DNA of 64,000 nucleotides from an uncultured bacterium (lineage in GTDB: Bacteria > Krumholzibacteriota > Krumholzibacteriia > LZORAL124-64-63). Where the stretch lies: NCBI GenBank assembly GCA_963727525.1, contig CAVSGO010000006.1:160001-224000 (forward strand), given 5' to 3'. The translations under genes were made by a program, and so were the position numbers. Below the pieces are notes generated by a model. The model had not been told where the DNA came from. It saw only the letters and a list, made by a program, of their open reading frames with translations, and did no database searches. This document shows, in pieces, positions 1-64,000 of this stretch (positions within the stretch are counted from its first letter, which is position 1; every line of letters starts with the position of its first letter).

Positions 1-1
1 C

Positions 2-1645
2 CAGCTTCTCGCCACGCCGGGACTCGATCCCGACGTGAGCCCCGATCACGCCTACGACTACAGTTTCGTCGTGTCCACCGGCCCGTTCCCGACCTTTGGC
101 CCGGGCGAGACACTCGTTTTCGAGATTGCCCTCTGCGTCGGCAATAGCCGCGAGGCGTTGCTTTCCTGCTGCGCGACGGCCCAGCAGGCTCAATTCGGAC
201 GCTGGGTCGACTTTGACCACAACTACGCGACCGGACTCGCCGGGCACGAGACGTTAGTCTGTGCCGAGGACTACTACCCCGACTGGAACTCGCCGCTCAA
301 TCCCATCTACGGGCGCAACTCCAACCTCTGGAACCGCGCCTGTCTCGGCGATGCGCTGGTCTTTCCCGACATCACGCCGGACGGGCTTGCCTGGTATCCC
401 GACACTCGCAAGCACTGCATCTGGGTGAACATGGACAACTGCGAGGAGTGCGAGCGGGCGCAGGGAGTGAACTGCTACGATTTCTACGGCCCCAACGGTG
501 GCGAGACCAAGGCGCTGGATGGTCCCGGCACGGGCAACGGCGGCCGCGAGACCCACGCGCCGTGGGAGGTGCTGGACCTGCCGCCGCCGGCCCCATCGAT
601 GCGTGTGGATGCTGCTGATGGCATCGTGCGCGTCTTCTGGGACGATCGCAGCGAGTGGACGCCGGACGGCCTCACCGGTTTCACAGATTTCGAGTCGTAT
701 CGGTTGTGGCGCTCGGACCAGTGGGCCCGTCCGCCGGGTTCGTCGCTGATCACGGGGCCGGCGCGCGACAGCTGGCGCCTGATGGCCGAGTACGACCTCG
801 ATAATCAGTACCGTGTGAATCTGCCCGGCAACATCGTCCGCTGGCTCGATTTCGGCAGCAACACGGGTTTAGCCGATATCACCTACGAGCCCGCCTGTCT
901 GAGCGATCCTCTCTATTCCGGTCTCGAGGAGGCCATGCGCGCCATCATCGAGGCTGACACTGGCGGCCATTATACCTACCGACCCGCTCTGCGCGATGCC
1001 GTCGGCACGCCCGTTCCCGGGCTGGAGACGCTCCTGCCCTGGGAGACCCACACCGACGTGCTGGACACGTTCTTCGCCGTGATCCCGCGCGAGGGGAACG
1101 ACGGCGCGGTTCCGAAGCGCGGCATCCACTACTACCAGTACACGGATACCGAGGTGCACAACGGCTACATCTATTTTTACGCCGTGACCACCACCGATCA
1201 CCAGATGCTGAACGACGGCGTCACCATCATCGGTCCGGGTATCCAGGGCGCGCCCGGCGCGAACTTCGCCCACGCCCAGCCGCGTTTCCAGGCAAACGAC
1301 CCGCATGCCGGCGCGCAGGACGAGGTCTACGTCTATCCGAATCCGGCCACGCGCGATGCGCTGGCGCAGTTCCAGCAGATGGCGTCCACCGACGGCGACC
1401 CTACCGGCGTACGCGTGGCGTTCGCCCATCTGCCGGCATGCCTGAGCACGATCCAGATCTACACGGTATCCGGCGACCAGGTGGCCACCTTCGATCACGA
1501 CGGGACCGGTGGCAATGGCCAGGCCTACTGGAACCTCATGTCCCGGAACAACCAGGAGATCACCAGCGGCATCTACCTGTTCGTGGTCACTCCGCACGAC
1601 ACGCGCTTCACGCCGTCCATCGGCAAGTTCGTGGTGGTGCGCTGA
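2..1645 (+). CDS. Secreted protein with T9SS type-A-like C-terminal sorting domain (5'-truncated by window edge)
   Basis: Frame is open from base 2. C-terminus VYVYPNP...IQIYTVSGDQV...WNLMSRNNQEITSGIYLFVV...GKFVVVR is typical of FCB-group sorting domains. FN3-like segment (PPPAP...VRVFWD...DFESYRLWRS) and a Cys-rich insert. Confidence 0.8.
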   Translation, partial: QLLATPGLDPDVSPDHAYDYSFVVSTGPFPTFGPGETLVFEIALCVGNSREALLSCCATAQQAQFGRWVDFDHNYATGLAGHETLVCAEDYYPDWNSPLNPIYGRNSNLWNRACLGDALVFPDITPDGLAWYPDTRKHCIWVNMDNCEECERAQGVNCYDFYGPNGGETKALDGPGTGNGGRETHAPWEVLDLPPPAPSMRVDAADGIVRVFWDDRSEWTPDGLTGFTDFESYRLWRSDQWARPPGSSLITGPARDSWRLMAEYDLDNQYRVNLPGNIVRWLDFGSNTGLADITYEPACLSDPLYSGLEEAMRAIIEADTGGHYTYRPALRDAVGTPVPGLETLLPWETHTDVLDTFFAVIPREGNDGAVPKRGIHYYQYTDTEVHNGYIYFYAVTTTDHQMLNDGVTIIGPGIQGAPGANFAHAQPRFQANDPHAGAQDEVYVYPNPATRDALAQFQQMASTDGDPTGVRVAFAHLPACLSTIQIYTVSGDQVATFDHDGTGGNGQAYWNLMSRNNQEITSGIYLFVVTPHDTRFTPSIGKFVVVR

Positions 1646-1830
1646 GCCGCCCGGGAGGGCTGGCGGACGATTTCGTCCTGGACGGCGGCTCGATCGAGGC
1701 ACTGATTTCCCAGGAGATTGCTACGGTTGACCTGTAGATGGGAACTCATCGACAGGTGAACAGCTTTCCGGCTGGACCCGATGGGCCGACTCTTGTTTAT
1801 ATTGTTGCGGCTCCAACCCCGCGAGGAAAT

Positions 1831-4800
1831 GTGAAAAAGATCTTCCAGAATCGTGTTCTCGCCGCCCTTTCGTCGCTCCGACTGGCGAGCGTCCTCCTGC
1901 TGATCTTCGCCGTCTCCATCGGCTCGGCCACGTTTCTCGAGGCGCGATGGGGGAGGACCGGGGCTTACGCCCTGGTTTACGGCGCTCGCTGGTTCGAGAT
2001 CGTGCTCGGTCTCCTCACGCTGAACCTGCTCCTGTCCCTCCTACGCCACTTCCCTTACCGGGCTCGGCACACCGGGTTCTTTCTGTTGCACCTGAGCATG
2101 ATCATCATTCTCGTGTCGGCCGGCCTCACGCGGTACTTCGGCTACGAGGGCACGATGCACATCCGAGAAGGCGACAGTACCGACTTCCTCTTTTCCAGCG
2201 AGACCTATGTGAAGGCTTCGTGGCAGGGCGACACCAAGGCTTTCCGCGTGCGCCTCTACAAGCCCGGCCCGCAGCACGTGGAGCACAAGGTCGATTTCGC
2301 CGGCCGTACCTGGACGCTCGGCGTGAGCGAGTACTTCCCGCACTACGAGGAGCAGTGGGTGCCCGCGCCCGGCGGTGTGGCGGCGCTCAGTTTCGGAGTG
2401 CGCGGCGGCGAGGGGCTGCAGATGAAGACCCTGCTCGAGGGCGAGCAGCAAGAGGTGGGCACCATCCCGCTGCGCTTCGTGACCGGGCCGCTGAGCGAGC
2501 AGGCACCAACGTCCACGTACGGCGACGTCCGAGTGCACGTGGGTGGCGAGTCATGCACGTTCGCGGTGCAGCCGAAGGCGGGACCTCTCGGCACCTGCGG
2601 CGGCTACACGTTTGCCCAGGCCGAGTTCCATCCCGACTACAAGGTGGGTGTCACCGATGACGACCCCGACGGCCCCATGCTCAACCCCATGGTCCGGCTC
2701 AGCGTCACGACGCCCGACGGTACGAAGGGTGAGCGTCTGCTCTTCTCGATGCATCCCGACTTCGCCATGACCCACTCGGGTCAGGACGACCAGTTCGCCA
2801 AGCTCGACCTGCTCTACAGCGTGAACGCGTCGGTGAACGTGGCGCGCGGCGACGGCGGCCTGGTGATGCGCGCGCCCTTCCCGGTCACCATGACCGACAT
2901 GACGGGCGAGGTGGATCCGGCCGACTACCCGGCCGGCGCGATCATCCCGCTCCACGAGAGCCGCCTCTACGCGAACGACGCCAGCGGCTTCAAGTTCGTT
3001 CCCTCGGACATCGAACTCTCGGTGGTGCAGCAGCCGGCGGCCAGCGACAACCCCAACGCGCCCGCGGCGGCGCGCGTGTCCATCGCCTCGGGCAACGACC
3101 GCGCTGACGCGCTGGTCGTGAAGGACGGTCAGCCGGTGACGGTGGATGTCGGCGGCCAGTCGATCGCCCTCGACTATGGAGCTCTCATCATGCCCCTGAC
3201 CTACAGCCTCACGCTGGAGGATTTTGTCTTGAAGACCTATCCAGGCAGCGACAACCCGGCTAGCTACGAGAGCTTCCTCAAGCTGAACGACCCGGCCAAC
3301 GGCGTCGTGGATCGGCCGGTGCACATCTACATGAACCATCCGCTCAATTACGCGGGCAGCAAGCACTTCCAGTCGAGCTACGACCAGGATCGCCACGGCA
3401 CGATTCTTTCCGTGAATCACGATCCGGGCAAGTGGCCCACCTACCTCGGCTACGCCATGCTCACGCTGGGCTTCCTGCTCATCCTGTTGCGCGACACGAT
3501 CTGGGGCCGCGTGGACAGCAAGGGCCAACCCGAAGCGCCGGTGGCCCCGTCGAAGCCGCGGCGTCAGGCCATACACGTCGGCATGGCCCTGCTGATCGCG
3601 CTGCCGCTACTCGCCACCGGCGGCGTGGCCCGCGCGCAGGACGCGCAAGAGCAGGGTGGTCATGTGGTGCTGAGCGACGTGGCACGACAGGAAGCGCAGC
3701 AGCTCATCGTGCAGGACTTCCAGGGACGCATGAAGCCCCTGGACACCCTCGCACGCGAGATGGCGATGAAGGTGACCAAGAGCACCCATTTCGAGGGCCG
3801 TGACCCCATGGACATGCTGCTCAGCTTCGCCGTGCAGCCGTCGTACTGGTGGACGCGCCCGGTCATCGCCGTGCGCAACCCCGGTGTGAAGAAGATCCTG
3901 GGCGTGGATGCGGCGGTGAAATACGTGTCGGCCTCGAGCCTCTTCGACGCCAACGGCACCTATATCCTGCAGCAGCAAGTGGAGGACGCGCACCGTGCTC
4001 CGGCGCGCGAGCGCACCAAGACGCAGCAGAAGCTCATCACCTTCGACGAGCGTCTGCACATGCTCTACCTCTCGCTCCAGGGCGAGACGCTGCGTCTGTA
4101 TCCGGTGCCCGGCGACCCCAAGCACACGTGGCTCGGCATCTCCGACGTGGCCGACAAGCTCACCCCGGAACAGAAGACCCAGTACGACGACGCCTTCGCC
4201 GCGCTCTTTGGCGGCATGGAGGATGGCGACCAGGCGAAGATCGTCGAGGGCATCCGCAAAACCGCGGCCATTCAGAAGCAGTATGGCGCCGACGTGCTGC
4301 CCAGCAAGCTGGCGGTGAACTCGGAACTGCGGCTCAACAAGCTGCAGCCGTTCGTGTGGGCGACGGTGCCGTACCTGGTCGGCTTCGCGATCCTCATCAT
4401 CGTGTATTTCGTAGGTCTCATGAAGTACGGCGTGGCCCAGTGGTCGCTGAAGAACCCGTTCTACCTCATCGGTATGCTCTGCTTCATGGGCGGCCTGGCC
4501 TTGCACGCATACGGCTTCGTGCTCCGCTGGATCGCGTCGGGCCGCGCACCACTGAGCAACGGCCACGAGTCGCTGGTGTTCATCGCCCTGGCCGTGGGCA
4601 TCGCCGGCCTCATCTTCGAGCTGGTGAGCCGCTCGGCCGCCGCCAGCGCCCTGAGCTCGCTGCTCACGGCCGTGGTGCTGGGCATCTCGATGATGGGCAC
4701 CTTCGATCCGGCCATCGGCCCGCTGGTGCCGGTGCTCGCCTCGTACTGGCTGAACATCCACGTGACCATCATCACCGCGAGCTATGGCTTCCTCGGTCTC

Positions 4801-5307
4801 TCGGCCTTCCTGGGCGGCCTTACCCTGGTGCTGTTCATGGTAGAGGCCGGGGCGAAGCGTGACTTCACGATCCCCATCGCCCGCCTCGATCGCCTGAACG
4901 TGGCCGTCATGACCACCGGCCTCGGCATGCTGGCCATCGGCACCTACCTCGGCGGCGTGTGGGCCAACGAGTCGTGGGGCCGTTACTGGGGCTGGGACTC
5001 CAAGGAGACCTGGGCGCTCGTGTCGGTGCTGGTGTACGCCTTCGTCCTGCACTTCCGCTGGATCCCCTCCACGCGCAACCCCTTCGTGCAGGCCGCCGGC
5101 AGCTTCGCCGCCATCTCGAGCATCGTGATGACGTATTTCGGCGTGAACTACTTCCTGTCCGGACTGCACAGCTATGCCGCCGGCGACGCCGCCAAGGTAC
5201 CCGCCTGGGTACACATCGGCTTCGCCATCATGCTGGTGACGATCCTGGTCGGCTACTTCGCCTGGCGCGCGCGTCCGGCGGGACCGAACCGAATCGCGGG
5301 GGCGTAG
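1831..5307 (+). CDS. ccsA: Fused cytochrome c biogenesis protein CcsBA (System II heme lyase, ResB+CcsA)
   Basis: WWD motif WANESWGRYWGWDSKETW; conserved His in LLHLS, WLNIHV and SGLHSYA; MNHPL/FQSSYD ResB motifs. Start taken as GTG 1831 after GAGG (ORF extends to 1738). Confidence 0.93.
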   Translation: MKKIFQNRVLAALSSLRLASVLLLIFAVSIGSATFLEARWGRTGAYALVYGARWFEIVLGLLTLNLLLSLLRHFPYRARHTGFFLLHLSMIIILVSAGLTRYFGYEGTMHIREGDSTDFLFSSETYVKASWQGDTKAFRVRLYKPGPQHVEHKVDFAGRTWTLGVSEYFPHYEEQWVPAPGGVAALSFGVRGGEGLQMKTLLEGEQQEVGTIPLRFVTGPLSEQAPTSTYGDVRVHVGGESCTFAVQPKAGPLGTCGGYTFAQAEFHPDYKVGVTDDDPDGPMLNPMVRLSVTTPDGTKGERLLFSMHPDFAMTHSGQDDQFAKLDLLYSVNASVNVARGDGGLVMRAPFPVTMTDMTGEVDPADYPAGAIIPLHESRLYANDASGFKFVPSDIELSVVQQPAASDNPNAPAAARVSIASGNDRADALVVKDGQPVTVDVGGQSIALDYGALIMPLTYSLTLEDFVLKTYPGSDNPASYESFLKLNDPANGVVDRPVHIYMNHPLNYAGSKHFQSSYDQDRHGTILSVNHDPGKWPTYLGYAMLTLGFLLILLRDTIWGRVDSKGQPEAPVAPSKPRRQAIHVGMALLIALPLLATGGVARAQDAQEQGGHVVLSDVARQEAQQLIVQDFQGRMKPLDTLAREMAMKVTKSTHFEGRDPMDMLLSFAVQPSYWWTRPVIAVRNPGVKKILGVDAAVKYVSASSLFDANGTYILQQQVEDAHRAPARERTKTQQKLITFDERLHMLYLSLQGETLRLYPVPGDPKHTWLGISDVADKLTPEQKTQYDDAFAALFGGMEDGDQAKIVEGIRKTAAIQKQYGADVLPSKLAVNSELRLNKLQPFVWATVPYLVGFAILIIVYFVGLMKYGVAQWSLKNPFYLIGMLCFMGGLALHAYGFVLRWIASGRAPLSNGHESLVFIALAVGIAGLIFELVSRSAAASALSSLLTAVVLGISMMGTFDPAIGPLVPVLASYWLNIHVTIITASYGFLGLSAFLGGLTLVLFMVEAGAKRDFTIPIARLDRLNVAVMTTGLGMLAIGTYLGGVWANESWGRYWGWDSKETWALVSVLVYAFVLHFRWIPSTRNPFVQAAGSFAAISSIVMTYFGVNYFLSGLHSYAAGDAAKVPAWVHIGFAIMLVTILVGYFAWRARPAGPNRIAGA

Positions 5308-5333
5308 GCGCGGTCGGGGAGACGGAACGACTG

Positions 5334-5365
5334 GGGCGGAAGCCGTGGGGCCTTCGCCCTTTCTC
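5334..5365 (+). terminator. Probable intrinsic terminator after ccsBA
   Basis: GGGCGGA-A-GCC-gtgg-GGC-C-TTCGCCC hairpin followed by TTTCTCT. Confidence 0.5.
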
Positions 5366-5479
5366 TATCCCGCTCATACGTCTCGACTCGACGGCGAGCC
5401 ATGGCGCCGGCACCGGTGAGCCCGAGCGAGCAATCAGGGGAGGCCTGGCGGCACTCCCCTGTTGGGTTTCTTCCTCTTG

Positions 5480-7474
5480 CTACTTCTTGGGCTTGTTCAG
5501 CATGAAGATGTTGCCGCTGGGACCCTGCGCGGCGGGACGTGTGTGTCTTTCGGCGTGATCGGGGGCTCCCGCCATGGCAGGCTCGGGTTCCGCCTCGGGG
5601 ACGGGCTCGGCCTGAGCTTCGGGCGCCGATTCGGGCTCCGGGGCCGGCTCGGGCTCGGGCGCCGGTTCGTGCGTGGCCGCGGCCGGCTCGGCAGGCGGCG
5701 CGGCGGCTGCCAACTTCTTCTTCGGCTTCAGGATGAAGACGTTCTTGTTGCTGCCCGTCGCCGCCTTCGCCGCGGGCTTGCTCGCGGCCGCTTCAGGTTC
5801 AGGAGCCGTCTCGGGCATGGGCTCGGCAGCGGGCGCGGCATCTTCTTGTGGCTCGCCCGCCGCGGCCACGGCGCTGTCGGCGGCGGCAGCCAGCTCGTCG
5901 ATGAGGGAGCTGGTGGTATTCGCCAGGTCGCAGAGCGCGTCCAGGTCGGGCTCAGGCGCCGCAGTGGCGGGCGGCTGCGGCTCAGGCAGCGGCTCAGGCA
6001 GCGGCTCGGGCGCCGGCTCGGGTAACGGCTCGGGCGCCGGCTCAGGCGCTGGGGTGGCTGCTTGTGGGGTTGGCGGGTCGACCGGTGCTGGCGCCACTGG
6101 TGCCGGCGCCAATGGTGGCGGCGGTGGAGCGACGGGGGCCGGTGTGGGCGTCGCGACCGGCTGGGCGTGCTGCGGCGGGTCGAGCATCAGCTCGCCGAAG
6201 TGGGCGGCGACGCGGTGGATGGAGCCTACGTTCTTGATCACCTGGCCCACCGCCTCCTCGTACTGGCGCTGGTGGGCGAGGATGGCGGCGACGGTGGCCT
6301 CGATCTGGGCCGTCGCGGTGGCAGAGGCGTCGGCCAGTTCGCGCACCTCGCCGGCCACCACGCTGGTGAAGGCCTCACCGGTGGCGCCGGTGCGGGCCGA
6401 CTCGACCTGGATCAGGCGCGCGATCGATTCGCTGTGCTGGGCCAGGCGCTGCACCCGGGAGAGCACCTGCACCATCTCGCGGGCCGAGGCCTGCAACTCG
6501 CGCGCCGTGTCGGCGGTGTAGGTCGCCGCGTTGTTGGCCACGCGTACGATCTTGGCGCCCTCGCCCGTGTCGCTGGCCATCTCGTTGAGGCTGAACAGCA
6601 TGCCCTGCATGGCCGACGCCACGGCCTCGACGGCGGCCTGCATCTTGGCCGTGCTGTCGGCGATGGTCTGCATGTCCACGGTGACGCGATCCACCGAGGC
6701 GCTGGCCAGGTCCAGGTTCAGCGGCACGGTGAAGGCTGGGGCGGGTGTCGGGGCAACGCGGTGGCGTAGCGAGCGCACGGCGGCGGCGGCGGCGGGGGAG
6801 AGATCGTCCGCGTCGTCCGCGAGCGACACGTGCCCACTGGCCGGCTGGGGGTGGCGTCGGCGTGCGCCGGCGATCAACAGCACCGTGAGTACCACGGCAA
6901 AGGCTCCGGCGAGGGCGCGGCTCAGGCCCAGCAGATCCTCTTGCAGGCGCCCGCTGCTGACGAGAGTTTCGCGGGTCGTGCTCATGGCACGCATCAGTCG
7001 GGGCGCCGCGGTGCCGAGGCTGCTCAGCAGTTCCTGACCAGCCGCGCTGAAGATGGAGTACTCGCCGGCGGCGAGGTCGGCGAGGTCGGGACCGATCTCC
7101 TGCCACGCGGCGCGGGCCTCGCCGAGGGCTTGCCGGCTGGCGCGGCCGCGCACGGCCGCGATCTCCACCAGCGATCCGTCGGGGGCGGACCAGTTGCCGC
7201 CGCGGTCGAGGGCCGAGAGGGCCCGGTCGATGCCGACGATGGCCTGACCCAGGCGCTGGCGGGCCTCGTGCATGCTCGGCGCATCCGGAGCGGTGCCCAG
7301 GGCATCCACCTCGCGTACCAGCGCCGACACCTGCTCGATCTCCGTGGAAATCGCCTGCAGGCGCTCGGATTCGCCACCCTGGTGGCCGCCGGTGTACACC
7401 ATCATGCCCAGCGACCCGGCCAGGAGCAGAGCCGCACCCACGGTGACTACGGTCATGAGCGATCGCGCCGACAT
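5480..7474 (-). CDS. Methyl-accepting chemotaxis-like membrane protein with Pro/Ala/Glu-rich C-terminal tail
   Basis: TM-periplasmic helical domain-TM layout. Degenerate MCP hairpin-tip motif IQVESARTGATGEAFTSVVAGEVRELA (canonical [25 protein letters not shown]). About 230-aa low-complexity tail. Confidence 0.7.
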   Translation of the reverse strand: MSARSLMTVVTVGAALLLAGSLGMMVYTGGHQGGESERLQAISTEIEQVSALVREVDALGTAPDAPSMHEARQRLGQAIVGIDRALSALDRGGNWSAPDGSLVEIAAVRGRASRQALGEARAAWQEIGPDLADLAAGEYSIFSAAGQELLSSLGTAAPRLMRAMSTTRETLVSSGRLQEDLLGLSRALAGAFAVVLTVLLIAGARRRHPQPASGHVSLADDADDLSPAAAAAVRSLRHRVAPTPAPAFTVPLNLDLASASVDRVTVDMQTIADSTAKMQAAVEAVASAMQGMLFSLNEMASDTGEGAKIVRVANNAATYTADTARELQASAREMVQVLSRVQRLAQHSESIARLIQVESARTGATGEAFTSVVAGEVRELADASATATAQIEATVAAILAHQRQYEEAVGQVIKNVGSIHRVAAHFGELMLDPPQHAQPVATPTPAPVAPPPPPLAPAPVAPAPVDPPTPQAATPAPEPAPEPLPEPAPEPLPEPLPEPQPPATAAPEPDLDALCDLANTTSSLIDELAAAADSAVAAAGEPQEDAAPAAEPMPETAPEPEAAASKPAAKAATGSNKNVFILKPKKKLAAAAPPAEPAAATHEPAPEPEPAPEPESAPEAQAEPVPEAEPEPAMAGAPDHAERHTRPAAQGPSGNIFMLNKPKK
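5978..6049. repeat. Six tandem 12-bp units (CGGCTCRGGYRN) encoding PEP(A/L) repeats
   Basis: cggctcaggcag x2, cggctcgggcgc, cggctcgggtaa, cggctcgggcgc, cggctcaggcgc read directly from the sequence. Confidence 0.85.
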
Positions 7475-7596
7475 GAAAACTCTCTTTCTTATAGGCGGTT
7501 CGCGGTCCTCTTCCCGGTCATTTTCGCATTTCTGGGGTGCGCATTGAGGATTATCCTGCGTTCTTGGCTCGCGAACCGTCCCCAGGAGGAGTCGAT

Positions 7597-9516
7597 ATGA
7601 TCCGCAAGCTCGCGTTTATCCTCATCGTACCCGTCTTGATGCTGAGTGCGTGTTCTCAGCATCCCGCCACCAGAACCGACGCGCCGGCGCCGCCCGCGCC
7701 GACGGCGCCCGCCAAGATCAAGGTGAACTCCCTCACCGACTTGCCGGCGCACAGCTACCAGGTGCAGGGCTCGGTCTCGCAGCTCCTGCACGATGACGCC
7801 GCGTTCGCCGCCTTCGCTGCCAAGGTGCGTGCTGATCTCGAGTCGGATCTGGCGACGTACGACATCACCGACCCCAGCACCTTGCAGGGGTACTACGGCG
7901 CCCTGGCGAACCTCGATATGCTCGACGGTCGCTGGAAAGCCCTCGCCGTGGACATCGAGAAGACGCGTGAGCTGGAGAGCAAGCCCGCCGCGCGGGCCAC
8001 CAGCGGCCTCGTCGGCGATGCGCTCATCGCCGTGCACGAGCGGCTCGGCGACGACGTGGCGCTGGAGGCGCTGCGCCCGGCGTTCAAGCGTGAATTCGCC
8101 GCACGGGTGGACACGCTGTCATGGGACCTGGTGCAGGACACGGTGCAGAAGAACAACGGCCGCCTGCAGATGCTGAGTCCCAACCTGGTCAACGGCATGG
8201 TCCAGATGCAGCTCGATCCCATCGTGGCCCAGAAAGCCGAGCTGAGTGGCGATCTGGCTCGCAACGTGATCGGCCTGAAGGCGGCGCTTGCGACGGTGCT
8301 GCCGCTGCGCGATGAGATCACCGCGGTGTATACCGACTACATCGAGCAAAACCAGAAAGAGAAGGAGAACATCTGGCCGCCGCGCGAGGTGACGCTGGGC
8401 GCCGACGGCAAGTATCAGCCGGTGGTCATCGGCATCTGGGATTCCGGCGTCGACCTGTCGGTCTACAAGGATCGCCTGTGGACCAATCCGAAGGAGACGG
8501 CCGACGGCAAGGATGACGACGGCAACGGTTTCGTGGACGATGTCCACGGCATCGCCTTCGACGTGAACGCGCAGCCAAGCACCGAGTTGCTGCACCCCCT
8601 CGGCGACATGATGGGCCGCGTGGAGAAGGCCCAGGAGAACATCAAGGGTCTCATGGACCTGCAGGCCTCGGTCGAGAGTCCGGAGGCCCAGTCGCTGCGT
8701 CAGATGATGGCCGCCATGCCGCCGGAAGAGGTGGCGCCGTTCATGGAGTCGCTCAGCTTCTATGGCCTGTACGCCCACGGTTCGCACGTGGCCGGGATCG
8801 CGTCGGCCGGCAACCCGTACGCGCGGCTCCTCTGTGCGCGCATCACCTTCGACTACCACACGCTCCCGCAAGCCATGACCGCGGAGATCGCGCGCCGCTG
8901 GGCTGACGACTACGCCCGCACGGTGCGGTACTTCCAGGCCGCGCATGTGCGCGTGGTGAACATGAGCTGGGGCTGGACCTTCCGCGAGATCGAGTCGGGT
9001 CTCGAGGCCAACGGCGTGGGCGCAACGGCCGAGAAGCGCGCCGAGCTGGCGGGCAAGCTGCTCGACATCCTCGAGGCGGGCCTCAAGGGCGCCATCGAGA
9101 GCACGCCGGATATCCTCTACGTCTGCGCTGCCGGCAACGACGACAACGACGTGGCCTTCGATCGCGTGATCCCCTCGAGCTGGGACTTGCCCAACCTGCT
9201 CGTCGTGGGCGCGGTGGACCAGGCCGGCGATCCCACCGACTTCACCGCCGGCGGCAAGACCGTGCGCGTGTACGCCAACGGGTTCGAGGTGGAGAGCCAC
9301 GTGCCCGGTGGCAAGGACATGAAGATGAGCGGCACGTCGATGGCGTCGCCTCAGGTGTGCAACCTGGCGGGCAAGCTCTTCACGGTGCGCCCGGCGCTCA
9401 CACCGACGCAGGCGGTGGATCTCATCGTCAAGGGGTGTACCACCAAGCCCGACCACCCGTACATCCCCCTGATCGACCCGCGCAAGTCGCTGGACATGGC
9501 GCTGTCCATGCCATAG
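7597..9516 (+). CDS. S8 subtilase-family serine peptidase, lipoprotein
   Basis: Triad motifs IWDSG, HGSHVAG, GTSMASP; oxyanion AAGND; Ca-loop DDDGNGFVDD; lipobox LSAC. RBS AGGAGG before ATG 7597. Confidence 0.93.
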   Translation: MIRKLAFILIVPVLMLSACSQHPATRTDAPAPPAPTAPAKIKVNSLTDLPAHSYQVQGSVSQLLHDDAAFAAFAAKVRADLESDLATYDITDPSTLQGYYGALANLDMLDGRWKALAVDIEKTRELESKPAARATSGLVGDALIAVHERLGDDVALEALRPAFKREFAARVDTLSWDLVQDTVQKNNGRLQMLSPNLVNGMVQMQLDPIVAQKAELSGDLARNVIGLKAALATVLPLRDEITAVYTDYIEQNQKEKENIWPPREVTLGADGKYQPVVIGIWDSGVDLSVYKDRLWTNPKETADGKDDDGNGFVDDVHGIAFDVNAQPSTELLHPLGDMMGRVEKAQENIKGLMDLQASVESPEAQSLRQMMAAMPPEEVAPFMESLSFYGLYAHGSHVAGIASAGNPYARLLCARITFDYHTLPQAMTAEIARRWADDYARTVRYFQAAHVRVVNMSWGWTFREIESGLEANGVGATAEKRAELAGKLLDILEAGLKGAIESTPDILYVCAAGNDDNDVAFDRVIPSSWDLPNLLVVGAVDQAGDPTDFTAGGKTVRVYANGFEVESHVPGGKDMKMSGTSMASPQVCNLAGKLFTVRPALTPTQAVDLIVKGCTTKPDHPYIPLIDPRKSLDMALSMP

Positions 9517-9578
9517 CGGTCGTCCCCGGGAACTTCGCCGCGCGCAGCCGGTTGTTGCGCGCGGCGAAAGGGGATGAC

Positions 9579-10289
9579 ATGCGAACGAGAACGCGCCTTA
9601 TCATTGTCGCACTGGCGGCCGTCACTTTGATGGCGGGCGCCCCGGTTTTACACGCCAGGCCGCTACCCGGCGAGCGTGACATCGGGCGGGATGTTCCACC
9701 CGATCTCCCACCCCAGGCGCCCCTCGGCTATCTCATGGTCGAGGACGACCTCTGGTCGCAATACAGCGGCGAACCGGCGAGTTCGTTTCATGACGCCGTC
9801 CAGAGCTTTCTGGACGACGATCTCACCGCCGCGTCCGAGTCGATCGACCGCGGATCGGCCTTCGTGAGGGTGGAGGGATCGCGCGCCGATCCCGACCATC
9901 GGGCGGCGATCCAGGGGGCGTCCGACGCGCTGACGGCGCTGGCGAACCAGGTGCGGGCGGGCCAGGTCACCGACGTGAAGGACATGAACCCCGTCTTCGC
10001 GCGCGCCGACCGCGTTCTTGCTGAACACCACCTGTTGCTGGCCGACGAGGCCGAGGGCGAAAGCGATGCGCGTCGCGTCGGCCTGCATCTCGAGGCGGCG
10101 GCGCAGTGCCTGCGCGAGCTGAACACATGGCTCGGCGACGAGTCCGATCGGGTCGCCGGCAAGATTCTCGACCGGTCGCAAAAGCTCGGCAAGCAGCTCG
10201 AACAGGGTAAGGCCACGCTCGACGCCGACGCGCGCCAAGCATTGACGGAGTGCCGGCGCCTGCTCGTGGCCGCGCGGCAGCCGCGCTAG
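9579..10289 (+). CDS. Secreted helical hypothetical protein (YfdX-like?)
   Basis: Signal-peptide-like MRTRTRLIIVALAAVTLMAG; GC3-rich codon pattern; amphipathic helices. Confidence 0.6.
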   Translation: MRTRTRLIIVALAAVTLMAGAPVLHARPLPGERDIGRDVPPDLPPQAPLGYLMVEDDLWSQYSGEPASSFHDAVQSFLDDDLTAASESIDRGSAFVRVEGSRADPDHRAAIQGASDALTALANQVRAGQVTDVKDMNPVFARADRVLAEHHLLLADEAEGESDARRVGLHLEAAAQCLRELNTWLGDESDRVAGKILDRSQKLGKQLEQGKATLDADARQALTECRRLLVAARQPR

Positions 10290-10861
10290 CGCGGCAACGT
10301 CAAGCCCAGGGCCGTACGCAGCGAGGAGTCCGCGGTCGCGTCGAAGGGGCCGAACCAGCGCTGCGTGACGTGGCCGTCGCGGTCGACGAGCAGGGCGGCG
10401 ATGGCATTGGAGCCGTCGGTGCCGATCTGGTGCCGGAACCAGTCCTTGTCGAGGTACAGCGTGATCGTACGTTCGCGCTGTTCGCGGTCGGGGATGCCTT
10501 GACGCATGCCGCCGTCGATCACGCCCCGCATCCAGGCCATGCCGCGGCTGATCGTGGGCAGTTCGTAGTACGCGAAGTGAGGCGTTTCGAGGGGAATCTT
10601 CGCGAGCGGGCCGAGCCAGGTATCGATGTCTGCCTGCTGATCGCGCTCGTAGGCGACGAGGAGCAGGTTGATGTCGCCCGCGAGATCGTCAGGTAGCCGC
10701 AGGGTCCGCCCGCGGAGGTTCTCCGCCTCGAGCACGGGGAAGCGTGCGCCGGCCTCGGCGTCGCGGCGATCGATGATCTTCGTGGCATCGGCCGCGGCGC
10801 TGCCGGCGAGCAGCAGCGAGACGAGCGCGGTGCTGGCGAGGATCGAGGGAGACATGGGCAT
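10286..10861 (-). CDS. Secreted thioredoxin-fold-like protein without CxxC (ATP10-like)
   Basis: Signal peptide; FPVLEAENLRG...LPDD, LLVAYERDQQADIDTW, IDGGMRQGIP, LLVDRDGHV resemble bacterial ATP10/AhpC-like folds. Confidence 0.6.
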   Translation of the reverse strand: MPMSPSILASTALVSLLLAGSAAADATKIIDRRDAEAGARFPVLEAENLRGRTLRLPDDLAGDINLLLVAYERDQQADIDTWLGPLAKIPLETPHFAYYELPTISRGMAWMRGVIDGGMRQGIPDREQRERTITLYLDKDWFRHQIGTDGSNAIAALLVDRDGHVTQRWFGPFDATADSSLRTALGLTLPR

Positions 10862-10943
10862 GGATCCCGTCGTTTCCGGTGGCGTCCGTCACCAACGGAT
10901 AACCACGGCCCCGATCGCCCGCAAGGTTCCCGGCGGGAGGCGG

Positions 10944-11639
10944 TCAATGCAACGTCGTGTCGTCGGTACCGCCAGGGATCACGCGTAGGGGCGGAGGCGG
11001 AGGTGGCTCCGGGCATGGATCCAGATCCTCCAGCAACTCCAGATCGTCGAGCCGCGTGTCGAGGCAGTCCTCGGGGTCGCTGAAGGCGATGGTCTTGCAG
11101 TCGAAGTGGTTCGGATCGAAGTCGGCGCCCAGGACGGCGCGCGCGCCGCGCCGGTGCGGGTGGTGCGGATCGGCGACGGTCGCCAGCAGATCGCGGTAGC
11201 GCGCGATGTTGCCGCAGCCTTCGGGAGGGCTCGCGCGGCGACCCCCGATGCACTGTGGATACTCCTGACCGGGATCGCTCGGCATGATGCGTTCCAGCCG
11301 GAGCGTGAACGACCATCCGTCACCGCCACCGTAGACGTAGTTGCCTCGGCGGCTGTGCACGGTGAAGAACGCCGCGATGGGCACCTCCCAGCCGGGTATG
11401 AACGGTGCCAGTTCGTGCTCCTCGTCTTCGATCGGGATGCCGAGCACGATCTCCGCGCGCACGATGGGCACGGTGGCCACGAAGGCGTGTTCGTGGCGAT
11501 CGTCCCAGCCCATAACGTCCTGGATGGCCACGTGCAGGTCCCAGAACGTGGCCGTGCACGGCATGACCAGCCGGCGCCAGATGGGGGGCCGGATGCCGTC
11601 GAGGGCGATCCTGAACTGCAGGACATGGTCGAGTTTCAT
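10944..11639 (-). CDS. Plasmid pRiA4b ORF-3 family protein
   Basis: LQFRIALDGIRPPIWRRL, LHVAIQDVMGWDDRHEHAF, YVYGGGDGW, CIGGRRASPPEGCG. Confidence 0.88.
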   Translation of the reverse strand: MKLDHVLQFRIALDGIRPPIWRRLVMPCTATFWDLHVAIQDVMGWDDRHEHAFVATVPIVRAEIVLGIPIEDEEHELAPFIPGWEVPIAAFFTVHSRRGNYVYGGGDGWSFTLRLERIMPSDPGQEYPQCIGGRRASPPEGCGNIARYRDLLATVADPHHPHRRGARAVLGADFDPNHFDCKTIAFSDPEDCLDTRLDDLELLEDLDPCPEPPPPPPLRVIPGGTDDTTLH

Positions 11640-11782
11640 GATGGGCGCACCGTCAGCAGGAGCCGTGCCGCGTGGCTTTCGGGGTTACTGAAGCCATGTT
11701 GCGCGCCGCCGCGAACCTGACCCCGTCTCCGCCAGGCGACGGTGGGAGGTCCCGCGACACCCGGCGTTGACGCCGGTCGGCG

Positions 11783-12601
11783 TCACAAGGTCATGACAAG
11801 GCGCACGGCGACGATGAAGAGCAGCGCCGCGAACGTGCGGCGGAACCACACGCTCGCCACCTTGCGGTTGAGCCACGCGCCCACCTGGGCCATGGGCACG
11901 GCCGTGGCTCCGAGGCACAGCGCCGCGAGGGGGTTGACGTAGCCGAGGAAGCCATCGCCGATAGGCGGTTGCGGGCCGTGGGCCATGTAGCCGAGGGCGG
12001 CCGCGAGGGACGAGAAGCAGACGACACCGCTGGACGTACCGGCCAGGAAGCGCGACGGCACTCGCCCGATCAGCGCGAGCGCCGGCACCAGCACCACACC
12101 GCCGGCGAGGCCGCTGAACCCCGCGAAGAGTCCCACGCCGAGACCGACGAGCAACCACTGCCACCACGGCGCACGGCGGACGCGCGCCTCGCGGCCGGTG
12201 CCGGTCGCGTCCCGCCCGGCCGCCAGACGGACGGCGGAGACGACGAGGGCCACGGCCAGGAAAGCCTGTAGCCACTGCCCCCCGATGTGCGACGCCGCCC
12301 AGCTTCCGAACCAGGCGCCGGCGATGGTCGAGGGGACAATGGGCAGAGCCACGCGCCACAGCACGCGCCCGTGGCTCTGGTGCCGCGCGACCGAGGACCC
12401 CGTGTTGAATACCGCCACCGTGAGGCTCGTGGCCATGGCGGCCTGGACCACGGCGTGGTCCGGGAGCCCGAAGGCGCGGTACAGCGCGAGCAGCACCGGT
12501 ACCATGACGATGCCGCCGCCCACGCCGGCGAACCCTGCGACGAGACCAGCGAACACGCCGGCTCCAGCGAGCGACAGGATCTGGAGGAGCGAGAGTTCCA
12601 C
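11783..12601 (-). CDS. TauE/SafE sulfite exporter family membrane protein
   Basis: Duplicated AG..GVGGG..MVP and G.AGG..LVP motifs; ATSL/GTSS; about 8 TM segments. Confidence 0.9.
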   Translation of the reverse strand: MELSLLQILSLAGAGVFAGLVAGFAGVGGGIVMVPVLLALYRAFGLPDHAVVQAAMATSLTVAVFNTGSSVARHQSHGRVLWRVALPIVPSTIAGAWFGSWAASHIGGQWLQAFLAVALVVSAVRLAAGRDATGTGREARVRRAPWWQWLLVGLGVGLFAGFSGLAGGVVLVPALALIGRVPSRFLAGTSSGVVCFSSLAAALGYMAHGPQPPIGDGFLGYVNPLAALCLGATAVPMAQVGAWLNRKVASVWFRRTFAALLFIVAVRLVMTL

Positions 12602-12701
12602 GCGGCACCTCGAGTATCGACCGGGCAGGCACGGGCGAGCCCGCCCAAGATAGACGTCGAGGCGCCCCGCGCGTAGGGCGGACTCCCGCGTGCCGCAAGC
12701 A

Positions 12702-15700
12702 TCACCGCGCGAGCAGCATCTTGCCGGCCGTGATGCCGTCGTCCGTCACCAGCCGGACCAGGTACACGCCCGACGCTACGGTGCGTCCGCGGGCATCCGT
12801 TCCGTCCCAGATCACCTCGTGCGATCCCGCGTCGAGCGTGCCCGCGACCAGCCGGCGCACACGTTTGCCGTCGGGGGCGAACACGTCCAGTGTCGCCGCC
12901 ATGGCGCGTGGGAGCGAGAAGGCGATGGATGTCATCGGATTGAACGGATTCGGGTGGTTGCCGCGCAGCTTGACGGCGCCGGGTGTGTCGCCGTCGACCG
13001 CCGTGTCTTCCGCCACCTGCAGCGTCACCGGGATACGGGTCTCCCCGCCCGCGCTCGTGGTCACCCGCAGCAACGCATCCTGCGTGCCGCTGGAGACGTC
13101 CGCCGCGTGCAGCGTGACGACGATCGTGGCCTCGGCGCCTCCGGGTACCACGCCGTTCGCGAGGCCGGGCTGCACCCAGCTCACGTCGCGGCCCACAGCG
13201 AACACGCTGCTCGAGTCCGACAGGGCGGTGTCCTGCGCGTCGCTCACGCGGATGCGCGCGTATGGTCCGGGGTTGCCCGCCACGAGCCATGTCCACGCAC
13301 CGGCTGCCGCATCGACATCCGTGGCCAGGCCACTCCAGGGGCCGGCCTCGTCGCGCTGAATGGCCACGTCCACGAGACCCGACCCATTGCCCGCCGTGAA
13401 GGTGATCGGCAGCTCCTGACCGATCACCGCCACCGTGCCCGCCACGGGGGTGTGGAGATCGAGGTAGGGCTGGTCGCTCGTGAGCGTGATCGTTCCCACC
13501 ACCTGATCCGGCTGACCGTAGAGGCCGATATCCTCGAGGGAGTAGGCGAAGGTCACCTCGCCCGCGGCATCGGGTGCGAAGCTGACGTTCAGCGTGCCTG
13601 TGGCCGTGTTGCCCAGCGGGATGAAGGCGGAACCTCCGTCGGCCAACCCGTCCCAGACGGTGACCACCTCGTCGCCCGCCGGACCGAGCCAGGTGAGGGT
13701 GTCGCCGGTCGCCACCCCGAGATCGGTGGCGTCGTTGAGCGTGACGCCCGACGGACACTGCAAGGCCACGATCGTCAACAGCGGGAAGATGCCCTCGCCG
13801 TCCGCATACACGCTCATCGCGATATCGACGGTGGTGCCCGGTTCGAAGCTGGAGGTATCGAAGGTGAGGGTGGATCCGTCGAGGTTCGGAGGCGCCGGCG
13901 TGGCGGCGGCCTTGTGCGCGATCTCGGGCGGCAGCACCGCCGGATCCACCACGGCGACCGCGTAGCCGAGTTGTGATCCCGCCGCACCCGTGTTGGCCAC
14001 GTGCAACGTGCGCGTGACGTGCCCGCCGGGCGGTACCGTGACCACGATCGACGCAGGCGTGACCTCGGCCTGAGGCAGGGCGACCGCACCGATGGGTTCG
14101 AAGCGGATGGCGCGCCCCGCCTCGAGCGGCGTACCGCCGGCGGCGTACTGATTCCAGTAAGTGTAGAGCAGGCCGCCGGTGCGGTCGTGGTTCTGGATGC
14201 CGACCGTCGCGTAGCCGTCGCGCGTGTCGGTGTTGTGCACCTCGGCGTATTGCATGATGATGGCGCCGTCGCCCGTCGCCGTGGGATGCCAGGCCGGATC
14301 GAGCAGGATGACTTCGAAGTTCTCCCGCGCGCGCGAGAAGTTGTTGAGCAGGTTGTACCACTGCGCGATGAAGCGATGCTGCGCCGCGTCGTACCAGGTG
14401 TACACGTCGGCGTTGCCGATCTGGTACAGGTCGTCCCAGAAGACGGCGATCAGGCTGCCGGGACTTCCGGCCGCAGGCAGCGTGACGTTGCGATACTGCA
14501 CGAGCGGCGTCTCGCCCAGAGCGAGCCAGCCGTTGGAACAGATCGACACGCGGTCGAACGCGACACCGTAGTAGCGAAACGGGAACGGCAGGTCGATGGT
14601 CCGCGTCTGGTCCTGCTCGAAACCCTGGTCGTCGAGGTCGAGCGACACGCCGGGGCCTCCGCTCACCGGATCGAGAGCCACCCAATCGTAGACCGGCGCG
14701 TGGCCACTGGCGACGTCGGTATCGTCGAAGGCGTAGTAGCCGCCGGCCCCAGGTCCCGTGGGTGCGTCGGTGGCGGCGGTGCCCACGGTCACGGGCACAT
14801 CGCGGACCGACTGGCCGCCCGCCCCATCCGCGATCGTCAGCCGCAACACAGCGAGGTGACCGGGAAAGCAACCGGGCGCGATCGTGAGGCCGAAGGGGTC
14901 GAGCGTGTTCGCCGCCGCATCCCCGCTGCCGATCGCGCCGAAGCTCCCGGTGGTGTCGGTGATCTCGAGCCACGGGCTGTCCGTCGTCAACGTGGCGGCG
15001 GCATCGGGAGCGGCGACGCTGCCGTCGTTGGCGAGCGTGATGACGAGCGTGCCGGTCTGTCCGGGCTCGAACGTCTCGCCCTCGCTCCAGGTCGGATCGG
15101 ACACGGAGAAGGACGGGCCGTGCACCGTCGCCTGGACGACATCGGTGAAGGTAAGATCGGTGGCCGTCAGAGGCAGCGGCCACCTCACGACCGCACCATC
15201 GGGCGCGCCGGCATCCACCGCGATCGTGACCGGCGCCGCCGCCCACACCGTGTCGCCGGGCGCGATATCGCCGAAGCTCAGGACACCGGACACCACCCGA
15301 CCCCAGGGATCGCCGCCGATGAGCGTGCCGGCCACGGCGGAAGCCGTCGCGGTGCCGAGGTTGGTGATGGCCAGGGAGAGCAGCGCCGTCTCGCCGGGAT
15401 CGAGCATCCCGTCGCCGTTGCCGGCGCTGTCGTCGATGGTCATGGCGGCAACCTCGCAGGCGACAGCGACCTCGCCGACGGTGAGGTCGCCGCGATAGGG
15501 GATCATCCCCAGCGCCGTCGCCGTCACGGTGCACGTGCCGGCGGAGAGAGGCGGTGTGACGAGGGTCGTGGCACCGAATTCGCTGGTGTGGCCGACGACC
15601 TGCAGTTCACCCTCGCGGTACAGGCATACGCGCGCTCCCTGCACGGGAGCGCCGTCGGATACGACGCTGATCGTCACGCTGCCCGCGCCCACCGCGACCT

Positions 15701-17393
15701 GGGCGGGATAGTAGGCCGCGATCGCACTCGGGACGCCGAGCCAGATCGGCGTGGCCGGATCGCCCATGAGGTTGTTCCAGACGGCCCAGATCTCGGCTTT
15801 GTCGGGCTCGGCGAGGAAGTAATTGTCGTAGAGCTCCAGCTTGCCGAGGGTATGCGCCACGCCGATATGCGGGTCGCGCTCGAGTAGTCCGTTCCAGGTG
15901 CCCTGGTAGTAGCAGTTGTTGTACCGGGTATGAGTGCCGACGGTGGCCGTACCGATCGCCGCCACGGCGCCGCCGCCTGACGCCCGCAGGAATGCTTCCG
16001 AGTGGCATACATAGGAGCCGTCGAACGATCCCGTGTCGCAGGTCGGTATGATCGCCACCGGCAGGCGGCCACCATTCGTCAGCACGCCGATCAGGGCCGG
16101 AGAGATGCCGCTCATCTCCAGGTAGCCGCGGTAGCCGAAGGCGCTCTTGCCCAAGTTCAGCGACGTGAGGAACTGCGTGGAGAAGTCGCCGCCCCAGATC
16201 GTGTCGACGGCGCTGTAGCCGCTGGCGAGGAGCCGGCCCTTCAACCACTGGTTCACGGTGATCGTGGTGATGCCCGAAGAACTCGGGTCGCCGATGAGAC
16301 ACCCCTCGGTGAACCAGTTCGTGTCGTCCCGGGGAGGTGCCGTCTCGTAGTTCAGGACCTTGTTCACGATGACGCCGGCCGTCTCGAGGTCGGAGAAGCT
16401 GAGGCGCCCGATATGCACGTCGGAGAGGATGTCGTCGCCGTCGAGCAGCGTGTAATAGTGGTCGCCCTCGCCTCCGTACTGGGAGAGGCCCTCGTGCCAC
16501 GTGGGCACCCCCCAGGGCCCCCACGTGTCCCCGGCGAGCACCACGTACGTCAGTGGAGGGATGCCGGGATCGTCATACAGCGCCTGGAGCTGGGCCTTCA
16601 CGTCGGTGTTGGGACCGGGTCCATGGATGATTTCCACGTGGTAGCCCTCTTGCCGACGCCAGTCGATGAGTGGCTGGAGGGGCGTCAATGCCGTCTCGTA
16701 GCCGTACACGAGGGCCCACGTGCCCGGGCGGTCGTCCAGGGCGGCTCCGCGACGGCTCGCGGGTGCGGCCTTGCCGTCGGGCGCGTCGAACCGTAGCTCG
16801 ATCACCACGCGGCTCGCCGCCGCGATACGTCCATTCCCAGGATCATATGCCACGGGGATCACGTTCACCGCGACCACGGCCTGTCCTGCCATGATCTGCG
16901 CCGCACCCACCAGCACCTGCGCGCCGTCGACCCGCCCGGCGTGGATCACCGCGGCGGGCGCGGTCACGCGCACCCAGCCGGCACGCGCATATGCGCCGGG
17001 ATCGATCACCGGCGCCTTCGCACCGGCCGGCTGCACCGGAAGCAAGCACCCGCCTGGGAGGGCGTCCATCGTCGCATCCACCACGCGGGCGCCCACGCGG
17101 GCGCCGGCCGGAACCTCCACGAGGTGCCCCAGCACCGGCAGTCCCGGCGCGCCCGGTTCGCCGAGGAGCCCAGCGCCGTCGATCGTCAGCGCGGTATAGG
17201 TCGTGCCGTCCACGTCGACGATGGTGCGGTTCGGAGCCGGGATGGCGATCTCGATCCGCGTCGACACGGCGTCGCGCGCGATCACGCGCCAGCGGGCGCG
17301 TTCCGACGCACCGGCGGCGGGCAATGCCGCCAGGACCAGGCTCGTAGTGGTCAACATGCATGCGGCAGCGAGGCCGATACGACGATGGTGCAT
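12702..17393 (-). CDS. C25 (gingipain-like) family protein with propeptide, Ig-like repeats and FlgD/T9SS C-terminal domain
   Basis: Propeptide GEPGAPGLP; YVVLAGD, DHYYTLLDGDD...DVHIGRL, TCDTGSF, NLMGDP; C-terminal NHPNPFNP...WDGTDARGRTVASGVYLVRL. Confidence 0.88.
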   Translation of the reverse strand: MHHRRIGLAAACMLTTTSLVLAALPAAGASERARWRVIARDAVSTRIEIAIPAPNRTIVDVDGTTYTALTIDGAGLLGEPGAPGLPVLGHLVEVPAGARVGARVVDATMDALPGGCLLPVQPAGAKAPVIDPGAYARAGWVRVTAPAAVIHAGRVDGAQVLVGAAQIMAGQAVVAVNVIPVAYDPGNGRIAAASRVVIELRFDAPDGKAAPASRRGAALDDRPGTWALVYGYETALTPLQPLIDWRRQEGYHVEIIHGPGPNTDVKAQLQALYDDPGIPPLTYVVLAGDTWGPWGVPTWHEGLSQYGGEGDHYYTLLDGDDILSDVHIGRLSFSDLETAGVIVNKVLNYETAPPRDDTNWFTEGCLIGDPSSSGITTITVNQWLKGRLLASGYSAVDTIWGGDFSTQFLTSLNLGKSAFGYRGYLEMSGISPALIGVLTNGGRLPVAIIPTCDTGSFDGSYVCHSEAFLRASGGGAVAAIGTATVGTHTRYNNCYYQGTWNGLLERDPHIGVAHTLGKLELYDNYFLAEPDKAEIWAVWNNLMGDPATPIWLGVPSAIAAYYPAQVAVGAGSVTISVVSDGAPVQGARVCLYREGELQVVGHTSEFGATTLVTPPLSAGTCTVTATALGMIPYRGDLTVGEVAVACEVAAMTIDDSAGNGDGMLDPGETALLSLAITNLGTATASAVAGTLIGGDPWGRVVSGVLSFGDIAPGDTVWAAAPVTIAVDAGAPDGAVVRWPLPLTATDLTFTDVVQATVHGPSFSVSDPTWSEGETFEPGQTGTLVITLANDGSVAAPDAAATLTTDSPWLEITDTTGSFGAIGSGDAAANTLDPFGLTIAPGCFPGHLAVLRLTIADGAGGQSVRDVPVTVGTAATDAPTGPGAGGYYAFDDTDVASGHAPVYDWVALDPVSGGPGVSLDLDDQGFEQDQTRTIDLPFPFRYYGVAFDRVSICSNGWLALGETPLVQYRNVTLPAAGSPGSLIAVFWDDLYQIGNADVYTWYDAAQHRFIAQWYNLLNNFSRARENFEVILLDPAWHPTATGDGAIIMQYAEVHNTDTRDGYATVGIQNHDRTGGLLYTYWNQYAAGGTPLEAGRAIRFEPIGAVALPQAEVTPASIVVTVPPGGHVTRTLHVANTGAAGSQLGYAVAVVDPAVLPPEIAHKAAATPAPPNLDGSTLTFDTSSFEPGTTVDIAMSVYADGEGIFPLLTIVALQCPSGVTLNDATDLGVATGDTLTWLGPAGDEVVTVWDGLADGGSAFIPLGNTATGTLNVSFAPDAAGEVTFAYSLEDIGLYGQPDQVVGTITLTSDQPYLDLHTPVAGTVAVIGQELPITFTAGNGSGLVDVAIQRDEAGPWSGLATDVDAAAGAWTWLVAGNPGPYARIRVSDAQDTALSDSSSVFAVGRDVSWVQPGLANGVVPGGAEATIVVTLHAADVSSGTQDALLRVTTSAGGETRIPVTLQVAEDTAVDGDTPGAVKLRGNHPNPFNPMTSIAFSLPRAMAATLDVFAPDGKRVRRLVAGTLDAGSHEVIWDGTDARGRTVASGVYLVRLVTDDGITAGKMLLAR

Positions 17394-17470
17394 GGGAGGA
17401 TACTCCTACGACGATATGAGCCCGAGATCGGCATGACGATACGGAGGCCGCCGCTGTACGAGCAACACCG

Positions 17471-18388
17471 TCAGTGCGTGCGACGATTCAGCGCGGCCGC
17501 GCCCACGATGAGCAGTCCGCCCACGTAGCTCAGCACGTCGGGTCGCTCGCGCCAGATCAGGAGGCCGAGAGCAAGGGAGAACAGCACGTGGGCGTACGAG
17601 TAGATCGAGATGCGCGCGGCCGGTGCGTGGTGGTAGGACATGGTGAGGAAGATCTGTCCACCGGCGGCGAACACGCCCGTGCCCAGCAGCGCCAGCCACT
17701 GCCAGCCATGCGGCACGGACGTACCGCGCAGCAGGAAGGGCGCCACCATGACCGTCGAAATGAAGGAGAAGTAGAAGACGATGCGGCTCGGTGATTCCTT
17801 GCCCTTGAGCGCGCGCACGACCACGTAGGCGACCGCCGCGAACAGGCTCGACGCCAGCCCCGCCGCCGCCGGTAGCGGCGCCATGCCCAGCGTGGGCTTG
17901 AGCACCAGCGCCGCGCCCGCGAAGGCGATCATCACGCCGCCGAGCACGCGCCGCGTGATCCTCTCGCCGAGCACCATGGCCGCCAGTACCAGCACGAAGA
18001 ATGGCGAGAGCTTGTTCAGAAGGGCGGCGTCGGCGAGGAAGAGGTGGTCGACCGCGTAGAAGTACGATGCCACCCCCAGCAAGCCCGAAATCGAGCGCAG
18101 GATCAGCAGACGCAGGTGGCGCGTCGGGCCGAACGGATTCTCCCGCCGGGCCGCGAACGCGCCCGCCGTGATCGCCAGCGTCACCAGGTTGCGCGCCATC
18201 ACCTTCTCGGGCATGGGCAGGTCGCCGGAGAGCTTCACCATGGCCGCCATGAACGAGAAGCTCGCCGACGACACGAGCATGTACACCACCGCGCGGCCGA
18301 AGCGATCGGCGGCCAAGGGCTCGTGCCCCTCCGGCAGCAGGCGCTCGGGCGACCGGCGTTCCGCGAGTTGTCGTTCGGTTCGTGGCAT
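17471..18388 (-). CDS. DMT/EamA family transporter
   Basis: About 10 TM segments in two EamA repeats (LSPFFVLVLAAMVLGERI; GLLIWRERPD). Confidence 0.9.
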   Translation of the reverse strand: MPRTERQLAERRSPERLLPEGHEPLAADRFGRAVVYMLVSSASFSFMAAMVKLSGDLPMPEKVMARNLVTLAITAGAFAARRENPFGPTRHLRLLILRSISGLLGVASYFYAVDHLFLADAALLNKLSPFFVLVLAAMVLGERITRRVLGGVMIAFAGAALVLKPTLGMAPLPAAAGLASSLFAAVAYVVVRALKGKESPSRIVFYFSFISTVMVAPFLLRGTSVPHGWQWLALLGTGVFAAGGQIFLTMSYHHAPAARISIYSYAHVLFSLALGLLIWRERPDVLSYVGGLLIVGAAALNRRTH

Positions 18389-18474
18389 GCGATGCTGATG
18401 GGGTGAGGGTGATGGGCGTGCGACCCGCAGAAGGTAGGGCTCGCGCTTCCCTGCAGCCAGGACGAGGAGCGCGC

Positions 18475-19866
18475 ATGCGCGACGGCAACGTGACCATGCA
18501 CTGGGAAGACGCCGCGCTCGGCGCCGTGGTGGCCGATGTCTGCCGCCGCGTGCGGGACGCCGGCGGCCGCGCCTGGCTGGTGGGCGGCAGCGTGCGCGAC
18601 ACCCTGCGCGGCGAGGCCGCCCACGACGCCGACGCCGAGGTCCACGGCCTGACGCCGGATGCCGTCGACGCCGCCTTGCGCGGGGGCAGCTACGTCGTCG
18701 ACGCCGTGGGCAAGGCCTTCGCCGTGTTCAAGCTGCACGACTGGCCGGTCGATGTCGCCCTGCCCCGGCGCGAGCGCAAGACGGGCCCCGGCCACCGCGG
18801 ATTCGACGTGGAGGTCGACCCGCAGCTCGGACTTCCGGCCGCCGCCGCGCGCCGCGACTTCACGCTCAACGCGATCTATCTCGACCCCCTCACGGGCGAG
18901 CTGGCCGATCCGCTCGGCGGCCGGGACGATCTCGCTGCCGGTCGTCTGCGCCACTGTTCGGAGGCGTTCGCGGAGGATCCTCTGCGCGTGCTGCGCGCGA
19001 TGCAGCTCGTGGCCCGCTTCGACCTCGAGGTCGCGCCCGAGACGGTGGCGCTGTGCCGTGGGCTGCGCGCCGAGGAGCTGCCGGTGGAGCGTGTGGCCGG
19101 CGAGTGGGAGAAGCTCCTGTTGCAGGGTGAGACCCCATCGCGCGGACTGCACTTCCTGCGCGACGCGCACTGGCTGCGATATTACCCCGAACTGGCCCGC
19201 CTCGACGGCTGCGGCCAGAACGAGCGCCACCACCCGGAGGGCGACGTCCTCGTGCACACGGGCCTGTGCCTCGACGCCTTCGCCCGCCGCCGCCTCGGCG
19301 ACCGCCTCGAGGACCTCATCGTGGGCCTCGCCGTGCTGTGCCACGATCTCGGCAAGCCCGACACCGTCGCCGTGATCGACGGCGTGATCCGCACCTACAA
19401 CCACCACGCCGCCGGCGAGGCCCCCACCCGGTCCCTCCTCGCCCGCCTGACCCGCCGCCAGGACATCGTGACCCAGGTCCTGCCCCTCGTCCGCCACCAC
19501 AACGCCCCGAATTTCTTCTTCAAGGACGGCGCCGGCCCCGCCGCCATCCGCCGCCTCGCCCGCACCGTCGGCCGCCTCGACAGATTGGTCCGCGTCGCCC
19601 GCGCCGACTGGCAAGGCCGTGGCGATCTCGACTGCCCGTGCCCCGGCTGCGACTGGCTCCTCGAGCGCGCCGCCGACCTGGGCATCAGCGACCATGCGCC
19701 CACGCCGCTGGTGCAGGGAAGGCACCTCATCGCCCTGGGTCTGGAACCGAGCCCCCGGTTCAAGAAGCTCCTCGATGCATGCTACGAAGCCCAGCTCGAC
19801 GGGATCTTCACGGACGAAGCGGGCGCTCAGGTGTATGTCGAGGAGATGGTACGCCAGTGGCGATAG
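18475..19866 (+). CDS. cca: tRNA nucleotidyltransferase/poly(A) polymerase family protein with HD domain
   Basis: LVGGSVRD...HDAD, RRDFTLNA, EDPLRVLRA; HD domain HHPEGDVLVHT...LCHDLGKP. RBS GAGGAG before ATG 18475. Confidence 0.85.
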   Translation: MRDGNVTMHWEDAALGAVVADVCRRVRDAGGRAWLVGGSVRDTLRGEAAHDADAEVHGLTPDAVDAALRGGSYVVDAVGKAFAVFKLHDWPVDVALPRRERKTGPGHRGFDVEVDPQLGLPAAAARRDFTLNAIYLDPLTGELADPLGGRDDLAAGRLRHCSEAFAEDPLRVLRAMQLVARFDLEVAPETVALCRGLRAEELPVERVAGEWEKLLLQGETPSRGLHFLRDAHWLRYYPELARLDGCGQNERHHPEGDVLVHTGLCLDAFARRRLGDRLEDLIVGLAVLCHDLGKPDTVAVIDGVIRTYNHHAAGEAPTRSLLARLTRRQDIVTQVLPLVRHHNAPNFFFKDGAGPAAIRRLARTVGRLDRLVRVARADWQGRGDLDCPCPGCDWLLERAADLGISDHAPTPLVQGRHLIALGLEPSPRFKKLLDACYEAQLDGIFTDEAGAQVYVEEMVRQWR

Positions 19867-20025
19867 CGGGCCGTCTTCTAGGCCGTTGGTATTTGACGAA
19901 CCGTTTGGCCAGCCGGATCGGCCCGGTCACGTCGCTGGCAGGATCCGGCGCCGCGTCAGGACCGCCCGCTGCTCAACGTAGGCGTCGGGTACTGGAGACT
20001 CTGGAAGATTCAAAGGAGGTATTGC

Positions 20026-20406
20026 ATGAAGCGAGTCACCGGGATCGGAGGAGTATTTTTCAGGGCCAAGGACCCAGGGGCGCTGCAGATCTGGTACAAG
20101 ACACACCTCGGCATCGACGTTCAGGAATGGGGTGGCACCGCGTTTCGCTGGGTCGACGATGCTGGCACTCCAGCGAACGGCATGACCGTCTGGTCGATCG
20201 GGGATGGCTCGAACTTCGTTCCGGGTACGGCCCCCTTCATGATCAACTATCGGGTTGCGGACCTTCATGCACTGATGGAAGCACTCCGCAATGAGGGGTG
20301 CCAGGTTCTTGATAAGGTGGATGAATCAGAATTCGGGAAGTTCGGGTGGGTCGTCGATCCGGAAGGAAACAAGGTCGAGTTGTGGCAGCCGCCGGAGGGC
20401 CAGTAG
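20026..20406 (+). CDS. VOC/glyoxalase family protein
   Basis: RVTGIGGVFF, MINYRVADL, GKFGWVVDPEGNKVELWQP; RBS AGGAGG. Confidence 0.9.
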   Translation: MKRVTGIGGVFFRAKDPGALQIWYKTHLGIDVQEWGGTAFRWVDDAGTPANGMTVWSIGDGSNFVPGTAPFMINYRVADLHALMEALRNEGCQVLDKVDESEFGKFGWVVDPEGNKVELWQPPEGQ

Positions 20407-20481
20407 CCCCACGGCCTGCCGCGGCCCTAGAGGCAGCTTGCCGGTCGGGGCGCGCCACATTTCACCGAGGCGCGCCGGTCG

Positions 20482-21729
20482 CTAGTCCTGGCAACGCACC
20501 TCGACCCGGCGGTTCATGGCGCGGCCGCACTCGTCGTCGTTCGACGCGACCGGTCGCGCCTCGCCTGCGCCGGCGGCTGAGAGTCTGCCGGCTTCTACGC
20601 CACGTGCGACGAGGTCGGCCACGACCGCGATCGCCCGGCGCTCGGAGAGGGTCTGGTTGTAGGCCGCCTCGCCCTCACTGGACGTGTGCCCCTCGATGAG
20701 CACCGTCGCCGACGCTTCGGCCTGCAGCCCGCGCGCGAGCTCGGCCAGGACCGGCGCCGACTCGGGCCGGATGACGTCGGAATCGAAGTCGAAGGTGATG
20801 CCCTGGATCACCGAGCCGCACCCGAGCCGCGGCGGTGCCGGATCCGCACAGTCGCTCACCGGATCGGTGTCCGTGGGCGCGCCGGTGTAGAGCGCGAAAG
20901 GTGCGCCGTTGGTCGACCGCACGCCGCGAATGGTCCCGTCATCGGTGACGCCCAGGATGAACAGGCTGACCACGCCGTCGCTGCGGCCGGTGCCGGTGGC
21001 GCGTAGGATGCTCCCGGTGACGGTGCCCTCGAGACGCGACCCGTCGTCGTAGCAGCCGGCGACCAGGGCCCCTTCCTGCACCAGCCGCAGGTGCACGCCG
21101 CGATCGCGCCACATGCCCGTGAATGCGGTGGAGAGCGCGGGTGTCTCCTGCGTGCCATTGCCGATGATCTCGCTGAACTCGAGGAACATCTGATCGCGGT
21201 CCATCGCGATGCCGCCTTGCAGGCGTACGCGCACCCATTGCACCGGCATCGTCGCCTGCAGGGCGAGGTCGGTCACCTGGCCGCGCCGCGCATGCGTGGT
21301 GAGCGTGCCGCGGGCAAGCAGGGTCCACGGCCCGTCCGGGCCCGCGGCCGAACCGTGGACCTCGACCTTCCGCGTGAAGGTCTGCGACGGGCTCGGCGTC
21401 TCGAGCACCTCGGGCACGGCGAGCCGGTCGAAGGTGGTGGGCGCCGGCAACGCGAAGACGAACCCGGTCACCGTGGTCGAGTCGGCCCGGTTCACCAGCG
21501 GGAAGTCGCCGGGATAACCGTCGACGATCTGCAGAGCGTGGGTGAGATTCGTACCCTTGCCCGCTCCCGAGCTTTCCACGCGCAATGGTACGGCACCGCG
21601 GGCGAGCGTGAGGTAGTCGATCCGCGATGGCGGATCCTCGCGGTCACGGATGGTGGGGGAGTCTGCCTGGGCCAGGCCGAACGAGGTGGCAGACATGGCG
21701 AGGGCGAGGGTGACGGCGATGAGGCGCAT
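20482..21729 (-). CDS. OmpA family protein with N-terminal discoidin/galactose-binding-like domain
   Basis: Signal peptide; ITFDFDSD, IEGHTSSEG, YNQTLSERRA, NRRVE. Confidence 0.88.
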   Translation of the reverse strand: MRLIAVTLALAMSATSFGLAQADSPTIRDREDPPSRIDYLTLARGAVPLRVESSGAGKGTNLTHALQIVDGYPGDFPLVNRADSTTVTGFVFALPAPTTFDRLAVPEVLETPSPSQTFTRKVEVHGSAAGPDGPWTLLARGTLTTHARRGQVTDLALQATMPVQWVRVRLQGGIAMDRDQMFLEFSEIIGNGTQETPALSTAFTGMWRDRGVHLRLVQEGALVAGCYDDGSRLEGTVTGSILRATGTGRSDGVVSLFILGVTDDGTIRGVRSTNGAPFALYTGAPTDTDPVSDCADPAPPRLGCGSVIQGITFDFDSDVIRPESAPVLAELARGLQAEASATVLIEGHTSSEGEAAYNQTLSERRAIAVVADLVARGVEAGRLSAAGAGEARPVASNDDECGRAMNRRVEVRCQD

Positions 21730-21815
21730 CCCATCTCCGATCGAGGGGGTGGCGATACGTCGAGATGAGAGGGCAAAATATCATACCAGATTGATCGCGG
21801 AAAGCGAATCCCGTC

Positions 21816-22472
21816 CTACGTCGCCGCGGCGGCATCCTGCTCGGAGAAGTAGCTGGCGAACTGGTCGGCCAGCGCGAGGCGGGCGGCCGCCAGGGCCGTC
21901 GCGGCCGTTTCGAATTCGCTTCGACGCAGCGACTCCGCGAGGCCATGCCAGGTCTCGAGCCAGCCACCGGCGTCCCAGCCGCGATCAACGGCCGCGCTGA
22001 TGTAGCGCAAAGTGAGCCGGTTCTGGCGCAGGGCGAGGGTGCGCAGGGTGAGGTTGCGGCAGCCGTCGAGCGTGATGCGCGTGAGCAGGTAGAACGTTTC
22101 CACGAGACCATCGCGGTCGGTGCGGCCGAGGCGGGCGCGGGAGAGCAGATTCTGCAGTTCCATCACCGCGCGGCCGTCGAGCGGGTCGCGATCGCGCAGT
22201 GCGGCGGGCTCGATGACGGCGAGCACGCGGCAGAGTTCGTTGATCTCGCGCGCGGTGAGCGGCGGTACCTGGAAACCTCGGCCCATGAACGACAGCAACA
22301 CGCCCTCGGCCTGCAGGCCGAGCATGGCCTCGCGCAGGGGGGTGCGGCTGATACCCAGGTCCTGCGACACGCGCGACTCATTCAGGTGCATGCCCGCCGG
22401 CAGGCGACCGTCGACGATGCGCGCGAGGATCTCGGCGCCGACGTCCGTTCGCAGGGGTTTGCGCTCAAACAT
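21816..22472 (-). CDS. GntR family transcriptional regulator (FCD-like C-terminus)
   Basis: HTH LNESRVSQDLGISRTPLREAM. Confidence 0.88.
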   Translation of the reverse strand: MFERKPLRTDVGAEILARIVDGRLPAGMHLNESRVSQDLGISRTPLREAMLGLQAEGVLLSFMGRGFQVPPLTAREINELCRVLAVIEPAALRDRDPLDGRAVMELQNLLSRARLGRTDRDGLVETFYLLTRITLDGCRNLTLRTLALRQNRLTLRYISAAVDRGWDAGGWLETWHGLAESLRRSEFETAATALAAARLALADQFASYFSEQDAAAAT

Positions 22473-22505
22473 GCCACGTCCTTGCCGGGGCGTCGGCGAC
22501 GCGCC

Positions 22506-22814
22506 TCAGACCCGCACGACCGAGTTCTCGGCACCCTCGAAGCCACTGGGGCAGTACCGATCAGCACCGTCGTCGTTCTGCCAGGTCTTGCCGTCGAGGA
22601 GGTAGCGGTACTGGTACTCGCGTCCCACCTCGAGGTCGAGCGTCACCTTGAATTCGCCGCTCTTCAGCTTCTCCAGCGGTGTGGCGCGGGGGTTCCAGTC
22701 GTTGAACTCGCCGACGAGGCTGACCTTCCCGGCCCCGAGGGCCAGATCCTTGGGCAGCCGGAACGTCACCTTGCACACCGGCTTGCTCTTGAGAGGTTTC
22801 TTGATGACGCTCAT
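22506..22814 (-). CDS. Isoamylase early-set / CBM48 glycogen-binding domain protein
   Basis: CKVTFRLP, VSLVGEFNDW, YQYRYLLDG..WQND..AD; start MSVIKK after GGAGG. Confidence 0.88.
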   Translation of the reverse strand: MSVIKKPLKSKPVCKVTFRLPKDLALGAGKVSLVGEFNDWNPRATPLEKLKSGEFKVTLDLEVGREYQYRYLLDGKTWQNDDGADRYCPSGFEGAENSVVRV

Positions 22815-22901
22815 GGACGAATCCTCCGTATAAAGACCCTCGATCTCATCTTTGGGCGCAAGATAGAGCCGATCCGGTCCAGGCGTCAAATCACGTCTCC
22901 G

Positions 22902-24218
22902 TCAATTCGCCGTGCCCAGTTCCAGCATGTACCCCGCCACCGCCTTGAGCTTCTCGTCGCCGAGCTTGAAGGCGGGCATCTGCGGAAAGCCCGCCCGCTT
23001 CTTGCCGGGGCTGCTCGCCCAGGTCACGATGCCGTCGGGATTGTCGGCATAGATCTTCGCAATCTCGCGCAGCGACGGGCCCACGAGCACACGGTCGGTC
23101 GTATGGCATGCCGCGCAGGTGCCCTGGAAGATCTTCTGGCCCAGGGGCACCTTCACGAGCGTCTGGCCCGTGGCTTCGCGCCACTGCGCGGCCGCCACTT
23201 GCCAGCCCAAGTCGCGCGTGTGGGCCGCGACGAGACGACGATGCTCGTTCAGCGCGTTCTCCCGGTAGACGTGGCGGCCGTAGCCCATGGCGAAGGCCGT
23301 GAGCGTGAGGAGTGTGAAGACGAGCACGCCGCGCGGCAGGGCTCGCGCGGCAGGCCGCGTCACCTCCCGCCACATCGTCACCGTGGCCACGATGGCCAGC
23401 GTCACGCCCACGCTGATGATCCCGATGAGGTACCAGCTCACGCCCTGGGCCGGCAGCGTCAACAACAACAACGGCCCGAACACCACCTGCATTGCCGTGG
23501 CGCCCAGGGTGATGCCATAGAAGAGGCGGCGCAGCGCGCGGCGATCGAGCTCCTGGAAGCGCGTCTCCACGTGGTAGCTGTCGCGCAGGAAGAACACGAG
23601 CAGAAAGAGTCCGGCGATCGCCACGCTCGCCGTGAGGAAGTGGAAGTATCGTGGCCACACGTTGGGCAGGGCCAGCGCGGAGACGAAGCCGTGGACCTCG
23701 GACCAGCGGCCAGGGAACAGCATCAGGTTGATGTTGGCCAGGAAGATGAGCGGGATGGCCAGGAACATCGCCGCGCCGGCCATGCCTATCGCGATGTGCA
23801 GGCCCTTGGCGTCGGCGAGCCTGTCCCATGTGTACTTGTGGATGTACGTCACCAGGAAGGCCACCGTCACGAGCGGGATGATCGCGATCCACGCCGCCCC
23901 GGTGAGCGCGTTGGCCGAATAGAAGTACACCGTGTACACCAGGTTGAGGGCCAGTAGCGGCCCCACGCCCAGCACCACGGCCAGGCTCTTGTTCACGGTC
24001 ACGGTGCCGGCGATCTCCCTCGCGAGCACGTCGAAATCACGACGCCGGCGGCCGAGCAGCTCGAACACCACCGTGAGCAGCGAGCCGCCCACCATGAGGT
24101 TCACGAAGAGGATGTGCCACAGGAAGAGCAGCACGAGCAGCGTGTTGACGACCACGGAGTCCGCCGGCAGCGGCAGCGGAATGTCGCGCGGCAGGGGCCA
24201 GTTGGCGATCGAGTCCAT
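22902..24218 (-). CDS. CydA-like polytopic membrane protein fused to C-terminal monoheme cytochrome c
   Basis: LWHILFVNLMVGG (CydA helix-1 like), PRYFHF; heme motif CAACH (23103-23117); distal Met in FPQMP. Confidence 0.78.
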   Translation of the reverse strand: MDSIANWPLPRDIPLPLPADSVVVNTLLVLLFLWHILFVNLMVGGSLLTVVFELLGRRRRDFDVLAREIAGTVTVNKSLAVVLGVGPLLALNLVYTVYFYSANALTGAAWIAIIPLVTVAFLVTYIHKYTWDRLADAKGLHIAIGMAGAAMFLAIPLIFLANINLMLFPGRWSEVHGFVSALALPNVWPRYFHFLTASVAIAGLFLLVFFLRDSYHVETRFQELDRRALRRLFYGITLGATAMQVVFGPLLLLTLPAQGVSWYLIGIISVGVTLAIVATVTMWREVTRPAARALPRGVLVFTLLTLTAFAMGYGRHVYRENALNEHRRLVAAHTRDLGWQVAAAQWREATGQTLVKVPLGQKIFQGTCAACHTTDRVLVGPSLREIAKIYADNPDGIVTWASSPGKKRAGFPQMPAFKLGDEKLKAVAGYMLELGTAN

Positions 24219-24236
24219 CGTGCGGTTCTCCTGTGA

Positions 24237-25613
24237 TCAGCGTCCGAAGCCGGCCGTCTGCACCCCGTCCAGGGGAGCGGGGTCGGCACGCAGCGAGATG
24301 ATGTAGTCGGCGAGCGCGGACTTCTCCTCCGCGGTGCCCGGCACCGGCGGCATGAAGGGGCGCGCGTTCTGGATGCCATCGAGATAGGTGACCAGGGCGG
24401 CGTGGTCCCAGCCTTGCCAGCCGTACATCGCGCCGAACTTCTGCACGATACTGTTCACGCCGTGAGTGGTGTGGCAGCGGCTGCACGCGAGGCGGAACAT
24501 CTCGCGGCCGGCCATGAGTGTATTGTCGTCGGTGACGTCGTGCACCACGGCGTAGGAGGCGTGGGCCAGCAGGCCGTCTTCCGCGTAGAGCGGGTAGTCC
24601 TGGGCGCGCAGCCCGTTGCTGTACATGTAGGCCTGGACGACCTCGGGCTTGCGGATGAACTCGCGCACGCGCTCGAAGTAGCTGAGCTGCCACACCGCGA
24701 AAAGCACCGGCACGATCATCGCCACAGCAGGCAGGCGGCGTGGCGCCAGCAAACCCCACACGGCGACCAGCACGACCACGCCCACCGAGACCGCGATGAC
24801 GACGCGTAGCGGATCGTAGAGCTGCTGGAAGTTCAACGTCGTAAGGGCCACGGGGAGGTTGGCGTGCATGCGTTCGGGGATGACCTTCCAGTACGACCAC
24901 GCGCCCACCAGCCACGCCGGGCTGAAGGCCAGGGCCCAACCGCTGATCGCGCGCACGGCGCGACCGCGGAACTCACTGCCGCGCTCGGTGAAGAGCACCG
25001 TCAGGAAGAGGGCGAACATGGCGGCCGTCACCAGAGCCAGTGGTGTGCGGAAGAAGAGCTGCGGTAGGTAGACGGGGTTGAGCGCCGCGGTCCAGAAGCC
25101 TGGATTCACCGTCCACACGCCGGTGTCCATCTGGAAGCTGAGGATGGCCACGATCACGGCCATGGTCAGCCAGGAGGCGACGCTCAGCGCCACGCCCAGC
25201 CCGAGGTGCGCCTTCTTGTGCGCCTTCGCCCACATCGTCTTCCACGACAGCATGTAGATCAGGATGAGGGCCACCTCGGTCACGAAGACCGTCCACTCGA
25301 AGAACCACGCCCAGAAAAAGACGCGGATCAGGGAGCCTATGGCGTTGGGGTTCACGAGGCTGGTCGACAGCCAGATGCCCACGCCCGTGAGCGCGCCCAG
25401 GCTGGTGGTGACGATGAACGCCACGAACAGGATGCGATACGCCAGGCGGTCCCACTGCTCGTCGCGAGTGCGGATGCCCAGCCACTCCAGATACGTCACC
25501 AGCGGCGCCAGCCCCACGGCCAGCATGTGGTTGATGATCACGTGGAGGGAGGCGATCACCGCGATCAGCAGGCGGTTGCCGAAGAAGTCGAGGTGAAAGA
25601 CCGGGAAATCCAT
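24237..25613 (-). CDS. Cytochrome bd oxidase subunit I-like protein fused to cytochrome c
   Basis: LHVIINHMLAVG, LGALTGVGIW, FFEWTVFVTE (CydA E99/E107-like), ERVREFIRKP; heme motif CSRCH (24471-24485) and RPFMP. Start 25613 follows an RBS (ORF extends to 25637). Confidence 0.8.
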   Translation of the reverse strand: MDFPVFHLDFFGNRLLIAVIASLHVIINHMLAVGLAPLVTYLEWLGIRTRDEQWDRLAYRILFVAFIVTTSLGALTGVGIWLSTSLVNPNAIGSLIRVFFWAWFFEWTVFVTEVALILIYMLSWKTMWAKAHKKAHLGLGVALSVASWLTMAVIVAILSFQMDTGVWTVNPGFWTAALNPVYLPQLFFRTPLALVTAAMFALFLTVLFTERGSEFRGRAVRAISGWALAFSPAWLVGAWSYWKVIPERMHANLPVALTTLNFQQLYDPLRVVIAVSVGVVVLVAVWGLLAPRRLPAVAMIVPVLFAVWQLSYFERVREFIRKPEVVQAYMYSNGLRAQDYPLYAEDGLLAHASYAVVHDVTDDNTLMAGREMFRLACSRCHTTHGVNSIVQKFGAMYGWQGWDHAALVTYLDGIQNARPFMPPVPGTAEEKSALADYIISLRADPAPLDGVQTAGFGR

Positions 25614-25917
25614 GACGGGCATCCTCTTCGGTTGCATGCGCGGGCCAGGTGCGCGCGGCGGGGGCCTTCACGCCGCGTTCCTCGCATATCCGCGTGGCCC
25701 ACGCCGGAAACCCCACCGGAATCGTGTGAGTTAAGTCTTTCTCGAAGAAGAAGTTACGCGACGCGGCATGGTAATGGCAAGGCGGGACACACGCCAGCAC
25801 GCGATAGCCTGGAACACACCGGGGTGGCGTCCGTAAGGACCGGGTTCGATCTTGGGTACGACGCGTAGCGCCGACCGTCCCGGCCGGCGCGCCTTCCCAC
25901 GATGGAGGTCGTTTTCG

Positions 25918-27105
25918 ATGCGCAAGTTCTCCCTCACGTTCCTCGTCGGCCTGGTCGCGGTCCTGGCACTCGCGGCCGGAACGGCGCACGCCCTGCCGGC
26001 GGCGCCGATCATCGCCCAGAGCTGGGACGAGGCGGTGGCGTTGTCTCAGCAGCACGGTTCGCCGATCGTCATCGACTTCTATACCGACTGGTGACCGAGC
26101 TGCAAGGTCTTCGCCCGTGAGGTGGAGGAGAATCAGCAGCTTCGCGGCTATCTGGCCGGGATCGTGCTCTTCAAGAACAACTGCGAGAAGGGTGCGGGCA
26201 TCGATGTCGCCAAGAAATACGAAGTGCACGTATACCCGACCTTCGCCATGGTCGACGCCAGCGGCGAGGTGACCGATCGCTGGGCCGGCTACCAGGGCGC
26301 CGACGGCTTCATCGCCACCGTGGACGCGGCCCAGGCCGACCCCCGGACGATCAAGGAGAAGGTGGCGGCGTTCGACGAGGAACCGACGGTGGCGCTGTCG
26401 CGCTCGCTGGGACAGTACAGCGAGGCGGTGGGTGCGAACACCGACGCCATCAAGTACTACCGCAAGGCGATGGTCCTTGACTCAACGCTCGCCAAGGAGA
26501 TGCGCAGCCAGGTCTTCATGGCCGCGTTCTATGGGTTGCGTTCGGGTGAGGTGACGGGCGATCAGCTCATGGCCGTGGGCCACGAGATCATGGATGCGCC
26601 CGGGAGCGATGCGAACGACTATCTCATGGTCGCCAGTATCGCCAAGCGCGTGGCGTCGGCCAACGACTACGTGCCGATCCTGCAGAAGGCCCTGACCGCC
26701 ACGGCGAATTCCGACGATCCGGAGATGGCGGAGTACCGGCAGGATCTCCTCGTCGACGAGGCTCTCCTGATCAAGAACGACAAGGACGAGGCCCTGCGTC
26801 TCAAGCGGGATACGCTCACCGACACGTGGCGCAACGATCCCGATGAGATCAACAGCTTCGCCTGGTGGTGCTACGAGAACGACCTCAACCTGACCGAGGC
26901 CTACGACCTCGCCATGCGCGGCGCCGATCTGGCCGCCGACGACGGCACCCGGGCCAACATCCTCGACACGGCGGCCTACATCGCCTTCAAGAAGGGCGAC
27001 CAGGCCAAGGCTATCGAGCTGGAGACACGCGCCGTGAAGTTGGCTCCCGATCGCCAGGGTCTGCAGCGCACGCTGGAGAAGTTCAAGAGCGGGGAGGCCG
27101 GCTGA
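25918..27105 (+). CDS. Putative exported selenoprotein: thioredoxin fold (UxxC) plus TPR-like domain, Sec at TGA 26092-26094
   Basis: RBS GGAGGT 25904-25909; signal peptide ending AHA. IVIDFYTDW-TGA-PSCK is in frame with ORF 26122..27105; cis-Pro loop YPTF; TPR-like C-terminus (NSFAW, NILDTAA). Confidence 0.88.
26108..26128 (+). promoter_or_regulatory. Candidate bacterial SECIS element
   Basis: TCTTCG(C)CC-GTGA-GGTGGAGG stem-loop; the apical loop starts with G 23 nt after the UGA. Confidence 0.65.
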
Positions 27106-27130
27106 GACTTCCCGAGACGCCCGTATCGAT

Positions 27131-27172
27131 GCAAGCGGCCGTGGATCTCTGGATCCGCGGCCGCTTGCTTTT
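27131..27172 (+). terminator. Intrinsic terminator after the selenoprotein gene
   Basis: 17-bp stem GCAAGCGGCCGTGGATC / GATCCGCGGCCGCTTGC (one G-U), 4-nt loop, then TTTT. Confidence 0.8.
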
Positions 27173-27182
27173 CGTCGCGGTC

Positions 27183-27226
27183 TTGCGGGACGTCGCCGTT
27201 TCGTGTACCGTACCAACCGGTAGGTA
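27183..27226 (+). promoter_or_regulatory. Putative promoter and TetR operator
   Basis: TTGCGG-N17-TACCGT, then near-palindrome TACCAACCGGTAGGTA (27211-27226) overlapping the TetR start codon. Confidence 0.65.
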
Positions 27227-27876
27227 TGGAAATGCAGGTACAGCGAACACAACACGAATCCAAGCGCAAGCTCCTCGACGCCGCCCTCCGCGTGATCCGT
27301 ACGAAGGGCTACGAGGCGGCGACGGTGGAGGATATCTGCCGGGAGGCGGGGCTGACGAAGGGCAGCTTCTTTCACCATTTCAAGGGGAAGGAAGACCTGG
27401 CCGTGGCGGCGGCGGAGTACTTCGCCACCATGGCCGACGGGCTCTTCGCCGACGCGCCGTACCGGCATCTCGAGGATCCGGTCGAGAGGGTGCTCGGGTA
27501 TGTCGATTTCCGCCGCGCGATCCTGCGCGGTGCGTTGCCCGAGTTCACGTGTCTGCTGGGGACGATGGTCCAGGAGACGTACGCGACCCACCCGGCCATC
27601 CGCGAGGCCTGCGACACGCACATCAGCGCGCACGCGGCCGACGTCGCCCGCGATCTCGCGGCGGCACAGGCGCGCGTGCCTTCTTCCCGGGCGAGCTGGA
27701 ACCCGGAGGATCTCGGCCTCTTCACGCAGGCCGTGATCCAGGGCGCCTTCGTGCTCGCCAAGGCCCGGGGCGGCCCCGAGGTCGCCGACGCGTGCCTCGC
27801 GCACCTGCGGCGGTATCTCGAGCTGCTCCTCGATCGCCCATTCCCAGCCGCGAAGGACGACGACCATGACGGATAG
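27226..27876 (+). CDS. TetR family regulator (NemR/LmrA-like)
   Basis: HTH ATVEDICREAGLTKGSFFHHFKGKEDL; CLLGTMVQE. Confidence 0.92.
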   Translation: MEMQVQRTQHESKRKLLDAALRVIRTKGYEAATVEDICREAGLTKGSFFHHFKGKEDLAVAAAEYFATMADGLFADAPYRHLEDPVERVLGYVDFRRAILRGALPEFTCLLGTMVQETYATHPAIREACDTHISAHAADVARDLAAAQARVPSSRASWNPEDLGLFTQAVIQGAFVLAKARGGPEVADACLAHLRRYLELLLDRPFPAAKDDDHDG

Positions 27877-28642
27877 ACAGCACCCCTTTTGCTGGTACGA
27901 GCTGACCACGCCGGACGCCACGGCGGCCGCGCGATTCTACGGCGACGTGTTCGGGTGGACGGCGCGCGATGCCGGCAACCCCGCGATGCCATACACCCTG
28001 CTCGCCTCCGGAGGTCGCGACATCGGCGGCATCTATCAGTTCCCGGACGATCCGAGCTGCGCCGGCATGAAGCCGGGCTGGCTCGGCTACATCGCCGGCG
28101 ATGTCGAGACCGACGTACCGCGCGTGCAAGCGGCGGGCGGCACGGTGCACAAGGCGTGCACGGACATTCCCGGCGTAGGCCGCTTCGCGATCGTCGGCGA
28201 TCCGCACGGCGCGGCGTTCGTGATCTTCACGCCTGACCCGATGCCGGGCGACATGCCCGAACCCGTGCCGGCCACCACGCCGGGCCACGTGGGCTGGCAC
28301 GAGTTGCACGCCGGCAACGGCCTCGAGGCCTGGGAGTTCTACTCGGGGCTCTTCGGCTGGACGGGACGGGACGGGCTCGATATGGGACCAGCCGGCGTCT
28401 ACCGGATCTTCGCGATCGACGGCGTGGACCGGGGCGGCGTGATGACGAAGATGCCGGAGATGCCCGCGCCGAGCTGGCTCTACTACGTCACTGTGGCGGG
28501 CATCGACGCGGCGATCGCTCGCGTGAGGGCTGCCGGCGGCACGATCATCAACGGACCGCACCAGGTTCCCGACGGCCCATGGATCGCCCAGGGTGCGGAT
28601 CCTCTGGGTGGGATGTTCGCGATGATGTCGGAAGCCCGCTGA
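27866..28642 (+). CDS. Two-domain VOC family protein
   Basis: FCWYELTTPD..FYGDVFGW and VGWHELH..FYSGLFGW repeats; DPHGA/DPLGG. Confidence 0.9.
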   Translation: MTDRQHPFCWYELTTPDATAAARFYGDVFGWTARDAGNPAMPYTLLASGGRDIGGIYQFPDDPSCAGMKPGWLGYIAGDVETDVPRVQAAGGTVHKACTDIPGVGRFAIVGDPHGAAFVIFTPDPMPGDMPEPVPATTPGHVGWHELHAGNGLEAWEFYSGLFGWTGRDGLDMGPAGVYRIFAIDGVDRGGVMTKMPEMPAPSWLYYVTVAGIDAAIARVRAAGGTIINGPHQVPDGPWIAQGADPLGGMFAMMSEAR

Positions 28643-29639
28643 ACGCGCGGTGCCCCTCGCGGCGGGGCGCCCCCGTGGCGCCCCGCCGCCGATAAGTGCC
28701 CGGAGCGACGCCGAGGTAGCGCTTGAAGACCTTGCTGAAGCTCGCCTCGGCGCGATAGCCGACGCGGTCGGCGACCTGGGCGAGCGTGAGGTGTCCCTCG
28801 CGTAGGTGGTTCGCCGCCACCTGCATCCGCCACCGCGTGAGGTACTGCAAGGGCGACTCGCCCACGAGCCCGCGGAATCGCGATGCAAACGCCGAACGCG
28901 ACATGCCCACCCGAGCGGCGAGCGACTGCACCGTCCAGGCATCGTCGGCGTGCGCATGCATCAAGCCGAGCGCCTCGCCGATCAACGGGTCGCGCAGACC
29001 GGCCAGCCAGCTCGGGCCAGTGTACGCCAGTTCCTCGATGGTGGTCTGCAGCACCTGGATGAACAGGGCCTCGGTGAGCCGATCGAAGAGGGCGCCGCGT
29101 CCCGGACGCCCCGCGATGGTCTCCTGGGCGATGAGGTCGAGCGACGATTCCAGCCACGATCGCGCCCGGCCACCCTCGCCCCGGATCGATAGCACCGGCG
29201 GCAACACCGACAACAGGGGATGGGCGGAGCCGTGGTCGAAGCTGAAAAAACCGCAGATCAGGTCGGCCTGCGCCCCGTCGCCGCCGATGCGCAGCGGCGC
29301 ATGGACCGGGTCCCGCTCGCCCTCGGGCACATGGGCGAGCAGCTCCTGCAGAGGCACGGCCGGTGTGGCCGGTCCGTCGGCGACCACGTGGGCGTCGCCA
29401 TGGGGGAGTACCACGATGTCCCCGGCCGACAGGGCCATCGCGTCGAACCCGCCCGCCACCGACGGGCGCAACCAGCAACTCCCCGCGCGGATGACGTGGA
29501 ACTGTGCCGCGTCGCTGGCCGGCACCTCCAGGCCCCAGGGTGCGCGCAGCTCCGAGCGGAAGTACAGGCTGCCGCCCAGATGCACCGATTCGAGGATGCT
29601 GGTCAGGGCATCGTGGCTTGCCTGTGGACGATCGGACAT
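28548..29639 (-). CDS. AraC family regulator with cupin_6 domain
   Basis: DALTSILESVHL, FHVIRAGSCWL, WTVQSLAARVGMSRSAFASRF, VGYRAEASFSKVFKR; start MSDRPQ. Confidence 0.9.
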   Translation of the reverse strand: MSDRPQASHDALTSILESVHLGGSLYFRSELRAPWGLEVPASDAAQFHVIRAGSCWLRPSVAGGFDAMALSAGDIVVLPHGDAHVVADGPATPAVPLQELLAHVPEGERDPVHAPLRIGGDGAQADLICGFFSFDHGSAHPLLSVLPPVLSIRGEGGRARSWLESSLDLIAQETIAGRPGRGALFDRLTEALFIQVLQTTIEELAYTGPSWLAGLRDPLIGEALGLMHAHADDAWTVQSLAARVGMSRSAFASRFRGLVGESPLQYLTRWRMQVAANHLREGHLTLAQVADRVGYRAEASFSKVFKRYLGVAPGTYRRRGATGAPRREGHRAFSGLPTSSRTSHPEDPHPGRSMGRREPGAVR

Positions 29640-29735
29640 GAATTCTGCATGAATCGTCATAGCTGCTCCAGTTCCTGGTCCTACCATAACGGCATGATCG
29701 CTGACCAACCAGCCCACATCGGAAAAGAGGAAACC

Positions 29736-30641
29736 ATGAGCATAGTCGTCACCACCCCCACGGGGAACATCGGATCGGTTGTGACCAGCACGTTGCTGGA
29801 TCGAGGCGCCAAGCCCGTGCTGATCGCGCGCGATCCTTCCAAGCTCGAGGACGCCGCCCGCCGCGGCGCGACCGTGAAGCAGGGCAGCCACGCCGACGCC
29901 GGGTTCCTGGTGGAGGCCACGCAGGGTGCGGTCGCTCTGTTCGTCGTCACCCCGCCCGACATGCAGGTGCAGGACATCAACGGTCACTACCGGCGCTTCG
30001 CCGAGGCCGCGGCGCGGGCCGCGCACGAGAACGGGATCGGGCATGTGGTCCACCTGTCCAGCGTGGGCGCCGAGCTCGCGAGCGGCAATGGCCCGGTGGC
30101 CGGTCTGCACCTGGCCGAGACCATTCTCGACGGCGCGGGGATTCCGAACCTGACGCACCTGCGGCCGGTCTACTTCATGGAGAACACGCTTGGTCAGATT
30201 CCCGGCCTGATCCAGACGGGCAACCTGTTCACCACGTTCCCGGCCGGTATGCGATTCCCGATGATCGCCACCCGCGACATCGGTGTACGCGCCGCCTCCC
30301 TGCTGCACGACCGCGTCTGGTCCGGTCACCGGATCCAGGAGCTGCACGGCGCCGAGGAGACGGGCTACGAGGAGGTCGCCAGCATTCTGAGCGACGTGCT
30401 GGGACGCGACATCAATCATGTCACCGTGTCCGGCGAGCAGTTCGTGCAGGCGCTCACCGGCATGGGCATGAGCAAGGTCATGGCCGACGCGCTGGCCGAG
30501 CTGAGCGGGGCCCTCGCGTCCGGCAAGATCAAGCCCCAGGAGCCGCGCAATGCCGCGAACACCACGCCGACGACCTACCGCAGCTTTGCCGCCACCGTGT
30601 TCAAGCCGGCGTACGAGGCGGCGCAGGTGGCGGCGCGGTAG
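29736..30641 (+). CDS. NmrA-like NAD(P)-binding protein
   Basis: TTPTGNIG, VVHLSSVGA, LRPVYFMEN, MIATRDIG; divergent from AraC. Confidence 0.9.
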   Translation: MSIVVTTPTGNIGSVVTSTLLDRGAKPVLIARDPSKLEDAARRGATVKQGSHADAGFLVEATQGAVALFVVTPPDMQVQDINGHYRRFAEAAARAAHENGIGHVVHLSSVGAELASGNGPVAGLHLAETILDGAGIPNLTHLRPVYFMENTLGQIPGLIQTGNLFTTFPAGMRFPMIATRDIGVRAASLLHDRVWSGHRIQELHGAEETGYEEVASILSDVLGRDINHVTVSGEQFVQALTGMGMSKVMADALAELSGALASGKIKPQEPRNAANTTPTTYRSFAATVFKPAYEAAQVAAR

Positions 30642-30731
30642 CCGCGCGGTCTATCCTGATGACAATCGTCGTCTGTCTGGTATGGTCATCGCCGGGACGC
30701 GCGCCGGCGATGACCGGCCAGAAAGGACACC

Positions 30732-32114
30732 ATGCACATCACCTTCCACGGTGCCGCGGGGGGCGTCACCGGTTCGAAGCACCTGCTCGAGACCGGGGCG
30801 CACAGCCTGCTTGTCGACTGTGGTCTCTTCCAGGGCCCCAAGGACCTGCGCCAGCTCAACTGGAAACCGCCTCGCTTCGATGTGGCCGGCCTCGATGCGA
30901 TCCTCCTGACTCACGCGCACCTCGATCACACCGGCTGGTTGCCGCGCCTGCTGCAATATGGGTTGCGCGCCCCGGTGTACTGCACCGAGGCCACCGCCGA
31001 ACTGGCCGAGCTGATCTTGCTGGACAGCGCCCACCTGCAGGAGGAAGACGCGGCCTGGGCGAACAAGAAGAAGTACTCCAAGCACCAACCGGCCTTGCCG
31101 CTGTACACCACCACCGACGCCCTCGCCGCGCTCAAGCGGCTGCGTCCCGTGCGCTATGAGCAATGGCACGAGGTGGTGCCCGGCGTGCGGGTACGCTGGC
31201 ATCTGGCGGGGCACATCCTGGGTGCGTCGTTCCTGGAGCTGGCGATCAAGGAGAACGGGCGCGAGCGCACGGTCGTGTTCAGCGGTGATCTCGGGCGGTA
31301 CGACGAACCCTTGCACCACGATCCGGCGCCGCGGCCCGATTGCGACGTGCTCGTGATCGAGTCGACGTACGGTGATCGGTTGCACGACCACGAACCGGTG
31401 GAAGACCAGATCGGTCCCGCATTCAAGGAGACGATCCGCCGGCGCGGCGTGGTGCTGATCCCGGCCTTCGCGGTGGGCCGTGTGCAACTCGTCACGCTGA
31501 TCCTGCGCGAGCTGATGAAGGACGGCGACCTGCCCGAGGTGCCGATCCATATCGATTCGCCCATGGCGATCGACGCCACGGCGGCGTACTCACGCCATCT
31601 GCTCGACCACACCCTCGACGAGGACCTCACCGAGGAGGGGCGTAAACTCCTCTTCCCGCACGACGTGCTCGTGAGCCGCACGGTGCACGACTCGAAGCGG
31701 ATCAACGCGCTCGATGGCCCCATGGTCATCGTATCGAGCAGCGGCATGATGACGGGTGGGCGCATCCTGCACCACCTGACGCGGCGCGTGGGCAAGTACG
31801 AGAACCTGATCCTGCTGTCGGGTTACCAGGCAGTGGGCACGCGTGGCCGGGCGCTGCAGGACGGGGCAAAGACACTGAGGATCCATGGCGACGAGTGGCC
31901 CATCGTCTGCAAGGTGCTGACCATCCACGGCCTTTCCGCCCATGGCGACTGGCAGGAGATGATGCGCTGGGCCGGCTCGGCCTCGACCCATCCCCGGACG
32001 ACCTTCGTGGTGCACGGCGAGCCGTCGCAGGCCGAGAAGTTCGCGGTGCGCATGCGGGCACAGACCGGCGGCGACGTGCACGTGCCCACGCTCGGACAGA
32101 GCTTCGAGGTCTGA
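30732..32114 (+). CDS. MBL-fold beta-CASP ribonuclease (RNA-metabolising)
   Basis: LTHAHLDHTG, AGHILG, FSGDLG, ESTYG, SSGMMTGGR, SAHGD, VHGE. Confidence 0.93.
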   Translation: MHITFHGAAGGVTGSKHLLETGAHSLLVDCGLFQGPKDLRQLNWKPPRFDVAGLDAILLTHAHLDHTGWLPRLLQYGLRAPVYCTEATAELAELILLDSAHLQEEDAAWANKKKYSKHQPALPLYTTTDALAALKRLRPVRYEQWHEVVPGVRVRWHLAGHILGASFLELAIKENGRERTVVFSGDLGRYDEPLHHDPAPRPDCDVLVIESTYGDRLHDHEPVEDQIGPAFKETIRRRGVVLIPAFAVGRVQLVTLILRELMKDGDLPEVPIHIDSPMAIDATAAYSRHLLDHTLDEDLTEEGRKLLFPHDVLVSRTVHDSKRINALDGPMVIVSSSGMMTGGRILHHLTRRVGKYENLILLSGYQAVGTRGRALQDGAKTLRIHGDEWPIVCKVLTIHGLSAHGDWQEMMRWAGSASTHPRTTFVVHGEPSQAEKFAVRMRAQTGGDVHVPTLGQSFEV

Positions 32115-32130
32115 ACCGCAAGGCGGCGCC

Positions 32131-33915
32131 ATGCGATCGACCGCCACGCGCATCGTCCGGTTCCTGCGGCACTGGCGGCTGCGGCCACGGGTGCTGAGCC
32201 TGCTGGCCATCCGCATCTGGTTGCTCGAGAAGTTCCGGATCTCCGATACGCAGCGGGTGCTGTTCTGGGCCGGCGTGGTGGGCGTGCTCGGCGGCCTGGC
32301 CACGATCGCTCTGCGCGACGCCATGGAACTGCTGCACCACCTGCTCACCCGGCAACCGGGCGGGCTGGTGGAGTCGTTCGCGCGCATGCCCCAGTGGCGG
32401 CGCCTGGTCGTGCCCATCGTCGGTGGCGCGCTCGCGGGAGGCGCGATCCACTTCGGCCGCTGGCTGGGCGAGAGCCGCAACACCACCGACTACATGGAGG
32501 CTGTGGCTCTCGGCAAAGGGTCGCTCTCGTTCCGCCGCAGTGTGGTGAAGATCGTCTCCGCCGCATTCTCCGTGGCCTCGGGCGCGTCGATCGGCCGTGA
32601 GGGCCCGCTGGTGCAGCTCTCGGCACTGGTGGCGTCGCTGGTGGGCAAGTTCCGCAACTGGTCGGCACCACGGCGCCGCGTGATCGTGGCGTGCGGTGCC
32701 GCGGCCGGCATCGCGTCGGCCTACAATGCGCCCATCGCGGGGGCGCTCTTCGTGTCGGAGATCATGCTGCGCTCGATCTCCATGGAGACCCTCGGCCCCC
32801 TCGTGTTCTCGTCGGTGATCGCGACGCAGGTGGTACGCCACTACCGCGGCGAAGGCCCGCTCTACGCCATCCCGGCGTTCAGCCTGGCCACCGGCTGGGA
32901 ACTGGTGCTCTACCTCGCCCTCGGCGTGGTGTGCGGCCTGCTGGCACCTTTCTACCTGCGTTTTCTGCGTGCGAGCGAGTCGCTCTTCGGCCGCGTCCGT
33001 GCACCCGCGTTCGTGCGCCTGGCGCTGGGCGGTATCGTGGTGGGCGTGATCGCCACGCATTACCCGGAGGTGTGCGGTAACGGCTACAGCGTGGTGGTGT
33101 CGATTCTCAACGACGCGTGGGTGTGGCAAACGCTGCTCGTGGTCCTGGTGCTCAAGGTGGTGGCCACCGGCGCCACGTTCGGTTCCGGTGCCGTGGGCGG
33201 CGTGTTCACGCCCACGCTGTTCACTGGCGCGGGCATCGGTTACCTCTTCGCGGCGACGTGCGGGGCGTTCTGGCCCGGGCCGCCGCTGGGGCCGGGCGCG
33301 TACGCGCTCGCCGGCATGGGTATGTTCATCGCGGCCACCACGCGGGCGCCGCTGATGGCGATCATCATCATCTTCGAGATGACGCTCGATTACCACGTGA
33401 TCGTGCCGCTGATGATGGGCTGCGTGGTCGCGTATTACACGGCCAGCGCGATAGAGAGCGAGTCGCTCTACAGCCACGCCCTGGCGCGCAAGGCGGGCGT
33501 CGACGTGCAGTACGAGCTGGCCACGCTTCTGGTGTGCGACCTCATGAAGACCGACCGCATCTTCGTGCGCCTCGGTTCGCGCTTCGCCGAGATCGCGCGC
33601 CTGTTCATCACTAACAACATCAAGTACATGTACGTGCTCGACGACGAAGACACCTTCCGCGGCGTGGTGCGCCTGCAGGACACGAAGGCCTACCTCAGCA
33701 CGCCTGGCCTGGCCGACGTCGTCATCGCTCTCGACCTGATGCAGGAAGCATTCCCGCGCCTGGCGCCCGACAGCACTCTGAGCGAGGCCCTCGCCACCTT
33801 CGCCGCCCACGACGGCGAGAGGTTGCCCGTGCTCGATGCGGATTCGCAGCGCCTGCTCGGCAGCATCTCGAAGGCCGACGTGCTCTTCGCCCTGGCGCAC
33901 AGGGCATCGGCGTAG
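32131..33915 (+). CDS. ClcB-like CLC chloride channel with CBS pair
   Basis: SIGREGP, YNAPIAG, GGVFTP, ESLY; C-terminal CBS domains. Confidence 0.9.
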   Translation: MRSTATRIVRFLRHWRLRPRVLSLLAIRIWLLEKFRISDTQRVLFWAGVVGVLGGLATIALRDAMELLHHLLTRQPGGLVESFARMPQWRRLVVPIVGGALAGGAIHFGRWLGESRNTTDYMEAVALGKGSLSFRRSVVKIVSAAFSVASGASIGREGPLVQLSALVASLVGKFRNWSAPRRRVIVACGAAAGIASAYNAPIAGALFVSEIMLRSISMETLGPLVFSSVIATQVVRHYRGEGPLYAIPAFSLATGWELVLYLALGVVCGLLAPFYLRFLRASESLFGRVRAPAFVRLALGGIVVGVIATHYPEVCGNGYSVVVSILNDAWVWQTLLVVLVLKVVATGATFGSGAVGGVFTPTLFTGAGIGYLFAATCGAFWPGPPLGPGAYALAGMGMFIAATTRAPLMAIIIIFEMTLDYHVIVPLMMGCVVAYYTASAIESESLYSHALARKAGVDVQYELATLLVCDLMKTDRIFVRLGSRFAEIARLFITNNIKYMYVLDDEDTFRGVVRLQDTKAYLSTPGLADVVIALDLMQEAFPRLAPDSTLSEALATFAAHDGERLPVLDADSQRLLGSISKADVLFALAHRASA

Positions 33916-33996
33916 TCGATCCTGGCCCGCATGGCGTGATCGCGCTATGCTCCGCGGGTTCATCCCCGACGTTGTCCTGCCCCCGGGAGGCCTCGC

Positions 33997-36561
33997 ATGT
34001 CTTCGCGCTTTGTCGCCATTTGCCTCGCTGTCACCCTTGGTTTACCCATTGTTTCCCTGGCGGCCGACGACGCGGTTGTCGCGCTCGACGCGCTCGTCAT
34101 CGGGCCGTTCCCGGCGGCGCCGGCTCTGGTGGCCACGCCCCACGTGCCGGGCGATCAGGAACTCGTGCCCGAGATCGATCCCACGGGGTGGATGCCGGAG
34201 GAAGGCGACAAGGTGCCGGCGGCGCCGGGCCACGAGCTGACGTGGCGCAAGGTGGGCGCAGCTGATGGTGGCTTCGCGCTTCCCGATTCGGGCGTGTACT
34301 GGTTAGCGGCACGGCTGCAGAGCGATCGCTGGTCGGAGGTGACGCTGAAGGCCGACGGTGGTTGCGCCATCTACGCCGACGGTACCAAGGTCGCGGCCAA
34401 CGTGCCGGGAGAACCGGGCGATGACGTGGAGGGCGACGTCGGTGCCGGCACCGGGGCGCGCTTCGTGTTCGTGCGGGCGTCGGCTGGCAAGGATGGCGGC
34501 CACGTGACCCTGAGTGCCACCGGCGACGCGACGCTGAGCTGGACGCTCGACGCGCAGCTCGGCCTCAGCGGGATCGACCGGGCGCGCCGGATTGCGATGA
34601 TCGGCAACCTGGCCGTGTCGCCCAAGGGAGCGCTCGTGGCCAGGCGGCTGTCGCGTCGGAAGCCGACCGGCGAGGGCTGGCAGCGCGACGTGTCGGTCTT
34701 CGCCAGCGACGGCGGCCTGGTGGCCAGCGATCTCGGCGGAGCGGGTGCGCGGCCCGAGGCCTTCTCGCCCGACGGGCGCCAGCTCCTGTTGCGCCGCAGC
34801 GACGGCGGCAACACCGATCTCGTGCTCTGGACGGCGCCGCTCGGACCGGTGCGCACCGTCGTCGAGGACGAACCCGGCCTGGGTATCGTGCGTTTCTCAC
34901 CGGACGGGCACTGGCTGCTTATCGCGTCGACGCGCGGTTTCGACGCGAAGTCCGTCGCCGAGGATCAGGCGCATCGCTGGGACACGCTGGGTCAACGTCT
35001 CACTGACTGGGACCCGCTCACGCATCTGCACCTCGTGAACGTGGCCACAGGCGCGCGCCGGGTGCTCACCCAGCCCGGCGACTGGACGCTCGACGGCGCG
35101 GCGTGGCTGCCCGACGGCAAGGCGATCATCTACGGGCGCACGCAGCCGCAACCGGAGCGGCCGTGGTTCACGTCGGAGATTCACCGCATCGACCTCGCCA
35201 CCGGCGACGACACCGTCGTCGCCACCTTCACCGGTGGCTGGGAGGTGCGGCCGCAGGCGTTCGCGCCGCATCCCGACGGCCGGCGCGTGGCCTTCCTCGG
35301 TCCGCCCGAGGCGGTGGGCGATGGGCACACCGAGCACAACGTCTACGACAAGCAGGTGTGGATGCTCGACCTTGCGACCGGCAAGACCGAGCGCGCCACG
35401 TACGGGTTGCGTGATACCTTCGCCGGTGGCGGCGGTCTGCCCGCGTGGGAGCCGCGGGGCCGCTGGCTCGTGGTCCCGGCCACGGCCGGTTCACGGGACG
35501 TGCTCGTCCAGCTCGAACCCGACGGCGCGCATTGGAAAGCAACAGAGGTGGCAACCGAGGGCGTGACCGGCGAGGGATGGGCCCTCAGCCCCGACGCCGT
35601 GGCCGTGGCGTACACCGCGAGCGGCCTCGCGCAACCGCCGTCCCTCTGCCTGCAGACGCTCGGCGGCCGTGCGCGGGTGATCGAGGCGCCCAATGCCGCC
35701 CTGACGCAACGCTGGCGCCTGGCCGCGACGTCCGACGCGTCGTTCACCGGGCCAGGCGGCGAGACCATCGAGGCCTGGTGGTACCGCCCGAGCACGGCAG
35801 CGGCCGGCGTCTTCGACCAGCCGGCGCAGGGGAACGCCGGCAGCGTGCCGCTCATCGTCTATTACTACGGCGGTGCTTCACCCACCATCCGCGGTTTCAA
35901 TCCCACGCACCAGTTCTGGGCGGCCAACGGCTACGCGGTGCTCGTGATCAACCCGCGCGGCGCGTTCGGCTACGGAGACGCATTCGCCGACGCGCACGCC
36001 GGCGATTGGGGTACCGAGGCCGGCGCCGACATCGTGGCCGGTACCGAGGCTCTGCTCGCGCGCTTCCCGCAACTCGACCGCAAGGCCGTGGGCTGCTACG
36101 GCGGCAGCTACGGCGGCTTCATGACGATGTACCTGGTGAGCCACAGCGACCTCTTCGCTGCAGCCGTCGCCATGTACGGCATCGCCGACCTCGTCACCTA
36201 CTGGGGGCAGGGCGCCTGGGGCATCACCTACGGTGACATGGCGCTCGGCGGCCGCACGCCGTGGGGCGATGCCTCGTACTTCACGCAGCACTCGCCGGTG
36301 TACGCGGCCGACCGCATCCACACGCCGCTGCTGATGCTGCACGGCGCGAGCGATACGAACGTGACTCCGGGCAACTCCGAGGAGATGTTCGCCGCTCTGA
36401 AGGTGCTCGGCCGCGACGTGGACATGGTGACGTTCCCCGGCGAGAACCATGGCATCGCCGGTACGTGGGCCGACTATACGGGCCATCGCACGATGATGCT
36501 CGAGTTCTTCGACCGCTGGCTGAAGCAGCAGCCGCAGGCGTGGGAACATCGCTGGAAGTGA
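33997..36561 (+). CDS. S9 (prolyl oligopeptidase/acylaminoacyl peptidase) family secreted peptidase
   Basis: Signal peptide; beta-propeller repeats; GGSYGG, HGASDTNV, GENHG. Confidence 0.92.
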   Translation: MSSRFVAICLAVTLGLPIVSLAADDAVVALDALVIGPFPAAPALVATPHVPGDQELVPEIDPTGWMPEEGDKVPAAPGHELTWRKVGAADGGFALPDSGVYWLAARLQSDRWSEVTLKADGGCAIYADGTKVAANVPGEPGDDVEGDVGAGTGARFVFVRASAGKDGGHVTLSATGDATLSWTLDAQLGLSGIDRARRIAMIGNLAVSPKGALVARRLSRRKPTGEGWQRDVSVFASDGGLVASDLGGAGARPEAFSPDGRQLLLRRSDGGNTDLVLWTAPLGPVRTVVEDEPGLGIVRFSPDGHWLLIASTRGFDAKSVAEDQAHRWDTLGQRLTDWDPLTHLHLVNVATGARRVLTQPGDWTLDGAAWLPDGKAIIYGRTQPQPERPWFTSEIHRIDLATGDDTVVATFTGGWEVRPQAFAPHPDGRRVAFLGPPEAVGDGHTEHNVYDKQVWMLDLATGKTERATYGLRDTFAGGGGLPAWEPRGRWLVVPATAGSRDVLVQLEPDGAHWKATEVATEGVTGEGWALSPDAVAVAYTASGLAQPPSLCLQTLGGRARVIEAPNAALTQRWRLAATSDASFTGPGGETIEAWWYRPSTAAAGVFDQPAQGNAGSVPLIVYYYGGASPTIRGFNPTHQFWAANGYAVLVINPRGAFGYGDAFADAHAGDWGTEAGADIVAGTEALLARFPQLDRKAVGCYGGSYGGFMTMYLVSHSDLFAAAVAMYGIADLVTYWGQGAWGITYGDMALGGRTPWGDASYFTQHSPVYAADRIHTPLLMLHGASDTNVTPGNSEEMFAALKVLGRDVDMVTFPGENHGIAGTWADYTGHRTMMLEFFDRWLKQQPQAWEHRWK

Positions 36562-36827
36562 TCGTCGTTCTCGGATTCACGGACCGGGGATCGCGACCTC
36601 GTTCCCGGTGGATCGACGGCCATTTGGGCGGGAATCCCGAGGTATTGCCGAAGTTGCGGGGTGTCGATATACTCGTGATCCTGCTGGTGGCCTGAGCAGG
36701 CAGGGGGATTGGGGCCGAATCCTAGCGACGAGAAGACGCGAACTGTGGCAAGAGTACCGAAACTGGACCACAGCCATCACGAGGCCCTCGTGCGCCGTCG
36801 CCCTGGACGACCGCACCGGCATCTCGC

Positions 36828-38468
36828 ATGACCGCGCGCCAGATCTCACCGGTACGCCAAGAGGGCTTCGTCCGCGAGACATTCCGGCACGCCGCCATCT
36901 ACAGCGGCGCCAACGTCCTCGGCCGCATGATCAGCTTCTTCATGCTGCCGTTCTACGCCTACATCCTGCGCGACATCGGCTACGGTGTCATCGGCATGAT
37001 CGACGCGGGCCTGACTTTCCTGTCCAGCCTGTTCGCCTACAACTTCCGCGGCGCGATCATCCGCATCTATCACGAGGAGCCCGACCCGGCGCGCAAGCCG
37101 ATGGCCGTCACCACGGGCATGATCCTCGAGCTGGCGATCACGGTGCCGGTCATGGGCACGGCGGCGCTGCTGAGCCATCCGATCGCCCACCTGCTGCTCG
37201 GCGATTCGTCCTACTGGAACCTGGTCTGCCTCGCCTTTGCATCGTTCGTGCTGGACATCTTGTCCGGGACCGCTCAGGTCGTCTTCGTCATCCGGCGCAA
37301 GTCGATCACGTTCTCCGCGATCAGCCTCGTGCGGCTGGTGGTCGGCCTGAGTCTGAACATCCTGTTCGTGGTCGTCCTGCGCTGGGACTTGCTGGGGTAC
37401 TTCGTGGCGGGTCTGGCGACGACCGTGATCGGTGCCGTGGTCACGGTCACCGTGGCCCTGCGTGAGTGTGGCGTCGGGCTCGCCTTCGACCGCAAGCTCG
37501 CTCGCGATCTGATCAAGTTCCAGCTACCGCTCGTGCCCAGCAGCCTGGCGACGTTCGCGTCGCGGCAGGTCGAGCGGATCCTCGTGCGCTTCCAGATCGA
37601 CATCGCGACCCTCGGTGTCCTGGAGATGGGCTACAAGTTCCCCGTGCTGTTGAATATGCTGGTCATCAGACCGTTCATGAACAGCTGGCAGACCAAGCGC
37701 ACCGAGATCGCCGAGGAGCCTGGCGCGCCCGAGCGCATCGGCCGCATGTTCGCCTACTTCCTTTTCCTGGCCGCGCTCGGGGGGCTCGTGATCGCAGTCG
37801 ATATCCGGCTCGTGTTGCAACTCCTGACGCCGCCCGAGTTCTGGGGGGCGTTCCGCATCGCCCGCGTCGAGGTTCTCACCACGATCATGATGGGGTGCTA
37901 CGGCTACCTCCAGTTCGGCCTCTATTACGCGAAGAAGACTTCCATCATCGCGCGCACCCGCATCGTCACGGGACTCGCGAAGGTCGGCCTCTCGTACGTC
38001 ATGATCAGCGTCTGGGGCATCTACGGCGCTGCTTACTCGGCGCTCGTCATGAACACCGTGCTCACAGTGTGGATCCATTTCCTGTCCAAGCGGTACTACG
38101 TGCAGATCATCGAGTGGCGTAAGATCTTCCTGATCGCAGCCACGGCGGTCATCGTCTTCCTGCTAATCAACCACCTAAAGAATGATACAATAGCCGGCTG
38201 GGCCCAGCCGCTGGCGCCGCTGGCGAACTCCTGGGTGCAATGGCTGCAGCACACCTGGGTCGGCACCTGGAAGGACGGCAAGGTCATCAGCCTGATCAAT
38301 GAACGCGGCGACATCGTGCTGGCCATCGCGGTCAAGACGGTGCTCTGCGCCGTCTTCCTGCTGCTGCTGCCCTTCGTCCACGTGGAGACCCAGCAGCGGA
38401 TCAGCCGGCGCATCGGGACGTTCGGGGCGCTCGGGGCGTTAAGGGCGTTCAGGGCGCGCGGCCGCTGA
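36828..38468 (+). CDS. Oligosaccharide flippase (Wzx/MOP family)
   Basis: FRHAAIYSGANVLGRMISFFMLPFY..L; 12-14 TM segments; WGIYGAA. Confidence 0.85.
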   Translation: MTARQISPVRQEGFVRETFRHAAIYSGANVLGRMISFFMLPFYAYILRDIGYGVIGMIDAGLTFLSSLFAYNFRGAIIRIYHEEPDPARKPMAVTTGMILELAITVPVMGTAALLSHPIAHLLLGDSSYWNLVCLAFASFVLDILSGTAQVVFVIRRKSITFSAISLVRLVVGLSLNILFVVVLRWDLLGYFVAGLATTVIGAVVTVTVALRECGVGLAFDRKLARDLIKFQLPLVPSSLATFASRQVERILVRFQIDIATLGVLEMGYKFPVLLNMLVIRPFMNSWQTKRTEIAEEPGAPERIGRMFAYFLFLAALGGLVIAVDIRLVLQLLTPPEFWGAFRIARVEVLTTIMMGCYGYLQFGLYYAKKTSIIARTRIVTGLAKVGLSYVMISVWGIYGAAYSALVMNTVLTVWIHFLSKRYYVQIIEWRKIFLIAATAVIVFLLINHLKNDTIAGWAQPLAPLANSWVQWLQHTWVGTWKDGKVISLINERGDIVLAIAVKTVLCAVFLLLLPFVHVETQQRISRRIGTFGALGALRAFRARGR

Positions 38469-38500
38469 TCAACGATGACTCGAGCCGATCCGCCAGTGGC

Positions 38501-39397
38501 CTATCTGGATCCGAACGCCTCTCCAGCGATCGGGGTGCCTCTGCGTTCGCGTGCGGCGATGACGCACCCCCAGTCCTCGTCCCACTGCTGCTGAATCGGA
38601 CCGATGTCGAGCCACGGCTCGCGACCGGGTCGATTGGGAAGCCAGGCGAGCCGCTGCTGGCAAAGCCCGCGGGGATCGAGGTGCAGGTGCTGGAACAGCC
38701 GGTTATTGAGCGTTGGCACGAACCGTAGGCGACGCAGCCCACCATCGAGTTGATTGAGCTGGCGCAGGATGCGCGCCTGCTGGCGACCCACGCCGACGTT
38801 GACGGGTGTGGAGATCAGATCGTCGTCGGCGCCCGGCGGCACACGGAGGAACGTCCGGAGGTCGCGAATGAAGCGCGGCAGGTTATCCCTGATCTCCTCC
38901 TGGGTGTAGACGAAGACTCGATCCCCGAACAGTCGGCCGAGCAGCTCCAGCCGCGCCGAGAAGGACAGATCGGCCGGCTGCAAGAGACTGCCCGACCGCT
39001 CCGGGTCGAAGACGGCACGGATATCCTCGGTCCCGCCCTCGTGCAGGTACTGCCTGTAGATCGAGGAAATCAGGTCCGCATGGGCGCGAAACCCGATGAT
39101 GATCCCCGCCTCGGGGAACATGTGTGCCAGTCCCGCCATGTTGACGCGGAATTGACCGAACCAGTCGCGCTCGTACGGGATGCCCGAAATGCCCTCGTCG
39201 CTCACGAGAAGTGTCCCCTGCGATTCGGCCGCGGGCAACACGGTCCGCACTCGCGCTGGTGGAGGCACGAACGCGACCTCGGTAAGCCCGGGAAACACGC
39301 GCCGCTGGAGAAAGGTCGTGGCGGTCTTGTGGAGGCCGACGTGAAATATGGTCTGCAATCCTGGCACCGTGTTACCCCCGCGCGAACCCGAGGTCAT
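38501..39397 (-). CDS. Sulfotransferase-fold protein
   Basis: 5'PSB-like HVGLHKTATTFLQ; LLVSDEG; 3'PB-like FR...SIYRQY. Confidence 0.75.
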   Translation of the reverse strand: MTSGSRGGNTVPGLQTIFHVGLHKTATTFLQRRVFPGLTEVAFVPPPARVRTVLPAAESQGTLLVSDEGISGIPYERDWFGQFRVNMAGLAHMFPEAGIIIGFRAHADLISSIYRQYLHEGGTEDIRAVFDPERSGSLLQPADLSFSARLELLGRLFGDRVFVYTQEEIRDNLPRFIRDLRTFLRVPPGADDDLISTPVNVGVGRQQARILRQLNQLDGGLRRLRFVPTLNNRLFQHLHLDPRGLCQQRLAWLPNRPGREPWLDIGPIQQQWDEDWGCVIAARERRGTPIAGEAFGSR

Positions 39398-39595
39398 GTG
39401 TCTCCGGGTCGATCGTCCGGGCGGGCACGGCGCAACACGTCATACGCCGCCGATTCGCCCATATTACGCGAGACGGCAGGGGGCTGCCAGGCGCGATGGC
39501 GGCGCCCGAGGCGCGACTTTGACTGCGAGCGGCTTCACGGGTAGCATGTGGTGCCCGCCCACGCGTTGACAGTGCCTCTGATGGCGGAGAGAGTC

Positions 39596-40846
39596 GTGAA
39601 CCCTGTCGACCACATGCTCCAGCCGTGTTTGCCCTGTCCGCCCGGACGCCGCCGGCGACCGTCCCGCCGCACGCTACTGCTCGCGGCCCTGCTCGCACTC
39701 ATCGTCTTGTCCGGGGGGTGTGGACGCGGGTCGGTCGCGGAGTTCAGTCCCGGTCAGCTCACCGAGCAGACGCTGTTCACCGGCGGAACGGGGGGCTACT
39801 TCATCTATCGTGCGCCGGTGCTGCTGGTCACCGAGGCAGGAACCGTCCTCGCATTTGCCGAGGGTCGCCGTAACAGCCGACGCGACAACGGCGATATCGA
39901 CTTCCTGCTGCGTCGATCGCAGGACGGTGGACAAACCTGGTCGCCGCCGCAACTTTTGATCGATTTCGGGCCCGACACGTGCGGCAACCCTGCCGCCGTC
40001 CAGGATCGCGACACGGGCACGATCTGGCTGTTCGTCGTCTGGAACCGCGGCGAGGACGAGGAAAGCGAGATCGTCCGCGGCGAATCCCGCGATACCCGGC
40101 GCCCTTATGTGTTCGCGAGTCGCGACGACGGCCGGACCTGGTCGCCGCCGCGGGAGATCACGGACGAGGTCAAGAGCTCGGAGATGCGCTGGTACGACAT
40201 CGGTCCTGGCCGGGCCATCCAGCTGCGCTACGGTCCTCATCGTGGTCGTTTGCTCGTGCCCGGCGACCACAGCTATCCCGTTGCGAACGGGAAGTTCCAC
40301 GGCGTCGCGGACATGGGCGGCCACGTGTTCTACAGCGACGATCATGGCGAGACCTGGCACCTGGGCGGGATGATCCGCCCGGGCGCCGCCGAACCACAGC
40401 TCGCCGAGCTCGCTGGCGGGCAGGGCCGGGTCCTCGCGAACCTCAGGTCGTTCGGGCGCAATGGGCACCGCCTCCAGGCGATCAGTGACGACGGCGGCGA
40501 TACGTGGACCGCGCCGCGTGAGATGAGATCCCTCATCGAACCCAGGTGCCAGGGGAGTCTTCTGCGATACTCGTGGCCCCAGGACCCCACCGGCGACCTG
40601 CTGCTGTTCACCAATCCGGCCAGCCGCCAGCGCGAGAACCTCGTGGTGCGTGCGAGTCGCGACGGCGGCCGGACGTGGCCCCGCGGGCTGGTGATCCATC
40701 GGGGACCGGCCTCCTACTCCTGCCTTGCCCGCATGTCCGCCGGTCGCGTGGGCTGCCTCTACGAGGCGGGGGACTCGCGTCTCTACGAGCGGATCGTCCT
40801 GGCGACGTTTCCCGTCGCGGCACTCGGCGGAGACCAGCCGCGCTGA
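39596..40846 (+). CDS. GH33 sialidase family lipoprotein
   Basis: YRAP (RIP-like), FAEGR, Asp-boxes SQDGGQTW, SRDDGRTW, SDDHGETW, SDDGGDTW, SRDGGRTW; ASYS, LYE. Start uncertain (39548-39614). Confidence 0.9.
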   Translation: MNPVDHMLQPCLPCPPGRRRRPSRRTLLLAALLALIVLSGGCGRGSVAEFSPGQLTEQTLFTGGTGGYFIYRAPVLLVTEAGTVLAFAEGRRNSRRDNGDIDFLLRRSQDGGQTWSPPQLLIDFGPDTCGNPAAVQDRDTGTIWLFVVWNRGEDEESEIVRGESRDTRRPYVFASRDDGRTWSPPREITDEVKSSEMRWYDIGPGRAIQLRYGPHRGRLLVPGDHSYPVANGKFHGVADMGGHVFYSDDHGETWHLGGMIRPGAAEPQLAELAGGQGRVLANLRSFGRNGHRLQAISDDGGDTWTAPREMRSLIEPRCQGSLLRYSWPQDPTGDLLLFTNPASRQRENLVVRASRDGGRTWPRGLVIHRGPASYSCLARMSAGRVGCLYEAGDSRLYERIVLATFPVAALGGDQPR

Positions 40847-40988
40847 CGGCCTCGTGATCCAGCCCTTTTTCGTGGGCCCACGAGTTGCAAGAGTGTGGGC
40901 GTGCACCCTGCCCTGAGGAAATCATGAGGCTGGGTGAGGAAGATCCGGAAGGGCCACGGCAGGCGGAATGACATAGGGGAACTGCACC

Positions 40989-41597
40989 ATGCGTATCATC
41001 GTTGCAAAGCTCAATGCTGTTACCGCCCGGTTGCGTGGACCGCGGCTCGTGACGGCCCCCGGCTCCACATTCCAGGTGGGTCGGAAGAGTCCCCAGTACC
41101 GCAACAAGCAACTCGCCAATGCCAACCGTCTGCTCGAGATGGGCGAGTTCGAGACGGCCGAGCCGATCCTGCGCCGACTCGTGCAGGAGAAGCCGCGCGA
41201 GGCGGAGTTCCTGGCGAGTCTCGCAATCTGCGTCGCGCAGAGCCAGGGCCGCTACGTCAGCGCCGAGAAGCTGGCGGAGAAGGCCCGGCGGCTCTCGCCC
41301 GACCAGGCCTGCGGTTGGTTCGCGCTGGGGTACATCAACCTGCTGGGATCGCGGCTCGAGCGCGGTCACTACTTCCTGAGCGAGAGCCGCAAGCGCGACC
41401 CGCGCGACCCGCGAGTCCGCTACGGCCTGGATGCGTGGCAACGGCGTCGGCCGCCGGTGATCGCCGACCTGGCGCACGATCACATCGTGAACCGACTGCT
41501 CGGCGGCATCCGGCGCATCTTCACCGATCGCCGGGTGATGCTGGCGAGCGCGGGGTGGTTGGCGTACCAGCTCATGGCGCTGGTCATGATTCGCTGA
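40989..41597 (+). CDS. TPR-containing protein with C-terminal hydrophobic segment
   Basis: TPR-like helices (ANRLLEMGEFETAE; GWFALGYINL); RBS AGGGGA. Confidence 0.7.
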   Translation: MRIIVAKLNAVTARLRGPRLVTAPGSTFQVGRKSPQYRNKQLANANRLLEMGEFETAEPILRRLVQEKPREAEFLASLAICVAQSQGRYVSAEKLAEKARRLSPDQACGWFALGYINLLGSRLERGHYFLSESRKRDPRDPRVRYGLDAWQRRRPPVIADLAHDHIVNRLLGGIRRIFTDRRVMLASAGWLAYQLMALVMIR

Positions 41598-41652
41598 GTC
41601 GGGCTTGCCGGCCGGCAGCAACGGTGCGAAGCTGGCGGCGAGGAGGTTCGTC

Positions 41653-42378
41653 ATGCCCGACCGGCACCCGTTCGCCGCCCTGGTCCTCGGAATCTGCCTG
41701 ATCGCCGCCGCGGCGATCCTGGCGACGACGTGGCGCGGCAACGTCAAGATCGCCCAGACGCTCGACGTCGTCGGTTCGGCCAAGATGGACCTGATGTCCG
41801 ATCTGGGCCGCCTCACCTGCAGCCTGCAGGCCAGTGGCAGCACCGCCGAGGCCGCGTATACCGCGTTGCAGGGGCAGATCCCCATCCTGACCGAATACCT
41901 CGCGGGCATGGGTCTCACCGGCGACGCCATCGAGCCGTCGCCGATCAATACCTGGACCGTCGACGAATTCGACAGCAACGGTCGGCCCACCGGTCGCGTG
42001 CTGTCGTACGAGGCGCAGCAGCAGTTCGTGGTGGAATCGAAGGATGTCGACCTGATCAAGCGCGTCTCCCTCGACCTGGCCAGCCTCGTGACCAAGGGCG
42101 TGGATATCCACACCCAGTCCCCCGAGTACCTCTACCTGGAACTCTCCGACGTGAAGGTGGAGGTGCAAGCCCTCGCCGCCAAGGACGCCATGGAACGCGC
42201 CCGCCGCATCGCCGAGGCCAGCGGCGCGAAGATCGGGCCGATCCGCGACGCCACCGTGGGGGTGTTGCAGATCACGCCTCAGCATTCGACGATGGTGTCG
42301 GATTACGGGATCAACGACAACTCGTCGATCGAGAAGCAGATCACCGCCGTGGTGCATGCGAAGTTCGCGATCCAGTAG
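41653..42378 (+). CDS. SIMPL (DUF541) domain protein
   Basis: LDVVGSA, AAKDAMERARRIA...IGPIRDATVGVLQIT; RBS AGGAGG. Confidence 0.88.
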   Translation: MPDRHPFAALVLGICLIAAAAILATTWRGNVKIAQTLDVVGSAKMDLMSDLGRLTCSLQASGSTAEAAYTALQGQIPILTEYLAGMGLTGDAIEPSPINTWTVDEFDSNGRPTGRVLSYEAQQQFVVESKDVDLIKRVSLDLASLVTKGVDIHTQSPEYLYLELSDVKVEVQALAAKDAMERARRIAEASGAKIGPIRDATVGVLQITPQHSTMVSDYGINDNSSIEKQITAVVHAKFAIQ

Positions 42379-42462
42379 GGGCGGATTCGACGTAGTTGCG
42401 CGCAAAGATTCGTCGTCCGCGCGCGATGTCCCGCCGCACGGCCTCGAGAAAACCACCCTGGA

Positions 42463-42897
42463 CTAGGGACGCGTGAAGTCACACAGCGGTGGTGACGTCG
42501 TTTCCTCGCGCAGCAAATCCTCGATGGACGATCCCGCGAACGCGATTTCCATGGCTTCGGCCGCCATGTCGAGGCGTCGGTGCAGCGGGCAAAGCGTCGT
42601 GCCGTGGCTCGTCAGACCCAGGGGGCAGCTGTGGATGCGGCGGATGGGATCCACCGCATTGACCACATCGAGCACCGAGATCTCCGCCGGCGGCCGGGCG
42701 ATGCGGAAACCGCCACCGCGCCCGGGGGCGGACGTCACCAGGCCGGCTCGGGCCAACTTCTGCAACACCTTCGCGAGATAGCCGGCCGGCACCTGGGATA
42801 CCCGGGCGATCTCAGGCGTGCCGTGGGGGGCGTCCGATGCCGAAGCCAGCCAGACCACGGCTCTCAGGGCATATTCGGCAGTTTGGGAGATCATCAT
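42463..42897 (-). CDS. Rrf2 family transcriptional regulator
   Basis: SQTAEYALRA, YLAKVLQKLARAGLV, GRGGGF, CPLG...LCPLH. Confidence 0.92.
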   Translation of the reverse strand: MMISQTAEYALRAVVWLASASDAPHGTPEIARVSQVPAGYLAKVLQKLARAGLVTSAPGRGGGFRIARPPAEISVLDVVNAVDPIRRIHSCPLGLTSHGTTLCPLHRRLDMAAEAMEIAFAGSSIEDLLREETTSPPLCDFTRP

Positions 42898-42940
42898 CCG
42901 GAGGTCCCTTCTCTCGCGATCCTGCCTCACAAGATCCACA

Positions 42941-43002
42941 AAAAGGACCTTGACGTCCAGGTTTAACTTGTGCAATTTATGTAAACCAAGACGTCTTGGT
43001 AT
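42941..43002. promoter_or_regulatory. Twin palindromic operators ACCnnGACGTCnnGGT between rrf2 and ric
   Basis: 42947-42962 ACCTTGACGTCCAGGT and 42985-43000 ACCAAGACGTCTTGGT (perfect palindrome) in an AT-rich spacer. Confidence 0.75.
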
Positions 43003-43034
43003 CGTTAAAGCCTGGAAACGACAGGAGTGTTGTG

Positions 43035-43772
43035 ATGGCCATCGATCTCGAAACCAGCGTCGGCGACCTTGCCGGCAGCCTCCCAGCCCTGATTCCCGTG
43101 CTGGAATCACTCGGTATCGACTACTGCTGTGGCGGCCAGCGATCGCTGGTCGAGGCGTGCCGGTCCGCCAACCGCGATCCCCAGACAGTGCTGGCGGCGC
43201 TGGTCCGGGCCGAGCAGCCATCATCGGCGTCGTCCGTGGCTGCCACCGACTGGCGACAGGCGAGCCTCAACGCGCTCATCGATCACATCGTCGCTCGCCA
43301 CCATGAATATCTGCGCCAATCGCTGCCTCGTATCGGCGATCTCATGCAGACCGTCTTGAAAGCCCATGGCGCCAACCACCCGGATCTGGCCGGGGTGTCC
43401 GAGCAATTCCAGGCGTTGCGCGCCGAACTTGAGAACCATCTGCTCAAGGAGGAGGGCATCCTCTTCCCCATGATCCAGTCGATGGAGGTGACACGGAGTC
43501 TGGACGACGTCCATTGCGGCTCCGTTGCCAACCCCATCACGGTCATGGAGCACGAACACGACAACGCCGGAAACGCCCTGCGCAATCTGCGAGCCTGGAC
43601 CAACGAGTACCAGCCGCCCGCCGACGCTTGCCCCACCTATCGTGCGTTGCTCACGGACCTGGCCAACCTCGAGCAAGACCTCCACGAGCATATCCACATG
43701 GAGAACAATCTTCTGCACCCCCGCGCCGTGGCCCTGGAAGCCCGGTTGCGCAACACTGCCGCAGGCGATTGA
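43035..43772 (+). CDS. ric: Iron-sulfur cluster repair di-iron protein Ric/YtfE
   Basis: IDYCCGG, HHEYLR, HLLKEEGILFP, MEHEHD, HIHMENNLL. Confidence 0.95.
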   Translation: MAIDLETSVGDLAGSLPALIPVLESLGIDYCCGGQRSLVEACRSANRDPQTVLAALVRAEQPSSASSVAATDWRQASLNALIDHIVARHHEYLRQSLPRIGDLMQTVLKAHGANHPDLAGVSEQFQALRAELENHLLKEEGILFPMIQSMEVTRSLDDVHCGSVANPITVMEHEHDNAGNALRNLRAWTNEYQPPADACPTYRALLTDLANLEQDLHEHIHMENNLLHPRAVALEARLRNTAAGD

Positions 43773-43783
43773 AAGGTCGAACC

Positions 43784-46072
43784 ATGAACAATCGCAAACT
43801 CTGGGGTACGTTCGTTGCCGTGATCGTGATCTCGTTTTCCGTGCTCGGATACTTCGGTCACGAGATCTATCGCCAGGCGCCTCCCATTCCCGACCGCGTC
43901 GTCGCCGCGTCGGGCGAGGTGCTCTTCACCGGTCAGCAGATCCACGACGGTCAGAATGTCTGGCAGTCCACCGGCGGCCATGAGCTGGGTTCGGTCTGGG
44001 GCCATGGGTCCTACGTCGCGCCGGACTGGTCGGCCGACTGGCTTCACCGGGAAGCCGAGCACCTGCTCGGACTGTGGAGCGATCGAGACTATCAGCGCCG
44101 TCCCGCAGCGATCAGCGCCGAGCAACTGGCTGGCCTGAAATCGCGCCTGCAGCAGGAGATGCGCACCAATACCTACGACCCGGCCACCAGGGTCTTGACC
44201 CTCGGCAATGACCGCGCCGCCTCGGTGCTGGCGATCGCCACCTACTACCGGCAGCTCTTCGGAGACGATCCGCAGCTGGCCCGGACCCGCGAGGCGTACG
44301 CCATGCAAACGCCCACGGTCAGTGGCCGCGAACGTCTCGACGACCTGACCGCGTTCTTCTTCTGGACCGCCTGGGCCTGTGTCACGGAACGGCCTGGGCA
44401 GGAGATCACCTACACCAACAACTGGCCGGCCGACGAGCTGGTGGGCAACCATCCGACAGGCAACCTCATCCTGTGGACCGGTTTTTCGGTGATCCTGTTG
44501 CTGGCGGGAGTGGCCTTGCTGGGATGGTACTACGCCACCAACCGTGATCAAGAACCGGACCCGTCGACGTTGCCGGCCAACGATCCGCTCACGGCGCTCG
44601 AGCCGACGCCGTCCATGCAGGCCACGCTCAAGTATTTCTGGGTGGTGTGCGCCCTGCTGGTCGTGCAGGTCGTGCTCGGTGCGGTAACCGCGCATTTCGG
44701 CGTGGAGGGTTCGGGCTTCTATGGCCTCGACCTCGGCCGCATCCTGCCATACAGCGTATCGCGCACCTGGCACGTGCAGCTTGGCATCTTCTGGATCGCC
44801 ACCTCGTGGCTGGCGACCGGGTTGTTCATCGGTCCGGCCGTGGCCGGCCAGGAGCCACGATTCCAGAGGCTCGGCGTCAACGTGCTGTTCGGCGCGCTGA
44901 TCGTCGTGGTGGGCGGCTCGCTCGTCGGCGAGTGGCTCGGCATCATGCAGAAGCTCGATCTGGTGCCCAACTTCTGGTTCGGTCATCAGGGTTACGAGTA
45001 TGTCGACCTGGGCCGGCTGTGGCAGATCTTGCTGCTGGTGGGACTGCTGCTGTGGTTGGTGTTGATGGTGCGCGCTCTGCTGCCGGCGTTGCGACGGCGA
45101 GACGAGAGCCGCTCGCTACTCACCCTGCTCGTGATCTCCTGCGTGGCCATTGCCGGCTTCTACGGCGCTGGCCTGATGTGGGGTCGCCAGACCAACCTGG
45201 CCATGGCCGAATACTGGCGCTGGTGGGTCGTGCACCTGTGGGTGGAAGGTTTCTTCGAGGTGTTCGCCACGGTGGTGATCGCCTTCCTGTTCGTGCGGCT
45301 GGGCCTCCTGCGAGTGAAACTGGCCACGGCCGCCGCGCTGTTCTCCACCAACGTGTTCCTTGCCGGCGGCATCATCGGCACCTTCCATCACCTGTATTTC
45401 ACCGGTACACCCACGGCCATCCTGGCCCTGGGGTCGACGTTCTCGGCGCTGGAAGTCGTGCCGCTGGTGCTGCTGGGCTTCGAGGTCTATCACAACCTGC
45501 GGCTGAGCAAGGCCACACCGTGGCTCACGGCTTACAAGTGGCCCATCTACTGCTTCGTGGCCGTGGCCTTCTGGAACCTGGTCGGTGCCGGCATCTTCGG
45601 TTTCCTCATCAATCCGCCCATCGCGCTGTACTACATGCAGGGCTTGAACACCACGCCAGTGCACGGTCACACGGCCCTGTTCGGTGTGTATGGCATGCTC
45701 GGCATCGGGCTCATGCTGTTCGTGCTCAAGGGCCTGGCCGCGCGCCGGATCTGGAAGGACGGCGTGATACGATTCGCGTTCTGGTCGATCAACGTCGGCC
45801 TCCTGCTCATGGTGCTGATCAGTGTCCTGCCGATCGGTCTGGCCCAGACGGTGGCCAGCGTGAACAAGGGTCTGTGGTATGCACGGTCGTCGGCGTTCAT
45901 GCAGCAAGACTATCTGCAAACCCTGCGCTGGCTGCGGGTGATCGGCGACACCATCTTCGCCGTGGGGGCGCTGGCGCTAGGCTACTTCGTGATGGGGCTG
46001 AAAACCGGCTGGTCGGTACGGCCCGAGCACGATCTGCCAGAGCGGGTGGCCGCGAAGGTGTTGGCCCGATGA
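43784..46072 (+). CDS. norB: Quinol-dependent nitric oxide reductase (qNOR)
   Basis: GSVWGHGSYVAPDWSADWLHRE, QGYEYVDLGR, WWVVHLWVEGFFE, GTFHHLY, VHGHTALFGVYG. Confidence 0.96.
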   Translation: MNNRKLWGTFVAVIVISFSVLGYFGHEIYRQAPPIPDRVVAASGEVLFTGQQIHDGQNVWQSTGGHELGSVWGHGSYVAPDWSADWLHREAEHLLGLWSDRDYQRRPAAISAEQLAGLKSRLQQEMRTNTYDPATRVLTLGNDRAASVLAIATYYRQLFGDDPQLARTREAYAMQTPTVSGRERLDDLTAFFFWTAWACVTERPGQEITYTNNWPADELVGNHPTGNLILWTGFSVILLLAGVALLGWYYATNRDQEPDPSTLPANDPLTALEPTPSMQATLKYFWVVCALLVVQVVLGAVTAHFGVEGSGFYGLDLGRILPYSVSRTWHVQLGIFWIATSWLATGLFIGPAVAGQEPRFQRLGVNVLFGALIVVVGGSLVGEWLGIMQKLDLVPNFWFGHQGYEYVDLGRLWQILLLVGLLLWLVLMVRALLPALRRRDESRSLLTLLVISCVAIAGFYGAGLMWGRQTNLAMAEYWRWWVVHLWVEGFFEVFATVVIAFLFVRLGLLRVKLATAAALFSTNVFLAGGIIGTFHHLYFTGTPTAILALGSTFSALEVVPLVLLGFEVYHNLRLSKATPWLTAYKWPIYCFVAVAFWNLVGAGIFGFLINPPIALYYMQGLNTTPVHGHTALFGVYGMLGIGLMLFVLKGLAARRIWKDGVIRFAFWSINVGLLLMVLISVLPIGLAQTVASVNKGLWYARSSAFMQQDYLQTLRWLRVIGDTIFAVGALALGYFVMGLKTGWSVRPEHDLPERVAAKVLAR

Positions 46073-46080
46073 GTTGATTC

Positions 46081-46112
46081 CAGGGGGCCCGCCGTTGGCG
46101 CCCCCTGATTTT
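46081..46112 (+). terminator. Probable terminator after qNOR
   Basis: CAGGGGGC...GCCCCCTG followed by ATTTT. Confidence 0.55.
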
Positions 46113-46162
46113 GGGCTCCAGATCCATCGAACCTTCTGGCATACTCGTGCCAGGAGGTTCCG

Positions 46163-46750
46163 ATGGGGAAGCCGCAGTTCACCGATCCGCGGTTCGTGGA
46201 TCGGCTGCGATCCGGTGACGCCGTAGCCATCGAGGCGGTGGTCCATGCCTATCTCCCGCAGATCCTGCGGGCGGCTCGCGGGGCCGGCCTGGATCTCGCG
46301 CGGGCTGAGGATGTCACGCAATCCGTCTTTCTGACCTTCATCCAGACTGTCGCGCGATTCGAGGGGCGGGCCCATGTACGGACGTGGTTGTTCGGTATCC
46401 TCTACCGGAAACTCTCGGAGACCTGGCGTGCCGTCAAGCGGGAGAACGAAGCGGACGATATCGACGGGATCATGGAGGAGCGGTTCGCGCCGAACGGAAC
46501 CTGGGCGCGTCCGCCCCGCGAGGCGGATCAGGAGACACTGGACGCGGAGATCCGGGCTCACCTCGCGGTCTGCCTCGATGGCGTTCCCCAGCGCCAGCGG
46601 GTGGCGTTCCTGATGCGGGAGGTCGAGTGTATGTCGACCGAGGAGATATGTAATGTCATGGAGGTTACCGACACCAACCTCGGGGTGCTCCTGTTCCGGG
46701 TCCGCAACCGCCTCCGCGAGTGTCTTGAGAAGCGGAACGTGAAGGGCTGA
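46163..46750 (+). CDS. ECF sigma-70 factor
   Basis: AEDVTQSVF, FEGRAHVRTWLFGIL, FLMREVE..STEEIC, VLLFRVRNRLRECL. Confidence 0.92.
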   Translation: MGKPQFTDPRFVDRLRSGDAVAIEAVVHAYLPQILRAARGAGLDLARAEDVTQSVFLTFIQTVARFEGRAHVRTWLFGILYRKLSETWRAVKRENEADDIDGIMEERFAPNGTWARPPREADQETLDAEIRAHLAVCLDGVPQRQRVAFLMREVECMSTEEICNVMEVTDTNLGVLLFRVRNRLRECLEKRNVKG

Positions 46751-46754
46751 TACG

Positions 46755-47030
46755 ATGCTGAAATGCCACGAAGTTTCGCATCTGGCGGCGAGCGGTGGGA
46801 TCGCCCGGGCGGGGTTGCTCAAGCGACTCGAGTTTCGCCTGCACCTCATGATGTGCCGTCACTGCCGCAACTATGTCCGCCAGGTCGCGCGGATCGGCGC
46901 CGCGGCCGCGAAGCTCTTCGGCGCCGGGACCGAGGATGCCGACGCCGTGGCGCGCGTCGAGGCCAGGGTTCTCGCCTCGGTCCGCAAGCCCCCTCCCGAT
47001 CACGACGGTGGCGCCAGCCACTCCCACTAG
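46755..47030 (+). CDS. Soluble zf-HC2 anti-sigma factor
   Basis: MLKC...HLMMCRHC (C-Xn-HxxxCxxC). Confidence 0.88.
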   Translation: MLKCHEVSHLAASGGIARAGLLKRLEFRLHLMMCRHCRNYVRQVARIGAAAAKLFGAGTEDADAVARVEARVLASVRKPPPDHDGGASHSH

Positions 47031-47674
47031 CGCGCCGCTCGCGATTCGTTTGCGCTCCAGCGTCGGTAGACCAGTCCCAGGGCAGTGCCGTAGACGATGT
47101 GGGCCAGGATGACGGTGACCGGCATCGTGGGCATCTGCAGACCAAAGGCGCCGACGCCAAGCGACGTGGCGACAGGGCTGGCCAGGAACCCGATCCCGAT
47201 CATGACACCGTAGGCGACGGACCAGCGCAGACGGCGGCGTCCCAGCAGCACCGCAAAGATCAAGCCGAACATCCCGCCATTGGCGAAGTGATATGCCCAG
47301 CCCAGGACATCGGAGAGGTGTGACGGTCCGACCATGAAGCGGTTGGTGAGCAGGACGCCCATCAGACGCGGCATGTCGCCCGGCATGCCGCCGAGCCGGA
47401 AGCTCACGATCCGGACGATCTCCAGTCCGATCGTGGCCACCACACCGGCGGCTGCACCCACCAGCGTTCGCCTGACCAGAATCCGGTGTCCACGGTGGGC
47501 GGCAAGGACGACAACCCCGGCGAGCACGGCCAGCGCAGGCAACAAGAGGTTCAGGGCGAGCACGGACATGCTCGCGTAGCCCGCCTGTGCAGCGGGGAAG
47601 ATGTTGGGCGCGATCGCAGCCAGGGCCAGGATCGTCGCCGCAAAGGCGTTCTGTTCGTTGATGATGCGTCGCAT
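47027..47674 (-). CDS. Hypothetical polytopic membrane protein
   Basis: About 6 TM segments; YHFANG and AHIVYG His-bearing helices. Confidence 0.7.
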   Translation of the reverse strand: MRRIINEQNAFAATILALAAIAPNIFPAAQAGYASMSVLALNLLLPALAVLAGVVVLAAHRGHRILVRRTLVGAAAGVVATIGLEIVRIVSFRLGGMPGDMPRLMGVLLTNRFMVGPSHLSDVLGWAYHFANGGMFGLIFAVLLGRRRLRWSVAYGVMIGIGFLASPVATSLGVGAFGLQMPTMPVTVILAHIVYGTALGLVYRRWSANESRAAR

Positions 47675-47729
47675 GAGTCATTGTCTCCTCGCTCGAGATC
47701 CGGATGCTGAAATCGAATCGCGGTCAACG

Positions 47730-47760
47730 GTAGGTGTCGCCTCGCCGCGCTTCCTTACAC
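47730..47760 (-). promoter_or_regulatory. Putative ECF promoter (GTGTAAGG-N13-CGACACCTAC)
   Basis: Same architecture as the divergent site at 47809-47839. Confidence 0.7.
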
Positions 47761-47808
47761 GGAGGTTGGCGCGCCCAACCCCGTCGGCGGTCGGTACCGA
47801 AAGATTGT

Positions 47809-47839
47809 GTGTAAGGGATGCCTCGCGTCCGTCACTCAC
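47809..47839 (+). promoter_or_regulatory. Putative ECF promoter (GTGTAAGG-N13-CGTCACTCAC)
   Basis: Same architecture as the divergent site at 47730-47760. Confidence 0.7.
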
Positions 47840-47904
47840 AGGCCGAGAGCGAAATCGTCCGAACCCGGGCGACACAGGAAATTTGCAAACGATCGGAGCG
47901 AATC

Positions 47905-48387
47905 ATGAAGACGTCGAATACCCACCTGGTTCACGCTGGCCTGCTGGCCCTGGTCTTGACCCTGCCTTCACTGACTGCTGGCGCGGCACGGGCTACGGGC
48001 GCGGACGATCTGAGCCAGACCGTGGTGGCGGGTTCGGTAGAGCAGGTGCTGAGCGGCCTGAAGAAGATGGTCGCCGACCACGGGATGATGGTCATGGGCG
48101 AGTTGCACCAGGGCAAGGTGCTGGAGATGACCGGACTGAAGGTGACGTCCGAGTCGATCTTCGTCGGCAACCCTAACGTGGGGAAGAAGCTCTTCGCCAT
48201 CGAACCGGGCGCCGGGGTCGCCTTGCCCGTGCGCGTGAACATCTTCGAGAATGCCGCCGGGCAGACCGTCGTTGCCTACATCCCGCCATCCCGGCAACTC
48301 GCCGGCTATCACAACCCCATGCTGGACAAGGCTGCCGCCATGCTCGACGAGAAGCTGGCCGGTATGGTCGGCATGATCGGCAAGTAG
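47905..48387 (+). CDS. DUF302 domain protein, exported
   Basis: Signal peptide; IFVGNPNVG, GVALPVRVNIFE. Confidence 0.85.
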   Translation: MKTSNTHLVHAGLLALVLTLPSLTAGAARATGADDLSQTVVAGSVEQVLSGLKKMVADHGMMVMGELHQGKVLEMTGLKVTSESIFVGNPNVGKKLFAIEPGAGVALPVRVNIFENAAGQTVVAYIPPSRQLAGYHNPMLDKAAAMLDEKLAGMVGMIGK

Positions 48388-48435
48388 CAGTCTCCCGAAG
48401 TGCCCCACCAGGCCACGCAAGCAAAGGAGATAGTA

Positions 48436-50703
48436 ATGAAACGGACTTTGACCCTCCTCGTCGGCATCGGTCTGGTACTACTGGCCGCGTCCGCCTCGGC
48501 GCAGCTACGGATCACCGACACGTCGCACTACGTGACCGAGACGCAGATGCTCCTCGCCAACGAGATCAACGAGAGCGGCGAACCCTACGCCGAGGCCCTC
48601 GGCTACGATCTCGATGTGCTCGACCCCATGCAGCCGGGCTTTCCGGATGCGACGGCGTATACGCTCGGCATCGAGAACTACGAGTACTCGCGGTATCAGC
48701 TCGGCGTCGTGATCGCACGGTCGGGAATCGGCTTGCACATGATGTGGTCTCCCGTGATCCGGGCGCAGGCCGCCATGGAGACCGACCCCGGCTTTGACGG
48801 CTCGTTCACCGGTCCGCCGAACGGCTACCGCGAGGATGACGAACTGATGAAGGTGGTCATGCATTTCGGTCAGCTCGCGGACCACGTGCCGCCGACCAAT
48901 GCCTGGCCACAGTTCGGCGAGTTCGTCGAGGGTGATCCGCACTACGCCCAGCCCGTGGACGCCGACGCGTTCACCCACGACTTCGCCACCTTGCGCTGGG
49001 ACCGTTCCCGGATGATCAAGGAGCTCTCGCCGGGAGCCATGGGGCAGACGCTGATGAAACAGTATCTCTGGTCCCAGGACATGCTCAGCGCATTCCACGA
49101 CACCAACGGCGAGGCCGTCGAGGCCGACGGCAGTGTCAGCCCCGACGGCCCGGATGGGGTCTTCGACCCGGACAACGGGATCTTCTACGGGGGTGACGAT
49201 CTCGACGGTTTCGTGGGACAGGTCCTCACGGCCGAGGCCGTCAACAAGGTCAAGAACCTCGTGGACAACCTAGCCTTCGACGGCCGCAATCTCGGGTCGA
49301 TCGACCTCATGACCTACGATCCGGTGGCAGGCCTGCGCTACTTTCCCCATCGCATCGCGGTCGATGAGGAGCCGGTACCGGGGCTGCCGCCGCAGGCGGC
49401 GGACTACGACGTCGTCGATCCGCGCAGCGATCTCTTCGACCAGGCATCGTTGCTCTGGGGCGCCGTCCATTTTGCCGACATGATGAATCCGAACAACTCG
49501 AGCGATGCTGCGCACCTCGCCTACCATGCCGCGTTCGATGGCGATCCGTTTCCCGCAGCAATGAGCGAGACAGGTGTGCCGGGTCCCTTCGACCTCATGA
49601 AGGGCACTGCGAAAGCCGTGTTCCTGAACCTCATGGCGATGCACTTCGACGCCACCGCCGGATCGTTCGTCGACTTCAGCCGCCCCGTCGGGTTCGGCCG
49701 GTCTGATGACGGTGGCGACGATCACGACGACGACGGGATCGTTCGCCACGGCGTGCAGCTGGGCAGCCGCCTGTCCACGGTCGACGCAGCCTATCTTCTG
49801 GTCGCCCTCGATTCGTTCCTCGGTCAGTTCTCAAACACGCCGCTCGCAGCCGCGGCTCGGGACGCCATCGCAGCCCAGGCCGATTTCCTGATCGCGTCGG
49901 TGGACCACCGCAACCTGTATCGCGAGTGGGTGCGAGTCGGTGGCCACGACCGCGGCCAGCGCGGCGCCCCGAGCCTCCTGGCGCAGGCCGCGGCCGTCCG
50001 CGCACTCTACTCGGCCTATGACGCGCTCGGCGACGCCCGGTATCGCGACGCGGCGGACTCGGCCTACACGACCATGGTGGAGACCTACTTCCGCGGCGAC
50101 GCGGGCCTCTTCGCCACCGGTTTCGGCGGTCGCAAGGCGACCTACGATCCGCAGATCATGGCCATCCTCTCCGGTGCCTTGCGCGAAGCGCGCCTGGTGG
50201 GCGACCACGAGGATGCCACCGACATCTACGTGTCACTCTGGAACAACGTGGCGAACACGATGCAACTGGCAGAGGGCGCCAACACCGGCGAGACCGGCGG
50301 CGACTCCGATGGCGACGGCATTCCGTTCATTCCTGAGCAGGCTGAAGATCTGGCCCCCGTGTTCGCTCCGCGCGCGGAGGTCTGGCTCGGAAGCCTCGGC
50401 GGTGGTCACGACGGCGTATCCCCGGCCGGTGCGTCGGGAACCGGTACCGTCCCGATGCTCGCCACCCCCAATCCATTCAATCCCGTCACCGTGATTGCCT
50501 TCGATCTCCCGCAATCCGCGCACGTGACACTCGCCATATACGATGTCCTCGGTCGCGCCGTGCGCCATCTCATCGAGGGTGACCTGCCGTCCGGGGTCCA
50601 CGAGGTCACGTTCCTCGGAGATGACCTCTCATCGGGCGTCTACTATTACGTGCTCGACACGGGAGGGAATCGTCAGGTCGGCAAGATGACACTCGTGAAG
50701 TGA
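48436..50703 (+). CDS. Secreted protein of unknown function with T9SS-like C-terminal domain
   Basis: Signal peptide ending ASA; C-terminal PNPFNP...LAIYDVLGR...LSSGVYYY; alpha-barrel-like segment AYDALGDARYRDAA; RBS AAGGAG. Confidence 0.8.
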   Translation: MKRTLTLLVGIGLVLLAASASAQLRITDTSHYVTETQMLLANEINESGEPYAEALGYDLDVLDPMQPGFPDATAYTLGIENYEYSRYQLGVVIARSGIGLHMMWSPVIRAQAAMETDPGFDGSFTGPPNGYREDDELMKVVMHFGQLADHVPPTNAWPQFGEFVEGDPHYAQPVDADAFTHDFATLRWDRSRMIKELSPGAMGQTLMKQYLWSQDMLSAFHDTNGEAVEADGSVSPDGPDGVFDPDNGIFYGGDDLDGFVGQVLTAEAVNKVKNLVDNLAFDGRNLGSIDLMTYDPVAGLRYFPHRIAVDEEPVPGLPPQAADYDVVDPRSDLFDQASLLWGAVHFADMMNPNNSSDAAHLAYHAAFDGDPFPAAMSETGVPGPFDLMKGTAKAVFLNLMAMHFDATAGSFVDFSRPVGFGRSDDGGDDHDDDGIVRHGVQLGSRLSTVDAAYLLVALDSFLGQFSNTPLAAAARDAIAAQADFLIASVDHRNLYREWVRVGGHDRGQRGAPSLLAQAAAVRALYSAYDALGDARYRDAADSAYTTMVETYFRGDAGLFATGFGGRKATYDPQIMAILSGALREARLVGDHEDATDIYVSLWNNVANTMQLAEGANTGETGGDSDGDGIPFIPEQAEDLAPVFAPRAEVWLGSLGGGHDGVSPAGASGTGTVPMLATPNPFNPVTVIAFDLPQSAHVTLAIYDVLGRAVRHLIEGDLPSGVHEVTFLGDDLSSGVYYYVLDTGGNRQVGKMTLVK

Positions 50704-50720
50704 TATGTCACTTCGCGCCC

Positions 50721-50748
50721 GGGCCGGGAACGACGCAGTTCCCGGCCC
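50721..50748 (+). terminator. Hairpin after the secreted protein gene
   Basis: GGGCCGGGAAC-gacgca-GTTCCCGGCCC perfect 11-bp stem; weak U-tract. Confidence 0.5.
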
Positions 50749-50927
50749 CGTTCGCCGCTGTCAAGAAGCCAATCAGGGAGTGAATGGATACAGTTGATCG
50801 CCGACGGGCCTGGGTCTTGCTTGAACCCCGTCGCGACACGTGAGGGGCGCGCCCACCAGGGTGCGCGTGGCGCCGGGTGTGCCAGGTGACCCAATGGGGT
50901 CGTCCGATAATCAGCCAGGAGCGATCG

Positions 50928-51674
50928 ATGTTTGCCGCAAACAACGGAAGCGACTTCGACTTTCCCGACCTGAACGCACTGCCGACGACCTACGTCGTGG
51001 CATCGACGCCTCGCTCGGGGAGCACCCTGCTCTGCCGTGCCCTGTGGGCGACACGCCACGCCGGTGCTCCCAAGGAATATTTCAACCCGGAACACATGCG
51101 TGACTTTCGGGCACGCTGGGGCCACCTGCCTTTGCCCGAGTATCTCCGCCATCTGTACCGCCATCGATCCTCACCCAACGCGATCTTCGGTGTTAAGGCC
51201 CACTTCCATCAGATCGACCAGCTCTTCCTGAGCCAAGGCTTCGATCTGCACGAGATGCTCCGCGAGCCACGCTACATCCTCATCTCCAGGCGGGACCGCT
51301 TGCGCGCTGCGGTCTCGTGGGTGAAGGCGGAGCAGACAGGCATCTGGAACAGCGAAGCGCCGCGTCCGGCCGCCGTCCACTACGATCACCAGGCCATTGT
51401 GGCGCGCATGGCGAAACTCGAGGCTGACGATCGTGCCTGGCGCGCCTACTTCCGCTGCCGCGGCATCGAACCTCATGCGGTCGACTACGAGGAGTTGACC
51501 GCCGATTACGAGGCTACCGTGCGCGCCGTACTGGACTTCCTGGGCGCCTCCGGCGAGATCGCCGAGATCGCGCCGCCGAGATTGAAGAAACTCGCAGACG
51601 ACGTCAGCGAGGATTGGATCGTGCGCTTCCAGAGCGAGCAAGGCAATTCCGTGGTCCCGGTCGCGACCGGATAG
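50928..51674 (+). CDS. Stf0 family sulfotransferase
   Basis: STPRSGSTLLC, PKEYF, RRDRLRAAVSW.KA.QTG.W, YEEL. Confidence 0.9.
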   Translation: MFAANNGSDFDFPDLNALPTTYVVASTPRSGSTLLCRALWATRHAGAPKEYFNPEHMRDFRARWGHLPLPEYLRHLYRHRSSPNAIFGVKAHFHQIDQLFLSQGFDLHEMLREPRYILISRRDRLRAAVSWVKAEQTGIWNSEAPRPAAVHYDHQAIVARMAKLEADDRAWRAYFRCRGIEPHAVDYEELTADYEATVRAVLDFLGASGEIAEIAPPRLKKLADDVSEDWIVRFQSEQGNSVVPVATG

Positions 51675-51813
51675 CCCTGTCCGTGGCGCCCAGTGACGCT
51701 CTCGACGCGAGATATCGGCGAGACGATGCGCAAGTCCGCGGCTTCGCTCCCGAGCAGGGTCTTGGAGCCGCGCGTCGCGGTGCGACTGATACCGAAAGGT
51801 CCGGCGATCTCGC

Positions 51814-52905
51814 TCAAGTTGACGAGGCGTGCTGTCCCTCCGACAGCGGCGTCAGCTCGGCCCGTAGGCGCGGCAGCGACTGCGGATACTGCTCGCGCAC
51901 GAACGCCACGAGCTTCTCGCGCACGAGGCAGCGGAGGTCCCAGGCCGCGCCCGAGTCGCGGGCGCTGATCAGGGCGCGCATCTGAACCGCGCGCTCGGTG
52001 ACGTCGGTGATCTGGATGCTGGCAACGCGGCCGTCCCAGCGGTCGTCGTCCTTGACGATGCGCTGCAGCTCGGTGCGGATGGCGTCGACGGGCACGGAGT
52101 GGTCGACGTAGAGGTAGATGGTGCCCAGTAGTTCGGCCGAGACACGGGTCCAGTTCTGGAACGGCTTTTCGAGGAAGTAGGTGATCGGCACGATCAGCCG
52201 CCGCTGGTCCCAGATGCGCACCACGACGTAGGTGAGGTTGATCTCCTCGATCCGACCCCACTCGCCCTCGACGATCACGACGTCGTCGATCCGGATGGGT
52301 TCGGTGATCGCGATCTGGATGCCCGCGAAGAGCGTTCCCAGCGACTTCTGGGCTGCGAAGCCGACGATGATGCCGATGATTCCGGCGGAGGCGAGCAGAC
52401 CGCGGCCCAGGCTGCGCACCGTCTCGAAGGTCATGAGAATGAAGGCCAGCGCGAGCAGCCAGGTGAGCGCGATGACGATCTTGCGGGCGATCTCGTATTG
52501 TGTGTGCACCTTGCGCGCGTGCAGGTTGTCGGCCTGCGCGATGTCGTAGCGGGACCGGATCACGTCCTGGCCGACGGCGGTGAAGGCGATCACCAGCCAG
52601 GCTCCGCTCACGATCAGCAGGATCCCGATGACGTGCGCGGCGAAGGCGCCGTAGACTTCCGGGAGTTGCATCAGGGGGAACAGGGCCTCGATGACCAGGA
52701 GCACGATCAGCAGGCGCAGCGGTCCGCGGCAGCGCTTCGCGATCGCGTCGTCCAGCTCCGCGCGCGTGCGGCGGGCGAAGCGCTTGAGTACCGCGAAGGC
52801 GATCGCGTGCAGGATAAAACCGATGACGATCGCCGCGGCCAGCACGATCGCAACGCGCAGGATGGGCTGGCCGTGGGCGAGCACCTGGTCGACGAATCCT
52901 TCCAC
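51814..52905 (-). CDS. MscS mechanosensitive channel family protein
   Basis: GFAAQKSLG, IRIDDVVIVEGEWGRIEEINLTYVVVRIWDQRRLIVP; start GTG after AGGAGA. Confidence 0.92.
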   Translation of the reverse strand: MEGFVDQVLAHGQPILRVAIVLAAAIVIGFILHAIAFAVLKRFARRTRAELDDAIAKRCRGPLRLLIVLLVIEALFPLMQLPEVYGAFAAHVIGILLIVSGAWLVIAFTAVGQDVIRSRYDIAQADNLHARKVHTQYEIARKIVIALTWLLALAFILMTFETVRSLGRGLLASAGIIGIIVGFAAQKSLGTLFAGIQIAITEPIRIDDVVIVEGEWGRIEEINLTYVVVRIWDQRRLIVPITYFLEKPFQNWTRVSAELLGTIYLYVDHSVPVDAIRTELQRIVKDDDRWDGRVASIQITDVTERAVQMRALISARDSGAAWDLRCLVREKLVAFVREQYPQSLPRLRAELTPLSEGQHASST

Positions 52906-53144
52906 GGTCGGGTCTCCTCTCGCAGGAAGCCGTGGTGCCACAGCCCGGGTGTGGCGAGGCCATTATTGATACAAGGTAACCGTAATGGAATTCGTGGTGA
53001 CGGCCAGCCAGCAGGACCGGCTACGGCTCGCTCCTGGTCATGGATATGTCTGAAAAGAAACATCTTATGCTAGGATCGGACCGGAATCCCGGTCATGGCA
53101 GGCAAACGCGAACAGGTTGTATGCCACCTATTTCCAGTCCGACC

Positions 53145-53171
53145 GAACTTCCCGGGTGCGGCGTGCGTCGA
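53145..53171 (+). promoter_or_regulatory. Putative autoregulatory ECF promoter GAACTT-N16-GTCGA
   Basis: sigmaE/SigW-like spacing, 49 nt upstream of the ECF gene start. Confidence 0.55.
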
Positions 53172-53219
53172 TAGGGCTGAGCGGATGATGGCCGGAACGG
53201 CAGCCGACGGGCGAGGGCG

Positions 53220-53798
53220 ATGGACCTGAACCAACTCCTGCATCGCTGTCACGAAGGGGACGAGCTGGCCTGGGAGGCTCTGGTCACCCGGTATCAGGCG
53301 CGCATCTGCAGCCTGGCGTACCACTACGTGGGCAGTGACGAGGAAGCGCTGGACGTGGCGCAGGAGATCTTCGTGAAGGTATGGAAGCAGCTCGACTCCT
53401 GTCGCGAACCCGAACGGTTCGAGGCCTGGCTGATGCGGATCGCGCGCAACGCCTGCCTCGACCACCTGCGCCGTCGCAAGGCGCGGCCGCCGGCCCAGGA
53501 CGTACCGGCGGAGGACATGTTGTCCCTTGCCGACCCCGGCACCCGGCCCGACGACGACTACGAGCAGGACCGGCGCCGCCGGGTGCTCGAGGCCGGGCTG
53601 CAGAGGCTCAGTCTGATCAACCGCGAGATGATCGTCCTGAAGGACATCCAGGGCCTGTCCCTGGAGGAGATTGCCAGCATGCTCGATCTGCCGCTTGGCA
53701 CCGTGAAATCGCGCAGCAGCCGGGCGCGGATCGAGTTGGGCAAGACTGTGGCCGCCCTCACCGGTGGGCCCGGCCCCGACCTGGAGGCCACGACGTGA
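53220..53798 (+). CDS. ECF sigma-70 factor (SigW/RpoE-like)
   Basis: ALDVAQEIF, WLMRIARNACLD, LSLEEIASMLDLPLGTVKSRSSRAR. Confidence 0.93.
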   Translation: MDLNQLLHRCHEGDELAWEALVTRYQARICSLAYHYVGSDEEALDVAQEIFVKVWKQLDSCREPERFEAWLMRIARNACLDHLRRRKARPPAQDVPAEDMLSLADPGTRPDDDYEQDRRRRVLEAGLQRLSLINREMIVLKDIQGLSLEEIASMLDLPLGTVKSRSSRARIELGKTVAALTGGPGPDLEATT

Positions 53799-54496
53799 GC
53801 AGCGACCGCTACGACGGCGCCGATATCACGCGGCGCATCGTGAGGGCCACGAGCGGGTCGGCCTGTAGGCGGGCCGAGGCGCTCCTCGCCAGCCGCACCG
53901 ACAGTGCGCTGGAAGTCTTCGATCTGGCGCTCCTGCGCGGTCACCTGGCGCGCTGCGAGGCGTGCCGGGCGCTGGCCGAGGCGCTCGACTGGTCGTTGCC
54001 GCTGCTGCCCGCGCTCGCCGAGCGCGAGCCGGGTGAGGCGTTCACGGAGGCGGTGCTGGAGCGCACGAGCCGTGCGCCGCAGCGGGCCCTGGTGCCCTGG
54101 CTCGAGCGCGGGACCGTGGCGGCGCAGGAACGCTGGCGGCGGATGTGGCAGCGGCCGCGCTTCGCCCTGGAGGCGGCGTGGGTGGGGGCGTGCGTGGTGG
54201 CGCTCCTGGTGTGGAGTCCGCTGGCGCCGGTTGGCGCGCAGCAGCAGGCGCGGGCCGCGATCCAGGCCGGGGGCACGGCGTTGCCCACCCTGGTGCAGGA
54301 CGCACCGCGACTGGGCGGAGAGCTGGTGGCGCCGCTGGCGTCGCCCGCCGGCAAGATCGAGGTGGAGCTGGACACCACCGTCCAGGGGTTGCGGGAGCGG
54401 GCTTCGCATGTCGCGGCCCGCGGCCACAGCCTCTGGCAGAGCATCCTCGGTGGCGGCCAGCATGACGATGAGGGCGGGGCGGACGCCGGCCGCTAG
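53795..54496 (+). CDS. Membrane-anchored zf-HC2 anti-sigma factor
   Basis: C...HLARCEAC plus TM segment; GTGA overlap with the sigma stop codon. Confidence 0.82.
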   Translation: MSSDRYDGADITRRIVRATSGSACRRAEALLASRTDSALEVFDLALLRGHLARCEACRALAEALDWSLPLLPALAEREPGEAFTEAVLERTSRAPQRALVPWLERGTVAAQERWRRMWQRPRFALEAAWVGACVVALLVWSPLAPVGAQQQARAAIQAGGTALPTLVQDAPRLGGELVAPLASPAGKIEVELDTTVQGLRERASHVAARGHSLWQSILGGGQHDDEGGADAGR

Positions 54497-54550
54497 CCGG
54501 CCCCCCCTCGCCGAGCAGCGCGGCGTGGCCGCGGCAAAAGGAGCAAGACC

Positions 54551-55141
54551 ATGGATCACGACAACCGTCAGTACGAGCCGCGGATCGAGAATCCGGACAC
54601 GCGGTCTCAGCCGAACTACGAGGCGCCGCGCCGTCGCGACCTGCCGTACAAGGTGCCCTTCCTGGCCGGACTGCTGTCGGGCATCCTGCCGGGGCTGGGC
54701 CAGGTGTACGTGGGATACCTGCAGATCGGCATCACCCTGGGCCTGATCATCGCCGGGTGCATCACCGTCCTGTCCAGCGGGGGCGGCGGCGGGGTGGAGC
54801 CGCTCTTCGGACTGACGCTGGCCTTCACCTGGCTCTTCGGCATCATCGACGCGGTGCGTCGGGCCGGAGCCTACAACCGCTACCTGGATGGGTTCGGCAG
54901 CGACGCGCCCCCGCCTGAACTGGCCACGCCCGGCTGGGCTGGCAGCCGCGCCGGCGGCGTGGTGCTGATCGTCCTGGGTGGCCTGCTCACGCTGAACAGG
55001 CTCTTCGATATCGATCTCGAGTGGCTTGAGAACGTGTGGCCGCTGGGGCTGGTGGGGCTGGGCGTATGGCTGGTGTGGAAGTCGCGCCAGGACAAGGCGA
55101 CCGGTCCGGACACGGCCGACCACGACCGCATGGGGCATTGA
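54551..55141 (+). CDS. Membrane protein (TM2-like plus LiaF-like TM region)
   Basis: LSGILPGLGQVYVG; GGVVLIVLG..L.L; WPLGLVGLG. Confidence 0.7.
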   Translation: MDHDNRQYEPRIENPDTRSQPNYEAPRRRDLPYKVPFLAGLLSGILPGLGQVYVGYLQIGITLGLIIAGCITVLSSGGGGGVEPLFGLTLAFTWLFGIIDAVRRAGAYNRYLDGFGSDAPPPELATPGWAGSRAGGVVLIVLGGLLTLNRLFDIDLEWLENVWPLGLVGLGVWLVWKSRQDKATGPDTADHDRMGH

Positions 55142-55251
55142 TAGCCGAAATCTTCTCAATCGACGGGCGGCCCGACCGATACAGCCGGTGAGGGCCGCCC
55201 GCCTCGCGTTCTGGCGGCGGCCATGGGTTTGCGCCGAGGAGGCGGTCGTTC

Positions 55252-56274
55252 GTGGAGCAGCGGCCAAGCAAGATCCTGATCGTCGACGACTCGAACCTGG
55301 ACCTGCGGGTCCATGCGGCGACGCTGCATGCCAAGGGGTACGAGATCGTCACGGCCACCAGTGGCGAGGAAGCGCTGCTGCTGGTCGAGGTGACGGTGCC
55401 TGATCTCTTCCTCATTGCCGCCAAGATGCAGAACATGGACGGCTTCACGCTCTGCGAGCGCCTCAAGGAAGACGCCCGCATGATCAACGTGCCGGTGGTC
55501 TTCATCACGGCCGATCCCACACCCGAGGACATCGATCGCGGCTACGCGGCCGGCGGCGTGGATTACATCGCCAAGCCCTGTCACCTGAGCGAGTTCCTCG
55601 CGCGCGTGTCCACCCACATCCGGCTCTACCAGGCCTTGCAGGACGTGGCGCGTCTCCAGGACCAGGCGATGGACAAGAACCCGCTCACGCACCTGCCGGG
55701 CAACAACTCCATCCTCGCGCAGATCCAGGAGGCCATCGACTCCCGCGCGGCCCGGACCGTGATCTACGCCGACCTCGACAACTTCAAGGCCTACAACGAC
55801 TACTTCGGCTTCTCGGCGGGCGACGACATGCTGCTCTTCACGGCCGAGACACTGCAGACGGCGATTCGCCTCGTGTGCAAAGGCGAAGAATTCCTCGGCC
55901 ACATCGGCGGCGACGACTTCGTGGTCATGGTCGACGACGACGTGGCGCCGCAGCTCGCGACGGAGATCGTGCGGCTCTTCGACGCCGGCGCGCCCAACTT
56001 CTATCGAGATGCCGACATCGCGCGCGGTTACATTGAGAGCACCGACCGCACAGGCGCCATTGCGCGCTTCCCGATCGTCTCGCTATCGATGGGCGGCGTG
56101 CAGTTGCGTTCGCACAACTTCACGCGCTTCCTCGAGGTGGCCAGCGTATGCGCCGAGGTGAAACACATGGCCAAGGCCATTCCCGGCAGTAATATCTTCA
56201 TGGATCGCCGCGGCCTCTCCGACGCCCTCATCGATCTTCCGCGGCCGACGTCGACTCACACCTCCGACGACTAG
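55252..56274 (+). CDS. REC-GGDEF diguanylate cyclase-like response regulator
   Basis: ILIVDD, FITA, DYIAKP; NPLTHLPGN, DLDNFKAYNDYFG..GD, GGDDF. Confidence 0.9.
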   Translation: MEQRPSKILIVDDSNLDLRVHAATLHAKGYEIVTATSGEEALLLVEVTVPDLFLIAAKMQNMDGFTLCERLKEDARMINVPVVFITADPTPEDIDRGYAAGGVDYIAKPCHLSEFLARVSTHIRLYQALQDVARLQDQAMDKNPLTHLPGNNSILAQIQEAIDSRAARTVIYADLDNFKAYNDYFGFSAGDDMLLFTAETLQTAIRLVCKGEEFLGHIGGDDFVVMVDDDVAPQLATEIVRLFDAGAPNFYRDADIARGYIESTDRTGAIARFPIVSLSMGGVQLRSHNFTRFLEVASVCAEVKHMAKAIPGSNIFMDRRGLSDALIDLPRPTSTHTSDD

Positions 56275-57662
56275 TCTCCAAGCGCCGCCAGGATGTCCCG
56301 CCCCAGTGCCGTGAGCGACGGGTCGCGCGCGCCCATGACCATGACGAGGTCGCCTTCGCGAGCCTCCGCCGCGACGGCGGCCGGCAACTGTGCCCGGTCG
56401 CTGACGAAGCGGGCGTCGCGGTCCTTCGCCCGGATCGCGCCCACGAGGTCCGCGCTGCTGATGTCGCGGGTGACGGTGCCGCCCGCGTAGTAGATCTCCG
56501 GCAACCAGAGCACGTCCTGCGGCTGCAGGGAGGTTGCCAGTGCATCGACCAGGTCGTGGCGCAGGAAGCGGGTGGGGCCAAAGCCGTGGGGCTGGAAGAT
56601 GGCGAGCACGCGCGAGTCGGGGCGGGCGAGGCGCGCGTGGGCCGCGGCGAGGGCGGCGGTGAGCTTGTCGGGGTTGTGGGCGAAGTCGTCGATCACCTCC
56701 ACGCCACGGGTGTGACCGAGCGACTGGAAGCGGCGGACCACCCCCGCGAAGCCGGCCAGCGGCTCGATCATGGCGTCCAGCGCGACGCCTGCCGCGCGGC
56801 ACGCCGCGATCGCCGCGGCCGCATTGCGCACGTCATGCCGGCCCGGGGTGGGCACGGAGAAGCGCACGCCCTGCACGGTGAAGGCGCTGCCGCGCGGACC
56901 GCTGGCGAGCGCCTCGGCGCGCACGTCGCAATGCGCGCCGAGGCCGAATGTGACGGCGCCGGTGCGCAGGGCATCGAGCCGCGAGCCCTCGCCCACGATC
57001 AGCGGCCCGGTGACGTTGGCCTTGAAGACGTCGAACATTGCAGCCACGTCCTCGGGTTCCTTGTGGTCCCGTCCGAGGTTGAGCACCACACCACACCACG
57101 GGTGGTAACGCACCACCGATCCGTCGCTCTCGTCGGCCTCGATCACGAGCCAGGGTGTCGGGCCGCCGTCGCCGTCGCCGCCCCAGGCGTTGCCGAGGTA
57201 GCCGTCGCGCTGCAGGGCCACCAGTGCGCCGCCGGTGAGCAGGCGCGGGTCGTGGCCGCAGCCGCGCAGGACCGTGAAGATCATGGCCGTCACCGTCGAC
57301 TTGCCGCTGGTACCGGTGACGGCGATGGTGCGGTGCTCCTGCACGAAGCGCGCGAGCAGTTCGCTGCGATGGAGCACGGCGATCCCGAGGGCGCGGGCGG
57401 CGCGGACGTCGAGGATGGTGCCCTCCACCGCGGTGGAGACGACGACGGCGTCGCAATCGTGGGTGATGGCGTTGCCGTCCTGGGGCACGATGATCACGCC
57501 CGCGGCCTCGAGGGCGCGGCGGATCTCCTCGCGCTCGCCTCGGTCGAAGGCGCGGTCGCTGCCGGTGGCGCGGCCGCCGCGGCCGGCATGGAACAGCGCC
57601 AGCGCGCTCATGCCGCTGCCGCCGACGCCGACGAAGTGGAGCCAGGGTTCAGGCGATGACAA
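56271..57662 (-). CDS. Mur ligase, MurC/Mpl-like
   Basis: HFVGVGGSGMSALA, GTSGKST, EADESDG, DDFAHNP, IFQPH. Confidence 0.85.
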   Translation of the reverse strand: MSSPEPWLHFVGVGGSGMSALALFHAGRGGRATGSDRAFDRGEREEIRRALEAAGVIIVPQDGNAITHDCDAVVVSTAVEGTILDVRAARALGIAVLHRSELLARFVQEHRTIAVTGTSGKSTVTAMIFTVLRGCGHDPRLLTGGALVALQRDGYLGNAWGGDGDGGPTPWLVIEADESDGSVVRYHPWCGVVLNLGRDHKEPEDVAAMFDVFKANVTGPLIVGEGSRLDALRTGAVTFGLGAHCDVRAEALASGPRGSAFTVQGVRFSVPTPGRHDVRNAAAAIAACRAAGVALDAMIEPLAGFAGVVRRFQSLGHTRGVEVIDDFAHNPDKLTAALAAAHARLARPDSRVLAIFQPHGFGPTRFLRHDLVDALATSLQPQDVLWLPEIYYAGGTVTRDISSADLVGAIRAKDRDARFVSDRAQLPAAVAAEAREGDLVMVMGARDPSLTALGRDILAALGD

Positions 57663-58200
57663 CGGGGTCTCCCTCCTCGACCCGGACGAAGAGCGCCTCG
57701 ATGTCGGCGCTGCGCAGACGGATGCAGCCGCCGCTCATGGGCCGGCCCAGGTCGGACTCGTGGTTGGTGCCGTGCAGGTAGATGAATCGCGTTCGAGAGT
57801 CGACGCCGGTCCCGCGGTTGATGCCATCCTCGCAACCATCGAGGGTGAGAATGCGCGTGAGGATGAGATCGCCGTCGTTTCGCGTGCCGGGGCGCCAAAC
57901 CTCGCCGGTGGGCTCGCGCGACTCGAAAACCGCGAAGCGCGGCGCGTCGGCGCCGATGCGACGGGCGATGTGGTGAAGGCCCGGGGGCGTGCCGCCGCTG
58001 CCCTCGCGCGCGTCGACGCCGGCCCGCGCGGTGCTGCAGGGCCAGCGCCCGGCCGCCGCGCCATCGCGCACCAGGGTCACCGTCTGGCTGGCGACGTCGA
58101 CCAGCAGCCAGCGGGCCGGCGCGCGTCCGAGGCGGTCGGCGAGTATCGCCGCGTGGGCTGCCACCTGGGCCGCCGTGGGGGTATGAGCTGGCTCTTGCAT
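57649..58200 (-). CDS. L,D-transpeptidase (YkuD) family protein
   Basis: GGTPPGLH, IYLHGT...SGGCIRL. Confidence 0.88.
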   Translation of the reverse strand: MQEPAHTPTAAQVAAHAAILADRLGRAPARWLLVDVASQTVTLVRDGAAAGRWPCSTARAGVDAREGSGGTPPGLHHIARRIGADAPRFAVFESREPTGEVWRPGTRNDGDLILTRILTLDGCEDGINRGTGVDSRTRFIYLHGTNHESDLGRPMSGGCIRLRSADIEALFVRVEEGDPVVIA

Positions 58201-58360
58201 GTGCGGGAGGGTACACCCGGTTCCGGCGGTGGGCAACGTCCGGACGCCTGGCGGCCTTGCGATCGCCCGGGTGAGTTACCACTATTTCAGAGGATGTGAT
58301 ATTGCTAACAACCAGCAGTGCGGGCAACGTCGGATTCCGCAAAGCCTGAGGAGCTTGATC

Positions 58361-60583
58361 ATGTTCGACATTGGTGGTGCGCTCGACCGTCAGATCAAGC
58401 AGTTCATGAAGAACCGGCCGACGATCCTGTTCATCGAGCCGGAAGACTACCGAGTGCTCGAGGCTGCGTTCTCCCTGCCGCAGGTTGCGGGCGTGGTGTT
58501 CCTGGCGACGCGGGAGCGCGTGGCCGAGGTCATCGCGCGCGAGCTGCCGCACAAGGACCCGGTCAGCGTCGAGTTCCTGCTGGGCGAGAGCGCGTTCTGC
58601 CCCATCGATGGGCATCCCGAGCTGGTGGACGAGTTCGCGCAGGCGATCATGGCGCTTCCGCCGGAGCGTCGCTGGACCGACGAACCCGCCGAGGCGCGCC
58701 GTCTGGCCGCCACGCCGGCCGGCTTCGGCATCATGGCGGTGCACGAGGGACATGCCGACATCGTGGTGGGCGGCGCGGCGCACGAGCCGCGCGACTACTT
58801 CCGACCCATGATCAAGATACTGAAGGTGGACGAGGTCGTCTGTGAGGCCGGCGTCTTCGTGTTGCCCGACAGCCACCCCGGCAATATCTACCCGCACAAT
58901 ATCCTGGTGATGGGCGACGTGGGTGTGAATGCCGCCGTCACCCCCGAGATCCTGGCGCGCAGCGCGGTGGGCGTGTGCGCGGTGGCGCGCGACTTGATCC
59001 CGGAAGAGGTACTGCCCACGATCAACGGCGCCATGGTGAGCTATTCCAATCGCGGCAGCGACGAGGGGCCGAGCCCCGAACTGGTGCGCCAGGCGGCCGC
59101 ACTCGTGCCCGAGTACCTGAAGCAGCGCATCGCACGCGGCGAGCGATACCGGTCGATCGAGATCGTGCCCGAGGTGAAGATCTCGGTGGCCCTGTCGGCG
59201 CGTTCGGCACACCTGTACCGGCGCGGCAAGCAGCGCGAGGACTTCCACGGCACGAACGCGGTCATCACGCCCAATCTCGATACCGGCAACCTGTTGTTTC
59301 ATCTTTTCAGCACGCGCTACCCCGACGCCAAGAAGTTTGGTGCCCTCTTCGGCATCCGCTTCCGCGGCGTGGATCTGCCCATGGACGTGCTGCCCGAGGA
59401 CGCGGCCCTGGCCGTGAAGGCCGCCGTCCTGCGGCTACACCGTTTTGGCGAGTGGACACGCACGCCACGTGACACCTTCTTCCCGAGGCCGCGAATCCTG
59501 GCCATCAACCCGGGATCCACCAGCACCAAGCTGGCGATCTTCGAGGGCGAGGAGGAGATGGTAGCCGAGGAACTGCAGCACAGCGCCGACGAGCTGCTGC
59601 CCTATGAGGGGCAGCGCATCGTGGCGCAGTTCGGGTTCCGCAAGGAGGCCATCACCGCATTCCTGGCGGCCCACGACCTGTCGCTGGCCGACATCGACGC
59701 GGTGAGCGCGCGTGGCGGTCTGGTGCAGCCCATCCCCCACGGCACCTACGCGGTGAACGATCGCATGCGGGAGGACCTGCTCGGTGGCACGGCCACCGAC
59801 CATGCCTCGAACCTGGGTGCGCTGATCGCGCAGGAGCTTGTCAGCGGCACCGACAAGCCGGCGTACATCACCGATCCCGTCGTGGTGGACGAGATGAATC
59901 CGCGCGCGCGTATCAGCGGCATGAAGGAATTGCCGCGGGTGCCCATCAGCCACGCGTTGAATCAGATCGCCACGGCGCACCGGTTCGCGCGCGAGCAGGG
60001 CACGTTCTACGAGCACCTCAACCTCATCGTATGTCACATGGGCGGCGGTATCTCGATCGGCGCGCACAAGAAGGGGCGCTACGTCGACGTGAACAATGCT
60101 CTCGATGGCGAGGGCCCGTTCTCGCCGCAGCGTTCTGGCTCGCTGCCGGTGGGGCCGCTGATCCGGCTGTGCTTCAGCGGCAAGTACACGCAGGAGCAGC
60201 TCCTGGTCCTGAACAAGGGGCGCGGCGGACTGATCGATTTGCTCGGCACCGCCGACTTCAAGCTCGTGGAGTCGAAGGTGAAGGAGGGCGATGCCGAGTA
60301 CAGTCTGGTCTTCGGGGCGATGTGCTACCAGATCGCCAAGACCATCTGCTCCATGGCGCCGGCTTTCGACGGGGAGTCGGTGGACCAGATCCTGCTCACT
60401 GGCGGGATGGCGCGGTCGCAGCTCCTGGTGGACTCGATCCACAAGCTGCTCGGTCCGCGCTGTGCCGGCCTGACCGTCTACCCGGGAGAGAACGAGATGG
60501 TGGCCCTGGCGCTGGGCGCGCTGCGGGTCCTGTCGGGTCGCGAGCCGGTGCGGCACTATGCGCCGGAGAGCCAGGAAGGATAA
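58361..60583 (+). CDS. buk: Fusion of PTA/PTB-like domain and butyrate kinase
   Basis: N-terminal PTA fold (EPEDYRVLEAA, SYSNRGS, PNLDTGN); C-terminal INPGSTSTK, ARGG, HASNLG, HALNQ, HMGGGIS, YPGENEM. RBS GAGGAG. Confidence 0.9.
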   Translation: MFDIGGALDRQIKQFMKNRPTILFIEPEDYRVLEAAFSLPQVAGVVFLATRERVAEVIARELPHKDPVSVEFLLGESAFCPIDGHPELVDEFAQAIMALPPERRWTDEPAEARRLAATPAGFGIMAVHEGHADIVVGGAAHEPRDYFRPMIKILKVDEVVCEAGVFVLPDSHPGNIYPHNILVMGDVGVNAAVTPEILARSAVGVCAVARDLIPEEVLPTINGAMVSYSNRGSDEGPSPELVRQAAALVPEYLKQRIARGERYRSIEIVPEVKISVALSARSAHLYRRGKQREDFHGTNAVITPNLDTGNLLFHLFSTRYPDAKKFGALFGIRFRGVDLPMDVLPEDAALAVKAAVLRLHRFGEWTRTPRDTFFPRPRILAINPGSTSTKLAIFEGEEEMVAEELQHSADELLPYEGQRIVAQFGFRKEAITAFLAAHDLSLADIDAVSARGGLVQPIPHGTYAVNDRMREDLLGGTATDHASNLGALIAQELVSGTDKPAYITDPVVVDEMNPRARISGMKELPRVPISHALNQIATAHRFAREQGTFYEHLNLIVCHMGGGISIGAHKKGRYVDVNNALDGEGPFSPQRSGSLPVGPLIRLCFSGKYTQEQLLVLNKGRGGLIDLLGTADFKLVESKVKEGDAEYSLVFGAMCYQIAKTICSMAPAFDGESVDQILLTGGMARSQLLVDSIHKLLGPRCAGLTVYPGENEMVALALGALRVLSGREPVRHYAPESQEG

Positions 60584-60585
60584 CG

Positions 60586-61506
60586 ATGACGCCGATTCGC
60601 ACTCTCGACCAGCTCGTCGCCAGCGTCAAGGGTCAGCCCTCGCGCCGTGTGGCCGTGGCGGCGGGACACGATCCCAACACCATCCAGGCCGCGGCGCGCG
60701 CGGCGCAGGAAGACATCGCCGTCGTCACCCTCGTGGGCGACGCCTCCCGCATCGCGGCGTTGTGCCGGGAGCACGGTCTGGACGCCGGCGTGTTCACGAT
60801 CGTCGACGAGAAGGACGAGGCGAAGGCGGGCGCGGAGGCGGTGCGGCGCGTGCGCGAGGGCGAGGCCGACGTGCTCATGAAGGGGCTCATCGGCACCGAC
60901 AAGTACATGCGCCTGATCCTGGACAAGGAACGCGGTCTGCTGCCGCCGAAAGCCGTGCTCAGTCACGTGACGGTGCTCGACATCCCGGCCTACCAGAAGA
61001 CCCACGGCAAGCTGCTCTTCGTGGCGGACGTGGCCATCATCCCCGATCCCGACCTGGCCACCAAGGTGCAGATCGCGCAGTACGTGATCGACGCCGCCCA
61101 CGCCTTCGGCATCCCCGAGCCGCGGATCGCCCTGGTGGCGGCCACCGAGAAGGTGAACCCGAAGATGCCGGCCTGTGTCGACGCGGCTCTCATCACGCAG
61201 ATGAATCGGCGCGGCCAGGTCAAGGGCGCCATCGTCGACGGACCACTCGCGCTGGACGTGGCGCTCAGCCCCGAGGCTTGTAAGATCAAGGGATTGACGA
61301 CCCCGGTCGATGGCGCGGCTGACGGTCTCGTGTTCCCTAACATAGAGAGTGGCAACGTCTTCTACAAGTCGGCCACGGTGTTAGGCGGTGCGCGGCTGGC
61401 GGCCGCGGTGATCGGCACCACGGCGCCGTGCGTCCTGACCAGCCGGGCCGACGATGAGGAGAGCAAGTTTCTGTCGATCGCTCTGGGGTGCCGTCTGGCC
61501 CGCTGA
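60586..61506 (+). CDS. ptb: Phosphate butyryltransferase
   Basis: LMKG, DVAI, DGPLALDVA, PNIESGNVFYK, LTSRAD. Confidence 0.9.
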   Translation: MTPIRTLDQLVASVKGQPSRRVAVAAGHDPNTIQAAARAAQEDIAVVTLVGDASRIAALCREHGLDAGVFTIVDEKDEAKAGAEAVRRVREGEADVLMKGLIGTDKYMRLILDKERGLLPPKAVLSHVTVLDIPAYQKTHGKLLFVADVAIIPDPDLATKVQIAQYVIDAAHAFGIPEPRIALVAATEKVNPKMPACVDAALITQMNRRGQVKGAIVDGPLALDVALSPEACKIKGLTTPVDGAADGLVFPNIESGNVFYKSATVLGGARLAAAVIGTTAPCVLTSRADDEESKFLSIALGCRLAR

Positions 61507-61653
61507 TGCGCGCCGTCCGGCGCGGAAAAAGATTCAAAAAACCGCTATAAAACTGCGGTATTTTGTGGCCTTCGCGACCGGATCGCGCTATCGTTCGCGA
61601 TGGCATGGAAGCCAAGTGCCAGCGACCTCAGCATTAAAAAGGAGAGAACGCCC

Positions 61654-62007
61654 ATGGCTAAGAAGGCTGCGAAGAAGGCTGCGAAGGCGCCCGCGAAGGC
61701 TGCGTCGGTGAAGGCCCCGACCCGCAACGAAGTCTACCGCGACATCGCCGCGAAGACCGGTCTAACCCGCAAGGACGTCGTCAAGGTGTGCGACGCCCTG
61801 AGCAACTCCATGGTCCAGTCGGTGAAGAAGCACGGCAATTTCAACCTGCTGGGCCTGATGAAGCTCACGCTGGTCAAGAAGCCGGCCGTGGCCGGTGGCA
61901 AGCTCGTGCGCAATCCGTTCACCGGCGAGATGGTGAAGCAGAAGGCCAAGCCGGCGTCGCGCTCGGTTCGTGTGCGTCCGCTGAAGGCCATCAAGGATCG
62001 CCTCTAG
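61654..62007 (+). CDS. HU family DNA-binding protein with Lys/Ala-rich N-terminal tail
   Basis: MAKKAAKKAAKAPAKAA; RNPFTGE; RBS AAGGAG. Confidence 0.9.
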   Translation: MAKKAAKKAAKAPAKAASVKAPTRNEVYRDIAAKTGLTRKDVVKVCDALSNSMVQSVKKHGNFNLLGLMKLTLVKKPAVAGGKLVRNPFTGEMVKQKAKPASRSVRVRPLKAIKDRL

Positions 62008-62053
62008 TAAGAACGCGTCCTCGAAAGCATGCGTTCTTGTTCTCGCGATGCCG

Positions 62054-62090
62054 AAACGACCCCCGCGCCTCGTTGGCGGGGGTCGTTTTT
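62054..62090 (+). terminator. Intrinsic terminator after the HU gene (preceded by a second hairpin at 62009-62038)
   Basis: AAACGACCCCCGC / GCGGGGGTCGTTT 13-bp stem followed by a T-tract. Confidence 0.8.
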
Positions 62091-62131
62091 CGACCACACC
62101 CGTACCGCGATCGTGAAGTGAAGCGTCGTCC

Positions 62132-63778
<1,647 letters not shown>

Positions 63779-63849
63779 GTACCGTATACGCGTCGACTCG
63801 ATCACGCGTCGTTTTGGCCGGTTTACCTCGGTAGCCCTACCTTGAACCC

Positions 63850-64000
63850 ATGAAGCCCCCGCGCACCTGGACCTGGCTGGTCGGCTTGCTGATCGTCGGT
63901 AGCCTGTCCCCGGGATGCCGCGGGCACGACCCATCCGGGCAGGCGGCGGCTCATTCGAGTCTCCGTACTTCCGACCTAGGACACTCCATGCATACCAACC
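63850..64000 (+). CDS. 5' part of a probable exported/lipoprotein gene (truncated; possibly YyaL/SPATA20-like)
   Basis: MKPPRTWTWLVGLLIVGSLSPGC... is open to the window end and ends ...MHTN. Confidence 0.4.
   Translation, partial: MKPPRTWTWLVGLLIVGSLSPGCRGHDPSGQAAAHSSLRTSDLGHSMHTN

What the first reader, a model, noticed from the sequence alone, without database searches (positions are those of the whole stretch)
25918..27105. Hidden exported selenoprotein: thioredoxin (W-U-P-S-C) plus TPR, split by gene callers at an in-frame UGA
Seen: the ORF ending at TGA 26092-26094 (…IVIDFYTDW) and ORF 26122..27105 are in the same frame. The intervening codons read TGA-CCG-AGC-TGC-AAG-GTC-TTC-GCC-CGT-GAG, so the UGA falls exactly on the first Cys of the thioredoxin signature DFYTDW-C-x-x-C. 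The 5' part has an RBS and a Sec-pathway signal peptide; the 3' part supplies the rest of the fold (YPTF cis-Pro loop) and TPR-like helices. Established: UxxC is the classic selenoprotein redox motif, and TGA is an ordinary stop elsewhere in this window. Inference: a 395-aa periplasmic Sec-Trx-TPR oxidoreductase (Sec at residue 59). Exported Trx-TPR selenoproteins are not among the well-characterised bacterial selenoprotein families that I know of.
Basis: partly seen in the sequence, partly recalled or inferred. Interest (0 to 1): 0.92.

Follow-up and report, generated by a model that had tools for sequence, protein, structure and literature searches.

The report
Exported thioredoxin–TPR selenoprotein gene
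What gene callers split into a tiny ORF and a "TPR protein" is one gene for an exported thioredoxin-fold protein whose active-site cysteine is replaced by selenocysteine, encoded by a recoded UGA with its own conserved RNA hairpin; it is a sound new example of a well-known kind of protein.

Summary
Window 25918-27105 (+) is one reading frame with a single internal TGA (26092-26094), which falls on the first Cys of a thioredoxin W-C-x-x-C motif.

The selenoprotein reading is strongly supported:
- Of 108 related loci examined, 86 have TGA at that column, 8 have TGC/TGT and 14 were unparsed.
- In 80 distinct TGA loci, a hairpin 5'-UCUUCGCC-CGUGA-GGUGGAGG-3' (26108-26128) follows the UGA. It fits the published bacterial SECIS model.
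- The hairpin shows compensatory changes at 6 of 8 pairs. The rare CGU Arg codon is kept in its loop (70 of 77 Arg codons there, against 9.5% elsewhere in the same genes).
- Only 1 of the 8 Cys forms fully pairs the core.
- The genome has selA, a Sec-containing selD, tRNA-Sec and selB. However, selB reads with two apparent frameshifts in this assembly.

The protein has a signal peptide, a DsbD-gamma/DsbH-like Trx domain and a TPR superhelix of about 8 repeats (AF2 pLDDT 94).

I infer a periplasmic reductase with a TPR client-binding arm. DsbD is present in the genome, and no DsbB or VKOR was found.

Trx-fold UxxC selenoproteins are well known. This Trx-TPR architecture is absent from the 119-family catalogue I read.

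Verdict: real, and a new member of a known kind.

The parts
25904..25908 (+). Shine-Dalgarno-like GGAGG, 10 nt before the start codon
   Evidence: Read directly from the sequence.
25918..27105 (+). Complete selenoprotein CDS: 395 codons plus the terminal TGA stop, with one internal UGA = Sec
25918..25992 (+). Predicted Sec-type signal peptide (residues 1-25, AHA|L)
   Evidence: Sequence features by eye. 52 of 55 aligned family members have a basic N-terminus plus a 10-residue hydrophobic stretch. AF2 gives a low-confidence helix at 7-20. No dedicated predictor was run.
26008..26337 (+). Thioredoxin-fold domain (residues 31-140), DsbD-gamma/DsbH/Thioredoxin_7-like
   Evidence: Pfam. PDB profile search: 2kuc 6.6e-24, DsbD C-terminal domain 2e-17. 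VIA-align: DsbH 2ju5 Z 14.7, rmsd 2.2, 111 aligned.
26092..26094 (+). UGA read as selenocysteine (residue 59), first position of the U-P-S-C redox motif (26092-26103)
   Evidence: Aligned to TGA in 86 loci and to TGC/TGT in 8 of 108 examined. Cys in P0003 and P0059.
26108..26128 (+). bSECIS hairpin: 5' arm UCUUCGCC (26108-26115), apical loop CGUGA (26116-26120), 3' arm GGUGGAGG (26121-26128); 21 nt lie between the UGA and the loop
   Evidence: Folds at -8.9 kcal/mol. 91.6% of cells paired, and compensatory changes at 6 of 8 pairs in 80 sequences, with 0 of 500 shuffles as high. Codon bias at the loop.
26233..26244 (+). Y-P-T-F cis-Pro loop of the Trx fold (P107 invariant)
26350..27090 (+). All-helical TPR superhelix (13 helices, residues 145-391). 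Invariant residues: N312, W316-W317-C318 (26863-26871), D350, T351
   Evidence: AF2 model. Foldseek: 8-repeat CTPR 9qhc, TMq 0.43. VIA-align: PP5/STI-1-type TPR modules over residues 270-394, Z about 13. Invariant columns.
27103..27105 (+). Terminal TGA used as a true stop
27131..27173 (+). Intrinsic terminator (17-bp stem, 12 GC pairs, T-run)

Best explanation
Window 25918-27105 encodes one 395-residue exported selenoprotein. The ribosome reaches UGA at codon 59. A hairpin 14 nt further on (26108-26128), with a CGUGA apical loop, recruits SelB carrying Sec-tRNA(Sec), so selenocysteine is inserted instead of terminating. Translation then continues to the real stop at 27103, which is followed by a terminator. 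The product is exported through its signal peptide. It consists of a DsbD-gamma/DsbH-like thioredoxin domain with a U-P-S-C redox centre and a TPR superhelix of about 8 repeats. Shown here: the recoding signals, their conservation, the fold, and the presence of the Sec machinery. Inferred: it acts in the periplasm as a thiol-disulfide reductase. Sec59 would be the attacking nucleophile and Cys62 the resolving residue. DsbD/CcdA would re-reduce it, and the TPR arm would hold an unfolded or peptide client, like a periplasmic, Sec-dependent counterpart of the CnoX/YbbN Trx-TPR 'chaperedoxin' architecture.
For: Recoding.
- The TGA is aligned to the first Cys of CxxC. Of 23 near-full-length matches (E<=1e-49) in 22 of 41 related genomes, 20 carry an in-frame TGA and 3 carry none. 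Of 108 loci examined, 86 have TGA, 8 have TGC/TGT and 14 were unparsed.
- Hairpin columns 17-24/30-37: 91.6% of 640 cells are paired, against 35-53% when the partners are slid. 6 of 8 pairs show compensatory changes (32 cells). 0 of 500 shuffles reach this. RNAalifold finds the 6-bp core independently.
- The hairpin meets the bSECIS model quoted in PMC13188914, section 5: 5-nt loop, G then U/G at loop positions 2-3, 21 nt from UGA to loop, and -8.9 kcal/mol.
- A synonymous site is constrained. CGT accounts for 70 of 77 Arg codons at the loop, against 9.5% of 1350 Arg codons elsewhere in the same genes. CGC is 50% of the background and occurs 0 times in 80 at the site.
- Cys forms: the 6-bp core is fully paired in 1 of 8, against 74 of 80 Sec forms. 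None of the 8 has the F-A-R-[EA] peptide.
- SelD's own UGA in this genome is followed by a hairpin whose G-first loop sits at nearly the same spacing.

Machinery and genetic code.
- selA, selD, tRNA-Sec and selB at 302 bits, above the cut-off.
- TGA is the commonest stop of long frames, 2037 of 3393, so this is not a TGA-sense genetic code.

Structure.
- pLDDT 94.1, pTM 0.86.
- The Trx domain is nearest to periplasmic reductants: DsbH, DsbD-gamma and 2kuc.
- YbbN/CnoX is the only two-domain match (3qou, E 1.4e-6).

Direction of electron flow.
- DsbD_TM proteins are present.
- No VKOR and no DsbB were found in a genome that is 96.7% complete.
Against: - selB in this assembly reads in three frames, with two apparent single-base shifts between wing-2 and wing-3. 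Five relatives have one continuous match. If the shifts are real, this strain could not decode the UGA.
- No protein-level or expression evidence exists. No RNA run was listed.
- The function is inferred only. The match to YbbN has TMq 0.23 and rmsd 21 A.
- Gene neighbourhood is conserved only among close relatives.
- The absence of DsbB and VKOR comes from one nearly complete draft genome.
- Signal peptides were judged by heuristics only.
- The shuffle control ignores relatedness among sequences.
Confidence: 0.9

Rival explanations
1. Pseudogene or error: a Cys codon (TGC/TGT) mutated or was mis-sequenced to TGA, so the gene is dead or the split is an artefact.
For: TGA is one base from TGC/TGT. 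The assembly may carry indel errors, as seen in selB.
Against: TGA sits at the same column in 80 distinct sequences from independent assemblies, with protein conservation on both sides. A covarying hairpin is linked to the TGA. A contig of run X1 covers 26069-26219 with 0 differences, although that run may be the source sample.
Confidence: 0.01
2. Two genes: a 58-residue exported peptide ending at the TGA, plus a separate TPR protein started at GTG 26122 or further on.
For: This is how gene callers annotate it. Most database homologues are 290-340 aa.
Against: - The Trx fold spans the TGA (Pfam 33-135; AF2).
- The 27 nt between the TGA and the GTG encode the conserved xxCK-F-A-R.
- The callers' start positions scatter over profile positions 59-108, so no start is conserved.
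- 76 of the 150 best representatives are full length with the active site.
Confidence: 0.02
3. In this particular strain the UGA is not decoded as Sec because selB is broken. The UGA then terminates or is read by a near-cognate tRNA, and the gene is a recent relic.
For: Two apparent frameshifts in selB, with frame 0 running on into the next gene. Relatives have a continuous selB.
Against: selA, tRNA-Sec and a TGA-containing selD are intact. The gene and its SECIS show no decay. The two shifts are in the same direction, within about 240 nt of very GC-rich sequence, which fits assembly indels.
Confidence: 0.06
4. Same selenoprotein, different job: a disulfide-forming oxidase or isomerase, or a binder or reductase of a metal or metalloid (Se, Hg, As, Cu), rather than a protein-disulfide reductase.
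For: - UxxC motifs also occur in metal-handling selenoproteins (Table 1 of PMC13188914; SAO system passages of bioRxiv 10.1101/2022.07.06.499078).
- Sec forms never have the reductase-type G-P dipeptide, whereas 7 of 8 Cys forms do.
- An invariant extra Cys318 lies in the TPR domain.
Against: The nearest structures are reductant-type Trx domains: DsbH and DsbD-gamma. No DsbB or VKOR was found to re-oxidise an oxidase. There is no metal-resistance gene context.
Confidence: 0.25

Closest known systems
Bacterial Trx-fold UxxC selenoproteins (Thioredoxin PF00085; 'thiol:disulfide interchange protein' PF13098; 'thiol-disulfide isomerase-like'), as listed in Table 1 of PMC13188914
   Same: Sec replaces the N-terminal Cys of CxxC in a thioredoxin fold. 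A bSECIS lies directly downstream in the coding sequence. Sec and Cys forms are mixed within one family.
   Different: This protein has a signal peptide and a C-terminal TPR superhelix of about 250 residues. No TPR, 'tetratricopeptide', 'periplasm' or 'signal peptide' wording occurs in that review (0 occurrences). No NCBIfam model reaches its cut-off.
DsbD C-terminal domain (DsbD-gamma), Chlamydia DsbH, and Bacteroides 2kuc 'putative disulphide isomerase' (Thioredoxin_7 class)
   Same: These are the best sequence and structure matches of the Trx domain: 2kuc E 6.6e-24; DsbD 2e-17; DsbH Z 14.7, rmsd 2.2 A over 111 residues. All are periplasmic and reducing.
   Different: They are single Cys-type domains, or parts of DsbD, with no TPR and no Sec. 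The NCBIfam DsbD model scores 49 bits against a cut-off of 330, and DsbH scores 19 against 190.
E. coli YbbN/CnoX 'chaperedoxin' (3qou) and Salmonella 3qdn
   Same: They are the only solved proteins matched across both domains, an N-terminal Trx followed by TPR (Foldseek E 1.4e-6, 353 columns).
   Different: CnoX is cytoplasmic, shorter (about 284 aa), and has no Sec. The non-canonical SxxC motif of E. coli CnoX is recalled from memory, not taken from a call. The domain arrangement differs (TMq 0.23, rmsd 21 A). Sequence identity is 17-18%.
E. coli fdhF-type bSECIS and the consensus bSECIS model (Zhang and Gladyshev model, as summarised in PMC13188914, section 5)
   Same: A stem-loop lies right after the UGA, with G[U/G] at the start of a small apical loop and a 16-37 nt spacing.
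   Different: It is a short 6-8 bp stem with no conserved lower stem. Its sequence is unusually invariant across the family because it overlaps the F-A-R-[EA] codons of helix alpha-1.

Membership tests
Bacterial selenoprotein gene (SelB/SECIS-dependent UGA recoding) | In-frame UGA aligned to Cys (or UGA) in homologues, with conserved coding sequence on both sides | tested here: met
Bacterial selenoprotein gene (SelB/SECIS-dependent UGA recoding) | bSECIS: 3-9 nt loop, 4-16 bp stem, G in the first two loop positions, 16-37 nt from UGA to loop, MFE <= -7.5 (criteria from PMC13188914, section 5) | tested here: met
   5-nt loop CGUGA, 8-bp stem, 21-nt spacing, -8.9 kcal/mol. Covariation.
Bacterial selenoprotein gene (SelB/SECIS-dependent UGA recoding) | The genome encodes selA, selB, selD and tRNA-Sec | tested here: inconclusive
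   selA, selD and tRNA-Sec are intact. selB is present above its cut-off but reads with two apparent frameshifts.
Bacterial selenoprotein gene (SelB/SECIS-dependent UGA recoding) | Selenium actually incorporated at the UGA (75Se labelling or MS) | not testable with these tools
   Needs an experiment.
Thioredoxin superfamily | Trx fold with CxxC-type motif at the N-terminus of helix alpha-1, and a cis-Pro loop | tested here: met
   Pfam PF00085 at 45.8 bits against a cut-off of 23.5. AF2 beta-alpha-beta topology. P107 invariant.
DsbD (protein-disulfide reductase) / DsbH | Scores above the curated NCBIfam cut-off for the family | tested here: not met
   NF001419: 49.4 bits against 330. NF043050: 19.4 against 190. 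This is domain-level likeness only.
CnoX/YbbN chaperedoxin | Trx plus TPR two-domain fold superposable as a whole; cytoplasmic holdase activity | tested here: inconclusive
   The same domain order is matched (E 1.4e-6) but with TMq 0.23 and rmsd 21 A. Activity cannot be tested. The signal peptide argues for a different compartment.
TPR repeat proteins | Tandem helix-turn-helix repeats forming a superhelix | tested here: met
   13 helices. 8-repeat CTPR: TMq 0.43, TMt 0.58. Individual Pfam TPR models are all below their cut-offs.

The most novel reading that the evidence does not exclude
This is the founding example of a large, uncatalogued family of exported Trx-TPR selenoproteins. The library holds 717 cluster representatives at E<=1e-30, and about half of the best 150 are cut off at the Sec codon. 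The family spans Krumholzibacteriota-like and neighbouring lineages, and would act as a selenium-dependent periplasmic 'chaperedoxin'. The TPR groove (invariant N312, W316, W317, C318, D350, T351) would hold unfolded or apo-cytochrome clients while Sec59 reduces or protects their cysteines. This would add a selenium-dependent branch to envelope redox homeostasis.
Probability: 0.3. Interest if true: 0.7.

Novelty: new member of a known kind. Interest (0 to 1): 0.55.

Why it matters
- It corrects a systematic mis-annotation. In the databases searched, most close homologues are filed as 290-340-aa "TPR repeat" or hypothetical proteins that lack their catalytic domain.
- It adds a domain architecture (signal peptide, Sec-Trx, TPR) that I did not find in the 119-family catalogue of prokaryotic selenoproteins.
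- It shows that a poorly studied candidate phylum uses Sec in the cell envelope.
- It offers a very clean natural example of overlapping RNA and protein constraint. The SECIS fixes the peptide F-A-R-[EA] and a rare CGU codon, and both relax in Cys forms. This is useful for training selenoprotein and SECIS finders.

Tried and rejected
- MFE folding of a 69-nt stretch alone was not significant (z -1.09). The hairpin became evident only through comparison.
- An Rfam scan of 25700-27300 gave only sub-threshold chance hits.
- No NCBIfam family reached its cut-off.
- The look-up of sequencing runs listed two DNA runs with small shares (0.20 and 0.09) and no RNA holder. Laying them gave short contigs only; one covers the TGA with 0 differences, and it may be the source sample.
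- Gene neighbourhood gave no conserved redox partner. The divergent cytochrome-c membrane protein is adjacent only in close relatives (L035, L115-L118, L120, L121, L123). Another clade has an amidohydrolase upstream in 22 loci.
- The protein-atlas search would not take the read-through protein. A Cys-form homologue gave only generic 'thioredoxin family protein' clusters.
- The careful tree did not finish, so the quick tree was used.
- One paper reading failed on a term's syntax and was not repeated.
- Literature searches found no paper combining these terms: 'selenocysteine'+'TPR'+'periplasmic'+'thioredoxin'+'UGA' gave 0 papers. 'Krumholzibacteri'+'selenocysteine' gave 1 unrelated paper by its listing. 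None of the prokaryotic selenoproteome papers listed contains 'tetratricopeptide'. Supplementary tables of those surveys could not be seen and might list members under 'Trx-like'.

Full report
**Observation.** Window 25918-27105 (+) is one frame with a single internal stop, TGA at 26092-26094.
- Read through, it gives 395 residues with the TGA at residue 59, inside DFYTDW-U-P-S-C-K.
- Pfam's Thioredoxin model matches residues 33-135, across the TGA (45.8 bits against a cut-off of 23.5).

**Is the TGA conserved?** Yes.
- A protein search returned 61 relatives. Most are 290-340 aa and begin just after the motif, for example MFARE... Two full-length relatives carry Cys: P0003 has DWCSSCK and P0059 has DWCGPCK.
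- Six-frame searches covered 41 genomes of the same family and class. They gave 23 near-full-length matches (E<=1e-49) in 22 genomes. Of these, 20 contain an in-frame TGA and 3 contain none.
- I parsed the active site in 108 loci: 23, 5 and 80. TGA was found in 86 and TGC/TGT in 8. The stricter pattern could not parse 14.
- Of those 14, looser patterns had already shown TGA in L014, L015, L022, L027, L037, L138 and L166. L147 and L185 lack the N-terminus at a contig end. L154 looks frameshifted. L024, L026, L122 and L193 remain unknown.
- Some loci are duplicates of one contig. The 86 TGA loci give 80 distinct 54-nt sequences.
- The fetched loci are the best matches to the query, so this ratio is biased toward close relatives.
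- In a census of 1.84 billion cluster representatives, 717 match at E<=1e-30. Among the best 150, 76 are full length with the active site: 74 CxxC, one SxxC and one AxxC. The other 74 start downstream of it. That is what gene callers produce at a TGA, but I checked DNA only for the fetched loci.

**SECIS.** In every TGA locus the sequence from 17 nt after the U of UGA forms a hairpin.
- In the window this is UCUUCGCC (26108-26115), CGUGA (26116-26120) and GGUGGAGG (26121-26128), folding at -8.9 kcal/mol.
- On 80 distinct sequences, 91.6% of 640 cells pair, against 35-53% when the 3' partners are slid by 1-3 columns.
- 6 of 8 pairs show double (compensatory) changes, in 32 cells. Examples are C-G to U-A at pair 24/30 in 8 sequences, and G-C to C-G or U-A at pair 18/36 in 14 sequences.
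- None of 500 shuffles reaches the observed pairing, covariation score or number of compensated pairs. The 21-sequence set gives the same picture.
- That shuffle control does not account for relatedness among sequences. The slid-partner control does.
- RNAalifold predicts the 6-bp core independently.
- The element meets the consensus bSECIS constraints given in PMC13188914 (section 5, read in full): loop of 3-9 nt, stem of 4-16 bp, G followed by G or U at the start of the loop, 16-37 nt from the UGA to the loop (here 21), and MFE <= -7.5.
- A synonymous site gives a further test. The Arg codon in the loop is CGT in 70 sequences, CGG in 7 and GGT (Gly) in 3 of 80. CGT makes up only 9.5% of 1350 Arg codons elsewhere in the same genes. 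CGC makes up 50% elsewhere and is never used at this site.
- The eight Cys forms have F-x-[KRDQN]-x peptides instead of F-A-R-[EA]. They pair the 6-bp core fully in only 1 case, against 74 of 80 for Sec forms.
- SelD in the same genome has its own in-frame TGA (FAKSAG-U-AAK). It is followed by a CCAGG-GGA-CCUGG hairpin at almost the same spacing.

**Machinery and genetic code.**
- The genome (4.66 Mb, 8 contigs, 96.7% complete) has selA (389 bits), selD (365 bits), one tRNA-Sec(UCA) and selB (302 bits against a cut-off of 242).
- Caveat: selB reads in three frames. GTPase through half of wing-2 is in one frame, a middle piece is in a second, and wing-3 plus the stop are in a third. The first frame runs on into the next gene. 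Five relatives give one continuous 1-578 match. I could not tell assembly indels from a real lesion.
- TGA ends 2037 of 3393 long open frames. It also ends this gene itself, 26 nt before a 17-bp terminator. So TGA is an ordinary stop in this organism.
- SelA is also present in genomes whose orthologue has Cys (G029, G039). Cys forms are therefore not explained by loss of the machinery.
- A quick ML tree (the careful search did not finish) places Cys forms in at least 3 and at most parsimoniously 5 separate positions among Sec forms. P0003 sits inside the window's own 100%-supported clade and still has F-A-R-A. The tree is unrooted, so the direction of change is not shown.

**The protein.**
- AlphaFold2 on a 55-sequence read-through alignment gives pLDDT 94.1 and pTM 0.86. 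It shows a low-confidence N-terminal helix (7-20), a Trx fold (31-140) and 13 helices (145-391).
- 52 of 55 family members have a basic N-terminus followed by a strongly hydrophobic 10-mer, and some have lipobox-like L-x-G/A-C. These are heuristics, not a predictor.
- The Trx domain is closest to periplasmic reductants: 2kuc (E 6.6e-24), DsbD-gamma (2e-17; TMt 0.64) and DsbH (Z 14.7, rmsd 2.2 A over 111 residues).
- The helical part matches 8-repeat consensus TPR (TMq 0.43). Its last three repeats match PP5/STI-1-type peptide-binding TPR modules (Z about 13, near the level that helical repeats reach by chance).
- E. coli YbbN/CnoX is the only solved protein matched over both domains, but it superposes poorly (E 1.4e-6, TMq 0.23, rmsd 21 A).
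- Invariant columns include F54, U/C59, C62, F65, P107, N312, W316, W317, C318, D350 and T351.

**Likely function (inferred).**
- DsbD-type membrane reductases are present. DsbB and VKOR were not found.
- Together with the DsbD-gamma/DsbH-like fold, this favours a reductase: Sec59 attacks, Cys62 resolves, and DsbD/CcdA re-reduces. The TPR arm would bind the client.
- A possible client is the divergently transcribed 466-aa membrane protein with a C-terminal CSRCH cytochrome c domain. That adjacency holds only in close relatives, so it is weak evidence.
- An oxidase/isomerase role or a metal(loid)-binding role is not excluded.

**Comparison with what is known.**
- Table 1 of PMC13188914 (section 7, parts 1-2 read) lists 119 prokaryotic selenoprotein families. 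[quoted passage not shown] None has TPR.
- The words TPR, tetratricopeptide, periplasm and signal peptide do not occur in that paper, nor TPR in PMC2398784 (passages) or in bioRxiv 10.1101/2022.07.06.499078 (passages).
- That preprint does describe selenoproteins with signal or lipoprotein peptides, so export is not unprecedented.
- Named relatives are Candidatus Krumholzibacteriia MAGs (59% and about 40% identity). A Zixibacteria MAG carries a Cys form.

**Verdict.** This is a real selenoprotein gene with a textbook-quality comparative signature. It is a new member (Sec-Trx-TPR, exported) of the well-known class of Trx-fold UxxC selenoproteins.

Noticed in passing
own genome contig C5, about 675691-677611 (minus strand); locus L197: selB reads in three frames. 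Two apparent same-direction single-base shifts lie between SelB-wing_2 and wing_3, and the first frame runs on into the downstream GcpE/ispG gene. Five relatives have an unbroken selB.
   Followed up: partly
own genome contig C8:225636-226547 (minus); locus L003: SelD is itself a selenoprotein (FAKSAG-U-AAK). A CCAGG-GGA-CCUGG hairpin follows the UGA at about 20 nt.
   Followed up: partly
window 24237-25637 (-): A 466-aa polytopic membrane protein with a C-terminal mono-haem cytochrome c domain (CSRCH; PF13442) and no NCBIfam match. It is transcribed divergently from the selenoprotein gene and is 50-72% identical in the same position in close relatives (L035, L115-L118, L120, L121, L123).
   Followed up: partly
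proteins P0021, P0027, P0040-P0042, P0046-P0048; locus L123: A sub-clade carries an extra C-terminal chalcone-isomerase-like domain (PF16036/PF16035), giving proteins of about 505-583 aa. L123 has the TGA as well.
   Followed up: no
relatives, rows: G004:C32:20522-20812, G030:C9:2514-2837, G009:C2:255786-256130, G037:C1:1407188-1407466, G040:C200:3483-3974, G025:C61:53228-53653, G040:C155:4729-5319: Other, weaker thioredoxin-like matches in related genomes also contain in-frame TGA (one has three). They may be further Trx-fold selenoproteins in this class.
   Followed up: no
proteins P0091 and P0113: Full-length family members with SxxC (EWSSDC) and AxxC (TWAPTC) in place of CxxC/UxxC. These are natural variants that lack the attacking residue.
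   Followed up: no
window 35227-35319 (+): ARAGORN calls a tRNA-Ala(CGC) of 93 nt, which is long for a tRNA-Ala.
   Followed up: no
window 21945-23957 (+): A 670-aa ORF with no Pfam or NCBIfam match. Parts of it are 47-58% identical upstream of the locus in close relatives.
   Followed up: no
window 27226-27876 (+), 28548-30419 (-), 29220-30641 (+): Downstream genes are a TetR regulator, a Cupin_6+AraC regulator and an NmrA-like NAD(P)-binding protein. The last two candidate ORFs overlap on opposite strands over most of their length, so at least one start is probably wrong.
   Followed up: no
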